NCBI GenBank assembly: GCA_964016885.1
Contig: OZ024750.1
Coordinates: forward strand, 40,920,001-40,984,000
DNA from: Eledone cirrhosa
Taxonomy: Eukaryota
Direction of reading: 5' to 3'
Length of the DNA stretch: 64,000 nt
Shown: piece after piece, positions 1 to 64,000 of the stretch
How positions within the stretch are numbered: position 1 is the stretch's first letter
Layout: every line of letters begins with the position of its first letter
Program-made: the position numbers and the translations under genes
The notes under the pieces: model-generated
Seen by the model: the letters and a program-made list of their open reading frames with translations, nothing else
The model's database searches: none
Told to the model about the DNA's origin: nothing

Positions 1-2330
1 ATAGTAGGACTAAGACTTGGTACTGTAGACAGTAGATAACACTACAAGATATATACCATTATAGTAGGACTAAGCCTTGGTACTATAGAAAGTAGATGAC
101 ACTACAAGATATATACCAATATGGTAGGACTAAGACTTGGTACTGTAGACAGTAGATGACACTACAAGATATATACCATTATAGTAGGACTAAGCCTTGG
201 TACTGTAGACAGTAGATAACACTACAAGATATATACCATTATAGTAGGACTAAGCCTTGGTACTATAGAAAGTAGATGACACTACAAGATATATACCAAT
301 ATGGTAGGACTAAGACTTGGTACTGTAGACAGTAGATAACACTACAAGATATATACCATTATAGTAGGACTAAGCCTTGGTACTGTAGACAGTAGATAAC
401 ACTACAATATATATACCAATATGGTAGGACTAAGACTTGGTACTGTAGACAGTAGATAACACTACAATATATATACCAATATGGTAGGACTAAGACCTGT
501 TATTATAGACAGTAGATAACACTACAAGATATATACCATTATGGTAGGACTAAGACTTGGTATTATAGACAGTAGATAACACTACAAGATATATACCAAT
601 ATGGTAGGACTAAGACTTGGTACTGTAGACAGTAGACAACACTACAAGATATATACCAATATGGTAGGACTAAGACTTGGTACTGTAGACAGTAGATAAC
701 ACTACAAGATATATACCAATATGGTAGGACTAAGACTTGGTACTGTAGACAGTAGACAACACTACAAGATATATACCAATATGGTAGGACTAAGACTTGG
801 TACTGTAGACACTAGATAACACTACAAGATATATACCAATATGGTAGGACTAAGACTTGGTACTGTAGACAGTAGATAACACTACAAGATATATACCATT
901 ATAGTAGGACTAAGACTTGGTACTGTAGACAGTAGATAACACTACAAGATATATACCAATATGGTAGGACTAAGACTTGGTACTGTAGACAGTAGATAAT
1001 ACTACAAGATATATACCATTATAGTAGGACTAAGACTTGGTACTGTAGACAGTAGATAACACTACAAGATATATACCAATATGGTAGGACTAAGACTTCG
1101 TACTGTAGACAGTAGATAACACTACAAGATATATACCATTATAGTAGGACTAAGACTTGGTACTATAGGAAGTAGATGACACTACAAGATATATACCAAT
1201 ATGGTAGGACTAAGACTTGGTACTGTAGACAGTAGATAACACTACAATATATATACCCTTATAGTAGGACTAAGACTTGGTACTGTAGACAGTAGATAAC
1301 ACTACAAGATATATACCAATATGGTAGGACTAAGACTTGGTACTGTAGACAGTAGATAACACTACAAGATATATACCAATATGGTAGGACTAAGACTTGG
1401 TACTATAGAAAGTAGATGACACTACAAGATATATACCAATATGGTAGGACTAAGACTTGGTACTGTAGACAGTAGATAACACTACAAGATATATACCCTT
1501 ATAGTAGGACTAAGACTTGGTACTGTAGACAGTAGATAACACTACAAGATATATACCATTATAGTAGGACTAAGCCTTGGTACTGTAGACAGTAGATAAC
1601 ACTACAAGATATATACCATTATAGTAGGACTAAGCCTTGGTACTATAGAAAGTAGATGACACTACAAGATATATACCAATATGGTAGGACTAAGACTTGG
1701 TACTGTAGACAGTAGATAACACTACAAGATATATACCATTATAGTAGGACTAAGCCTTGGTACTGTAGACAGTAGATAACACTACAATATATATACCAAT
1801 ATGGTAGGACTAAGACTTGGTACTGTAGACAGTAGATAACACTACAATATATATACCAATATGGTAGGACTAAGACTTGGTATTATAGACAGTAGATAAC
1901 ACTACAAGATATATACCAATATGGTAGGACTAAGACTTGGTACTGTAGACAGTAGATAACACTACAATATATATACCCTTATAGTAGGACTAAGACTTGG
2001 TACTGTAGACAGTAGATAACACTACAATATATATACCAATATGGTAGGACTAAGACTTGGTACTGTAGACAGTAGATAACACTACAATATATATACCCTT
2101 ATAGTAGGACTAAGACTTGGTACTGTAGACAGTAGATAACACTACAATATGTATACCCTTATAGTAGGACTAAGCCTTGGTACTGTAGACAGTAGATAAC
2201 ACTACAAGATATATACCAATATGGTAGGACTAAGACTTGGTACTGTAGACAGTAGATAACACTACAAGATATATACCAATATGGTAGGACTAAGACTTGG
2301 TACTGTAGACAGTAGACAACACTGCAATCA
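1..2330. repeat. 60-bp tandem minisatellite, about 39 copies, runs off the window start
   Basis: Unit ATGGTAGGACTAAGACTTGGTACTGTAGACAGTAGATAACACTACAAGATATATACCAAT repeats in register on every 60-nt line, with few substitutions. Confidence 0.98.
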
Positions 2331-2344
2331 TATGACTTACTCAT

Positions 2345-2483
2345 TGGTCATATATACAAATACATACATGCCTACACATACAAATATATACCTACATACA
2401 TACAAATATATAGCTATATACACACACAAACATACATTAGTCACATACATTACATACATACATACATACATAATACACACACG

Positions 2484-2529
<46 letters not shown>

Positions 2530-3375
2530 GAAATATACCCATATACATGTGCAGAGTAGCAGCATCTGTGGTGGTGGTAGTAGTAGTAGTAGTAGTTAGT
2601 TAACTAAGCAGAACCTAGTGAAACCTCCAGTATCTACCAGCACCATCCCAGCAACCAACATCAGTCAAACTCCAGTACCATGTATAGTCTTCTATAGTCT
2701 TCTATAGTCTTGAAATATTCTCTTAAAGGGTTCCACGTACTGTAAGCAGAGTTCTCTGTTGAAGCTCAGTGGTTCTCTCTATTTTCTCTTCTCTCACTCA
2801 CACGCACGCACACTCACACTCACACATATATGTACACATACATACACACACACACATGTATACACACTGACACATTCACGCACACACACATGTACACACA
2901 CTGACACATGTACACACACACACACACACATGTACACACACCCACATATATGTACACATACATACACACACACTGACACATACACACACACATGTACACA
3001 CACATACACATGTACACACACATATGTACACATACACACACATGTACACACACACGCACACACACATGTACACACACGCACACACATGTACACACACACA
3101 TATGTACACATACATACACCTGTACACACACACACATGTACATACTGATACACACACATGTACATACTGACACACATACACATACATACGCACGTATACA
3201 TATTGACACAATACATATATACACATAAACACACATACACACACACGCTGACACATTCACGCACACACTCTCACATACACAGATCGACACACACACACAT
3301 ATACTTACACATGCACATACACACACACATATACTTACACATGCACATACACACACATGCACATACACACACACT
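2345..3375. repeat. (CA)n/(TACA)n/(TA)n compound microsatellites
   Basis: Degenerate CA/TA dinucleotide tracts at 2345-2545 and 2790-3375. Confidence 0.9.
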
Positions 3376-3447
3376 CATTCTCTCTCGTTTGCTCTCCTTT
3401 TCTCTTTCTCTCTCTTTATTACTTTGGCTGTTCATACATAAAAGATA

Positions 3448-4621
3448 TCACCATCACCATCACCATCACAATCGCACCATAATCATCATCATCATCATCA
3501 TCGTCAGGAAATGATGATCATCATCGTTATCATCACTATCACCTTTATCATTCACCACCACCACTACCACCACAGCCACCACTACCACCACCTCCACCAC
3601 CACAACCACCACAGCCACCACCTCCTCCGCCACAGCCACCACTACCACCACCTCCTCCACCACAGCCACCACCACCACAACCACCACCTCCTCCACAGCC
3701 ACCACCTCCTCCACCACAGCCACCACCACAGCCACCACCACAGCCACCACCACTACCACCACAGCCACCACCACAGCCACCTCCACCACCATCACTACAC
3801 TGCCACCACCACCACTACCACCACCACATCCACCACCACCACCACTACCACAGCCACCACCACCACTACCACCTCCACCACAGCCACCACCACCTCCACC
3901 ACTACCACCACCTCCTCCACCACCATCACTACACTGCCACCACCACCTCCACTACCACCACCACCTCCACCACTACCACCACCACTACCACCACCTCCTC
4001 CACCACTACCACCACCTCCACCACCACTACCACCACCACCACCATCACTACACCCCCCACCACCACCATCACTACACCCCCCACCACCACCATCACTACA
4101 ACCAGAAAAAAAAAAGAATAAAGCAACAATACTACCACAACAAAATCAACATCATCACCATCACTACTACAACCACTACTGTGATGTTCCCATCAACACC
4201 AGCAGCAGCACCACAACAACCACAACAACATCATCATCATCATCATCACCACCACTACAGTTTTCCCATCAACAGCAGCACCACCACCACCACTACTACT
4301 ACCACAGCAGCAACAACAACAACACTACCACCACAAAAATCATCATAACCATCATCATCATCATCACCGCGACCACCACAACCACTGATACCATTTCCCT
4401 CCCCGCCGCCGCCTCCCCATCGCCACCACCACCACCACCACCACACCTACAACAAAAATCATCATCAGCAGCATCAGAATCTATATTATCACCATCACCA
4501 TCATCATCATCATCATTTCAGCACCACTGTATCATCATCACAATCTATATTATCACCCTTCCACCAAAACCATCATCATAATTATCACCAAATCAACACA
4601 GCTGTCTTGACCACAACTACT

Positions 4622-4683
<62 letters not shown>

Positions 4684-4960
4684 CACCACCACCACCACCA
4701 CCACCACCACCACTACTACTACTACTACTACCACTGCTACCACCACCACTACTACTACTACCACTACCACCACAACTACCACCACTACTACTACTACCAC
4801 CACCACCACCACTACTACTACCACAACTACTACTTCTACCACCAATACTACCACCACTACTACTACTACCACTACCACCACCACCACCAATACTACCACC
4901 ACTACCACCACCACCACCGCCAATACTACCACCACTGCCACCACTGCTGCTGCCACCTAC
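3448..4960. repeat. CAC/CAT/TAC trinucleotide low-complexity tract
   Basis: Continuous degenerate (CAC)n/(TAC)n; the ORFs here are poly-H/T/P/V artefacts. Confidence 0.92.
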
Positions 4961-4994
4961 TGAATAACATCATGATTATCAACATTTCAACACT

Positions 4995-6560
4995 ATCATC
5001 ACCATCACCATCACCACTGTGTAACCCCACCATCACCACTGTGTAACACCACTGTGTACCATCACCATCACCATTGTATACCATCACCATCACCACTGTG
5101 TAACACCATTGTATACCATCACCATCACCACTGTGTAACACCACTGTGTACCATCACCATCATCACTGTGTAACACCATTGTATACCATCACCATCACGT
5201 AACACCATTGTATACCATCACCATCACCACTGTGTAACACCACTGTGTACCATCACCATCACCACTGTGTAACACCATTGTGTACCATCACCATCACCAC
5301 TGTGTAACACCATTGTATACCATCACCACTGTGTAACACCACTGTGTACCATCACCATCACCACTGTGTAACACCACTGTGTACCATCACCATCACCACT
5401 GTGTAACACCACTGTGTACCATCACCATCACCACTGTGTAACACCATTGTATACCATCACCACTGTGTAACACCACTGTGTACCATCACCATCACCACTG
5501 TGTAACACCACTGTGTACCATCACCATCACCACTGTGTAACACCATTGTATACCATCACCATCACCACTGTGTAACACCATTGTATACCATCACCACTGT
5601 GTAACACCATTGTATACCATCACCACTGTGTAACACCACCATCACCACTGTGTAACACCACTATCACCACTGTGTAACACCACTGTGTACCATCACCATC
5701 ACCACTGTGTAACACCACCATCACCACTGTGTAACACCATTGTATACCATCACCACTGTGTAACACCACCATCACCACTGTGTAACACCACTGTGTACCA
5801 TCACCATCACCACTGTGTAACACCACCATCACCACTGTGTAACACCATTGTATACCATCACCATCACCACTGTGTAACACCATTGTATACCATCACCACT
5901 GTGTAACACGACCATCACCACTGTGTAACACCACTGTGTACCATCACCATCACCACTGTGTAACACCACCATCACCACTGTGTAACACCATTGTATACCA
6001 TCACCATCACCACTGTGTAACACCATTGTATACCATCACCACTGTGTAACACCACCATCACCACTGTGTAACACCACTGTGTACCATCACCATCACCACT
6101 GTGTAACACCACCATCACCACTGTGTAACACCATTGTATACCATCACCATCACCACTGTGTAACACCATTGTATACCATCACCACTGTGTAACACCACCA
6201 TCACCACTGTGTAACACCACTGTGTACCATCACCATCACCACTGTGTAACACCACCATCACCACTGTGTAACACCATTGTATACCATCACCATCACCACT
6301 GTGTAACACCATTGTATACCATCACCACTGTGTAACACCACCATCACCACTGTGTAACACCACTGTGTACCATCACCATCACCACTGTGTAACACCACCA
6401 TCACCACTGTGTAACACCATTGTATACCATCACCATCACCACTGTGTAACACCAATGTGTAACACCACTGTGTAACACCACCATCACCACTGTAACACTA
6501 CCACTGTGTAACACCACCACTGTGTAACACCACCACTGTGTAACACCATTGTATATCATC
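4995..6560. repeat. Minisatellite built on CACCATCACCACTGTGTAACACCA(T/C)TGT(A/G)TAC, with a 143-bp higher-order repeat
   Basis: Units directly visible; identical ORFs recur at 143-bp intervals (5829, 5972, 6115, 6258). Confidence 0.93.
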
Positions 6561-7535
6561 ACCATCACCACCACCACCACCACCACCCCCATCACCACCA
6601 TCATCATCATTGTCATCATCTCCACAACACTTTTATTGTCACCATCATCATTGTCATCTCTATAACATTCATATTGTTTTTCTATTGTCATCATCACCAC
6701 CACCCCCACCCCCACCACCATCATTGTCATCACCATCACCATCACCATCACCATCATCATCTCTATAACATATTGTTTTTCTATTATCATCATCATCATC
6801 ATCATTGTCATCATCATCATCATCATCGTCATCATCATTGTCATCATCATCATCACCACCATTATTCTCATTATGTTGCCATTATATTGCCTTGCTGTCA
6901 TCATTACTTTGTCACCCCTTTTTTTCTAGATCATCACTGCCACCGCCACCACCACCACCACCAATACCACCACCACTACCACCATCATTAACACCATCAC
7001 CACCATCATTACCATCATCACCACCACCATCATGTACACACACACACACACATGTACACACACATTTACAATCAACATTCAACTCCCCTACATACAAGAC
7101 AAGATGTTATTTACACATTCTGTTGGCAGGATGCAAGTTTTCCCCACCACCCCACCACCATCATACTTCCTCACCACCACCCCACCACCATCATACTTCC
7201 TCACCACTACCACCACCACCATCATACTTCCTCACCACTACCACCACCACCATCATCACTACCACCCCACCACTACTGCATCCTCTCCCACCCTACCACC
7301 ACCACCATCCTTCCTCACCACCACACCACTGCCACCACCATCACCACCACCACTACAACCATCACTACCATCATCACTACCACATCCTCTCCCACCACCA
7401 CCATCACCACCACCACCACCATCACTATCATCACTACCACCCCAGCACTACCCCCCCCCCCCACCACCATACTCCACCCACCCACCACCACCACACCACC
7501 ACCATCACCACCATCACCACACCACCACCACCACT
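6560..7535. repeat. (CAT)n/(CAC)n low-complexity tract
   Basis: Degenerate trinucleotide repeats. Confidence 0.88.
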
Positions 7536-7929
7536 TTATATCCTCCCCTATTTATACACAACATCCCTGTGTAAACAGGGAGAACTAAGCCCCCATTTTA
7601 ATGCCTTTCACATTTCTACATTATAAAATATAATTCTCTTCAAATATATGAACCTTGTTTGCTTATCCAGAAATGCTGCACACATGCAGTTACCTGTTAA
7701 CACAGTTATTTACTGTTTGTGATATTTACTTCAGGATTAGGGGCTTTTCTCGTTAGGTAACACCTATACATATGCCCCTTTTACTTGGGATTTTTTTTTT
7801 TTTTTTTTGTGTGAGTAAACATTTCTAACCCATTTCTAACCCATAACTTTTATGCACCTCTCAGTTCACAGTACAAATCATTAGTCGTGTAAGAATTTTA
7901 TTGATAAATTCCAACCCAAGCTAAATGAA

Positions 7930-8122
7930 CAATAATTGTTTCTACGTTAGGCACAAGGCCAGCAATTATCCCAGTGTATTACTGGTGCTTTATTTTATCG
8001 ACCCCGTAAGGATGAAAGGCGAAGTTAACCTTCGGCGGGATTTGAACTCCACACCATAAAGGGACGTAACTCTTTGCTGCAAAGCATGGCGTCCGACCCT
8101 CTACCAATACTGCCAATCCACC
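7930..8122 (-). mobile_element. tRNA-derived SINE family 1 copy
   Basis: Minus strand has an A-box-like TGGCAGTATTGGTAG, a B-box GTTCAAATCC, a central GCCTTTCATCCTTACGGGGTCGATAAAATAAAG domain and a tail GGCCTTGTGCC..TAGAAACAATTATT; more than 10 homologous copies in the window. Confidence 0.88.
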
Positions 8123-8534
8123 AAGTGAACAATAATAATGCTTAGGGGTATTACTTCTACTGACTACGCCTACGACCATGTCGGCTACCACCACTAACAA
8201 CAACAACAACAATAATAATAATAATAAAAGTGATGTTGATGATTACTGAAGATTTTTTATAAAAACTCTAGAAAATGCTATTTTCATCATTTCTAAAAAT
8301 AGCAAAACAATTGATGCTTTGGATAGGGTCAAATAGAAGTCGTTAGACATGCTCAACCAACCGTGATGCCTAAACCAATCAGCTTTAGTAATCTAGTGAA
8401 ACTACACACCAATTGGTCGAAATACAGTTTGCAAAACTTAGCATTCTGTAGCCCCTTTTTACTGTATATAAAGCACAGTTTTTAGCCATCTCATTACAGT
8501 TGAAAATTGCCAACTTGACTGTCACCACTGAATA

Positions 8535-8573
8535 TGAACCTGAAGATTGCGAAAGCATGAAAGTACTTGTTCA
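8535..8573 (+). ncRNA. Minimal type-I hammerhead ribozyme motif
   Basis: TGAAC-CTGAAGA-tTGC gaaa GCAt-GAAA-GTAC-TT-GTTCA: stem I TGAAC/GTTCA, intact core, palindromic stem III; TATATAAA upstream near 8465. Confidence 0.7.
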
Positions 8574-8678
8574 ATTAACATTTAACATTTAATATTCTAC
8601 CATACTATTTCATTATAATATCATCATAATTTTTAAGGATTGTAAATAAAACGAGTAAATCAGACAAAGATGGAATTC

Positions 8679-9282
<604 letters not shown>

Positions 9283-9519
9283 GTCGATCGTTCCATATAT
9301 ATATAACAATAACTTGTTATCCCATATATATATATATATAATCATTGTGCTCATGATGTTTGGCAGTAGTATATATACTGGTTGGATGCCCTTCCTAACA
9401 CCAGCACCACTTTACAGCATGGACTGGGTGCTTTTATTCGTGCCACCAGCACTAGAGAGATCGTTTTAATGGACTCAGGGGCCCTATCCACCCCTCCATT
9501 TTACAGCATGATAATAATA

Positions 9520-9695
9520 ATTGTTTCCACTTTTTTGCACAAGGCCAGCATTACTGGTACGTTATTTTATCGACCCCGTAAGGATGAAAGGCAAAGTTAA
9601 CCTCGGTGGGATTTGAACTCAGACCATAAAGGGACCTAACTCTATGCTGCAAAGCATGGCGTCCGACCTTCTACTCATACTGCCAATCCCCCGCC
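9520..9695 (-). mobile_element. SINE family 1 copy
   Basis: Homologous to 7930-8122. Confidence 0.85.
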
Positions 9696-9875
9696 TAATA
9701 ATAATAATAATAATGAGGTGTTAAATGTTCATTACATATATTGAGGTGTGACACGAGTTTTGCGATTGATCAGCTCAAGGCTCAATCTGTATCGATCGGC
9801 CTGCTATTATGGTAGTGCCATTACAGTCTCTAAACTCTCTTTCTTTCTCTCTCTCTCTCTCTCTCTCTCACTCAC

Positions 9876-9955
<80 letters not shown>

Positions 9956-10145
9956 GGTTTGTTGGTTCACCACTGGATAGAACTGGTCATTCCGTATGGT
10001 AAATCTCGATGTAATATTATGGAGAGTACTCAACGTAATGCAGCTCACCCATCTTCGTTTGTGTAGTTGGTGGTGCGAGTACGGAGTTAATTATAATAAA
10101 ATAACAGGAGGCTGGACTGCTGTTATATTCCCTTGTTATATTTCG

Positions 10146-10205
10146 AATACCTGATGATATCACCGGATTCATACGGAACCCGGTCTTTGAAATGATCATA
10201 GTCTA
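10146..10205 (+). ncRNA. Type-I hammerhead ribozyme motif (weak stem I)
   Basis: CTGATGA at 10151, stem II ACCGG..CCGGT, GAAA-TGATCA-TA, immediately followed by AATAAA; flanked by inverted repeat 10090-10119/10229-10258. Confidence 0.62.
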
Positions 10206-10330
10206 ATAAACCTTCCAAGGATTTACACCAGTCCAACCTCCAGTTATTTTATTATAATAATTATTATATATATCTATATATATATATATATATATCTTTA
10301 TATATATATCTTTATATATATCTTTATATA

Positions 10331-10780
10331 CGATATTAAATAAATGGAAATTATATTTATAAAACCATATCTATTTCATTATATATATTTCAGGGATATC
10401 ATATTAAAAATATGTTATGCCTTCTTCAGACAAAATACAATATAAACAGTCTTATAAATAGATAGATTCGACATACCTTTTCAACTTCGACTTGCATTTG
10501 AAAAGTTGAAGTTGAAAAGGTATGTCAAAGTTGAAAAGGTATGTCGAATCTATCTATTTATAAGACTGTTTATATTGTATTTTGTCTGAAGAAGGCATAA
10601 CATATTTTTAATATGATATCCCTGAAATATATATAATGAAATAGATATGGTTTTATAAATATAATTTCCATTTATTTAATATCGTTAATATACTCCAAAT
10701 ACTTGTTGAGTGCTTTTATATCAGTTATAAATATTTACTCGTTGTAACCCAACAATTTAAATATAACTTTCCATGTATCT
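10331..10780 (+). mobile_element. Penelope-like pLTR remnant with inverted upstream duplication (family P1)
   Basis: 10331-10487 is the reverse complement of 10528-10684; the arms carry a hammerhead; homologous to 33521-33833 and 39240-39420. Confidence 0.7.
10578..10643 (+). ncRNA. Type-I hammerhead ribozyme (mirror copy on the minus strand near 10372-10437)
   Basis: TATTTTGT-CTGAAGA-AGG..CCT-GAAA-TATATA-TA-ATGAAATA; stem I pairs with two G-U wobbles. Confidence 0.75.
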
Positions 10781-10892
10781 TTATATATATATCTTTATAT
10801 ATATATATATAGATATATACACACACACACTAAAACAAGATGGCGTAGGACAGAACAAAGGAGAGGCACAAAAACAAAGAAAAGAATCCCCA

Positions 10893-10935
10893 GTCACTGA
10901 AGAGGTCACATAATGTGTGACGAAAGAACTTTGAC
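10893..10935 (+). ncRNA. Minimal type-I hammerhead ribozyme motif
   Basis: GTCA-CTGAAGA-gGTCACA taatg TGTGAC-GAAA-GAAC-TT-TGAC. Confidence 0.72.
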
Positions 10936-11153
10936 AATATATGAACAATCGTCTGGTTGTGGAACCAACCAACCAACAGGAAATTTATAAATTTAATTTA
11001 TAATAAATTGAAGTGAAAGCAACTGGTGCGTGTGTTTCTTATTGGCAACATGACCCTCCCAAAGCATAACAATATCGGTTTCAACACACGATTTCAGATA
11101 AAGAATCTTGCTAAACAAATTCAGAAACGAAATATATATATATATATCGCTCG

Positions 11154-11237
<84 letters not shown>

Positions 11238-11263
11238 TACTCTTTCTCTCTCTCTCTCTCTCT

Positions 11264-12073
11264 ATCATTAACATCCATCTTCCATGCTAGCATGGGTTTG
11301 GACGGGAATTTTCCCACTTGAGGCAAGATTGGTTGTCTTGCTCGTATAGGACTGTCTGGCGGGTTTTCTATGGCTGGATGCCCTTCCTAACACCAAGCAC
11401 GTTACAAGTGTGGACTGGGAGGTTTTTACCGTGTTACCTACATGGCCACATTACAGCGTGGACTGTGTGTTTTTTTGTCGTGACACCTACACGACCTCAT
11501 TTGTTTCGTACTGGATGTTGTGGTACCAACATAACTTTACATTGGAAGGGGTGGTGTGGATGGGGTGGGGGTAGTGGGACGGGGGTGTATTTTTGTTAAA
11601 AGTGCCTACTGACTAGGTTTCGCTTTGTACTTAGGCAAGGCGGGTCTTCTCTATTACTGTGTAGCGCCAAAGATCTCGGTTCAGTGACATTGTCTTCGAG
11701 AGGTGTGTGTGAGGTCGGAATTTATCAAGTCGTCCCAGGTTTTTCTGGGTCTGCCTACTCCGTGGCTACCATCTATTTTTATCGCCCTGCACTTTTTTAT
11801 ACAGTTGTCGTCTTTCATGCGCATCACGTAACCGTACCAACGTAGTCTTCTCTCGAGTAAACAGCATCTGATCCCTCTTATTCCTAATTTCTCCCTTAGT
11901 TCGTTTATGCTTTGCCGTTCACGTATATTACTATTACACATCCAACGGAGCATGCAAGCTTTGTTCCTCTCCAGTTTGCATCTCTCCAGTTTGCATATAT
12001 CCTCTGCACACAATGGCCAGGTCTCACTGCCATGCAGCATTGCTGTTCATATGCAGGCATCATACAGCCTGCC

Positions 12074-12078
<5 letters not shown>
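11264..12078 (-). mobile_element. 5'-truncated RTE-clade LINE (post-RT C-terminus plus 3' UTR)
   Basis: ORF 11681-12040 has the RTE C-terminal motifs LHGSETW..MLRWMC..RRLRWYGYVMRM..GRPRKTW; its 3' UTR matches the copy at 32925-33483. Confidence 0.85.
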
Positions 12079-12118
<40 letters not shown>

Positions 12119-12169
12119 ATATCTCTATATCTTTATCTATATCTCATATCTATATATATCTATCTATAT

Positions 12170-12505
12170 GGAGGCACATGGCTTAGTGGTTAGAGCATTG
12201 GCCTTGCAATTGAAAGGTTGTGAGTTCAATTCTCGGACCGGGTGATGTGTTGTTTCCTTGAGCAAGACACTTTATTTCACATTGCTCCAGTTTACTCAGC
12301 TGTAGAAATGAGATGATAGGGACAGGGGTCCCTATAATTCCACTGTAAAGTGGTCGTGGAGGTGCCACGGCAAAAAAGCACCCAGCACTCACTGTAAATG
12401 AGGTTGGTGTTAGGAAGGGCACCCAGCTGTAGAAATCAAGTCAAAATCGGTTCCCGTCCCACCCTTGCAAGCAGGGAAAAGCGGACGTAAAATGAAATGA
12501 ATGAT
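12170..12505 (+). mobile_element. tRNA-derived CORE-type SINE family 2, full length
   Basis: GGAGGCACATGGCTTAGTGGTTAGAGC head, GTTCAATTC B-box, CORE-like TCCTTGAGCAAGACACTT..CTGTAGAAATG, 3' GGTGTTAGGAAGGGCA..GGACGTAAAATGA tail. Confidence 0.88.
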
Positions 12506-12526
12506 ATATATATCTATATATATACC

Positions 12527-12562
<36 letters not shown>

Positions 12563-12719
12563 AAAAGGAACGATCGACTTTTTTATGCCCTGGTGGGAAA
12601 TAAAAAAAAAATTATCTATATATATATATCTATCTATATATCTATATATCTATATCTATCTATCTAATCTATCTATATATATATCTATATATCTATATAT
12701 ATATATATATATATATCTA

Positions 12720-12752
<33 letters not shown>

Positions 12753-13177
12753 ATATATATATCTATATCTATCTATATATATAATCTATATATCTATATA
12801 TATCTCTATATATATATAGATATATATATATAGATATATATATATAGATATATATAGATATAGATATAGATATATATAGATATATATATATATATATATA
12901 GATATATATATATATAGATATATATATATATAGATATATATATATATATAGATATATATATATATAGATATATATATATATATATAGATATATATATATA
13001 TATATAGATATATATATATATATAGATATATAGATATATATATATATAGATATATATATATATATAGATATATAGATATATATATATAGATATAGATATA
13101 TAGATATATATATATAGATATATATATATAGATATAGATATATAGATATATATATATAGATATATATATAGATATAT

Positions 13178-13216
<39 letters not shown>

Positions 13217-13239
13217 TATATATATATATATATATATAT

Positions 13240-13318
<79 letters not shown>

Positions 13319-13574
13319 TATATATAGAGAGAGAGATATATATAGATATATATATATATATATAGAGAGATATATATAGATATATATATATATATATAGA
13401 GAGATATATATAGATATATAGATTATATATATAGAGAGATATATATAGATATATAGATTATATATATAGAGAGATATATATAGATATATAGATTATATAT
13501 ATAGATAGATATAGATATATATATAGATAGATAGATATATATATAGATAGATAGATATATATATATATAGATAG

Positions 13575-13605
<31 letters not shown>

Positions 13606-13841
13606 TATATAGATATATAGATAGATATATATATATAGATAATTTTCTTTTTATTTGCCACCAGGGCATAAAAAAGTGGGACAAGTACAATGGGGGGAGT
13701 TTACATAACAAGGCGTCCTCACTAAGGAGGAGGCAATAACAAAATATAAAATTAAAATAAAATATAACAAAATAAATTTTATAACAAAATCCTCAATAGG
13801 GAGGAGGCGCCTTGGGGGGTCGCACCCCCCCCCCCCCCGAA

Positions 13842-13873
<32 letters not shown>

Positions 13874-14049
13874 ACATATAGATATATATATATAGATATA
13901 TAGAACGGACGTAAAACGGTGATGATGATGATGATGATGATATAGATATATATATATATAGATATATATATATATGTTTATAGATATATATAGATAGATA
14001 TATATAGATATATAGATATATATAGATATATATATATAGATATATATAG

Positions 14050-14083
<34 letters not shown>

Positions 14084-14190
14084 CTATATATATAGATATA
14101 TATAGATATAGATATATATATATATATAGATATATATATAGATACATATATATATATAGATATATATATATAGATAGATAGATAGATATA
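12506..14190. repeat. (TA)n/(TAGA)n microsatellite containing LINE 3'-end fragments
   Basis: Long TA/TAGA tract interrupted at 12565-12614, 13640-13842 and 13903-13940. Confidence 0.92.
13640..13842 (-). mobile_element. 5'-truncated 3'-UTR copy of the Tx1-like LINE
   Basis: Closely matches but is not identical to 14192-14385 (TTTGCCAC..GGGCAT..AAAGTGGGACAAGTACA..GGCGTCCTCA..GCGCCTTGGGGGTCGCAC). Confidence 0.9.
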
Positions 14191-14454
14191 TGTTTCTTTT
14201 ATTTGCCACTAGGGCATCAAAAGTGGGACAAGTACAAAGGGGGGAGTTTACACAAAAAGGCGTCCTCAATAAGGAGGAGGCAATAACAAAATATAAAAAT
14301 AAAATGAGATATAACAAAAAATAAAATTTTTAACAAAATCCTCAATAGAGAGGAAGCGCCTTGGGGGGTCGCACACACCCCCGAAAAAAGTGTGCAACCC
14401 TTCTCCTCAGGAGCACAGAGAAGGGGTGCTCCCTTGGTCTTTCATCTTCCTCAC

Positions 14455-17400
14455 CTATAGTCTGATGTAGAGTGAAGGCCCATTCACACGGGCCATTCTC
14501 GCCACTTTCACCCATCTTTCATAGAAACGGCTGGGGTGCAGCACCTCTCTCTCCATCCTGATCCTTCTTCCGAAATGATATCGGAAGAAACGGACCAGTT
14601 GTTGGCCAGAGAGAAAGGTGCCCGACCTCAGTCCTTTCAGACGCGTCCACCATACAACCTCTTTCGCCATGGCTATTACGCACAGAAACACCGCCTCTGC
14701 TTCATCTTTGAAGGGGGGAGGCGGCTTGATCATTACAATAGACTCGGTGGTCAACCGGATCGGTTCCACCCTTGACAGCAGTTGTTCGACATAGCCCCAC
14801 AGATCGGCTACGCCCGAGCAGTGTACCAATGCGTGTGCAACGGTTTCCTCGTCGCACACGCATCTGGGACAGATCTTTTTGGCGGGGTCCCTACCCGGGC
14901 GCCCGTGTCTGTAGAGCCTTTCTCGAACGGGTAAAGCCCCTCGGTAGCACTGCCAGGCCAGGGACTTCTGGAAGTTGTCCATAGGTCCCGGGCTGAATGT
15001 CCTACCGAACAGGCTGGCCAGTTCGTCCTCCTCCATGTCTAGGGCTTCTCCGAGGGCGTCGTCGCACCTGCTGCGCACCAGCCCTCTATAGAATGTTGCG
15101 GTGGAGTCTCCACTGATAACCGGATCCGCCTGCCAGAGGGCGGTGAGCGCCTGGGCACACTCAGTGTGCCAGGCGCCCAGTTTTCTCGGTCTTTGCTTGA
15201 CCCAGGATTGCAGCTCGGTGAGTGAGACGAGTCTGGGAAAGGTTCGTCTCACAAACGAGGCCCACACCGGTTGTCCGGTGAGGAATACGTAGAGGTGCCG
15301 TAGCCTTAATGCGTGTTTACGCATCATTAGCCACGGCATCCCCAGCCCTCCTTTCGAAGGGTGTTGACAGCAGATGGATCTCCTCACCATAGGAGCCCGC
15401 CTCTTCCAAAGGAATTGGAAGAGCGCGCGCTCCATCTTGGTGAGGGTTTCCCTTGGGCAGGGCACTACGGTCAGGCGGTAGTAGATGACGGACGCTATGT
15501 AGGTGTTCGCCACCTCCGCCCGACCTTTCAGGGATAGTTTGCAACTGGCCCACTTCTGGGTCAGTGCAAACACCCTGTTCGTAACCTCCGCCCAGTTTTT
15601 CTCCACCTGGAGGTCCGGTCCGAACCAGACCCCGAGCAACTTCACCGGGCCCTCCGTCCAGCGTCCGACGACGCTATCGGAGGGCATCGGTCTGCCCCTC
15701 CACGTGCCGAGTTGCAAACCGATCGACTTGTCCCGGTTCAGCTTAGCCCCTGTGAACTTTTCGTACTCCTCCAGTAAGGTGCCAACCGCCTCGATTTCGG
15801 AGGCCGTCGACACCATTACTGTCACGTCATCGGCGTAGGCCGACACCGCTTTCCGCAATCCCGGTTCCATAGGGATGCCCTGCAACAACTCCAACTTCCG
15901 CAGTAGTGGCTCGAGAGTCAACACATACAGAAGGGAGGAGAGGGGGCACCCTTGTCGGATGGACTGCGCGATTTTGAACGGCTCCGAGAGGTAGCCGTTC
16001 ACCTTGACCCTAGAGCAGATGCGGCTGCTGTGCATAGCAGTGATCCAGCCCCTGAAAACGGGTCCGAAGCCTGCCGCCGCTAGCACCGCATCCAGGTAAC
16101 CATGGTCGACCCTATCGAACGCCTTAGATTGATCCAAGTTGATCAGAGCCCCACCAAAGCCGGGTTCGTTCCCAACCCTCTCTATGATGTATCGCATGAG
16201 GTGGAGGTTGTCATGGATGGACCTGGACGGGATAGCGCATGTCTGCGCATCTCCCACCAGGTTGCCCACGACAAGCGCCAACCTCTTTGCTAGCACCTTG
16301 GCCAAAATCTGTAACTCTGTATTTAGCAGTGTTATGGGCCTGAAGTTACTTATTTCGTCCCCCTTGTTCTCGTCCTTCCTCACTAGCGTGACTACGCCCT
16401 TGGTCACAGTACAGGGAATTCTCCCGTTCTGTTGCCAGTTGCAGTAGACCGCCTCGAGGAGATCGGGGAACAAGTCCGGCATAGCTAGATATAATTCGTA
16501 AGGAAGACCATCGAGACCCGGGGATTTGCGTTTGCCGCATTGGCTCAGCACGTCCTCTATCTCAGCGGCCGAAATCGGCTCCTCGCAGGACTTCGCCTCC
16601 CTGTCTGAGAGGCGCGGCAGGCCGTCGAGGTATGGACCGAAGTCCACGTTCCCAACCGGCTCCCCGCCCCTCCCGAACAGTCGGGCAAAGTGCCTTTGAA
16701 AGGCCTCACACATCTGCTTAGGCTCAAGAATCGCCCGTCCATCCAGGTCTCGCAAAGACCGGATGGTGGATTTAGTTCCACTGTTGGCCTCTGTCACGCG
16801 GGCCCAGCCAACAGCTTTGGTCCCCTCGTTCCCTAGAGCACGTATTTTACTTCGGACAACGCAGCCTTCGTGCTTCGCGTCGAAAAACTGGCTCAAAGCC
16901 GTTCTCGACGCTAGCACTCTGGCCACGTCGCCGCTTCTAATTGCCTCTTCTACTCTATCTATTAGCTCCCTTTCCTTCCTATTCCTATCCGCAGCTAGAA
17001 CCTTACTAAATTCTATCGAGACTACTCTAATCTCTCTCTTTAGAGATACCCACCACCTGCTGTTGACGATCGCTCCAGTCAACCGTTCCTTAACTAACGT
17101 ACTAATCCGATTCCTGTAGGCTCTACTTGCCGGCAAGGACAAGTTGAGCTTCCAGTAACCGGGGCCCTGTCTATGAGTTCTGTCAAGGTTGACCATGCAG
17201 GTCACTAATTTGTGGTCTGAATAGCCAACAATGCGCATTTTTGGACAACTTAAAAAGTCCTTATCCTTAATTCTAACTAAGAACCTATCTAGGTACGACC
17301 TAGATGATCCGCTACGATTTGCCCAAGTCCAGGTTGGCGCAGTCGGAAAATCTAGTCGATATCTATCGGCCAGGTCAAATCGACCGATTATCCCTTTGAG

Positions 17401-17892
17401 GCTATTACACCCCTCTCTATCGGGGCAGGCCCCTACGTAGTCCCAGCGTGCATCTAGGATACCATTCCAGTCCCCCACTAATAGCAAGGAGCGGGACGTC
17501 CCTAGAAAAGTCTCCAGACGATGGAAGAAGTCCGGCCGCATTGACCCGAAAGGGCCGTAGGCGGCTACCAACCTAAACGCTCCGCCTTTACCACTGCCAA
17601 GGTCCAGAACCACTAGTCGACCCTCCGGGTCCAAATGTACCATCTGTGTTGCGAGACCCAGATGTTTTTGCAGCAGAACGACAACTCCACCCCCACCTCC
17701 GGGCTGACAGAGAGATGCGTGCATCTCAAAGTCATCAAAGGTGGGGGCCAGCTGTCGCACGTTGCTGATCCGGGCCTCGCAAATAACCATCACATCTATA
17801 CGTTGTGACCTGAGGTCATTTAGAAGCATTGCTTGCTTCCAAGTTGAGCCCAGGCCACGCGCATTTAAACAGCCTACTCTTAGCATAGCCAT
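14455..17892 (-). CDS. LINE ORF2: APE endonuclease, reverse transcriptase and C-terminal zinc-binding domain
   Basis: APE motifs LNARGL, ICE, GDWN, SYLDRFL, SDH; GPGYWKLN; RT motifs KSPGLDG, FRPITLLN, DQSKAFDRV, RQGCPLS, YADD; GGLG; CPRC..H..C. First ATG at 17892 (the ORF track starts at a GTG at 17916). Confidence 0.96.
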   Translation of the reverse strand: MAMLRVGCLNARGLGSTWKQAMLLNDLRSQRIDVMVICEARISNVRQLAPTFDDFEMHASLCQPGGGGGVVVLLQKHLGLATQMVHLDPEGRLVVLDLGSGKGGAFRLVAAYGPFGSMRPDFFHRLETFLGTSRSLLLVGDWNGILDARWDYVGACPDREGCNSLKGIIGRFDLADRYRLDFPTAPTWTWANRSGSSRSYLDRFLVRIKDKDFLSCPKMRIVGYSDHKLVTCMVNLDRTHRQGPGYWKLNLSLPASRAYRNRISTLVKERLTGAIVNSRWWVSLKREIRVVSIEFSKVLAADRNRKERELIDRVEEAIRSGDVARVLASRTALSQFFDAKHEGCVVRSKIRALGNEGTKAVGWARVTEANSGTKSTIRSLRDLDGRAILEPKQMCEAFQRHFARLFGRGGEPVGNVDFGPYLDGLPRLSDREAKSCEEPISAAEIEDVLSQCGKRKSPGLDGLPYELYLAMPDLFPDLLEAVYCNWQQNGRIPCTVTKGVVTLVRKDENKGDEISNFRPITLLNTELQILAKVLAKRLALVVGNLVGDAQTCAIPSRSIHDNLHLMRYIIERVGNEPGFGGALINLDQSKAFDRVDHGYLDAVLAAAGFGPVFRGWITAMHSSRICSRVKVNGYLSEPFKIAQSIRQGCPLSSLLYVLTLEPLLRKLELLQGIPMEPGLRKAVSAYADDVTVMVSTASEIEAVGTLLEEYEKFTGAKLNRDKSIGLQLGTWRGRPMPSDSVVGRWTEGPVKLLGVWFGPDLQVEKNWAEVTNRVFALTQKWASCKLSLKGRAEVANTYIASVIYYRLTVVPCPRETLTKMERALFQFLWKRRAPMVRRSICCQHPSKGGLGMPWLMMRKHALRLRHLYVFLTGQPVWASFVRRTFPRLVSLTELQSWVKQRPRKLGAWHTECAQALTALWQADPVISGDSTATFYRGLVRSRCDDALGEALDMEEDELASLFGRTFSPGPMDNFQKSLAWQCYRGALPVRERLYRHGRPGRDPAKKICPRCVCDEETVAHALVHCSGVADLWGYVEQLLSRVEPIRLTTESIVMIKPPPPFKDEAEAVFLCVIAMAKEVVWWTRLKGLRSGTFLSGQQLVRFFRYHFGRRIRMEREVLHPSRFYERWVKVARMARVNGPSLYIRL

Positions 17893-17916
17893 GTTGGTGG
17901 TGAAGAGAAAAGGCAC

Positions 17917-19704
17917 TTACCTCTCTGCGTCCCGGGTATCGGGCTGCACAATTTCCATTAGGGTGGGGGATGGGTTGTTGGGTGGGGTGGTGGTTTGTGG
18001 AAGTGTGGGGGCATCAGTGTGTTGTGTGGTTGGGGAGCTTGGAGTTGTGAGGGTGTTTGGGGAGGGGGTGGGATAGTTTTTTAGGAGGACGCGGTTAATG
18101 GGCCCGACGCAGGGGGGACCCACGTCCTCTTTAAAATTGTTTTTTAAAGTTTTATAGGTGTCCTGTGGGGCCTTAATCATTTTGAGGTGGGGGAAATCCC
18201 CTGCCTGGGTGAAGTTAGGCCCTTGTGTTTTTATTAGATTGTTGTTGTACACAATGTTTAACAGTTTTTTGTTTCTTGTATTTATGTATGTGTATGCATG
18301 TTTTTGTTTTTGTGTGGTGTTTTTTGTTTGCTGTTGTGAGCTCTTTTGTGTTGGTGTCAGTGTTATGTTTTGGGGAGGGGTTTTTTTCATTTGTGTGTCT
18401 GAGGTGTGTTTTCTTTTTTTTCTTTTGATTGTGTGGAAGTGCTCCTCCTCGTCTGACGACGAACTAGGGTCATCTTCCGCGTTGGAGGGGAGGGGTATAT
18501 TTTCGGGTTGTGTTTGCGGTACGGGTGTTTTGGAAATTGTTTTTGTTTTTTGAGTGGAGGGGATGGGTTGGACATTGTTTTGTTTTGGTTTGAGCTGTGG
18601 TGGTTGTTTTTGTAGTGGTAGTTGTGGTGATTGTGTTGGTTGTGCAGTTGTTGGTGGTGTAGGCAGGATTGGGGTTTTCTTATTAAGTTGGGGACATACA
18701 GCCCTCAGGTGACCTCTGGTTCCGCAGAGGTAACACGAGGGCCGTCTACCCTCAACGGTAATGTTGATGAAGGTTAGATCATCCAGTATGACGCGTTCAG
18801 GGATCTGGGCGATCCTTTCGGGCCTCATTTGAACTACAAGTTCGAGGCTCGTTCCACTGAACGCGTCACCCGATGCCTTTCCCATGGACACCAGCATGTC
18901 ATCCTCCAGGTCCAGAAAACCTGTCAAAACCCACCATATGTCCATAATCGGCAGGATGGTGTGGATTTTTATTTTTTGTGTTCTTCTACCCATGTACGTA
19001 GGGTAGAAGGTGTATGCGGTGGATGTGATTGGTTTGATGGACAGTTTCACTGCTGTGTCCCTGTCCTTCATGAGAATGGATAGACTCCCGTAGAGTCTAT
19101 CCTTCTGAATGAAGGTGATGTCCTTCATGACGTCTTTTAAAACCAGCTCTATCTCGCTCTGTGATGGTTGAGCTGGTTTTTTACTTTTGTTCGAGATTGT
19201 CCTAAACATGACCGTGTTTAGGAGTCTCTGGCTTTTTAGTTCCGGGGGGGAATGGATTGTGAATGAACCATTTTCCCCGTACACTATATATTTTTTCGCA
19301 TCCGCCAGTAGCTCCTTCGCTTTTGTTATATCTACTGGCAGATAGTCGAGGGTTTTCCTTGTCGTCTCGGCGAAGGAGAAATTTTGTTTGTTTGTGTTGT
19401 TGTTGTCGTTGGTGGTGTTGTTGTTATCATTGTTGTTGTTGTCACCGTTATTGGTCTTGTTGTTGTTATTGTTATTGTTATTGGTGTTGTTATCGTCCGT
19501 CGCATTGTTGTTGTTGTTGCTGTTGCTGCTGGTTCTTTGGGTTGTTGCCATGGCAACGTCAAGTTGTCGGTTAACAGGTGGAGAGAATTCTTCCTCTGGA
19601 TGACCTATCTTCTTGACCTCTGCTACTGTGACAGTGGCAGGGGGAAGCTGTAAGTTCATCTTCCCCTTTCCTCCTTCGAATTTTGGTGAAGAAGCTTCAG
19701 CCAT
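17917..19704 (-). CDS. LINE ORF1: Gag-like nucleic-acid-binding protein with a CCHC zinc knuckle
   Basis: 595 aa; [14 protein letters not shown] (CX2CX4HX4C), Asn-rich N-terminus, P/T/Q-rich and basic (KRKKRK) C-terminal half; directly upstream of ORF2. Confidence 0.9.
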
Positions 19705-19735
19705 TTAAAAAAATATTGACTTTTCAACAAGAAAG

Positions 19736-21661
<1,926 letters not shown>

Positions 21662-21821
21662 TTAGAAACACACAGATAGATGCGGGGACACACATATACA
21701 TGAATGCATCCACACCCAACCGTGAGTTAAGGGTGCCAACCTCACCGATGTTGCTCAATGAATGACTGGGACAGACCAATCCGGTTGAACTAGACTGAAC
21801 CAGTATCAGAGTTAAAATTAC

Positions 21822-22512
21822 ATTATGAAGAGAGAAGAAACATTTAGATATAATTAGTAATAAAATGTATCATACCTAAACTGCTCCTAGATTCCTCGAC
21901 TACGTAGTTTCGTGGCATAAACAAAAACAATACATCATAAAGATATAGAGTCCCTGCGAGGTCTGCCGACTTATCAAGAGGATACCTCATTTTACTAGTC
22001 TCAAGAACGCGTCTACACGACGTGAGAAAGAATCCCAAAAGGCGGAGGGGGAGATAGTCACGCGATATAACGGTCGAGAAACAGAGCTAAGCCTCTTATA
22101 CTGGTTGAGTAATCTTTGAAGTGTGGTGACTGCTGGAAAGCTGCCATTACTCATACTTCTCGCCTCCTTCACCATCTCTTCTACGGCTTCGATATAAATA
22201 CCCCCTCCGCCTCTGTGGTATTTTCTTCGGGGTTATAAGAGGCTTAGCTCTGTTTCTCGACCGTTATATCGCGTGACTATCTCCCCCTCCGCCTTTTGGG
22301 ATTCTTTCTCACGTCGTGTAGACGCGTTCTTGAGACTAGTAAAATGAGGTATCCTCTTGATAAGTCGGCAGACCTCGCAGGGACTCTATATCTTTATGAT
22401 GTATTGTTTTTGTTTATGCCACGAAACTACGTAGTCGAGGAATCTAGGAACAGTTTAGGTATGATACATTTTATTACTAATTATATCTAAATGTTTCTTC
22501 TCTCTTCATAAT
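21822..22512 (+). mobile_element. Penelope-like pLTR remnant with ~280-bp inverted duplication (family P2)
   Basis: 21822-22100 is the near-perfect reverse complement of 22234-22512; TATAAATA in the spacer; hammerhead variant in the arms. Confidence 0.72.
22352..22441 (+). ncRNA. Type-I hammerhead ribozyme, U3-A8 core variant (mirror copy on the minus strand at 21893-21982)
   Basis: TCCTC-TTGATAA-GTcGGCA..TGCCAC-GAAA-CTACGTAG-TC-GAGGA; GUC cleavage triplet, palindromic stem III. Confidence 0.72.
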
Positions 22513-22582
22513 ATATATATATATATGTAGATATAGATATATATATATATAGAGAGAGAGATATATATATATATGTAGATAT

Positions 22583-22619
<37 letters not shown>

Positions 22620-22734
22620 GATATAGATATAGATATATATAGATATAGATATATAGATATATATATATATAGATATATAGATATATAGATATATATATAT
22701 ATAGATATATATATATATAGATATATATATATAT

Positions 22735-22781
<47 letters not shown>

Positions 22782-23277
22782 TATATATATATAGATATAT
22801 ATATATAGATATATATATCTAGATATATATATCTAGATATATATATCTAGATAGATATATATATAGATATAGATATATATATAGATATAGATATATAGAT
22901 ATATATATATATCAAAGGAAATGTGGTAAGGAACCAGGTTGAGTCCAGAATTAGCCGTCGAAACGGCTTGAGCTCAGCCGTCGGGGTCCTACTCGTTCCT
23001 ATATATATATATATAGATATATATATAGAATAAGGAAAAGCGAAGTAGTTCAAGTCCTTTAATAATAATGCTGTCATATATATTTCAATGACGACACTGG
23101 CCACACTGTTCTGCGTGCGAGTGTCGTGACATCATCAGACAGCTTGTTACATAATAAGGTTATGATTCCGAGGCAATCTAAATTGAATCGACATGGGAAC
23201 GGATGAAGTGTGTGCTTTTGGGTTCTTCATCCGTTCCCCTGTGAGTACCAATTCCTAATAGATATATATATATCTAG

Positions 23278-23322
<45 letters not shown>

Positions 23323-23384
23323 TAGATATATATATATATATATAGATAGATATAGATATATATATATATATAGATATCTATATC

Positions 23385-23477
<93 letters not shown>

Positions 23478-23524
23478 TTAGATATATCGATATATCTAGA
23501 TATAAATATATATATATATATATA

Positions 23525-23560
<36 letters not shown>

Positions 23561-23605
23561 TAGATATAGATATATATATATAGATAGATATAGATATGTA
23601 TATAT

Positions 23606-23638
<33 letters not shown>

Positions 23639-23845
23639 TAGATATAGATATATATATATAGATAGATATAGATATGTATATATAGATATATATATATATA
23701 TATATATATAGACATAGATATATATCTATAGATATATAGATATAGATATATTGATATAGATAGATAGATATATATATATATAGATATAGATATATATAGA
23801 TATAGATATATATATATATATAGATATATATATATATAGATATAT
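22513..23845. repeat. (TA)n/(TAGA)n tracts with inserts at 22912-23000 and 23028-23258
   Basis: Direct inspection. Confidence 0.88.
23070..23143 (-). ncRNA. Type-I hammerhead-like motif with non-canonical G at position 17
   Basis: Minus strand: GCTGT-CTGATGA-..ACGACACT..AGTGTCGT..-GAAA-TATATA-TG-ACAGC, then ATTAAA. Confidence 0.62.
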
Positions 23846-24162
23846 ATTACGTCCACTTTTCCCTGCTTGCAAGGGTGGGACGGGAACTGATTCAGGCTTT
23901 ATTTCTACAGCTGGATGCCCTTCCTAACACCAACCTCATTTACAGTGAGTGCTGGGTGCTTTTTTTGCCGTGGCACCTCCACGATCACTTTGCAGTGGAA
24001 TTATAGGGACCCCAGTCCCTATCATCTCATTTCTACAGCTGAGTGAACTGGAGCAATGTGAAATAAAGTGTCTTGCTCAAGGAAACAACACATCACCCGG
24101 TCTGAGAATTGAACTCACAACCTTTCTATTGCAAGGCCAATGCTCTAACCACTAAGCCATGT
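23846..24162 (-). mobile_element. SINE family 2 copy
   Basis: Reverse complement of 12170-12505. Confidence 0.88.
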
Positions 24163-24181
24163 ATATGTAATATATATATAT

Positions 24182-24620
24182 ATTAGGATTGGTGCTCTGA
24201 AATAGCGATGTATACATGAATGTATGTATAGTATATTTGGCAATATATCGTATGTTTAATTAAAAACATTTTGAAGACCTTGCACTATCATTTTAAAGTA
24301 GTGACTATGTCACTTACTTTTTTTTTCGGCTATTTCAGAGACCAATCCTAATTTTTAATTTTTGCTGGACCGGCAATCGTCCTGTATAATCAGTTCCAGA
24401 TTATTCCTGGAATTCTATAAGAATCCAGCCTCTATAATTTTCGACAGAGGTCAGGGAGTACGTTGCTCTGATGAACATCAACAGTGTGAAACAGAATCTG
24501 TCAGCTTCTCTCCTTTCCTTTGCCGAAAAAAGAAGTAAGTGACATAGTCACTACTGTAAAATGATAGCGCAAGGTCTTCAAAATGCTTTTAATTAAAGAT
24601 ACGGTATATTGCCAAATGTA
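24182..24620 (+). mobile_element. Penelope-like pLTR remnant with nested inverted duplications (family P3)
   Basis: 24232-24330 is inverted relative to 24521-24620; 24182-24206 is inverted relative to 24329-24352; hammerhead in the spacer. Confidence 0.65.
24455..24512 (+). ncRNA. Canonical type-I hammerhead ribozyme
   Basis: GCT-CTGATGA-ACA..TGT-GAAA-CAG aat CTG-TC-AGC; all three stems present, GUC site. Confidence 0.8.
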
Positions 24621-24775
24621 TATATATATATATATATATATCAACTAGAATGCTCGGATCTATTCATTGGAATCTTTGAGCTTATTCTACGGTGGATATG
24701 GCGCATGTCTCGGACATGACTCCCTTAATTTAATTTAATTAAATTAATTTTATATTTAGTATATATATATATATA

Positions 24776-25187
24776 ATTGTTTCTACTTTTGGCACAAGGC
24801 CATCAATTACCCAGTACATTACTGGTACTTTATTTTATCGACCCCGTAAGGATGAAAGGCAAAGTTAACCTCGACGGGATTTGAACTCAGATCGTAAAAG
24901 GACGTAACTCTTTGCGTCAAAGCATGGCATCCGACCCTCTACCGATACTGCCAATCCACTGCCATTATATATATATATAATGGTGTTAGATTGGCAGGGT
25001 GTTAGATTGGCAGTATCGGTAGAGAGTTGGACACCATGCTTTGCAGCATAGAGTTACAGTCCTTTATCGTCTGAGTTCAAATCCCACCGAGGTAAACTTT
25101 GCCTTTCATCCTTACGGGGTCGATAAAATAAAATACCAGTAACGCACTGGGTAATTACTGGCCTTGTGCCTAAAGTAGAAACAATTA
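24776..25187. mobile_element. Two SINE family 1 copies head-to-head (- 24776-24965, + 24998-25187)
   Basis: Both match the family 1 consensus and differ from each other at several positions. Confidence 0.85.
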
Positions 25188-25287
25188 TATATATATATAA
25201 TGTCAGTATATGGTTGATGGCTGAGAGAAAGGAGTACTCAATACCAAAGTATAGATTTAATATTCATTTATTAAGGCTGAATAGTGA

Positions 25288-25340
25288 GTCTTGTTACTCT
25301 GGAGTTTCACCTGTTTATCACAGGTTCATCAGGCTAGAAC
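25288..25340 (-). ncRNA. Hammerhead core (stems II and III intact, stem I unpaired)
   Basis: Minus strand: CTGATGA-ACCTGT gataa ACAGGT-GAAA-CTC ca GAG-TA; AATAAA and GTATTGAGTAC downstream. Confidence 0.6.
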
Positions 25341-26247
25341 TATGCAATCTACATCATTGTATAATCAATTATTCCACACTGTTGAATAGTATCTCTTCAA
25401 TATTTCATATAGAGTGCAGCCCTTCTCTTATACATATAGATCTTTGTTAGGACCTGGTGTACATGTGGAATTTTATAAATAATGACATTCCTGTTTGTCA
25501 TGCACTGAAATACTTAAAACATTTCTGTTGTCTCATAAATTATTGAAAACTCAACTACTTTCCAGTTTCTGTGACTTTATTAGAATATTCTAATATGGCT
25601 TCTACATTTCGTTTGGAACAACAACATTCTTAAGTCCATCCGTATGTCATGAACGCCTAACTTGTGACAGTCAAGTTTAAGATTAAAATTCTGATATGAA
25701 AACCATAGAATGATAGTGGATTAAGAAGTACATATAACTTCATAAAACGTACATATGCTTCTAATAAAAGATGCAGTAAAAATAAACCAACAACACTCCT
25801 GATGATGGAACTGTGAAGAACTGGAAACATTGACAAAATTATGGAATTAGGAACTTTGTTTTTCCAAACGAACTGCAGAGGTCTTATTAGAGAATATGAG
25901 ATTTGAATAAAGAAATTGAAAACTGTGGCTTTTCGCACGCACGCACGCACGCACGCACACGCGTCCTTCCTAACACCAGCCACTGTACTGGGAACACTAG
26001 AGAGGTTGTCAAGTTCTTAACTCTGTACACTGAAAATGTTTACCTCTTCAGAATGTTTGGGGAGATGTTTTATTTTCCATACTGCTTGATGTCATAGATT
26101 CAGACCTTCTTAACCTTTACCTCACCATATTTCTAATGAAAGACACTACTTATGTATTTCAAATAATTTTGAAAATAATCAAGAATTTTAAGGGATTTAA
26201 TAATACAACTAACTTTCTTGTTATTAAGCTGGTGTTTTGAGCTTAAC

Positions 26248-26474
26248 TTAACCCTCTAGCATTGAAACCGGCTGTATCTAGCCAGAATGATCTCACCTCT
26301 TTCTTCTCAAACTGGCTGTAACCAGCCCCTCATACTGACGTTAAGGTATTGTTCTCAAAATAAATAACAAAATCTCATAGATTCGAATATTATGTGAGGT
26401 AATGATGTGAGACAAATTGCTTACCATGAAAATATCATAGTATATATAGAGTGATGTAAATGGTGGGGAATTAA
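26248..26474 (+). mobile_element. piggyBac-like MITE (family A) nested in a related TTAA-CCTTT repeat (~26110-26586)
   Basis: TTAA-CCCTCTAGCATT start, body homologous to 46492-46940, degenerate right end. Confidence 0.65.
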
Positions 26475-27187
26475 CAAAGGTATTTATATAAAATTATGAT
26501 GGAAGGTTTTAGATAAATATAAACACTGTAAAATAAACAATTTTGTATGATAGAACCAAAGGTAGTTTGGTATCAAAAAGGTTAAAGTTATGTATTTTAG
26601 ATAATTTTGAAATGAAAATTTGATGGTATTTAGTGATACAATTAATTTCCTCAATATTAAGCTGATGTCTTGAACATAACTTCACAAAGATTCTAACATA
26701 ACATTCTGAAGGTAAATGGAAAGAGAGCTGGTTTCAGGCAGTTTCATAGTAAAAAGTTAATCCTGTGATGGATTGGCATGTACTTTGTTTGTCACTTAAC
26801 ATGACATAGAACAAAGTTGAGCTTCTGTCTGTGCTCCAGAAAGACTTTACCATAATCTTGTGATTTTTACCAACCTAGTATCATCATCATCATCATCACC
26901 ACCATCAACATTACCATCATCACCACAATCATCATCATCATCATCATTTAATGTCCGTTTTCCCTGTTATCAAAACCCTAACCCTGCCATACTGTAGTAA
27001 CCACAACTGTTGGCCCCAAACAAGGGTTCATAGTCTTAACACTTTACCCTTCTCCTTTTACTCACAAAATTCCAGTAATATACATTACTACCTGTTTTAA
27101 CCCTTTCACACTGTCTATGGTTTTCAAATTATTTTGAAAAAAAAATCAAGAATTTTGAAGAGATTTAGTAAACTAACTTTCTCATTA

Positions 27188-27879
27188 TTAACCCTTTACC
27201 ATTTACATTACTCTATATTTACTATTATATTTTCATGGTAAAGGCTTTACTTCACATAATATCTACATTACTCTATATTTACTATTGTATGTTCATGGTA
27301 AAGGCTTTACTTCACATAATATCTACATTACTCTATATTTACTATTATATTTACTATTGTATTTTCATGGTAAAGGCTTCACATAATATCTACATTACTC
27401 TATATTTACTATTGTATTTTCATGGTAAAGGCTTTACCTCACATAATATCTACATTATTCTATATTTACTATCATATTTACTATTGTATTTTCATGGTAA
27501 AGGCTTTACCTCACATAATATCTACATTACTCTATATATACTATTATATTTTCTATTGTATTTTCATGGTAAAGGCTTTACCTCGCATAATATCTTCATT
27601 ACTCTATATATACTATTATATTTTCTATTGTATTTTCATGGTAAAGGCTTTACCTCACATAATATCTACATTACTCTATATATACTATTATATTTTCATG
27701 GTAAAGGTTTTACCTCATGTAATTATCTCACATAATATTGAATCTATGAGATTTTGATATTATTTATTTTGAGAACAATGCCTTAACATAAGTATGAGTG
27801 GCTGGTTACGGTTGGTTTGAACAGAAAGAGGTGAGAGAATTCTGGCAGGATATGGCAGGTTTAAATGCTAGAGGGTTAA
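27188..27879 (-). mobile_element. piggyBac-like MITE family A with internal ~60-75-bp tandem amplification
   Basis: TTAA-CCCTTTACCATTT ... AAATGCTAGAGGG-TTAA; internal repeats of TTTTCATGGTAAAGGCTTTACCTCACATAATATCTACATTACTCTATA. Confidence 0.75.
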
Positions 27880-27884
27880 CTGAA

Positions 27885-30190
27885 CCCACTGCCGCTGTAT
27901 ACCACCACCACCACTGTATACCACCACTGCCACTGTATACCACCACTGCCACTGTATACCACCACCACCACTGTATACCACCACTGCCACTGTATACCAC
28001 CACCACCACCACTGCCACTGTATACCACCACCACTGTATACCACCACTGCCACTGTATACCACCACCACCGTTGTATACCACCACTACCACTGTATACCA
28101 CCACCACCACTGCCACTGTATACCACCACCACTGTATACCACCACTGCCACTGTATACCACCACCACCGTTGTATACCACCACTACCACTGTATACCACC
28201 ACCACCACTGTATACCACCACCACCACTGTATACCACCACTGCCACTGTATACCACCACCACCACTGTATACCACCACTGCCACTGTATACCACCACCAC
28301 CACTGTATACCACCACTACCACTGTATACCACCACCACTGCCACTGTATACCACCACCACTGCTGTATACCACCACTACCACTGTATACTACCACTACCA
28401 CTGCCACTGTATACCACCACTGCCACTGTATACCACCACCACCACTGTATACCACCACTGCCACTGTATACCACCACCACCACTGTATACCACCACTACC
28501 ACTGTATACCACCACCACTGTATACCACCACCACCACTTTATACGACCACCACCACTGTATACCACCACCACCACCACCACCACCACTGTATACCACCAC
28601 TGCCACTGTATACCACCACCACCGTTGTATACCACCACTGCCACTGTATACCACCACTACCACTGTATACCACCACCACCACTGCCACTGTATACCACCA
28701 CCACTGTATACCACCACTGCCACTGTATACCACCACCACCACTGTATACCACCACTGCCACTGTATACCACCACCACCACTATACCACCACCACCACTGT
28801 ATACCACCACTACCACTGTATACCACCACCACCACTGTATACCACCACCACCACTATACCACCACCACCACTGTATACCACCACTACCGCTGTATACCAC
28901 CACCACCGCTGTATACCACCACTACCACTGTATACCACCACCACCACTGCCACTGTATACCACCACCACTGTATACCACCACTGCCACTGTATACCACCA
29001 CCACCACTGTATACCACCACTGCCACTGTATACCACCACCACCACTGTATACCACCACTGCCACTGTATACCACCACCACCACTGTATACCACCACTGCC
29101 ACTGTATACCACCACCACCACTGTATACCACCACCACCACCACTGTATACCACCACTACCACTGTATACCACCACCACCACCACCACTGTATACCATCAC
29201 CACCACTACATACCACCACCACCACTGTATACCACCACCACCACCACAACCACCACCACCAATAACATAACTACTACTATCACCATCACCACCACCACCA
29301 CTACCACCACCACCACCACAGCCACTACCACCACAACCACTACCACCACAACCACTACCACCACCACTACTACCACCACTACTACCACCACCAATACTGC
29401 CACCATCACCACCATCACCACAACCACCACCATTACCACCACCATCACCACCACCACCATTACAATCACCATTACCATCACCACCATTACCACCACCATT
29501 ACCATCACCATCACCACCACCACCACCACCATTACAATCACCATTACCATCACCACCATTACCACCACCATTACCATCACCATCACCACCACCACCACCA
29601 CCATTACAATCACCATTACCATCACCACCATTACCACCACCATTACCATCACCATCACCACCACCACCACCACCATTACAATCACCATTACCATCACCAC
29701 CATTACCACCACCATTACCATCACCACCACCACCACCACCATTACAATCACCATTACCATCACCACCATTACCACCACCATTACCATCACCATCACCACC
29801 ACCACCATTACAATCACCATCACCACCACCACCACCACCATTACAATCACCATTACCATCACCACCATTACCACCACCATTACCATCACCATCACCACCA
29901 CCACCACCACCATTACAATCACCATTACCATCACCACCATTACTACCACCATTACCATCACCATCACCACCACCACCACCACCATTACAATCACCATTAC
30001 CATCACCACCATTACCACCACCATTACCATCACCACCACCACCACCACCATTACCACCACCACCATTACCACCACCACCACCACCATTACCATCACCATC
30101 ACCACCACCACCATTACAATCACCATTACCATCACCACCACCACCATTACCACCATCACCATTACCACCACCACCACCACCAATACCACC
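27885..30190. repeat. CACTGTATACCACCAC minisatellite (to ~29240) followed by ACC/ATT trinucleotide-derived repeat
   Basis: Direct inspection. Confidence 0.93.
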
Positions 30191-30324
30191 CAACCCCCAT
30201 CTTATTGTCCTACTCTTTCCTCTTCTCTTCTCACCTTTACTTCCTGTCTATTATACTCCAAGTCCAGTAATTTTCCCATCATGCCTCTCTTTAGAGAACA
30301 ATATGGTGGCCATATATAATGGAA

Positions 30325-31756
30325 CTGTGTGTGTATAGATATCTATATGTATGTATGTATGTATGTGTGTATAGATATCTATATGTATGTATGTATGTGT
30401 GTATAGATATCTATATGTATGTATGTGTGTGTGTATAGATATCTATATGTATGTATGTATGTGTGTATAGATATCTATATGTATGTATGTGTGTGTGTGT
30501 GTATAGATAACTTTATGTATGTATGTGTGTGTATAGATATCTATATGTATGTATGTATGTGTGTATATATATCTATATGTATGTATGTGTGTGTATAGAT
30601 ATCTATATGTATGTATGTATGTGTGTATAGATATCTATATGTATGTATGTATGTATGTGTGTATAGATATCTATATGTATGTATGTATGTGTGTATAGAT
30701 ATCTATATGTATGTATGTGTGTGTGTATAGATATCTATATGTATGTATGTATGTGCGTATGTATGTGTGTAGACACCTATATGTATGTATATGTGTATAG
30801 ATATCCATGGCTCTCTATATGTGTGTATATGTATGTTTGTGTGTATATGTATGTGTGTATATGTATGTGTTTGTGTGTGTGTATATGTATGTGTGTTTGT
30901 GTGTGTATATATGTATATAAGTGTATATATATATATGTGTATGTATATGTGTTTGATTGTTTCAATATGTGTGTGTGTATATATATGTTTGTGTGTTTAT
31001 GTATATATCTGTATGTATATGTGTATATATATATGTGTGTGTATATGTGTTTGATTGTTTCAATATGTGTGTGTATATATGTGTTTGTGTGTTTATGTAT
31101 ATATCTGTATGTATATAAGTGTATATATATATATGTGTGTATATGTGTTTGATTGTTTCAATATGTGTGTGTATATATGTGTTTGTGTGTTTATGTATAT
31201 ATGTGTATGTATATAAGTGTATATATATATATGTGTATGTATATGTGTTTGATTGTTTCAATATGTGTGTGTGTATATATGTGTTTGTGTGTTTATGTAT
31301 ATATGTGTATGTATATAAGTGTATATATATATATGTGTGTATATGTGTTTGATTGTTTCAATATGTGTGTGTATATATGTTTGTGTTTATGTATATATCT
31401 GTATGTATATGTATATATATATATGTGTGTATATGTGTTTGATTATTTCAATATGTGTGTGTGTATATATGTGTTTGTGTGTTTATGTATATATGTGTAT
31501 GTATATATGTGTATGTATATAAGTGTATATATGTGTATGTATATACACAGAACAAGCAGCTTCTGGTCTGTTTTATTACCTTCATGCCCAGGTGTTAATA
31601 TACAAGTATATACACAGTTACACCTGCACATGTGTATGTCTCTACACACCTGATGTAATATATGGCTAAAACCAAACTAAAGAATATACACACAGCATGC
31701 ACACCCACATGCATAGAAACATATATATATATATATGTAAATCCATAAACATTCAT

Positions 31757-31790
<34 letters not shown>

Positions 31791-31971
31791 ATATATGTAC
31801 ATATACATATATATATGTACACATATATATATATATATGCATGTACATATATATATGTGTGCATGTATATAAATATATATATATATGCATGTACACATGT
31901 GTGTATGTATATAACTATATATATATGCATGTACACATATATATGTGTGTGTATGTATATATATATATACA

Positions 31972-32007
<36 letters not shown>

Positions 32008-32010
32008 TTA
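30325..32010. repeat. GT/AT-rich minisatellites and microsatellites
   Basis: GTGTATAGATATCTATATGTAT units to ~30800, then ~95-bp units carrying GTTTGATTGTTTCAATATG. Confidence 0.88.
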
Positions 32011-32217
32011 TAAATCTATGTATTCATATATATTTATGAGGGTGCTTTTTTATGAGTATATTTTCTGTTCCCCTATGCATGTATGTATACATAAACTGTA
32101 AATGTATATATATTTATCAATACTGTATGGAGAGTATTTATATACATGGGCAGGGTATATGTATTTAATAGATTCATATGTGTGTTTCTATAGATATATT
32201 GTGCACATATACACACA

Positions 32218-32682
32218 TAAAGACCTGAAAATCCACCTCTTCATTGCTGTAGTGGAGTCTGTGCTGCTGTATGGGTCTGAGACTTGAACACTGACCAAGA
32301 AACTCACTCAGATGGTGGATGGGTGCTACACGAGAATACTGAGGATTGCTTTGAACATTAATCAGTATACACTGAGGATGAAAAACTCAGAGCTGTATGG
32401 GAGCCTCCCAAAAGTCAGCTCAAAAGTGACACAGGGGAGACTGCGGTTAGCTGGACATGCTCACCGACATCCAGAGTTGACATTGCACTCAGTGCTCCTG
32501 TGGGAGCCCCTACATGGATACACTGGAAGAGGAAGACCAAGGTTAACGTATGTTGATGCCCTATGGACAGACACTGGTCTGTTGGAGACGCAGGACATGG
32601 CAGCGATAATGAGGGACAGAGACGGCTGGAGAGAACTTGTCCATGGATCTTGAGAATTTTACCCGCCCTAGAAAAAAAAAAA
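32218..32682 (+). mobile_element. 5'-truncated RTE/RTEX-like LINE fragment with A-tail
   Basis: KIHLFIAVVESVLLYGSET*TLT..GCYTRILRIAL..RLRLAGH..GRGRPRLTYVD..DRDGW; in-frame stop at the expected Trp; A-run near 32672. Confidence 0.85.
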
Positions 32683-32693
32683 TATATATATAT

Positions 32694-32885
32694 AGGAAAA
32701 TGTTTGACCCCCGACGCCAGTACTCAAGCCATTTTGACGGCTATTTCTGGACTAATCCAGAAATAGCCGTCGAAACGGCTTGAGCTCTGCCGCTGGAGTC
32801 AAACATTACCCACTCTATTACCCTAAGTATTGAGTACTCTGGTGCGTTATGGTCCATCTGGTCCCTTACTACACCTCCTTTGTTA
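32694..32885 (+). mobile_element. Fold-back element family P4 (long hairpin plus 3' tail)
   Basis: Hairpin centred at CTGGA-cta-TCCAG; homologous to 39500-39700 and 22912-23000. Confidence 0.65.
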
Positions 32886-32924
32886 TATATATATAAGGGA
32901 TATTTAATTTGTTGGTAATTCAAC

Positions 32925-33483
32925 AAATATAGGGCAATAAAGATAGATGGTAGCCACGGAATAGGCAGACCCAGGAAAACCTGGGACGAGCTGATAAATT
33001 CCGACCTCACACACTTACACCTCACCAAGACAATGTCACTGGACCGAGACCTTTGGCGGTACTCAGTAATAGAGAAGACCCGCCTTACCTAAGTACAAAG
33101 TAAAACCTACTACACTCAGTAGGCATCTCTAACAAAATACACCCCGTCCCACCACCCCCACCCCATCCACACCGCCCCTTTCAATGTAAAGTTATGTTGG
33201 TGCCACAACATCCAGGCCGAAACAAATGAGATCGTGTAGGTGTCACGACAAAAAAACACACAGTTCACGCTGTAATGTGGCCGTGTAGGCAACACGGTAA
33301 AAACCTCCCAGCCCCACACTGTAAATGTGGTTGGTGTTAGGAAGAGCATCCAGCTGTAGAAAACCCGCCAGACAGTCCTATGCGTGCAAGATAACCACTC
33401 TTGCCTCAAGTGGGAAAACCCTCCGTCCAAACCCATGCAAGCGTGGAACACAAACGTTAAACGATGATGATGATGATGATGAT
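32925..33483 (+). mobile_element. RTE LINE 3' end with (GAT)n tail
   Basis: Homologous to the reverse complement of 11264-11790 (IKIDGSHG.GRPRKTWD). Confidence 0.85.
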
Positions 33484-33520
33484 ATTTATAACAGATTCAA
33501 AGCAAGTTTTCTGGAGTATA

Positions 33521-33827
33521 ATATCAATGATATTAAATAAATAGAAACTATATTTATTAAACCATATTTATTCTATTATATATATTTCAAGGGTGGTACC
33601 AAAACCTTGGTACGCTCTCATCAGATAAAAAACAAAGTTTGTTTTATAAATCTATCCAGATTGAACTTGAACCGTTAAGGCCTGATTCCTGGGAGTGTCA
33701 CTATTTATAAAACAAACTTTGTTTTTTATCTGATGAGAGTGTACCAAGGTTTTGGTACCACCCTTGAAATATATATAATAGAATAAATATGGTTTAATAA
33801 ATATAGTTTCTATTTATTTAATATCAT

Positions 33828-33833
<6 letters not shown>
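33521..33833 (+). mobile_element. Penelope-like pLTR remnant with inverted upstream duplication (family P1)
   Basis: 33521-33651 is the reverse complement of 33703-33833. Confidence 0.72.
33723..33784 (+). ncRNA. Type-I hammerhead ribozyme (mirror copy on the minus strand near 33570-33631)
   Basis: TTTTAT-CTGATGA-..GTACCAA ggtt TTGGTAC..-GAAA-TATATA-TA-ATAGAA, then AATAAA. Confidence 0.78.
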
Positions 33834-33869
<36 letters not shown>

Positions 33870-34113
33870 TAAAATTTTACAGGACTAGTTCTGTTACCTT
33901 TCCTAAGGATTTTCTGAAAGTGAGTTGCTAATTTAATAGTAAACAGATGTATAATGATAATGGGGTTGATATGTGCTCTTCATCATGTATTGAGTACTCT
34001 ACCATCAATTGTGGGTTTCTCTATTTCAAAAGGGAACATTCATAAATATGTGTGGAGTGAGTAGGGGTGGAAGAAAGGTGTAGATATTGACCAGCTGGTA
34101 AGGAAGATTTTTT

Positions 34114-34333
34114 TTAACCCTTTAGCATTTGAACTAGCCGTATCTGGCCAGAATTCTCTCACCTCTTTCTGTTCAAACCGGTTGTAACCGGCTGCTCATA
34201 CTGATGTTAAGGTGTTGTTCTCAAAATAAATAATATCAAAATCTTGTAGATTTGATATTATGTAAGGTAAAGCGTTTTCTGAGAAAATACAATAGTATAT
34301 ATATATAAAGTAATGTATCTGTTAAAGGGTTAG
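34114..34333 (+). mobile_element. piggyBac-like MITE family A
   Basis: TTAA-CCCTTTAGCATTT ... TAAAGGG-TTAG. Confidence 0.72.
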
Positions 34334-34585
34334 GTCAGGCTGGAGCACCATTGTCAGAATTCAATGTTCTTATATCTTTGTTTCTGTGTATATCCTGAGG
34401 CTTCAATGATCTTTGTTGAGTTTTTCAGTGTAGACGGTACCTCTAATTGTTGGATCAACAAATTGGTGGAAGACTGTCTACTCTGATTTTTACCTTATTG
34501 TAAATGGCTAATCTGGGTTGCTACAGGGAAATACATCTAGATAGCTTTTGAAAGTTTAATGGAAAACACTTGTGTATGTATGTGC

Positions 34586-34622
<37 letters not shown>

Positions 34623-34660
34623 CACACACACACATATACACATATATATATACACACACT

Positions 34661-34694
<34 letters not shown>

Positions 34695-34721
34695 CATCTT
34701 CATCTTTTAATGTCCATTTTT

Positions 34722-34769
<48 letters not shown>

Positions 34770-34811
34770 CATCTTCATCTTTTAACGTCCATTTTTCACA
34801 CACACACACAT

Positions 34812-34882
<71 letters not shown>

Positions 34883-34914
34883 TGTATGAATGGAAATATG
34901 TATGTGTCATCATT

Positions 34915-35255
34915 CATCATTTCATTTTACGTTCGCTTTTTTCCCTGCTTGCAAGGGTGGGACGGGAACTGATTCTGGCTTGATTTCTACAGCTGGATGC
35001 CCTTCCTAACACCAACCTCATCTACAGTGAGTGCTTGGGTGCTTTTTTTTTTCCGTGGCACCTACATGACCACTTTGCAGGGGAATGATAGGGACCCCAG
35101 TCCCTATCATCTCATTTCTACAGCTGAGTAAACTGGAGCAATGTGAAATAAAGTGTCTTGCTCAAGGAAACAACACATCAGCCGGTCTGAGAATTGAACT
35201 CACAACCTTTCGATTGCATGGCCAATGCTCTAACCACTAAGCCATGCGCCTCCAT
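34915..35255 (-). mobile_element. SINE family 2 copy
   Basis: Reverse complement of 12170-12505. Confidence 0.88.
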
Positions 35256-35847
35256 ATATGTATATATCTATTTACAGGTACACAAACATATACACACATA
35301 GTTTTTACCTGTAATTTCTGAAATACTATTTTTAAAAAAAAATATCTCATATAAGTTTAAAAAAATATATCTCATTTTTGAGTTCTATAAAATTACTATT
35401 AAAAGATTCTAACTTTTAAAAAATTTTCCAATTTTGAGCTACTTTAATTACCTGTTAGTACAAGGAGTTATTATTAACATATCCAGGTGTGAGTTGTGTG
35501 TCAGGTATTGTTGGAAGAAATTCACTTGTAATGTTGTTTGAAGGTGTTGGCACCATTTTGTTTCTTTCTTGGTGTTTGGTTTCTTTCTTGATGTTGAATA
35601 AAAGAGGGTCGTTTAAGGTGCAAAACACGGTGCAAAGTGTTTGTGAGTGTGATTTGCCTGGGGTCTGGGGGTTCTTGAAATCTATGCTAATATCATTTTG
35701 GCTAATATTCATAGAATATTTTTCTTCTTTGTAACAAAAAAAAACCAATGTTGCAATGATGGCATCATTGAATATGAGAATCTAGTTGCTTTGAGGTGAT
35801 CCAAGTAATAGAGCTTTGCCATGCTATTTACTTCTACATAGAACAAC

Positions 35848-38385
35848 ATGGTCCTTCCAATATTTGTTGTAGAGAGAGAGAGATAGTGGGAGGAAGTACG
35901 GGGAACAGCATATATAGTCCTTCTATAGCCATACAATATTTGTTGTAGAGAGAGAGAGAGAGATAGTGGGAGGAAGTACAGGGAACAGCATATATAGTCC
36001 TTCTATAGCCATACAATATTTGTTGTAGAGAGAGAGAGATAGTGGGAGGAAGTACGGGGAACAGCATATATAGTCCTTCTATAGCCATACAATAGTTGTT
36101 GTAGAGAGAGAGAGATAGTGGGAGGAAGTACAGGGAACAGCATATATAGTCCTTCTATATCCATACAATATTTGTTGTAGAGAGAGAGAGATAGTGGGAG
36201 GAAGTACGGGGAACAGCATATATAGTCATTCTATAGCCATACAATATTTGTTGTAGAGAGAGAGAGAGAGATAGTGGGAGGAAGTACAGGGAACAGCATA
36301 TATAGTCCTTCTATAGCCATACAATATTTGTTGTAGAGAGAGAGAGATAGTGGGAGGAAGTACGGGGAACAGCATATATAGTCCTTCTATAGCCATACAA
36401 TAGTTGTTGTAGAGAGAGAGAGATAGTGGGAGGAAGTACAGGGAACAGCATATATAGTCCTTCTATAGCCATACAATATTTGTTGTAGAGAGAGAGAGAT
36501 AGTGGGAGGAAGTACGGGGAACAGCATATATAGTCCTTCTATAGCCATACAATATTTGTTGTAGAGAGAGAGAGAGAGATAGTGGGAGGAAGTACAGGGA
36601 ACAGCATATATAGTCCTTCTATAGCCATACAATATTTGTTGTAGAGAGAGAGAGATAGTGGGAGGAAGTACAGGGAACAGCATATATAGTCCTTCTATAG
36701 CCATACAATAGTTGTTGTAGAGAGAGAGAGATAGTGGGAGGAAGTACAGGGAACAGCATATATAGTCCTTCTATAGCCATACAATATTTGTTGTAGAGAG
36801 AGAGAGATAGTGGGAGGAAGTACAGGGAACAGCATATATAGTCCTTCTATAGCCATACAATATTTGTTGTAGAGAGAGAGAGATAGTGGGAGGAAGTACA
36901 GGGAACAGCATATATAGTCCTTCTATAGCCATACAATATTTGTTGTAGAGAGAGAGAGATAGTGGGAGGAAGTACGGGGAACAGCATATATAGTCCTTCT
37001 ATAGCCATACAATATTTGTTGTAGAGAGAGAGAGAGAGTGGGAGGAAGTACGGGGAACAGCATATATAGTCCTTCTATAGCCATACAATATTTGTTGTAG
37101 AGAGAGAGAGATAGTGGGAGGAAGTACGGGGAACAGCATATATAGTCCTTCTATAGCCATACAATATTTGTTGTAGAGAGAGAGAGAGAGATAGTGGGAG
37201 GAAGTACAGGGAACAGCATATATAGTCCTTCTATAGCCATACAATAGTTGTTGTAGAGAGAGAGAGAGAGATAGGTAGGGAGGAAGTACGGGGAACAGCA
37301 TATATAGTCCTTCTATAGCCATACAATATTTGTTGTAGAGAGAGAGAGATAGTGGGAGGAAGTACAGGGAACAGCATATATAGTCCTTCTATAGCCATAC
37401 AATATTTGTTGTAGAGAGAGAGAGAGAGATAGTGGGAGGAAGTACGGGGAACAGCATATATAGTCCTTCTATAGCCATACAATATTTGTTGTAGAGAGAG
37501 AGAGATAGTGGGAGGAAGTACGGGGAACAGCATATATAGTCCTTCTATAGCCATACAATATTTGTTGTAGAGAGAGAGAGAGAGAGAGATAGTGGGAGGA
37601 AGTACGGGGAACAGCATATATAGTCCTTCTATAGCCATACAATATTTGTTGTAGAGAGAGAGAGATAGTGGGAGGAAGTACGGGGAACAGCATATATAGT
37701 CCTTCTATAGCCATACAATATTTGTTGTAGAGAGAGAGAGAGAGAGATAGTGGGAGGAAGTACGGGGAACAGCATATATAGTCCTTCTATAGCCATACAA
37801 TATTTGTTGTAGAGAGAGAGAGAGAGAGATAGTGGGAGGAAGTACGGGGAACAGCATATATAGTCCTTCTATAGCCATACAATATTTGTTGTAGAGAGAG
37901 AGAGAGAGAGATAGTGGGAGGAAGTACGGGGAACAGCATATATAGTCCTTCTATAGCCATACAATATTTGTTGTAGAGAGAGAGAGATAGTGGGAGGAAG
38001 TACGGGGAACAGCATATATAGTCCTTCTATAGCCATACAATATTTGTTGTAGAGAGAGAGAGAGAGAGATAGTGGGAGGAAGTACGGGGAAACAGCATAT
38101 ATAGTCCTTCTATAGCCATACAATATTTGTTGTAGAGAGAGAGATAGTGGGAGGAAGTACGGGGAACAGCATATATAGTCCTTCTATAGCCATACAATAG
38201 TTGTTGTAGAGAGAGAGAGATAGTGGGAGGAAGTACGGGGAACAGCATATATAGTCCTTCTATAGCCATACAATATTTGTTGTAGAGAGAGAGAGAGAGA
38301 TAGTGGGAGGAAGTACAGGGAACAGCATATATAGTCCTTCTATAGCCATACAATATTTGTTGTAGAGAGAGAGAGATAGTGGGAA
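35848..38385. repeat. ~76-82-bp minisatellite with an internal variable (AG)n
   Basis: Unit ATAGCCATACAATATTTGTTGT(AG)nATAGTGGGAGGAAGTAC(A/G)GGGAACAGCATATATAGTCCTTCT. Confidence 0.97.
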
Positions 38386-38477
38386 GGAGACTGAGTGGAA
38401 GAGAGAGAGGCAGTGGGAGAGAGTGAGAGGGAGTGAGAGAACAGGAAACAGCAATACACAGGATATGACCAGAAAAA

Positions 38478-38928
38478 TAGCAGAATGGGATAACATCTAT
38501 ATTTCTGTAGCGGAATGGGATAACATCTATATTTCTGTAGCAGAATGGGATAACATCTATATTTCTGTAGCGGAATGGGATAACATCTATATTTCTGTAG
38601 CAGAATGGGATAACATCTATATTTCTGTAGCGGAATGGGATAACATCTATATTTCTGTAGCAGAATGGGATAACATCTATATTTCTGTAGCGGAATGGGA
38701 TAACATCTATATTTCTGTAGCAGAATGGGATAACATCCATATTTCTGTAGCGGAAATGGGATAACATCTATATTTCTGTAGCAGAATGGGATAACATCTA
38801 TATTTCTGTAGCGGAATGGGATAACATCTATATTTCTGTAGCAGAATGGGATAACATCTATATTTCTGTAGCAGAATGGGATAACATCTATATTTCTGTA
38901 GCGGAATGGGATAACATCCATATTTCTG
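38478..38928. repeat. 30-bp minisatellite
   Basis: C(A/G)GAATGGGATAACATCTATATTTCTGTAG, about 15 copies. Confidence 0.97.
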
Positions 38929-39197
38929 AACCCTACAGTTCAGTGTCCACTTTAATGATAATGTCATACTGGGGGCTTTTTGTTGTGTCACCTACACGTC
39001 CACTTCACAGTGTGGACTGGGTGATTTTTTGTCGTGGCACGACCACTTAACAGCTTGTACCCGTGGGAAGTCAGGTCTTCTGTAGAAACAGTTTAATGGT
39101 GTTTCGCTTTAAAGTATATCCTAGTTCAGAACTGGTGTAAAAATCTGTCAGAATGCTGTAGGGCTGTGATCCACCTCTCTCTCTCTATCTCTCTCTC

Positions 39198-39239
<42 letters not shown>

Positions 39240-39279
39240 ATATATTAATAAATGGAAACTCTATTTATAAAACCATATT

Positions 39280-39345
39280 TATTTTATTATATATATTTCA
39301 AGGGCAACCAAGGTAAATTATGGTGCGCTTTCATCAGATAAAATA
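39280..39345 (-). ncRNA. Type-I hammerhead ribozyme in a solo family P1 copy (39240-39420)
   Basis: Minus strand: TATTTTAT-CTGATGA-AAG..CTT-GAAA-TATATA-TA-ATAAAATA; perfect 8-bp stem I. Confidence 0.78.
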
Positions 39346-39444
39346 CAGATTTGTTTTATAAATAAATATTGACATACCCGGAAAAAAAGACAACCTTAAC
39401 GGCTGGAGCTTCCTGGATAGTGGAGATAATTAAATATAACCCTC

Positions 39445-39496
<52 letters not shown>

Positions 39497-39499
39497 TAT

Positions 39500-39700
39500 A
39501 TAGGAACGAGTAGGACCCCGACAGCTGAGCTCAAGCCGTTTCGACAGCTAATTCTGGAATTAGTCCAGAATTAGCCGTCAAACGGCTTGAGCTCAGCCGT
39601 CGGGGTCCTACTCGTTCCTATTACCCACTCTACTACCCTAAGTATTGAGTACTTTGGTGCGTTATGGTCCATCTGGTTCCTTACTACATTTCCTTCGTTA
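39500..39700 (+). mobile_element. Fold-back element family P4
   Basis: Hairpin 39500-39621 with ~58-bp arms, then a tail containing GTATTGAGTAC; flanked by (TA)n. Confidence 0.68.
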
Positions 39701-39714
39701 TATATATATATATA

Positions 39715-41250
<1,536 letters not shown>

Positions 41251-41974
41251 TAATGTCTCAATTAACTGTGTACCAAACTCTTAAGTTTGGAAGTCCAAAA
41301 TAAACTCCATATTAAAACCAACTTAATAGTTTATACATTTAGAATTAATGAAGTACCAATCCTGCTTCTGTCTGGCCTGAAGCTTTTAACATTTCTGCTG
41401 TCGCACACCTAAAGACTCTGCAATCCTCATAATCTTTCATCTTTTTAATTGCTTGTTATGTCAATACATCATCGTTCTCTGTGGTTGGCCTTCCAATTTC
41501 GTTGCTTTCATTTTCATATTTCTTCTTTAGCAATTTTTAACCATTGATTACTCATTAGTCAAATTGAAACTGAGTGCAAAACTGGTCTATATTATGGTGC
41601 ACAGAACTTTCTCTAATTACATCCTTGAAAGATCTGCTATTGTGTTCATCCTTCTCTCTTTTTCATGCTACATTTGACAAGCTAGTATCTACAATACATT
41701 TGTAGAATGTGCAGAATATGCAAGCAGGCATCAAATAGCTTGCAATTGTTGACTGCACTCGTGACTCCCATAATACATGTACAGTATTTATAAATATCTG
41801 TCATGAGAATTTAAATCCAAGTCTTTTTCAGTTTGAAATTTTAGATTGTGTAAAAACTGTTTCAGGTAACTTTGGATTGGAATAAGGGGGAGGGATGGGG
41901 AGGATACTGAAATGAAAGAAAAAGTTTAAATTCTAATTAAAGTTCAAATAAATTTTATAATTTCAAATTGTTTT

Positions 41975-42335
41975 AATGGGTTTCCTTTGAATGATCTTTG
42001 GAGTAGCATTACTTGATAGAGTGTGTAGGTCTGAGATCAGAGAGCTGCTCCAGGTAGAGCTGCTACTTCTCCGAGTTGAGAGATCACAGCTCCAATACTA
42101 CGGACATCTGGTTAGAATGTCTCAGGAAAAAAAAATCGCTGGACAGATTTTACAGGTAAAAACCAACTGGTAGAAGACCCAGGGGTAGACCCTGAGAAAG
42201 ATAGTTGGATAACATCCATGAGCTTGGCTGGTCTCACTTGAGGACACAACCAGATCAGTTGGAGACAGTTGCTTCTGACAGGACCCACTGGAGGGAGTGT
42301 TTGAGGACTCTGCTCCCACAACCCTCCCAGAAATA
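41975..42335 (+). mobile_element. Degenerate RTE (Expander-like) LINE 3' fragment
   Basis: IFGVALLDRVCRSEIRELLQVELLLLRVERSQLQYYGHLVRM..RPRGRP. Confidence 0.75.
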
Positions 42336-42409
42336 AGTGGCATTTTGTTATTCAATTTACATTTAAATTTTAGTTTCGTATTTTCCAGCCTAGCTTTTAG
42401 TTTATAGAA

Positions 42410-42662
42410 ATCATCATCATCATCATCTTGTCCGTTTTTCCACACTTGCTTGGGTTAGATGGGTCCTTTTCAGCACAGCATCACTCAACTCATCGCATTC
42501 CTTCATCATTTCCTGTGTGTGTCCCAGCGATTTGAAATCAGCTCTCACTACTTCCACCCAGATCTTCCTTGGTCCTCCTCTACTGCAGCTTCCTTCCACT
42601 GGGATTTCCTGGTACTTTTTCACCCAGCAATAATCATCCATGCAAATATCAGTTTTATCAAT
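42410..42662 (-). mobile_element. Degenerate RTE LINE 3' fragment with (GAT)n tail
   Basis: WVKKYQEIPVEGSCSRGGPRKIWVEVVRAD; related copy at 57185-57550 (-). Confidence 0.75.
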
Positions 42663-44391
42663 TGTAAATCTCAAACAGAAATGAACTCAAGAACTTCATT
42701 CAGAATTTCGAAACTGGATTAAATATAAATATACATCTTCAAATACAGATTAACAGCTTTTACGTTTCTTCAAATAAACAACATCTTTCTTGCTACTCAT
42801 TGATCAATATACATCAGCAAATACGTTCTGATTTAAAATTATGACATTACAGATAGTAGATAGTGTTTAGAAGAAAGTCTTGCATTATATATTATAATTC
42901 TAACCCATGGAAGCATGGAAAATAGATATGAAACAATGATGTTGATGATGATGAATTTGTATAGAAACACTGATCTCCTCAATAACTTTATTTAAAGAGT
43001 TTAGAAATCTTATAAAAAAATTTACAAGCTACGAAAATGTCAAAAATGAAAAGCTTGTCAACTGTATACTGTTTTTATTTTTTCTATGTTCAGTTTTAAG
43101 ATTAACTTTTCGTTTGCATATTTTTAATGAAAGACACTGCCTATGATTTTCACGTCATTTTGAAAATAATCGAGAATTTGAAGGGATTTAGTAATATAAC
43201 TTTCTCATTTTTAAGCTGGTGTTTTGAGAATAACTTATCAAAGATTCTTAAAGAAAATTACGATCGAAGGTTTTTAGATATAAATTCTTTAAAACAAGCA
43301 ACATTGTATTGTAGAACCAGGGGCAGTTTCGGACAGTTTAGTATCAAGAGTTGAGGCTGGAATAAAAATATAAGTATTTAATAAGCCATAAAAGTGTTCT
43401 TTCTCCGCAATTATATTCTTAATATGATGTGTCAGTAAAATATGATACTGTGCAGAATATAAAGTGGTTGGTGTTAGGAAGGGCACCAAGATATATGAGT
43501 ATGATGTCGTCATCATCATCATCATCGACTGACATCTATCTTCCATGCTAGCATGGGTTAGACCAAAGAGTAATTCTGAATATGAGGTAACTCAAACCAT
43601 GACAACCTATCCAACCCATGTCAGCATGGAGAACAGATGTAAAATGATAATGAATGCTGATACCACACTTACCACTAGGCCACACGGGTTCAATTCCAAG
43701 GCTGGGTTGTGTGTTGTGTTCTTGAGCTAAACGCTTCATTTCATGTTGTTCCAGTATACTCAGATTACCAGCAATAGCTGAGGGTTTAACCTTGTAATAG
43801 ACTGGCGTCTTGTCTAGGGGAGTCTTGTACTCTCAGTTGTTTCAAACCATGGAAACTGGGATAAGCACCGGCTCGTTGAGCTTCTGGGCTCCAGACTGGG
43901 CTCGAGACAAGCTTTAGACTTTAGAATGGTGATATAAATGATAGGATAAACGACAATGATCCCATAACTCCTTGTGGAGTCGCAGAGGCTCTGTCATAGG
44001 GTGTGTCTAGGGCACTTTTAAACTGGCAGAGCCCAACCCTCTCCAGGTCTAAACACAGCCAATTTTTTCTATAGATCAAGAATCGACCCCAGTACAGGAC
44101 TGGTACTATTTTTTTTGTCGACCTGGAAAGAATGAAAGGTAAAGTTGACCACGGCACGATTTGAACTCATGCCGCGCAATAAGGTGGGATGAATACCGTA
44201 ACCCTTTCTGTCCAACGTCTTAACAACTCTGCCAATTCACTGCCTTACTATAAATACCATGCATTAAACTCTGTATTTTCATCATCATCATCATCATCAT
44301 CATGAATCCACATCCCCATGCTAGCAAGATTTGGACATCTTGCCTATTTCAGAACTACTACTACTACTACTACTATTACTACTACTGCTGC

Positions 44392-45425
44392 TCTCATTTA
44401 TTCCTGAGAGGGTTGTGGAGGGGCAGAGTTCTCAAACACTCTTTCCAGCAGATCCTTTCATAAGCAACCATTCTCAATTGATCTAGTTGGATCCCTAAAC
44501 AAGACCAACTGAGCTCATGAATTTTATCCAACCATCTTGCTCTAGATCTTCCCCTGGGTTTCCTGTTGTTGGTTAATTTTACCAGTAAAATCTGTCAAGT
44601 GATTCATTCCTGAGACATTCTAACCATATGTCTGTAATATTGGAGCTGTGATCTCTGAATTTGGAGAAGTAGCAGCTCTATCTGGAGCAACTCTCTCACC
44701 CCTGAGCTACACACTCTGTCTACTGACTCATTCCTGAGACATTCTAACCATATGTCTGTAATATTGGAGGTAGCAGCTCTACCTGGAGCAACTCTCTCAT
44801 CCCTGAGCTACACACTCTGTCAAGTGATTCATTCCTGAGACATTCTAACCATATGTCTGTAATATTGGAGCTGTCATCTCTGAATTTGGAGAAGTAGCAG
44901 CTCTATCTGGAGCAACTCTCTCACCCCTGAGCTACACACTCTGTCTACTGACTCATTCCTGAGACATTCTAACCATATGTCTGTAATATTGGAGGTAGCA
45001 GCTCTACCTGGAGCAACTCTCTCATCCCTGAGCTACACACTCTGTCAAGTGATTCATTCCTGAGACATTCTAACCATATGTCTGTAATATTGGAGCTGTC
45101 ATCTCTGAATTTGGAGAAGTAGCAGCTCTATCTGGAGCAACTCTCTCACCCCTGAGCTACACACTCTGTCTACTGACTCATTCCTGAGACATTCTAACCA
45201 TATGTCTGTAATATTGGAGGTAGCAGCTCTACCTGGAGCAACTCTCTCATCCCTGAGCTACACACTCTGTCAAGTGATTCATTCCTGAGACATTCTAACC
45301 ATATGTCTGTAATATTGGAGCTGTGATCTCTGAATTTGGAGAAGTAACAGCTCTACCTGGAGCAACTCTCTCATCCCTGAGCTACACACTCTGTCCAGTG
45401 ATTCATTCCTGAGACATGTCAAGTA
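44392..45425 (-). mobile_element. RTE (Expander-like) fragment with an internal 225-bp (124+101) tandem amplification
   Basis: Homologous to 41975-42335; CTGTCAAGTG recurs at 44592, 44817, 45042 and 45267. Confidence 0.82.
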
Positions 45426-45678
45426 ATGTTTCTCAGAGGAACCCCATTTCGGCTGTTTATATTCAAATCTATAATTAATAATTAAAATCCTATTTAAATT
45501 CAATAATTTCTTTTATTGAAATATAATAACCTAAATATTTATACTCTATTAATAGAGTACACATTACATATATCACATTAGAAACATTTTAATTCTAAAA
45601 ATATATATTTTCCTAATTTAATATTTAACAGCAATAAACTCTATATGTTAGGTTGAATAATATATATAGATACACACA

Positions 45679-45712
<34 letters not shown>

Positions 45713-45924
45713 TATGCAAGCTTGGAAAATAGACATTAAATGTTGTGATGATGATGATGATGATTATCTACCTACACACACACGTAAATGCACACACACA
45801 CAAATGCACACACACACACACACACACAACAATTTTTCAGTAGTTATATATTTAATTCTACCAATTCAGATTCCATAATTTATTAGAAATATTTAGTTCT
45901 GGTATATATATGTATATATACCAG

Positions 45925-45958
<34 letters not shown>

Positions 45959-45997
45959 ATATACATATATATATACACACACACACACATATATATG

Positions 45998-46029
<32 letters not shown>

Positions 46030-46491
46030 CACACACATATATCTTTGAAAGCAATCTTCGTTGCAACTCTGTTGTGAAAATAAATCATGACTCAAATCTA
46101 TGGAAAAAAAAGTAAAATTTGCGAATTATTGATCTTCAAGAAAAATTTAGACAGAATCTAACCATTTGTCATTCTAGAGAAAAATGGAACGTTAACTGAT
46201 CTTACGCATCTAGAATATCCATAGCAACTAACTTGATGAGATTTAACTAGCTGAACTATTCAACCATACCTAGCATTTATAATGTATTAACTGTGCACAG
46301 AAAATGTTTACCTCTTCTGAAGATTTGGGGAGGTGTTTTAATTTCCATACTGCTGGGAATCTTAGATTCAAACCTTCTTAACCTTTTCCTCACCATACTT
46401 CTAATGAAAGACGCTACCTATGTATTTTAAGTAATTTTGAAAATAATCAAGAATTTGAAAGGATTTAATAATACAACTAATTTTCACATTA

Positions 46492-46940
46492 TTAACCCTT
46501 TAGCATTTAAACCGGTTGTATCTGGCCAAAATTCTCTCACCTCTTTCTACTCAAACCGGCTGTAACCAACCAACATTCTCTCACCACTTTCTATTCAAAC
46601 CGGCTGTACCTGGCCAAAATTCTCTCACCTCTTTCTACTCAAACCGGCTGTACCTGGCCAAAATTCTGTCACCTCTTTTTACTCAAACCGGCTGTACCTG
46701 GCCAAAATTCTCTCACCTCTTTTTACTCAAACCGGCTGTAACCAGCCAGAATTCTGTCACCTCTTTCTGTTGAAACTGGCTGTAACCAGCCCCTCATACT
46801 GATTTTAAGGTATTGTTTTCAAAATAAATAATATAAAAATCTCATAGATTCGATATTATGTGAAATAATTGTGTAAGATAAAGCCTGCTCCACGAAAATA
46901 CAATAGTATATATAAAGTAATGTAAATGCTAAAGGGTTAA
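46492..46940 (+). mobile_element. piggyBac-like MITE family A with internal ~43-bp tandem repeats
   Basis: TTAA-CCCTTTAGCATTTA ... TAAATGCTAAAGGG-TTAA: perfect TIRs and TTAA duplication splitting the host repeat at TTATTAAGCTGG. Confidence 0.85.
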
Positions 46941-47077
46941 GCTGGAATTTGAAACTGATTAACAAAGATTCTTACAGGAAATTATGATGGAAGGTTTTAG
47001 ATAAATATGATTCTGATTTCGGCTCAAGGCCAACAATTTTGGGGAGGGGAAGTCGATTAAATTGACTCCGGTGTGAT

Positions 47078-47392
47078 ACTGGTACTTTATTTTATCGACC
47101 CTGTAAGGATGAAAGGCAAACTAACCTCAGCCCAATTTGAACTCAAAACGTATTTTTCTTGTTATTAAGCAGGTGTTTTGAGCAAAACTTAAAGATACAT
47201 AAAATTGTTTATTTTAAAGTATTTATATTTATCTTTTAGATAAATATAAATACTTCCATCATAATTTTATATATCTTTAAGTTTTGCTCAAAACACCTGC
47301 TTATTAACCAAAAAAATACGTTCTGAGTTCAAAATGTGCTGAGGTTAGTTTGCCTTTCATCCTTACAGGGTCGATAAAATAAAGTACCAGTA
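47078..47392. repeat. Imperfect fold-back palindrome of a SINE family 1 3' half plus flanking repeat
   Basis: Centre AAGTATTTATATTTATCT-TTT-AGATAAATATAAATACTT near 47240; diverged ~150-bp arms. Confidence 0.8.
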
Positions 47393-47602
47393 ATGTACTG
47401 GTTAATTGTTGGCCTTGTGCCAAAGTAGAAACAATTGTTAAGCTGGTGTTTGGAGCATAACTCAACAAAGGTTCTTACATAAAATTATGATGGAAGGTTT
47501 TAGATAAATAGAAACAAGCCTTCTATCCTAGATCCAGATATGGTTTCAGGTGGTTTGTTGTGAAAAGGGTTAAAGGTAATTTATAAACTATGTATTTTGT
47601 AG

Positions 47603-47648
47603 TTAGTGTTACCATAGCAACAGATGGAAGCAGCAGATATTTTCTCAG
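47603..47648 (+). other. Candidate 46-nt exon and/or RFX X-box
   Basis: TATTTTGTAG acceptor, CAG/GTAAAT donor, open frame SVTIATDGSSRYFL; contains GTTACCATAGCAAC at 47608-47621. Confidence 0.3.
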
Positions 47649-48519
47649 GTAAATTATAAACTAGGTTTTGTTGCAAATGATATTATATTAAAGTAGGTGG
47701 CAAGTCAGTTGTTAAAGCTTAAGACAACATACCTTGTGGTGTTTGTTTCAGCTCCTAACTTGGGTGAACCTTTACTTTCATCCATCTAGGGGTCAAGAGG
47801 TGGATTATCAGAATTATTAGGGCTTTAGACGAGATGACTTGAGGTGTTTTCTACATTTATCTCTCTCTCCTTCTCTCTCTCTCCATCTCTCTCTCTCTCT
47901 CTCTCCCTTCTGCCCTCCCCCTCTCTTACCTACTGCCCCTTCTCTCCCACCCAACCCCACAACCTCCCACTCTCCCTTCCCTTATCTCCCTCTCACCCCT
48001 CTCTCTCCCTCTCTCTTCCTATTTATTCCCTCTCCCTCTTTCTCCCCCTCTTGCCTCTCCCTCTTTCTCCCCCTCTTCTCTCTCCCTCTTTCACCCCCCC
48101 CCCTCACCACATAGTTACTCAGTGATATATCAAACCTTGTGTTATAAAACTATTAATCTATCATTAGGACAAATAATCAGTTGAGAATTAAGCTGTGTAT
48201 CATCATCATCATCATCATTTTACGGCCACTTCTCCCTGCTTGTGTGTGTATATTATATGTATATATGTGTGTGTGTATATTATATACATATGTGTGTGTC
48301 TATATATTAGATATATGTGTATGTGTATATATATATATTAGATATATGTGTGTGTATATATATATATTAGATATATATGTGTGTGTGCCTATACATTATA
48401 TAGATGTGTGTGTGTGTGTATATACATGTGTGTGTGTGCGTATATACATATGTGTGTGTATATATACACACATACACAACTGAAAGTCAATGTAGCCATA
48501 TTTCTATTTCTAGCAGACA

Positions 48520-48700
48520 TTGGCAGTATCAGTAGAGGGTCGGACGCCATGTTTTCCAGCATAGTTACGTCCCTTTACGATCTGAGTTCAAATCCCGCCG
48601 AGGTTGACTTTGCCTTTCATCCTTACGGGGCCGATAAAATAAAGTACCAGTAATGCACTGGGTAATTGCTGGCCTTGTGCCTAAAGTAGAAACAATTAAT
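48520..48700 (+). mobile_element. SINE family 1 copy
   Basis: Matches family consensus. Confidence 0.87.
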
Positions 48701-48924
48701 ATATAAATTATAGATACATTACCTTCATTAGCAGGTTTTTTTTATAAAAGAAATTGCTGATAGAATTATATTTGTTTATATAGCTATGTAGAGTAAAACT
48801 AGAGAATATCATAAACTGAGCCAAAATATCAGGAATTTTGACTGTCATCAGGTGTAAATTACAACAAAATGGTCTGCAAGGAGTTTTTTTCTTTTTCTTG
48901 AAATCATAAATTAGGGGCGATATC

Positions 48925-49255
48925 ATCATTTCATTTCATTTTACGTCCGCTTTTCCCTGCTTGCAAGGGTGGGATGGGAACTGATTCTGGCTTGATTTCT
49001 ACAGCTGGATGCCCTTCCTAACACCAACCTCATTTACAGTGTGGGCTGGGTGCTTTTTTTCCGTGGCCCCCTACACGTCCACTTTGCAGTGGACCCCAGT
49101 CCCTCTCATCTCATTTCTACAGCTGAGTGAACTGGAGAAATGTGAAATAAAGTGTCTTGCTCAAGGAAACAACACATCACCCGGTCTGAGAATTGAACTC
49201 ACAACCTTTCTATTGCAAGGCCAATGCTCTAACCACTAAGCCATGTACCTCCATA
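48925..49255 (-). mobile_element. SINE family 2 copy
   Basis: Reverse complement of 12170-12505 with a small deletion. Confidence 0.87.
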
Positions 49256-49746
49256 TGACAAATGATATTATCTCTCTAGATTTAACCAAGTTTATTGAAC
49301 TCTTTTCTAAAGTTTGAAGAAAAGTACACAAGAATGAACTTTTCTGCAAATTTTACAACAGGCAGTACACTGTGGCCTTGAGCAAGATACTTTATTTCAT
49401 GCTGTTCCAGTCCACACAGCTGGCAAGAATGAGTTGTAGTTGTAATTCAAAGGGTGAACCAATTGGAACACTCATCACCAGAATCGGTGGAGTTCCAACA
49501 CTAGTTAGGATCTACAGCCAGCCTCCTTCAACATCATCGCCAGAATCGGTGGAGTTCCAGCAAGTTTAGATCTACAGCTAGCCTCCTTCAGCTTCATCAC
49601 CAGAATCGGTGGAGTTCCAACTCACGTTTGGATTTAGAGCTTCCTTTAGTATTGTCATTGGAACCAGTGAAACTCCATGTTTGGATCTAAAACCTGCTTC
49701 TGTAGAATTTTCTTCCTCTCCACTTTAGTTGGACATTAATACAACA

Positions 49747-49939
49747 TTAACCCTTTAGTATTTAAACCAGCCATATCCAGCCAGAATTCTCTCCCTCTTT
49801 CTGTTTAAACTGGCCACTCATACCGATGTTAAGATATTATTCTCAAAATAAATAATAGCAAAATCTCATAGATTCAATATTGTGTGAGGTAAAGCCTTTA
49901 CCATGTAAATATAGAGTAATGTAAATACTAAAGAGTTAA
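49747..49939 (+). mobile_element. piggyBac-like MITE family A
   Basis: TTAA-CCCTTTAGTATTTA ... TAAATACTAAAGAG-TTAA. Confidence 0.78.
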
Positions 49940-50142
49940 ACATACATTTGTCTGTGAAATACTCAGTCACTTGCATGTTAATTTCATGGGTAGGTTGTTC
50001 TATTGTTCTAAGAACTGGTACACTCATTGGAATCGACTGGAAATGCAATATGTTTGGATATACAACCAGCCTGCTTCATCATCATCATCATCACAACAAC
50101 CTGTAGAGCCCCAACATGTTTGGATAAGTAGAATCTTCTTCC

Positions 50143-53100
50143 TCTCCACTTTAGTTGGACTTTAATACAACTGGTACACCAGATGGCACCAGTAGAGCTC
50201 TCCAACAGGTTTGGGCCTACAGCCTGCTTCAGGAGAGGTTCTGTCTCCACTTTGGATGGACTTTAATACAACTGGTACACCAGATGGCACCAGTAGAGCT
50301 CTCCAACAGGTTTGGGCCTACAGCCTGCTTCAGGAGAGGTTCTGTCTCCACTTTAGTTGGACTTTAATACAACTGGTACACCAGATGGCACCAGTAGAGC
50401 TCTCCAACAGGTTTGGGCCTACAGCCTGCTTCAGGAGAGGTTCTGTCTCCACTTTAGTTGGACTTTAATACAACTGGTACACCAGATGGCACCAGTAGAG
50501 CTCTCCAACAGGTTTGGGCCTACAGCCTGCTTCAGGAGAGGTTCTGTCTCCACTTTGGATGGACTTTAATACAACTGGTACACCAGATGGCACCAGTAGA
50601 GCTCTCCAACAGGTTTGGGCCTACAGCCTGCTTCAGGAGAGGTTCTGTCTCCACTTTAGTTGGACTTTAATACAACTGGTACACCAGATGGCACCAGTAG
50701 AGCTCTCCAACAGGTTTGGGCCTACAGCCTGCTTCAGGAGAGGTTCTGTCTCCACTTTAGTTGGACTTTAATACAACTGGTACACCAGATGGCACCAGTA
50801 GAGCTCTCCAACAGGTTTGGGCCTACAGCCTGCTTCAGGAGAGGTTCTGTCTCCACTTTAGTTGGACTTTAATACAACTGGTACACCAGATGGCACCAGT
50901 AGAGCTCTCCAACAGGTTTGGGCCTACAGCCTGCTTCAGGAGAGGTTCTGTCTCCACTTTAGTTGGACTTTAATACAACTGGTACACCAGATGGCACCAG
51001 TAGAGCTCTCCAACAGGTTTGGGCCTACAGCCTGCTTCAGGAGAGGTTCTGTCTCCACTTTGGATGGACTTTAATACAACTGGTACACCAGATGGCACCA
51101 GTAGAGCTCTCCAACAGGTTTGGGCCTACAGCCTGCTTCAGGAGAGGTTCTGTCTCCACTTTGGATGGACTTTAATACAACTGGTACACCAGATGGCACC
51201 AGTAGAGCTCTCCAACAGGTTTGGGCCTACAGCCTGCTTCAGGAGAGGTTCTGTCTCCACTTTGGATGGACTTTAATACAACTGGTACACCAGATGGCAC
51301 CAGTAGAGCTCTCCAACAGGTTTGGGCCTACAGCCTGCTTCAGGAGAGGTTCTGTCTCCACTTTGGATGGACTTTAATACAACTGGTACACCAGATGGCA
51401 CCAGTAGAGCTCTCCAACAGGTTTGGGCCTACAGCCTGCTTCAGGAGAGGTTCTGTCTCCACTTTAGTTGGACTTTAATACAACTGGTACACCAGATGGC
51501 ACCAGTAGAGCTCTCCAACAGGTTTGGGCCTACAGCCTGCTTCAGGAGAGGTTCTGTCTCCACTTTAGTTGGACTTTAATACAACTGGTACACCAGATGG
51601 CACCAGTAGAGCTCTCCAACAGGTTTGGGCCTACAGCCTGCTTCAGGAGAGGTTCTGTCTCCACTTTAGTTGGACTTTAATACAACTGGTACACCAGATG
51701 GCACCAGTAGAGCTCTCCAACAGGTTTGGGCCTACAGCCTGCTTCAGGAGAGGTTCTGTCTCCACTTTAGTTGGACTTTAATACAACTGGTACACCAGAT
51801 GGCACCAGTAGAGCTCTCCAACAGGTTTGGGCCTACAGCCTGCTTCAGGAGAGGTTCTGTCTCCACTTTGGATGGACTTTAATACAACTGGTACACCAGA
51901 TGGCACCAGTAGAGCTCTCCAACAGGTTTGGGCCTACAGCCTGCTTCAGGAGAGGTTCTGTCTCCACTTTGGATGGACTTTAATACAACTGGTACACCAG
52001 ATGGCACCAGTAGAGCTCTCCAACAGGTTTGGGCCTACAGCCTGCTTCAGGAGAGGTTCTGTCTCCACTTTGGATGGACTTTAATACAACTGGTACACCA
52101 GATGGCACCAGTAGAGCTCTCCAACAGGTTTGGGCCTACAGCCTGCTTCAGGAGAGGTTCTGTCTCCACTTTGGATGGACTTTAATACAACTGGTACACC
52201 AGATGGCACCAGTAGAGCTCTCCAACAGGTTTGGGCCTACAGCCTGCTTCAGGAGAGGTTCTGTCTCCACTTTAGTTGGACTTTAATACAACTGGTACAC
52301 CAGATGGCACCAGTAGAGCTCTCCAACAGGTTTGGGCCTACAGCCTGCTTCAGGAGAGGTTCTGTCTCCACTTTGGATGGACTTTAATACAACTGGTACA
52401 CCAGATGGCACCAGTAGAGCTCTCCAACAGGTTTGGGCCTACAGCCTGCTTCAGGAGAGGTTCTGTCTCCACTTTAGTTGGACTTTAATACAACTGGTAC
52501 ACCAGATGGCACCAGTAGAGCTCTCCAACAGGTTTGGGCCTACAGCCTGCTTCAGGAGAGGTTCTGTCTCCACTTTAGTTGGACTTTAATACAACTGGTA
52601 CACCAGATGGCACCAGTAGAGCTCTCCAACAGGTTTGGGCCTACAGCCTGCTTCAGGAGAGGTTCTGTCTCCACTTTAGTTGGACTTTAATACAACTGGT
52701 ACACCAGATGGCACCAGTAGAGCTCTCCAACAGGTTTGGGCCTACAGCCTGCTTCAGGAGAGGTTTTGTCTCCACTTTAGATGGACTTTAATACAACTGG
52801 TACACCAGATGGCACCAGTAGAGCTCTCCAACAGGTTTGGGCCTACAGCCTGCTTCAGGAGAGGTTCTGTCTCCACTTTAGTTGGACTTTAATACAACTG
52901 GTACACCAGATGGCACCAGTAGAGCTCTCCAACAGGTTTGGGCCTACAGCCTGCTTCAGGAGAGGTTCTGTCTCCACTTTAGTTGGACTTTAATACAACT
53001 GGTACACCAGATGGCACCAGTAGAGCTCTCCAACAGGTTTGGGCCTACAGCCTGCTTCAGGAGAGGTTTTGTCTCCACTTTAGATGGACTTTAATACAAC
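50143..53100. repeat. 101-bp satellite, about 29 near-identical copies
   Basis: ORF track repeats every 101 bp; main variants TTTAGTTGG and TTTGGATGG. Confidence 0.98.
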
Positions 53101-53468
53101 GTTAAACACAGATGTGTCTGTGGAATGCCCAGCCACTTGCAAGTCAATTTCATGAGCAGGTTGTAGACTCGTTGGACCCCGTGTAGGTCCAACACATGTT
53201 TGTACATGTTTGTATATTTGAATGTTCAGCCTACTTGAGAAGAACCTTCCTCTATGTTAGTTTTAATACAGCTACAGCAATTGTCTTAGAATACTTAATA
53301 GCTGAACTATCAAACAGGCTAAAGAAAGATCATCTGATAAACTTAAAAGAAAGATAACTTGGTTAAATTATTGAATTCTTCTTCTTCTTCGATGGCTGAT
53401 CATCTTCTATACATACACATGTATATATCTACACATGTACATATATATATATCATATATATGTATATG

Positions 53469-53499
<31 letters not shown>

Positions 53500-53536
53500 A
53501 TGCAAGCAGCAGGGAAAAGTGGACGTAAAATGATGA

Positions 53537-53581
<45 letters not shown>

Positions 53582-53679
53582 TGCTCTATGTATGTTTCTA
53601 TTTATTTTCATCTCTAGATAACATCACAGTATATAAAGTACACTATCTCAATAGCAATCTCTTTTACCTGCAAGCATTG

Positions 53680-54457
53680 GCAGTAGTAGTAGTGGTGGTA
53701 GTGGTGGTGGTGGTGGTGGTAGTAGTGCTGGTGGTAGTAGTGGTGATCGTAGTAGTAATAGTGGTGGTGGTGCTGGTGGTAGTAGTGGTGATCGTAGTGG
53801 TAGTGGTGGTGGTAGTAGTGGTGGTGGTGGTAGTAGTGGTGATCGTAGTAGTAGTAGTGGTGGTGGTGCTGGTGGTAGTAGTGGTGATCGTAGTAGTAGT
53901 AGTGGTAGTGGTGGGGGTAGTAGTGGTGATCGTAGTGGTGGTGGTAGTGGTGGTGGTAGTACTAGTGGTGGTAGTAGTGGTGGTGGTAGTAGTGGTAGTA
54001 GTGGTGGTAGTGGTGGTGGTAGTGGTGGTGGTAGTAGTGATGGTAGTACTAGTGGTGGTAGTAGTGGTGGTAGTAGTATTGATATATCAACACTAACTTA
54101 TCTCTTTCTAACATCTACTTACTACTACCACCACCGTTACTACTATTACTACAACTACTTATTACCACTGCTTACTACTACTACTACCACTATTACTACT
54201 ACTACCATTACTACTACTACTACTACTACTACCACCATTACTACTACTACTACTACTACTACCACCATTACTACTACTATTACTACTACCACCACCACTA
54301 CTACTATTACTATTTATTTATTACTACTACCACCACTACTACCTTTACAACCACCACTACTACTACCTGTACTACAACCACTACTACCACCACAAGCGCC
54401 ACTACCACTACCACCACTACTACCACCACAAACGCCACTACCACTACTACCACCACC

Positions 54458-54492
<35 letters not shown>

Positions 54493-54660
54493 CACTACTA
54501 CCACCACCACCACCACTACCACCACTACTACTACCACTACCACCACAAACGCCACCACCACCACTACTACCACTACCACTACCATCACCACCACCACCAC
54601 CACCACCACCACTACTACTACTACCACCACCACCACCACTACCACCACCACCACCACTAA
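53680..54660. repeat. (GTA/GTG)n tract followed by an opposite-strand (TAC/CAC)n tract
   Basis: 53680-54078 GTG/GTA; 54113-54660 CTA/CCA. Confidence 0.9.
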
Positions 54661-54945
54661 CAATAGCTATACTGTTGTGATGTGCCAAGACTGACTTGGA
54701 AGCTTGTAACTATATCTATTCTAGTGCTAACCTGTTTTATATGTAGTTGGGAAGATATAATGTTAGTTCACTGTATATTATATATAGTTACTATATATAT
54801 ATATATATATAGTAACTATATATAATATACAGTGAATCAACTATATACACACACAATATATATATATATATATAGTTGGTTCACTGTATAATATATATAG
54901 TTACTATATATATATATAGTAACTATATATAATATACAGTGAATC

Positions 54946-54984
<39 letters not shown>

Positions 54985-55129
54985 ATATATATATATATAT
55001 ATATATATATAGTTGGTTCACTGTATAATATATATAGTGACTATATATATATATAGTTGGTTCATTGTGTATCTGTTAGACATGCAGTGACTAACAACAG
55101 AATGTTTTAAGTCTGCGTGTCTGACATAT

Positions 55130-55356
55130 ATGCGTAGCTTGTGAATAAAAAATTCAAGGGGTATCGCTGGCCGTGGTGATCCCTCCCAAACATCTTTTGT
55201 AATGTATCGTCTTATTGGCTAATCAACCAACGAGAGTAATTGTTGCTCAAAAGCATCCGCCACTTTGTTTGCACGTTTATTTATCGTTTCGCTTTCGAAT
55301 CTTCCTCCAGTATTTCGTCGTTTATCATCAAAATATTTTTCTCGTTTTGGTAAGTT
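55130..55356 (+). promoter_or_regulatory. Possible promoter or non-coding first exon
   Basis: Unique, relatively CpG-rich island; ATTGG (reverse CCAAT) at 55214; G/GTAAGT donor at 55350. Confidence 0.3.
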
Positions 55357-55497
55357 ATATTGTTAATTTATATATGATTTTTTTAAATTTATATTAACTA
55401 TTAAAAGTCTGAAAATATTTTTATACATCTTACAATAATATTTGTAAGATCATTTATAAAATAACAATTATATAATCTAATTACATTACAACGATAA

Positions 55498-55680
55498 TTG
55501 AATTGGCAGTATTGGCAGAGGGTCAGACATGCTTTCCAGCGTAGTTACGTCCCTTTACGATCTGAGTTCAAATCCCGCCGAGGTTAACTTTGCCTTTCAT
55601 CCTTACAGGGTCGATAAAATAAAGTACCACTAATACACTGGGTAATTGCTGGCCTTGTGCCAAAAGTAGAAACAATTATT
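55498..55680 (+). mobile_element. SINE family 1 copy
   Basis: Matches family consensus. Confidence 0.86.
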
Positions 55681-55735
55681 AATATATATCCTGTTTAACT
55701 AGAGTTATTACAAGCGTTGCCTTAAAAAAATATTA

Positions 55736-56189
55736 AACTAGACCTGAAAAATGCGCAAGCTCAAAAGAGCCACAGCAAGTTATAATAAACCTTCAAAAGT
55801 GTGGGACTAGAGTTGTTGCTCAAAAATATTGTAATCATTATCTATATCTATCGTACACTCTGTGGCATCCTTTTATAAAAAAGAGACTCATAACGAACTT
55901 AAGACGACACGATAATTATTTAAGTGAATTTATAATATAGAATTCGGTTTAAGTGCATTTCGTATTAATCATTACTAAACATCTAATATGAGATATTGAA
56001 CATTAGCTTAAATGATTATCGTGTCGTCTTGAGTTCGTTATGAGTCTCTTTTTTATAAAAGGATGCCACAGAGTGTACGATAGATAATGATTACAATATT
56101 TTTGAGCAACAACTCTAGTCCCACACTTTTGAAGGTTTATTATAACATTCTGTGGCTCTTTTGAGCTTGCGCATTTTTCAGGTCTAGTT
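55736..56189. repeat. ~185-bp inverted repeat with an 82-bp spacer, possibly Penelope-derived
   Basis: 55736-55924 is the near reverse complement of 56007-56189. Confidence 0.85.
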
Positions 56190-56463
56190 ATATATATAGT
56201 TGGTTCATTGTGTATTATATATATATATAATTGTTTCTACTTTAGGCACAAGGCCAGCAATTACCCAGTGCATTACTGGTACTTTATTTTATCGACCCCG
56301 TAAGGATATATAATGTTAGTTCACTATATATAATATATAGTTACTATATATTGTATATATATATTGTTGGTTCACTGTATATTATATATATATATATATA
56401 GTTGGTTCATTGTATATTTATATATATATATATGGTTCATTGTATATTATGTATATATATATA

Positions 56464-56720
56464 TGGAGGCACATGGCTTAGTGGCTAGAGCATTGGGCTT
56501 GCAATCGAAAGGTTGTGAGTTCAATTCTCGGACCGGCTGATGTGTTGTTTCCTTGTAAAGTGGTCGTGGAGGTGCCACGGAAAAGAGCACCCAGCACTCA
56601 CTGTAAATGAGGTTGGTGTTAGGAAGTGCATCCAGCTGTAGAAATCAAGCCAGAATCAGTTCCCGTCCTACCCTTGCAAGCAGGGAAAAGTGGACGTAAA
56701 ATGATGATGATGATGATGAT
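56464..56720 (+). mobile_element. SINE family 2 copy with central (CORE) deletion
   Basis: Head joins directly to the 3' part at TTCCT/TGTAAAGTGG; (GAT)n tail. Confidence 0.85.
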
Positions 56721-56861
56721 ATAGTTGGTTCACTGTATATTATTTATATATATATATATATATATATAGTTGGTTCACTATATATTATATATATATATGT
56801 TAGTTCACTGTATATTATATATAGTTACCATATATAGATATATTGTTAGTTCACTGTCTAT

Positions 56862-56913
<52 letters not shown>

Positions 56914-57077
56914 TCATCATCGTTTAACGTCCATCTTCCACGCTAGCATGGGTTAGACGGTTTTGTTCCATTTGATGTGGACACCATGTCTTGCTTACAC
57001 GGAAGCATCTCTGGCAGGTGGATGCCCTTCCTAACACCAACCTCATTTGTTGGTTCACTGTATATCATATATAGTTG

Positions 57078-57112
<35 letters not shown>

Positions 57113-57184
57113 TATAATTGTTAGTTTACTGTATATTACATATAGTTGCTATAGAACCAACTGAATATCTTTATCATTGTTAAC

Positions 57185-57550
57185 ACTATTAGTATTCATC
57201 ATGATCACTATTTAACAACCATTGTTCCACACTTGCATGGGTTAGACAGGTCGTTCCCAGAACAGCTTCTCTCCACTTCTCATTGTGTTCTCTTGTCGTC
57301 TCCTCCATGAGTTTTAGTGATCTGAAATCAGCTCTCACCACTTCCAGCCATGTCTTCCTTGGTCTTCCTCACCTGCAGCTTCCTTCCACTGGGATGTCAC
57401 TTCTTCACCCAGCAATCATCATCCAGACACACCACATATCCACACCAGCACCATCTCCTCTCCTACACACTATTTCTCATTCCTCTTATACCCAGTTTCT
57501 CACTCAGTTCATCCAGTCGTTGTTGTTCTCACACATTAACATTATTACAT
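57185..57550 (-). mobile_element. Degenerate RTE LINE 3' fragment
   Basis: Similar to 42410-42662 (GAAATCAGCTCTCAC..CTTCCTTGGTC..GCAGCTTCCTTCCACTGGGAT). Confidence 0.72.
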
Positions 57551-57567
57551 ATTAACTATTACCTAGA

Positions 57568-57790
57568 GGGCGGTGGATTGGCAGTATCGGTAGAGGGTCG
57601 GACGCCATGCTTTGACGCATAGAGTTACAGCTCTTTATGATCTGAGCTCAAATCCCGCCAAGGTTAACTTTGCCTTTCATCCTTATGGGGTCGATAAAAT
57701 AAAGTACCAGTCACGCACTGGGGGCGATTTAATCAACTTTCCCCTCTCCCCAAATTACTGGCCTTGTGCCTATATAAGAAACCATTATTA
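57568..57790 (+). mobile_element. SINE family 1 copy (long variant)
   Basis: Full head GGCGGTGGATTGGCAGTATCGG; extra GGGGCGATTTAATCAAC..CCCC segment. Confidence 0.87.
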
Positions 57791-58234
57791 CATACTAACT
57801 ATTACCTACTAAACAATATCTAACTAATACTAATGATATCATAGTACTGAATCTTATCTCTTTGTTAATATTTCATATTATATTTGAAAGTTTTTGTTAA
57901 GTCTTGTACAATATTTCTACTGTAGAATATGACTTGTACAATATTTCTATTGCGGAAGTATTTTCTTTCAAATCAACTTGATATTAATCATCATACAGAC
58001 ATATCTCTCATTATATTCCACAAGAAGTCTACATTTTTTCTTCTTTTTGGCCCATTTCAACTTATTCTGAAAAATAAACATTTTTTTAATGTGCCATACA
58101 TATTGTAATTCTGTAAATGAAAGTGAAATATCATGTTTACATTTTCTTCATTTAACTTTTCTTATTTTTCTATTTTATCTGTATTATTACTGAATTATCA
58201 ACTAATAGAAACTGGAGCAAAATATTTTGAGAAT

Positions 58235-58690
58235 TCTATGACAATATTAAGCCTATAGTCCATGACAATATTAAACCTATATTCTACGACAATATCTAAG
58301 ACTATAGTCTACGACAATATCTAAGACTATAGTCTATGACAATATTAAGCCTATACTCTATGACAATATCTAAGCCTATACTCTATGACAATATCTAAGC
58401 CTATATTTTATGACAATATTAAGCCTATATTCTATGACAATATTAAGCCTATATTCTATGACAATATTTAAGCCTATATTCTATGACAATATTTAAGCCT
58501 ATATTCTATGGCAATATTTTAGCCTATATTCTATGGCAATATTTTAGCCTATATTCTATGACAATATCTAAGCCTATATTCTATGACAATATCTAAGCCT
58601 ATATTCTATGACAATATCTAAGCCTATATTCTATGACAATATCTAAGCCTATAGTCTATGACAATATTTAAGCCTATAGTCTATGACAAT
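58235..58690. repeat. 24-25-bp minisatellite
   Basis: CTATGACAATAT(C/T)TAAGCCTATATT tandem units. Confidence 0.95.
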
Positions 58691-58883
58691 GGCTGTCATC
58701 ATGTAATATACCATGCATCTGGCAAGCCAAACGGTTAGTGGAACATTTATGGCCATTGATAGTTCTCAGATCTTGGAAATACTGTGGTCCCCTAACCTCA
58801 AACAATGACGATAAGCTGTCCGTGCTTTCGTGAAATAAATAGGTTTTTGTTTTTGTGTATGCACAAATATCTGTACACGAATA

Positions 58884-59419
58884 TCTATATATCTAAAATA
58901 AAGAATCTCTGTCTGACTCCCTAAAACTCGAGAACCACCCAACCGATTGTTTTCAAACTTTACACATGTAATACTTATGGTCCTGTGAGTGTTTTGAGTA
59001 AAAGATAGTTCAAATTTTCAATGCCCTAGGGACCGCATTAGGCGATTTAGTGATCTCACTCTATAATTCTTAGTCTTTCTTTTTAGATAGATACATAGAT
59101 ATAACGTTGCACCCTTATAATATCTGTCTGTATGTCTGGCTGTCTGCATTACGACATTATGATGCTATATGTGTGTGTGTGTGTATATATATAGTGTGTG
59201 TATATGTATATATATAGTGTGTGTATATATATATAGTGTTTAACGTTTTTCGAAATATTTACTTCTGCGTTCACAGATTGATTTTTTTAGTTTCAGAAGA
59301 TCGTTAAGGGTGAAAGCAGCGATTCTTTGCTTAAACTTTAATCTGGCTTGTAATATCTGTCTGTATGTCTGGCTGTCTGTATTATGACATTATGACGGCA
59401 GTCAGCTTTATATTATAGA
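58884..59419. mobile_element. Non-autonomous Helitron-like sequence(s)
   Basis: + strand A/TCTATATATCTAAAA..CTGTCTG..CTAAAACTCGAGAAC..AACCGATT..AAACTTT resembles invertebrate Helitron-N 5' ends; a second A/TCTATAATATAAAG terminus faces it on the - strand. Confidence 0.45.
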
Positions 59420-59604
59420 TATAACAAAAATAATATTCGGGTAAAATATATTTTATAACACCCCTAAAAGTGTTTCTCCTCAGTAAAGAACTAACTTCCA
59501 TGAAAGAATTTTACACATATATATCATCTATCGACAATATGACACACGTCAGTATAGTTTAATAAAATGGAAGTTCTCTGATCATTATTTTACAAATGTA
59601 TTTA

Positions 59605-59795
59605 TCTTAGTGGTTAGAGTCAGATTTGCAATCATGAGATTGTGAGTTTGGTTCCTGCACCAGGTGATGTGTTATGTCCTTGAGCAAGACACTTTATTTC
59701 ACGTTGCTCTTTCTGGAGTTGCAACTGGTAGATGGTATCAGCAATGGAAAAAAACACCAATGGAAACATTGTTTCCTTGGTCCAATTTGATGAGT
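59605..59795 (+). mobile_element. Diverged copy of the SINE at 9073-9295
   Basis: Shared GTCCTTGAGCAAGACACTTTATTTCACGTTGCTC..GAGTTGC..AACATTGTTTC..GGTCC. Confidence 0.8.
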
Positions 59796-59977
59796 TCCAA
59801 CCTACTTTGTAAGTGAATGGAGTTTGGGATCTAGTTGATTGGTTCCTCCTAAGTTTTATCTTAATTTTACCCTCATCTTCAATAATAATAATAATAATAA
59901 TAATAATCTTTTTTCTCTATATTCCAGAAAACAGCCTGTCCTTGTTGTTGCATCTTCCTGTGTTCTTATCCTACAAT

Positions 59978-60026
59978 CTACCAAGCAATTGTCTTCTGTC
60001 TAATCAGAGCTTGAAGTTGACGCAGT
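59978..60026 (-). CDS. Candidate terminal coding exon of an unidentified host gene
   Basis: Strong acceptor TTATTTCCTTTTCTGCAG; reads LRQLQALIRQKTIAW* or TASTSSSD*. Confidence 0.4.
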
Positions 60027-60129
60027 CTGCAGAAAAGGAAATAAATAAATAAGTTCTTTACTAAAATAATGGAGAAAAAAAAAATAATACTAACATTTAA
60101 TTATCTATCTATCTTTATGTAGATGTGCA

Positions 60130-60167
<38 letters not shown>

Positions 60168-60168
60168 A

Positions 60169-60235
<67 letters not shown>

Positions 60236-60944
60236 TCTTCTTTTTCTTTTTTGAAATTTAGTAGCCAGAAAAATTTGTTTGTTAATCTAAAGCTGTTTAT
60301 TTAAATGTCTACAGATGTGTACCCTTGACCTCGGGAGAGGTTAAGATTTTAGATAATGGTAACTTTCTGCTACACACATCTAGTGGATAATAATATAAAA
60401 AGGATAATAATATAAAAACGGTAACTGACAACAACACATTACAATAATGTTTATACTAGTATAGCAGTTTAAAATAGTTTTAAAAAAAGAGTCCAGGCCT
60501 TTTGGACATTAGTCTTTCAGAGGAAAGTATATATATATATATATATATGTATGTATATATATGTGTATATATATATGTATATATATATGTATATATATAT
60601 ATGTATATATATGTATATATATATATATATATAGTGTTTATTGCTTTTTGTTTTAAATAAATTTCAAAGTGTATTTTTTTCTCTTTGTTGTCTTTGTAAA
60701 AGTATATATCTTATAAATGCACCAAGTGTTTAAGGCCTTCACCTTTGTTGAAGCAAGGATTGCTCTTGTGGGGTCCATGAAATGGAGGTCTTTTAGGAGC
60801 AATGTTTTAAAGTCGGGTCCCTTTTTGATGCCAACCCTTTTAGTCATATGTTACAACATGCTGGGATACAGGATGTCTATTCTAAACCAGATAACTTTGA
60901 TAGGTTTCAACCAGTATTGGCCATGTCTTACTTCATGACACCAC

Positions 60945-61016
60945 CTGGCAAATATTTCCTTCTGTTTCCTCCGGGCCAAGTGAAGGGGAAGAGGTTCTTG
61001 ATTGAGGACGTAACTC
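60945..61016 (-). CDS. Candidate 72-nt internal exon of the same gene
   Basis: Acceptor TTTTATACAG, donor CAG/GTGGTG (alternative GTAAGA 11 nt further on); frames SYVLNQEPLPLHLARRKQKEIFAR or ELRPQSRTSSPSLGPEETEGNICQ. Confidence 0.4.
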
Positions 61017-61149
61017 CTGTATAAAATTATTCTCACACAATTTTGATTCTTACTCCTAATATTACTAATATTATTACTTTCTTTATTAATATGAACATCA
61101 CAACCTCTTATCTTTTCCCTCTTGATGTTGTTTGTTGGATCCTACACAA

Positions 61150-61295
61150 ACTACATGTCATGTGACTCATGTCATGTGACCTACAAACACCTACATATCA
61201 TATGGCCTACACATATCTACATGTCATGTGACCTACAAACATCTACATATCATGTGACTTATGTCATGTGACCTACAAGCACCTACATGTCGTAT
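61150..61295. repeat. Short degenerate CTACATGTCATGTGACCTACAAAC minisatellite
   Basis: Direct inspection. Confidence 0.8.
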
Positions 61296-61997
61296 CAGAA
61301 CAATACTGTAACACCATTTTAAAATCTTGTTTGTTTTTTTGTGTTTTTTTCTTCACCTGGAACCAAACAAACCCAAAATCTAGAAATCCAATAATATTAC
61401 ATCTTCATTGATCAGCTGACAATTCCTAAATAATGGACGACTAATCACCTCCAGACTTCAATCAAAGAATGCTGCCATATTAAATGGCATTGAGAGATAA
61501 AAAAAAAGAAAGAAGAAAAAGATGAATTTGTTTTCATCCACCAAAGTTAATGAGGCTGGTTATCATTCATTAACATTAATTAGCCAGAAAATTAAGTCTA
61601 GAACTTGTTACTTGATAATTAGTGGAAGATATGTGATTGGTGTCCTGTCACTTATAATTCTTCTGTCTGTGGCCAAGATGTTAATTTAAAGTATTAAGTT
61701 TAATGTATCCTATGGGTATATCTTGGAGAGAGAAAGAGCTAGGTTCTGACTGGCTAAATCTTTGGAACTGTCTCTATATTACAATGGAAGGACACTAGAG
61801 TCCATAAATTATAGAAGATTCAAGACAATTAACAAAGAATTAATTTTACCTAGCTAAGAACATTTATTTGGTGGTGGATTCAAGTTTTGGAAACTACTAC
61901 TGTCAATTCATTTTTCTTTCTATCCAATCACCCAGCTTTAGATAGCAAGTGAGATAACAAATAAGAAAGGTGTTAGACATATTGTATGATGGAAATA

Positions 61998-62153
61998 ATG
62001 TGAAATTCCGTTATAACGAAATTCACAGGGTATATAAAAAAAATTTCATTGTAACAAAAAATTCTTTATAATGAGATCGATCGTTTGTTATTACCTCAAG
62101 GAATGAAAAAAATTTTGTTATACTGAAAATTTCATTATAAGGGAATTTTACTT
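61998..62153. mobile_element. pogo/Tigger-like MITE
   Basis: Imperfect TIRs GTGAAATTCCGTTATAACGAAATT ... AATTTCATTATAAGGGAATTTTAC. Confidence 0.62.
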
Positions 62154-62406
62154 GTATGGGGTGAGCATAAAGTCTTTCCTTGATTATAAACCTTTATTAA
62201 GTAACACAAACAAGACAGAAAAACAGTTTTTGGCCCACTTATGGCATGTCTAGAGGTTTGTTTCATTCACACCTGAATTTCAGTGAACTTTAACATGGGC
62301 CCTCCTTGTCACTTGGAGTATATCTAAGTGATATTCAATTTCATGCCATGTGTTCTGAAGCAGATGGTATTTTATAATCAAGAAAAGTCTTTCTGCTCAC
62401 CTTGTA
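62154..62406 (-). mobile_element. Internally deleted Tc1/mariner element
   Basis: TIRs GGTGAGCATAAAGTCTTTCCTTGATTATAAA / TTTATAATCAAGAAAAGTCTTTCTGCTCACC-TTGTA; 62280-62363 (-) encodes LLQNTWHEIEYHLDILQVTRRAHVKVH*, like a transposase C-terminus. Confidence 0.75.
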
Positions 62407-62491
62407 TTAAATCAGGCCACTAGTATAAATGATCCTTGTAGCCATTGGTTTTTTAGTAAACTTAATAGTTACATGTCTGTAAAACAAATCA

Positions 62492-62682
62492 ATAATTGTT
62501 TCTACTTTAGGCACAAGGCCAGCAAATATCCAGTACATTGCTGGTACTTTATTTTATCGACCCCGTAAGGATGAAAGGCAAAGTCAACCTCGGCAGGATT
62601 TGAACTCAGATCGTAAAGGGACGTAACTATGCTGGAAAGCATGGCGTCCGACCCTCTACCGATACTGCCAATCCACCGCCAT
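62492..62682 (-). mobile_element. SINE family 1 copy
   Basis: Matches family consensus. Confidence 0.87.
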
Positions 62683-63007
62683 TGACAAATAAATAATATA
62701 TGTGCCTTACTCTCCTAAGGTGTGATCTACAATTTAATTAAAATATAGCAAGAGGGTCATGCTAGTGCCATGATAAGCAGTACCTCATCTACCCTCTAGA
62801 TGGCAGTGTGCTATGACAGGAAACACTGAGTCTATACTGTAAAGTGATTGTACTAGTGCCACTACAAAAAGCACCCAGTCCACACTGTGAGGTGACTGGT
62901 GTCAGGAAAGACATCCAACCATAGAAAATCAAACCTAAAATGGAGTGTGTGAGCAAGGCATGATCACCTGACTTGCCTGGCCTCACACCATGACAGACTG
63001 TCTAACC

Positions 63008-63140
63008 CAGGCATGTCAAACATGCGGCCCTTTACAAGCTCACCTGCGGCCCGCACAAAGGTTTTTACAACAGGAGCATATTTTATCTTCGTGATATAAA
63101 ATTAAAAAAATTGTTGTAATGTGTGCAATTAGTTGTTTTA
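63008..63140 (+). mobile_element. hAT-like transposon left end
   Basis: CAGGCATGTCAAAC terminus followed by repeated TGCGGCCC subterminal motifs. Confidence 0.6.
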
Positions 63141-64000
63141 TGTGGCCCTCAGACAACACATATGTGACTCATGTGGCCCTCAGACAACACATATGTGACT
63201 CATGTGGCCCTCAGACAACACATATGTGACTCATGTGGTCCTCAGACAACACATATGTGACACATGTGGCCCTCAGACAACACATATGTGACTCATGTGG
63301 CCCTCAGACAACACATATGTGACACATGTGGCCCTCAGACAACACATATGTGACTCATGTGGTCCTCAGACAACACATATGTGACCCATGTGGCCCTCAG
63401 ACAACACATATGTGACTCATGTAGCTCTCAGACAACACATATGTGACACATGTGGCCCTCAGACAACACATATGTGACACATGTGGCCCTCAGACAACAC
63501 ATATGTGACCCACGTGGCCCTCAGACAACACAAGTGACCCATGTAGCCCTCAGACAACACATATGTGACTCATGTGGCCCTCAGACAACACATATGTGAC
63601 ACATGTGGCCCTCAGACAACACATATGTGACTCATGTGGCCCTCAGACAACACATATGTGACACATGTGGCCCTCAGACAACACATATGTGACTCATGTG
63701 GTCCTCAGACAACACATATGTGACCCATGTGGCCCTCAGACAACACATATGTGACTCATGTAGCTCTCAGACAACACATATGTGACACATGTGGCCCTCA
63801 GACAACACATATGTGATACATGTGGCCCTCAGACAACACATATGTGACCCATGTGGCCCTCAGACAACACATGTGACCCATGTAGCCCTCAGACAACACA
63901 TATGTGACTCATGTGGCCCTCAGACAACACATGTGATCCATGTGGCCCTCAGACAACACATATGTGACACATGTGGCCCTCAGACAACACATATGTGACA
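63140..64000. repeat. 30-bp minisatellite running off the window end
   Basis: ATGTGGCCCTCAGACAACACATATGTGAC(T/A/C)C tandem units. Confidence 0.97.

What the first reader, a model, noticed from the sequence alone, without database searches (positions are those of the whole stretch)
12565..19735. Intact Tx1-like LINE with apparent (TA)n/(TAGA)n target specificity
Seen: a complete two-ORF element with intact APE, YADD and zinc motifs is flanked at both ends by TA/TAGA repeats. Two more, non-identical 3' ends (13640-13842 on -, 12577-12614 on +) sit in the same tract, each running into TATCTATA-type repeats. Established: Tx1-group L1 elements are often sequence-specific, including for microsatellites. 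Inference: a potentially active microsatellite-specific retrotransposon that hit this tract repeatedly in both orientations, as a palindromic (TA)n target would allow.
Basis: partly seen in the sequence, partly recalled or inferred. Interest (0 to 1): 0.75.

Follow-up and report, generated by a model that had tools for sequence, protein, structure and literature searches.

The report
Octopod LINE targeting GATA repeats
A young jumping gene with about 2,000 copies in what is likely an octopus genome nearly always ends at the same letter of a GATA or TA repeat and faces one way along GATA repeats, likely because its own DNA-cutting enzyme picks that site; repeat-seeking jumping genes are already known, so this is a new example and not a new principle.

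Summary
(1) Both ORFs are open, yet this copy lacks about 180 bp of 5' UTR. (2) The main target is polar (TATC)n/(GATA)n, not palindromic (TA)n. Of 1,959 exact 3' ends in the genome, 1,671 run into TATC in fixed register and 245 into TAT[A/G/T]. TATC outnumbers GATA 388:2 in 3' flanks, although (TA)4 is about 100 times commoner than (TATC)2. (3) The + strand 3' end is most likely an inverted local duplicate of the second copy. The repeat is a genomic target, not a tail: it lies on both sides, duplications of 11-20 nt start at the TAT, and one public run holds an empty allele of another copy. The family is young: 19 of 26 full-length copies examined are at least 98% identical. Tx1 membership rests on architecture; no named Tx1 reference was available. 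Microsatellite-targeting Tx1 LINEs are known; I found no GATA target in ten paper searches, but could not check Repbase. This scan noted the same targeting before on other DNA.

The parts
14191..19734 (-). Main LINE copy, 5'-truncated by 180 bp, both ORFs open, no poly(A) tail
   Evidence: 99.7% identical over 5,542 bp to positions 181-5722 of full-length copy L061
19705..19734 (-). Remaining 30 bp of the about 210 bp 5' UTR
17917..19704 (-). ORF1, 595 aa: two predicted RRM-like domains (about aa 152-240 and 241-320) and one CCHC knuckle (aa 324-337), with low-complexity arms
   Evidence: model pLDDT 92; Foldseek best hits are tandem RRMs, E 5.6e-5; VIA-align Z 9.7, rmsd 2.4, 81-82 aligned to the La RRM; zf-CCHC E 0.049 and in 8 of 35 alignment members
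14455..17892 (-). ORF2, 1145 aa: APE endonuclease (aa 23-227), RT (aa 512-755), zf-RVT (aa 976-1032)
   Evidence: closest solved structure by sequence is human L1 ORF2p, E 7e-48, against R2 at 2e-19
14191..14454 (-). 3' UTR; ends in a small predicted hairpin and AATAAA, then runs straight into the target
19735..20430 (-). Upstream flank: mixed (TATC)/(TA) tract, TATC on the element's sense strand
13843..14190 (-). Downstream flank of the main copy and upstream flank of copy 2: mixed (TATC)/(TA) tract
13640..13842 (-). Copy 2: older, heavily 5'-truncated independent insertion of a sister subfamily, same orientation as the main copy
   Evidence: 90.1% identity over 192 bp; its flank shares only 3 nt of prefix with the main copy's flank
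12615..13639 (.). TA/TATC tract whose polarity flips near 12815 (C only to the left, G only to the right on the + strand): likely a fold-back
12577..12614 (+). Copy 3: 38-bp 3' end, most likely an inverted duplicate of copy 2's end and flank (or an assembly fold-back), not a third insertion
   Evidence: shares a 20-mer found 9 times in the genome, 2 of them here; 39 nt identical compound flank against at most 17 nt for 91 other ends

Best explanation
This is a 5'-truncated copy, with both genes open, of a young LINE family that sits at one position of (TATC)n/(GATA)n repeats in one orientation and less often in (TA)n, likely because its endonuclease nicks the GATA strand there and the nick primes reverse transcription. 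Shown: the fixed junction just before TAT(C), the strand polarity, the repeat on both sides, duplications of 11-20 nt at several sites and none at one, no poly(A), head-to-tail stacking, and one empty allele. Inferred from Tx1L and R2Ol work: the endonuclease sets the site, and the RNA reads a few bases into the donor's downstream TATC, which pair with the nicked strand so that priming skips any poly(A). Each insertion leaves TATC on both sides, so the site is hit again in the same direction. In this window two independent insertions face the same way, and the third end likely arose later by fold-back duplication of the AT-rich tract.
For: 3' junctions: 1,671 of 1,959 NN-TATC and 245 of 1,959 NN-TAT[A/G/T]; 1,286 with (TATC)2 on a core 4 nt shorter. 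Background in 20 evenly chosen 10-kb stretches: TATCTATC 75, TATATATA 7,490, so per site (TATC)2 is favoured several hundred-fold. 5' junctions: 279 of 364 full-length starts have TATC 1-3 nt upstream. Among the first 30 3' ends on contig C1, 29 had the 5' side in view: 19 with two or more TATC in 40 nt, 3 TA runs, 7 other; TATC:GATA 113:1; background 2.3% of 40-mers. Shared 5'/3' sequence starting at the TAT: 14 nt (L028), 16 (L064), 16 (L146), 11 and 20 (the two inner copies at L099-L101). Empty allele: one 582-bp contig of run X1 joins L147:4553 to 6242, the first T of the TATC. Diverged sister families end the same way in 14 of 16 listed ends; one is followed by TACC repeats and one has a changed end before TATC. 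Youth: 19 of 26 full-length copies at 98% identity or more, 10 of 26 with both ORFs open (picked from search hits, not at random).
Against: Specificity is not absolute: 43 of 1,959 ends fit neither class, and 7 of 29 5' flanks are not TATC or TA runs. The window's main copy itself starts with TATA before TATC. No biochemical or RNA data. The counts cover only the subfamily with this exact 26-nt end. The background rests on 200 kb and 75 clustered matches. The empty allele is a single contig, the letters between its two sides are marked 'not known', its shorter side (46 nt) lies in repeated DNA, and X1 may be the sample the genome was built from. Tx1 membership was not shown on a tree with named references. 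The fold-back could be an assembly error.
Confidence: 0.85

Rival explanations
1. One reading: the target is palindromic (TA)n, hit three times here in both orientations.
For: 245 of 1,959 ends start TAT[A/G/T], and 22 of 30 such flanks have no TATC in the first 40 nt, so (TA)n is a real minor target. The window tract is mostly TA.
Against: 85% of ends start with TATC although (TA)4 is 100 times commoner; TATC:GATA 388:2. The only opposite-facing end shares a rare variant and a 39-nt flank with copy 2 and lies across a polarity switch.
Confidence: 0.04
2. (TATC)n is the element's own 3' tail, as in RTE- or CR1-type LINEs, and insertion is loosely specific through RNA-DNA pairing alone.
For: No poly(A). 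3' microsatellite tails that steer the insertion site are described for RTE LINEs (PMC6007223, passages). L098/L155 has a long 3' (TATC)n with no TATC on its 5' side.
Against: TATC lies at the 5' junction of truncated copies too. At non-repeat sites the duplicated sequence begins right at the element's end with no added units. The empty allele of L147 already runs into the TATC.
Confidence: 0.07
3. Insertion is random and copies only survive, or accumulate passively, in microsatellites.
For: Passive accumulation is proposed for Drosophila Waldo-A/B (PMC3812793, passage). This genome is full of microsatellites.
Against: Selection cannot give single-base register and one-strand polarity in 98% of 1,959 mostly young ends.
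Confidence: 0.02

Closest known systems
Kibi (TC)n and Koshi (TTC)n of teleosts; crocodilian Tx1 families on (TTCC)n/(TTTC)n (PMC4494074, passages and section 15; PMC3812793, passages)
   Same: APE-type LINEs that insert into one strand of a short microsatellite; the family here far exceeds that paper's 20% criterion for target specificity.
   Different: The repeat is TATC/GATA with (TA)n as a minor target; the host is probably an octopod; relationship to Kibi/Koshi could not be tested.
Tx1L of Xenopus laevis (PMC1950540, passages)
   Same: Two-ORF APE element whose endonuclease alone nicks the expected site; the model for the mechanism proposed here.
   Different: Targets the transposon Tx1D, not a microsatellite. 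Its beta-B6/beta-B5 loop has eleven residues with an extended tip; here that stretch aligns to human L1 without an insertion.
Waldo (ACAY)n, Mino (AC)n, Dong (TAA)n (PMC3812793, passage)
   Same: Microsatellite-targeting non-LTR elements.
   Different: Other repeats; other clades (R1 and R4; recalled, not from a call).
Octopus vulgaris L1-Tx1 families (PMC13282606, passages)
   Same: 13 recently active L1-Tx1 families with 421 insertions are tabulated; this family or a relative may be among them.
   Different: The word 'target' does not occur in the main text; no target site is described. I did not open its supplement or repeat library.
R2Ol read-through priming (PMC6530143, passages)
   Same: Target-derived bases at the RNA 3' end raise insertion efficiency; a precedent for the tail-less junction proposed here.
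   Different: R2 clade, restriction-like endonuclease, rDNA target.

Membership tests
L1-group APE-type non-LTR retrotransposon | ORF2 with N-terminal APE, RT and C-terminal zinc motif, after an RNA-binding ORF1 | tested here: met
L1-group APE-type non-LTR retrotransposon | Variable 5' truncation, fixed 3' end, target-site duplications | tested here: met
Tx1 clade | RT groups with named Tx1 elements (Tx1L, Keno, Kibi, Koshi) | tested here: inconclusive
   No hit carried a Tx1 name. The quick tree of 51 rows, none dropped, groups the RT with an Argonauta protein and one unnamed protein (SH-aLRT 100) and leaves deep forks open. Repbase was not available.
Tx1 clade | Type I ORF1p (RRM plus CCHC knuckle), described as consistent with Tx1 in non-mammalian animals (PMC5203782, passages); also found in plant L1, so not exclusive | tested here: met
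   predicted tandem RRM-like folds and one CCHC
Microsatellite-targeting Tx1 families (Kibi/Koshi type) | More than 20% of flanks are one sequence type (criterion in PMC4494074) | tested here: met
   85% of 3' ends and 77% of full-length 5' ends
Microsatellite-targeting Tx1 families (Kibi/Koshi type) | Endonuclease nicks the target sequence-specifically | not testable with these tools
   needs a nicking assay
Vertebrate-type L1 | Type II ORF1p (Transposase_22) and a poly(A) tail | tested here: not met
   ORF1 carries a CCHC knuckle and two RRM-like folds; 1,916 of 1,959 ends go straight into TAT
RTE/CR1-type LINE with own 3' microsatellite tail | Repeat is added at the 3' end only | tested here: not met
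   repeat on both sides, no added units at resolved sites, present in the empty allele
Full-length, potentially active copy | Complete 5' UTR plus two open ORFs | tested here: not met
   window copy lacks the first 180 bp; other copies in the genome meet it

The most novel reading that the evidence does not exclude
The family does not just use GATA repeats but spreads them: full-length RNA would start inside the donor's upstream TATC units and carry them into (TA)n or near-miss sites, seeding new polar targets that are then hit again, so that the element helps build the genome's compound TA/GATA arrays. Hints: L151 sits in (TA)7 yet has about two TATC units at its 5' junction, and L186 has TATC units there beyond its target. 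Two odd 5' extensions each recur at only 2 loci, and L195 shows no such units.
Probability: 0.2. Interest if true: 0.65.

Novelty: new member of a known kind. Interest (0 to 1): 0.38.

Why it matters
It adds a GATA target to the short list of microsatellites used by APE-type LINEs. A 2013 review calls the mechanism of such targeting not well understood (PMC3812793). With about 2,000 near-identical ends, several hundred full-length starts, an empty allele and natural recombinants whose endonuclease region is about 11% diverged, the family is good material for testing how an APE domain reads a simple repeat. It also bears on where active LINEs land in cephalopod genomes. It is not a new principle.

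Tried and rejected
RNA-templated overwrite of the target at L147: suggested by its 5' and 3' flanks, rejected because the empty allele already runs into the TATC. Inherited 5' extensions as proof of transcription from the flank: each motif occurs at only 2 loci; too weak. Named Tx1 references: three protein searches, a cluster look-up and the Atlas gave none; NCBIfam gave only a group II RT below cut-off; the endonuclease alone hit only the L1/R1 chimera weakly (E 0.037). The careful tree did not finish, and no sister copy from the genome passed my length and identity filter for it. Expression: no RNA holder listed. Rfam: 6 matches, all below gathering score, on AT repeats or AT-rich DNA. The first 3'-end DNA search found only 43 candidates because common words are skipped; pattern counts replaced it. 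Precise ORF2-less copies: none among 9 internal jumps in the loci held. Literature: ten searches found no GATA/TATC-targeting LINE. Kojima and Fujiwara 2004 and Anzai 2005 are not held, the supplement of PMC4494074 could not be read, and its Fig. 3 list of targets is a picture; any of these, or Repbase, may already name this target. Sequence look-up among earlier findings returned nothing.

Full report
Observation. The window holds a two-ORF LINE on the minus strand: ORF1 17917-19704 (595 aa) and ORF2 14455-17892 (1145 aa), both open. ORF2 matches endonuclease (E 5e-8), RT (E 1e-25) and zf-RVT (E 4e-5, under the curated cut-off), keeps the NxxG, GDWN, SDH and YADD motifs, and is closest to human L1 ORF2p among solved structures. 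The core of ORF1 folds with pLDDT 92 into two RRM-like domains followed by one CCHC knuckle, the Type I layout that PMC5203782 (passages) links to Tx1 in non-mammalian animals. The best named relative is an Argonauta protein, 62% identical and in the same well-supported group, so the host is likely an octopod. The Tx1 label could not be tested against named references.

The copy is not complete. 25 of 29 other loci that match its 5' end continue for 177-185 bp to a common start. The window copy begins at base 181 of such a copy and is 99.7% identical to it. It is a recent, 5'-truncated insertion that likely lacks its promoter (inference from L1-type elements).

Family size and age. The genome has 1,959 exact matches to the last 26 bases and 364 to the full-length start. 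Of 26 full-length copies examined, taken from search hits, 19 are at least 98% identical to the window copy and 10 have both ORFs open. One contig of run X1 joins the two flanks of the copy at L147 and skips its 1,688 bp, an empty allele. It is a single contig, and X1 may be the genome's own sample.

Target. After the 26-mer and two variable bases, 1,671 ends read TATC and 245 read TAT[A/G/T]; 43 fit neither. 1,286 read (TATC)2 on a core 4 nt shorter. In 20 evenly chosen 10-kb stretches TATCTATC occurs 75 times and TATATATA 7,490 times, so per available site (TATC)2 is preferred several hundred-fold. The target is polar: TATC against GATA is 388:2 in the first 40 nt of 91 distinct 3' flanks and 113:1 in 29 5' flanks. 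279 of 364 full-length starts have TATC 1-3 nt upstream. (TA)n is a real minor target: 22 of 30 TAT[A/G/T] flanks have no TATC within 40 nt. Against a strict reading, 7 of 29 5' flanks in the unselected sample are neither TATC nor TA runs.

Target, not tail. The repeat lies at the 5' junction of truncated copies. At sites outside pure repeats the duplicated sequence starts at the TAT right after the element: 14 nt (L028), 16 (L064), 16 (L146), 11 and 20 (stacked copies at L099-L101). In the empty allele at L147 the left flank runs directly into the TATC, so that insertion made no duplication and added no units. No poly(A) follows the terminal AATAAA. Copies stack head to tail with each other and with sister families of 71-85% identity; 14 of 16 listed sister ends run into TATC in the same way.

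The window tract. Copy 2 (13640-13842, minus) is 90% identical to the main copy, has its own flank and is an independent, older insertion in the same orientation. Copy 3 (12577-12614, plus) is most likely not an insertion. It shares with copy 2 a 20-mer that occurs 9 times in 3 Gb, twice here. The two flanks are identical for 39 nt of a compound pattern, against at most 17 nt for 91 other ends. A 20-nt repeat variant occurs once on the left arm, three times on the right arm and in no other locus held. The tract switches from C-only to G-only near 12815.

Mechanism. Shown: junction register, polarity, duplications, stacking, youth, one empty allele. Inferred: the endonuclease nicks the GATA strand just before the TAT, as Tx1L endonuclease nicks its own target (PMC1950540, passages). 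The RNA likely reads a few bases into the donor's downstream TATC, which pair with the freed strand, as target bases do for R2Ol (PMC6530143, passages); this would explain the missing poly(A). SART1Bm needs only three repeats (PMC7265360, abstract), in line with the short targets seen here.

Novelty. Microsatellite-targeting Tx1 elements are known on (TC)n, (TTC)n, (TTCC)n and (TTTC)n (PMC4494074, passages and section 15; PMC3812793, passages). Active L1-Tx1 families are tabulated for Octopus vulgaris without targets (PMC13282606, passages), and L1-Tx1 is listed as expanded in coleoids (PMC8967140, passages). Ten searches found no GATA target, but the 2004 survey, one supplement and Repbase could not be seen. 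Earlier notes of this scan report the same targeting on other DNA; my reading was set before I saw them, and they are not independent support. Verdict: a new member of a known kind, interest 0.38.

Noticed in passing
window 17905-17925 and 14445-14465 (-): A splice-donor-like AG|GTAAGT overlaps the ORF1 stop, and the ORF2 stop TAG is followed by GTGAGG, so ORF2 looks like an intron (lead from earlier notes). No precise ORF2-less copy among 9 internal jumps in the loci held.
   Followed up: partly
L071, L141 (also L072, L151): Mosaic full-length copies: 5' UTR and ORF1 about 67-81%, endonuclease region about 89-91%, RT region 98-99% identical to L061 (for L071 and L141). Natural ORF1 plus endonuclease swaps; L071 keeps both ORFs open.
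   Followed up: partly
L076 (= L027), near the locus end: A short derivative in which the first 176 bp of the 5' UTR join directly to the 3' UTR; one locus, possibly a non-autonomous form.
   Followed up: no
L006/L007, L039, L143: Inverted or rearranged pieces next to copies, such as a 5' UTR piece facing the other way or an internal block out of order.
   Followed up: no
window 13904-13941 and 12340-12503 (+): Short stretches ending in CGGACGTAAAA plus (TGA)n or TGAAA repeats; they look like SINE 3' tails (recalled, not tested). One lies inside the tract between the main copy and copy 2.
   Followed up: no
window 11681-12040 (-): 119-aa frame that looks like the C-terminal remnant of another LINE (recalled resemblance to RTE type); no Pfam match.
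   Followed up: partly
L117-L119, L090, L146, L186: Copies inserted at TAT sites inside minisatellites; L117-L119 lie in one array.
   Followed up: partly
window 4-2327, 35858-38384, 38478-38928, 44591-45417: Homogeneous tandem arrays with 60-, 76-, 30- and 225-bp units.
   Followed up: no
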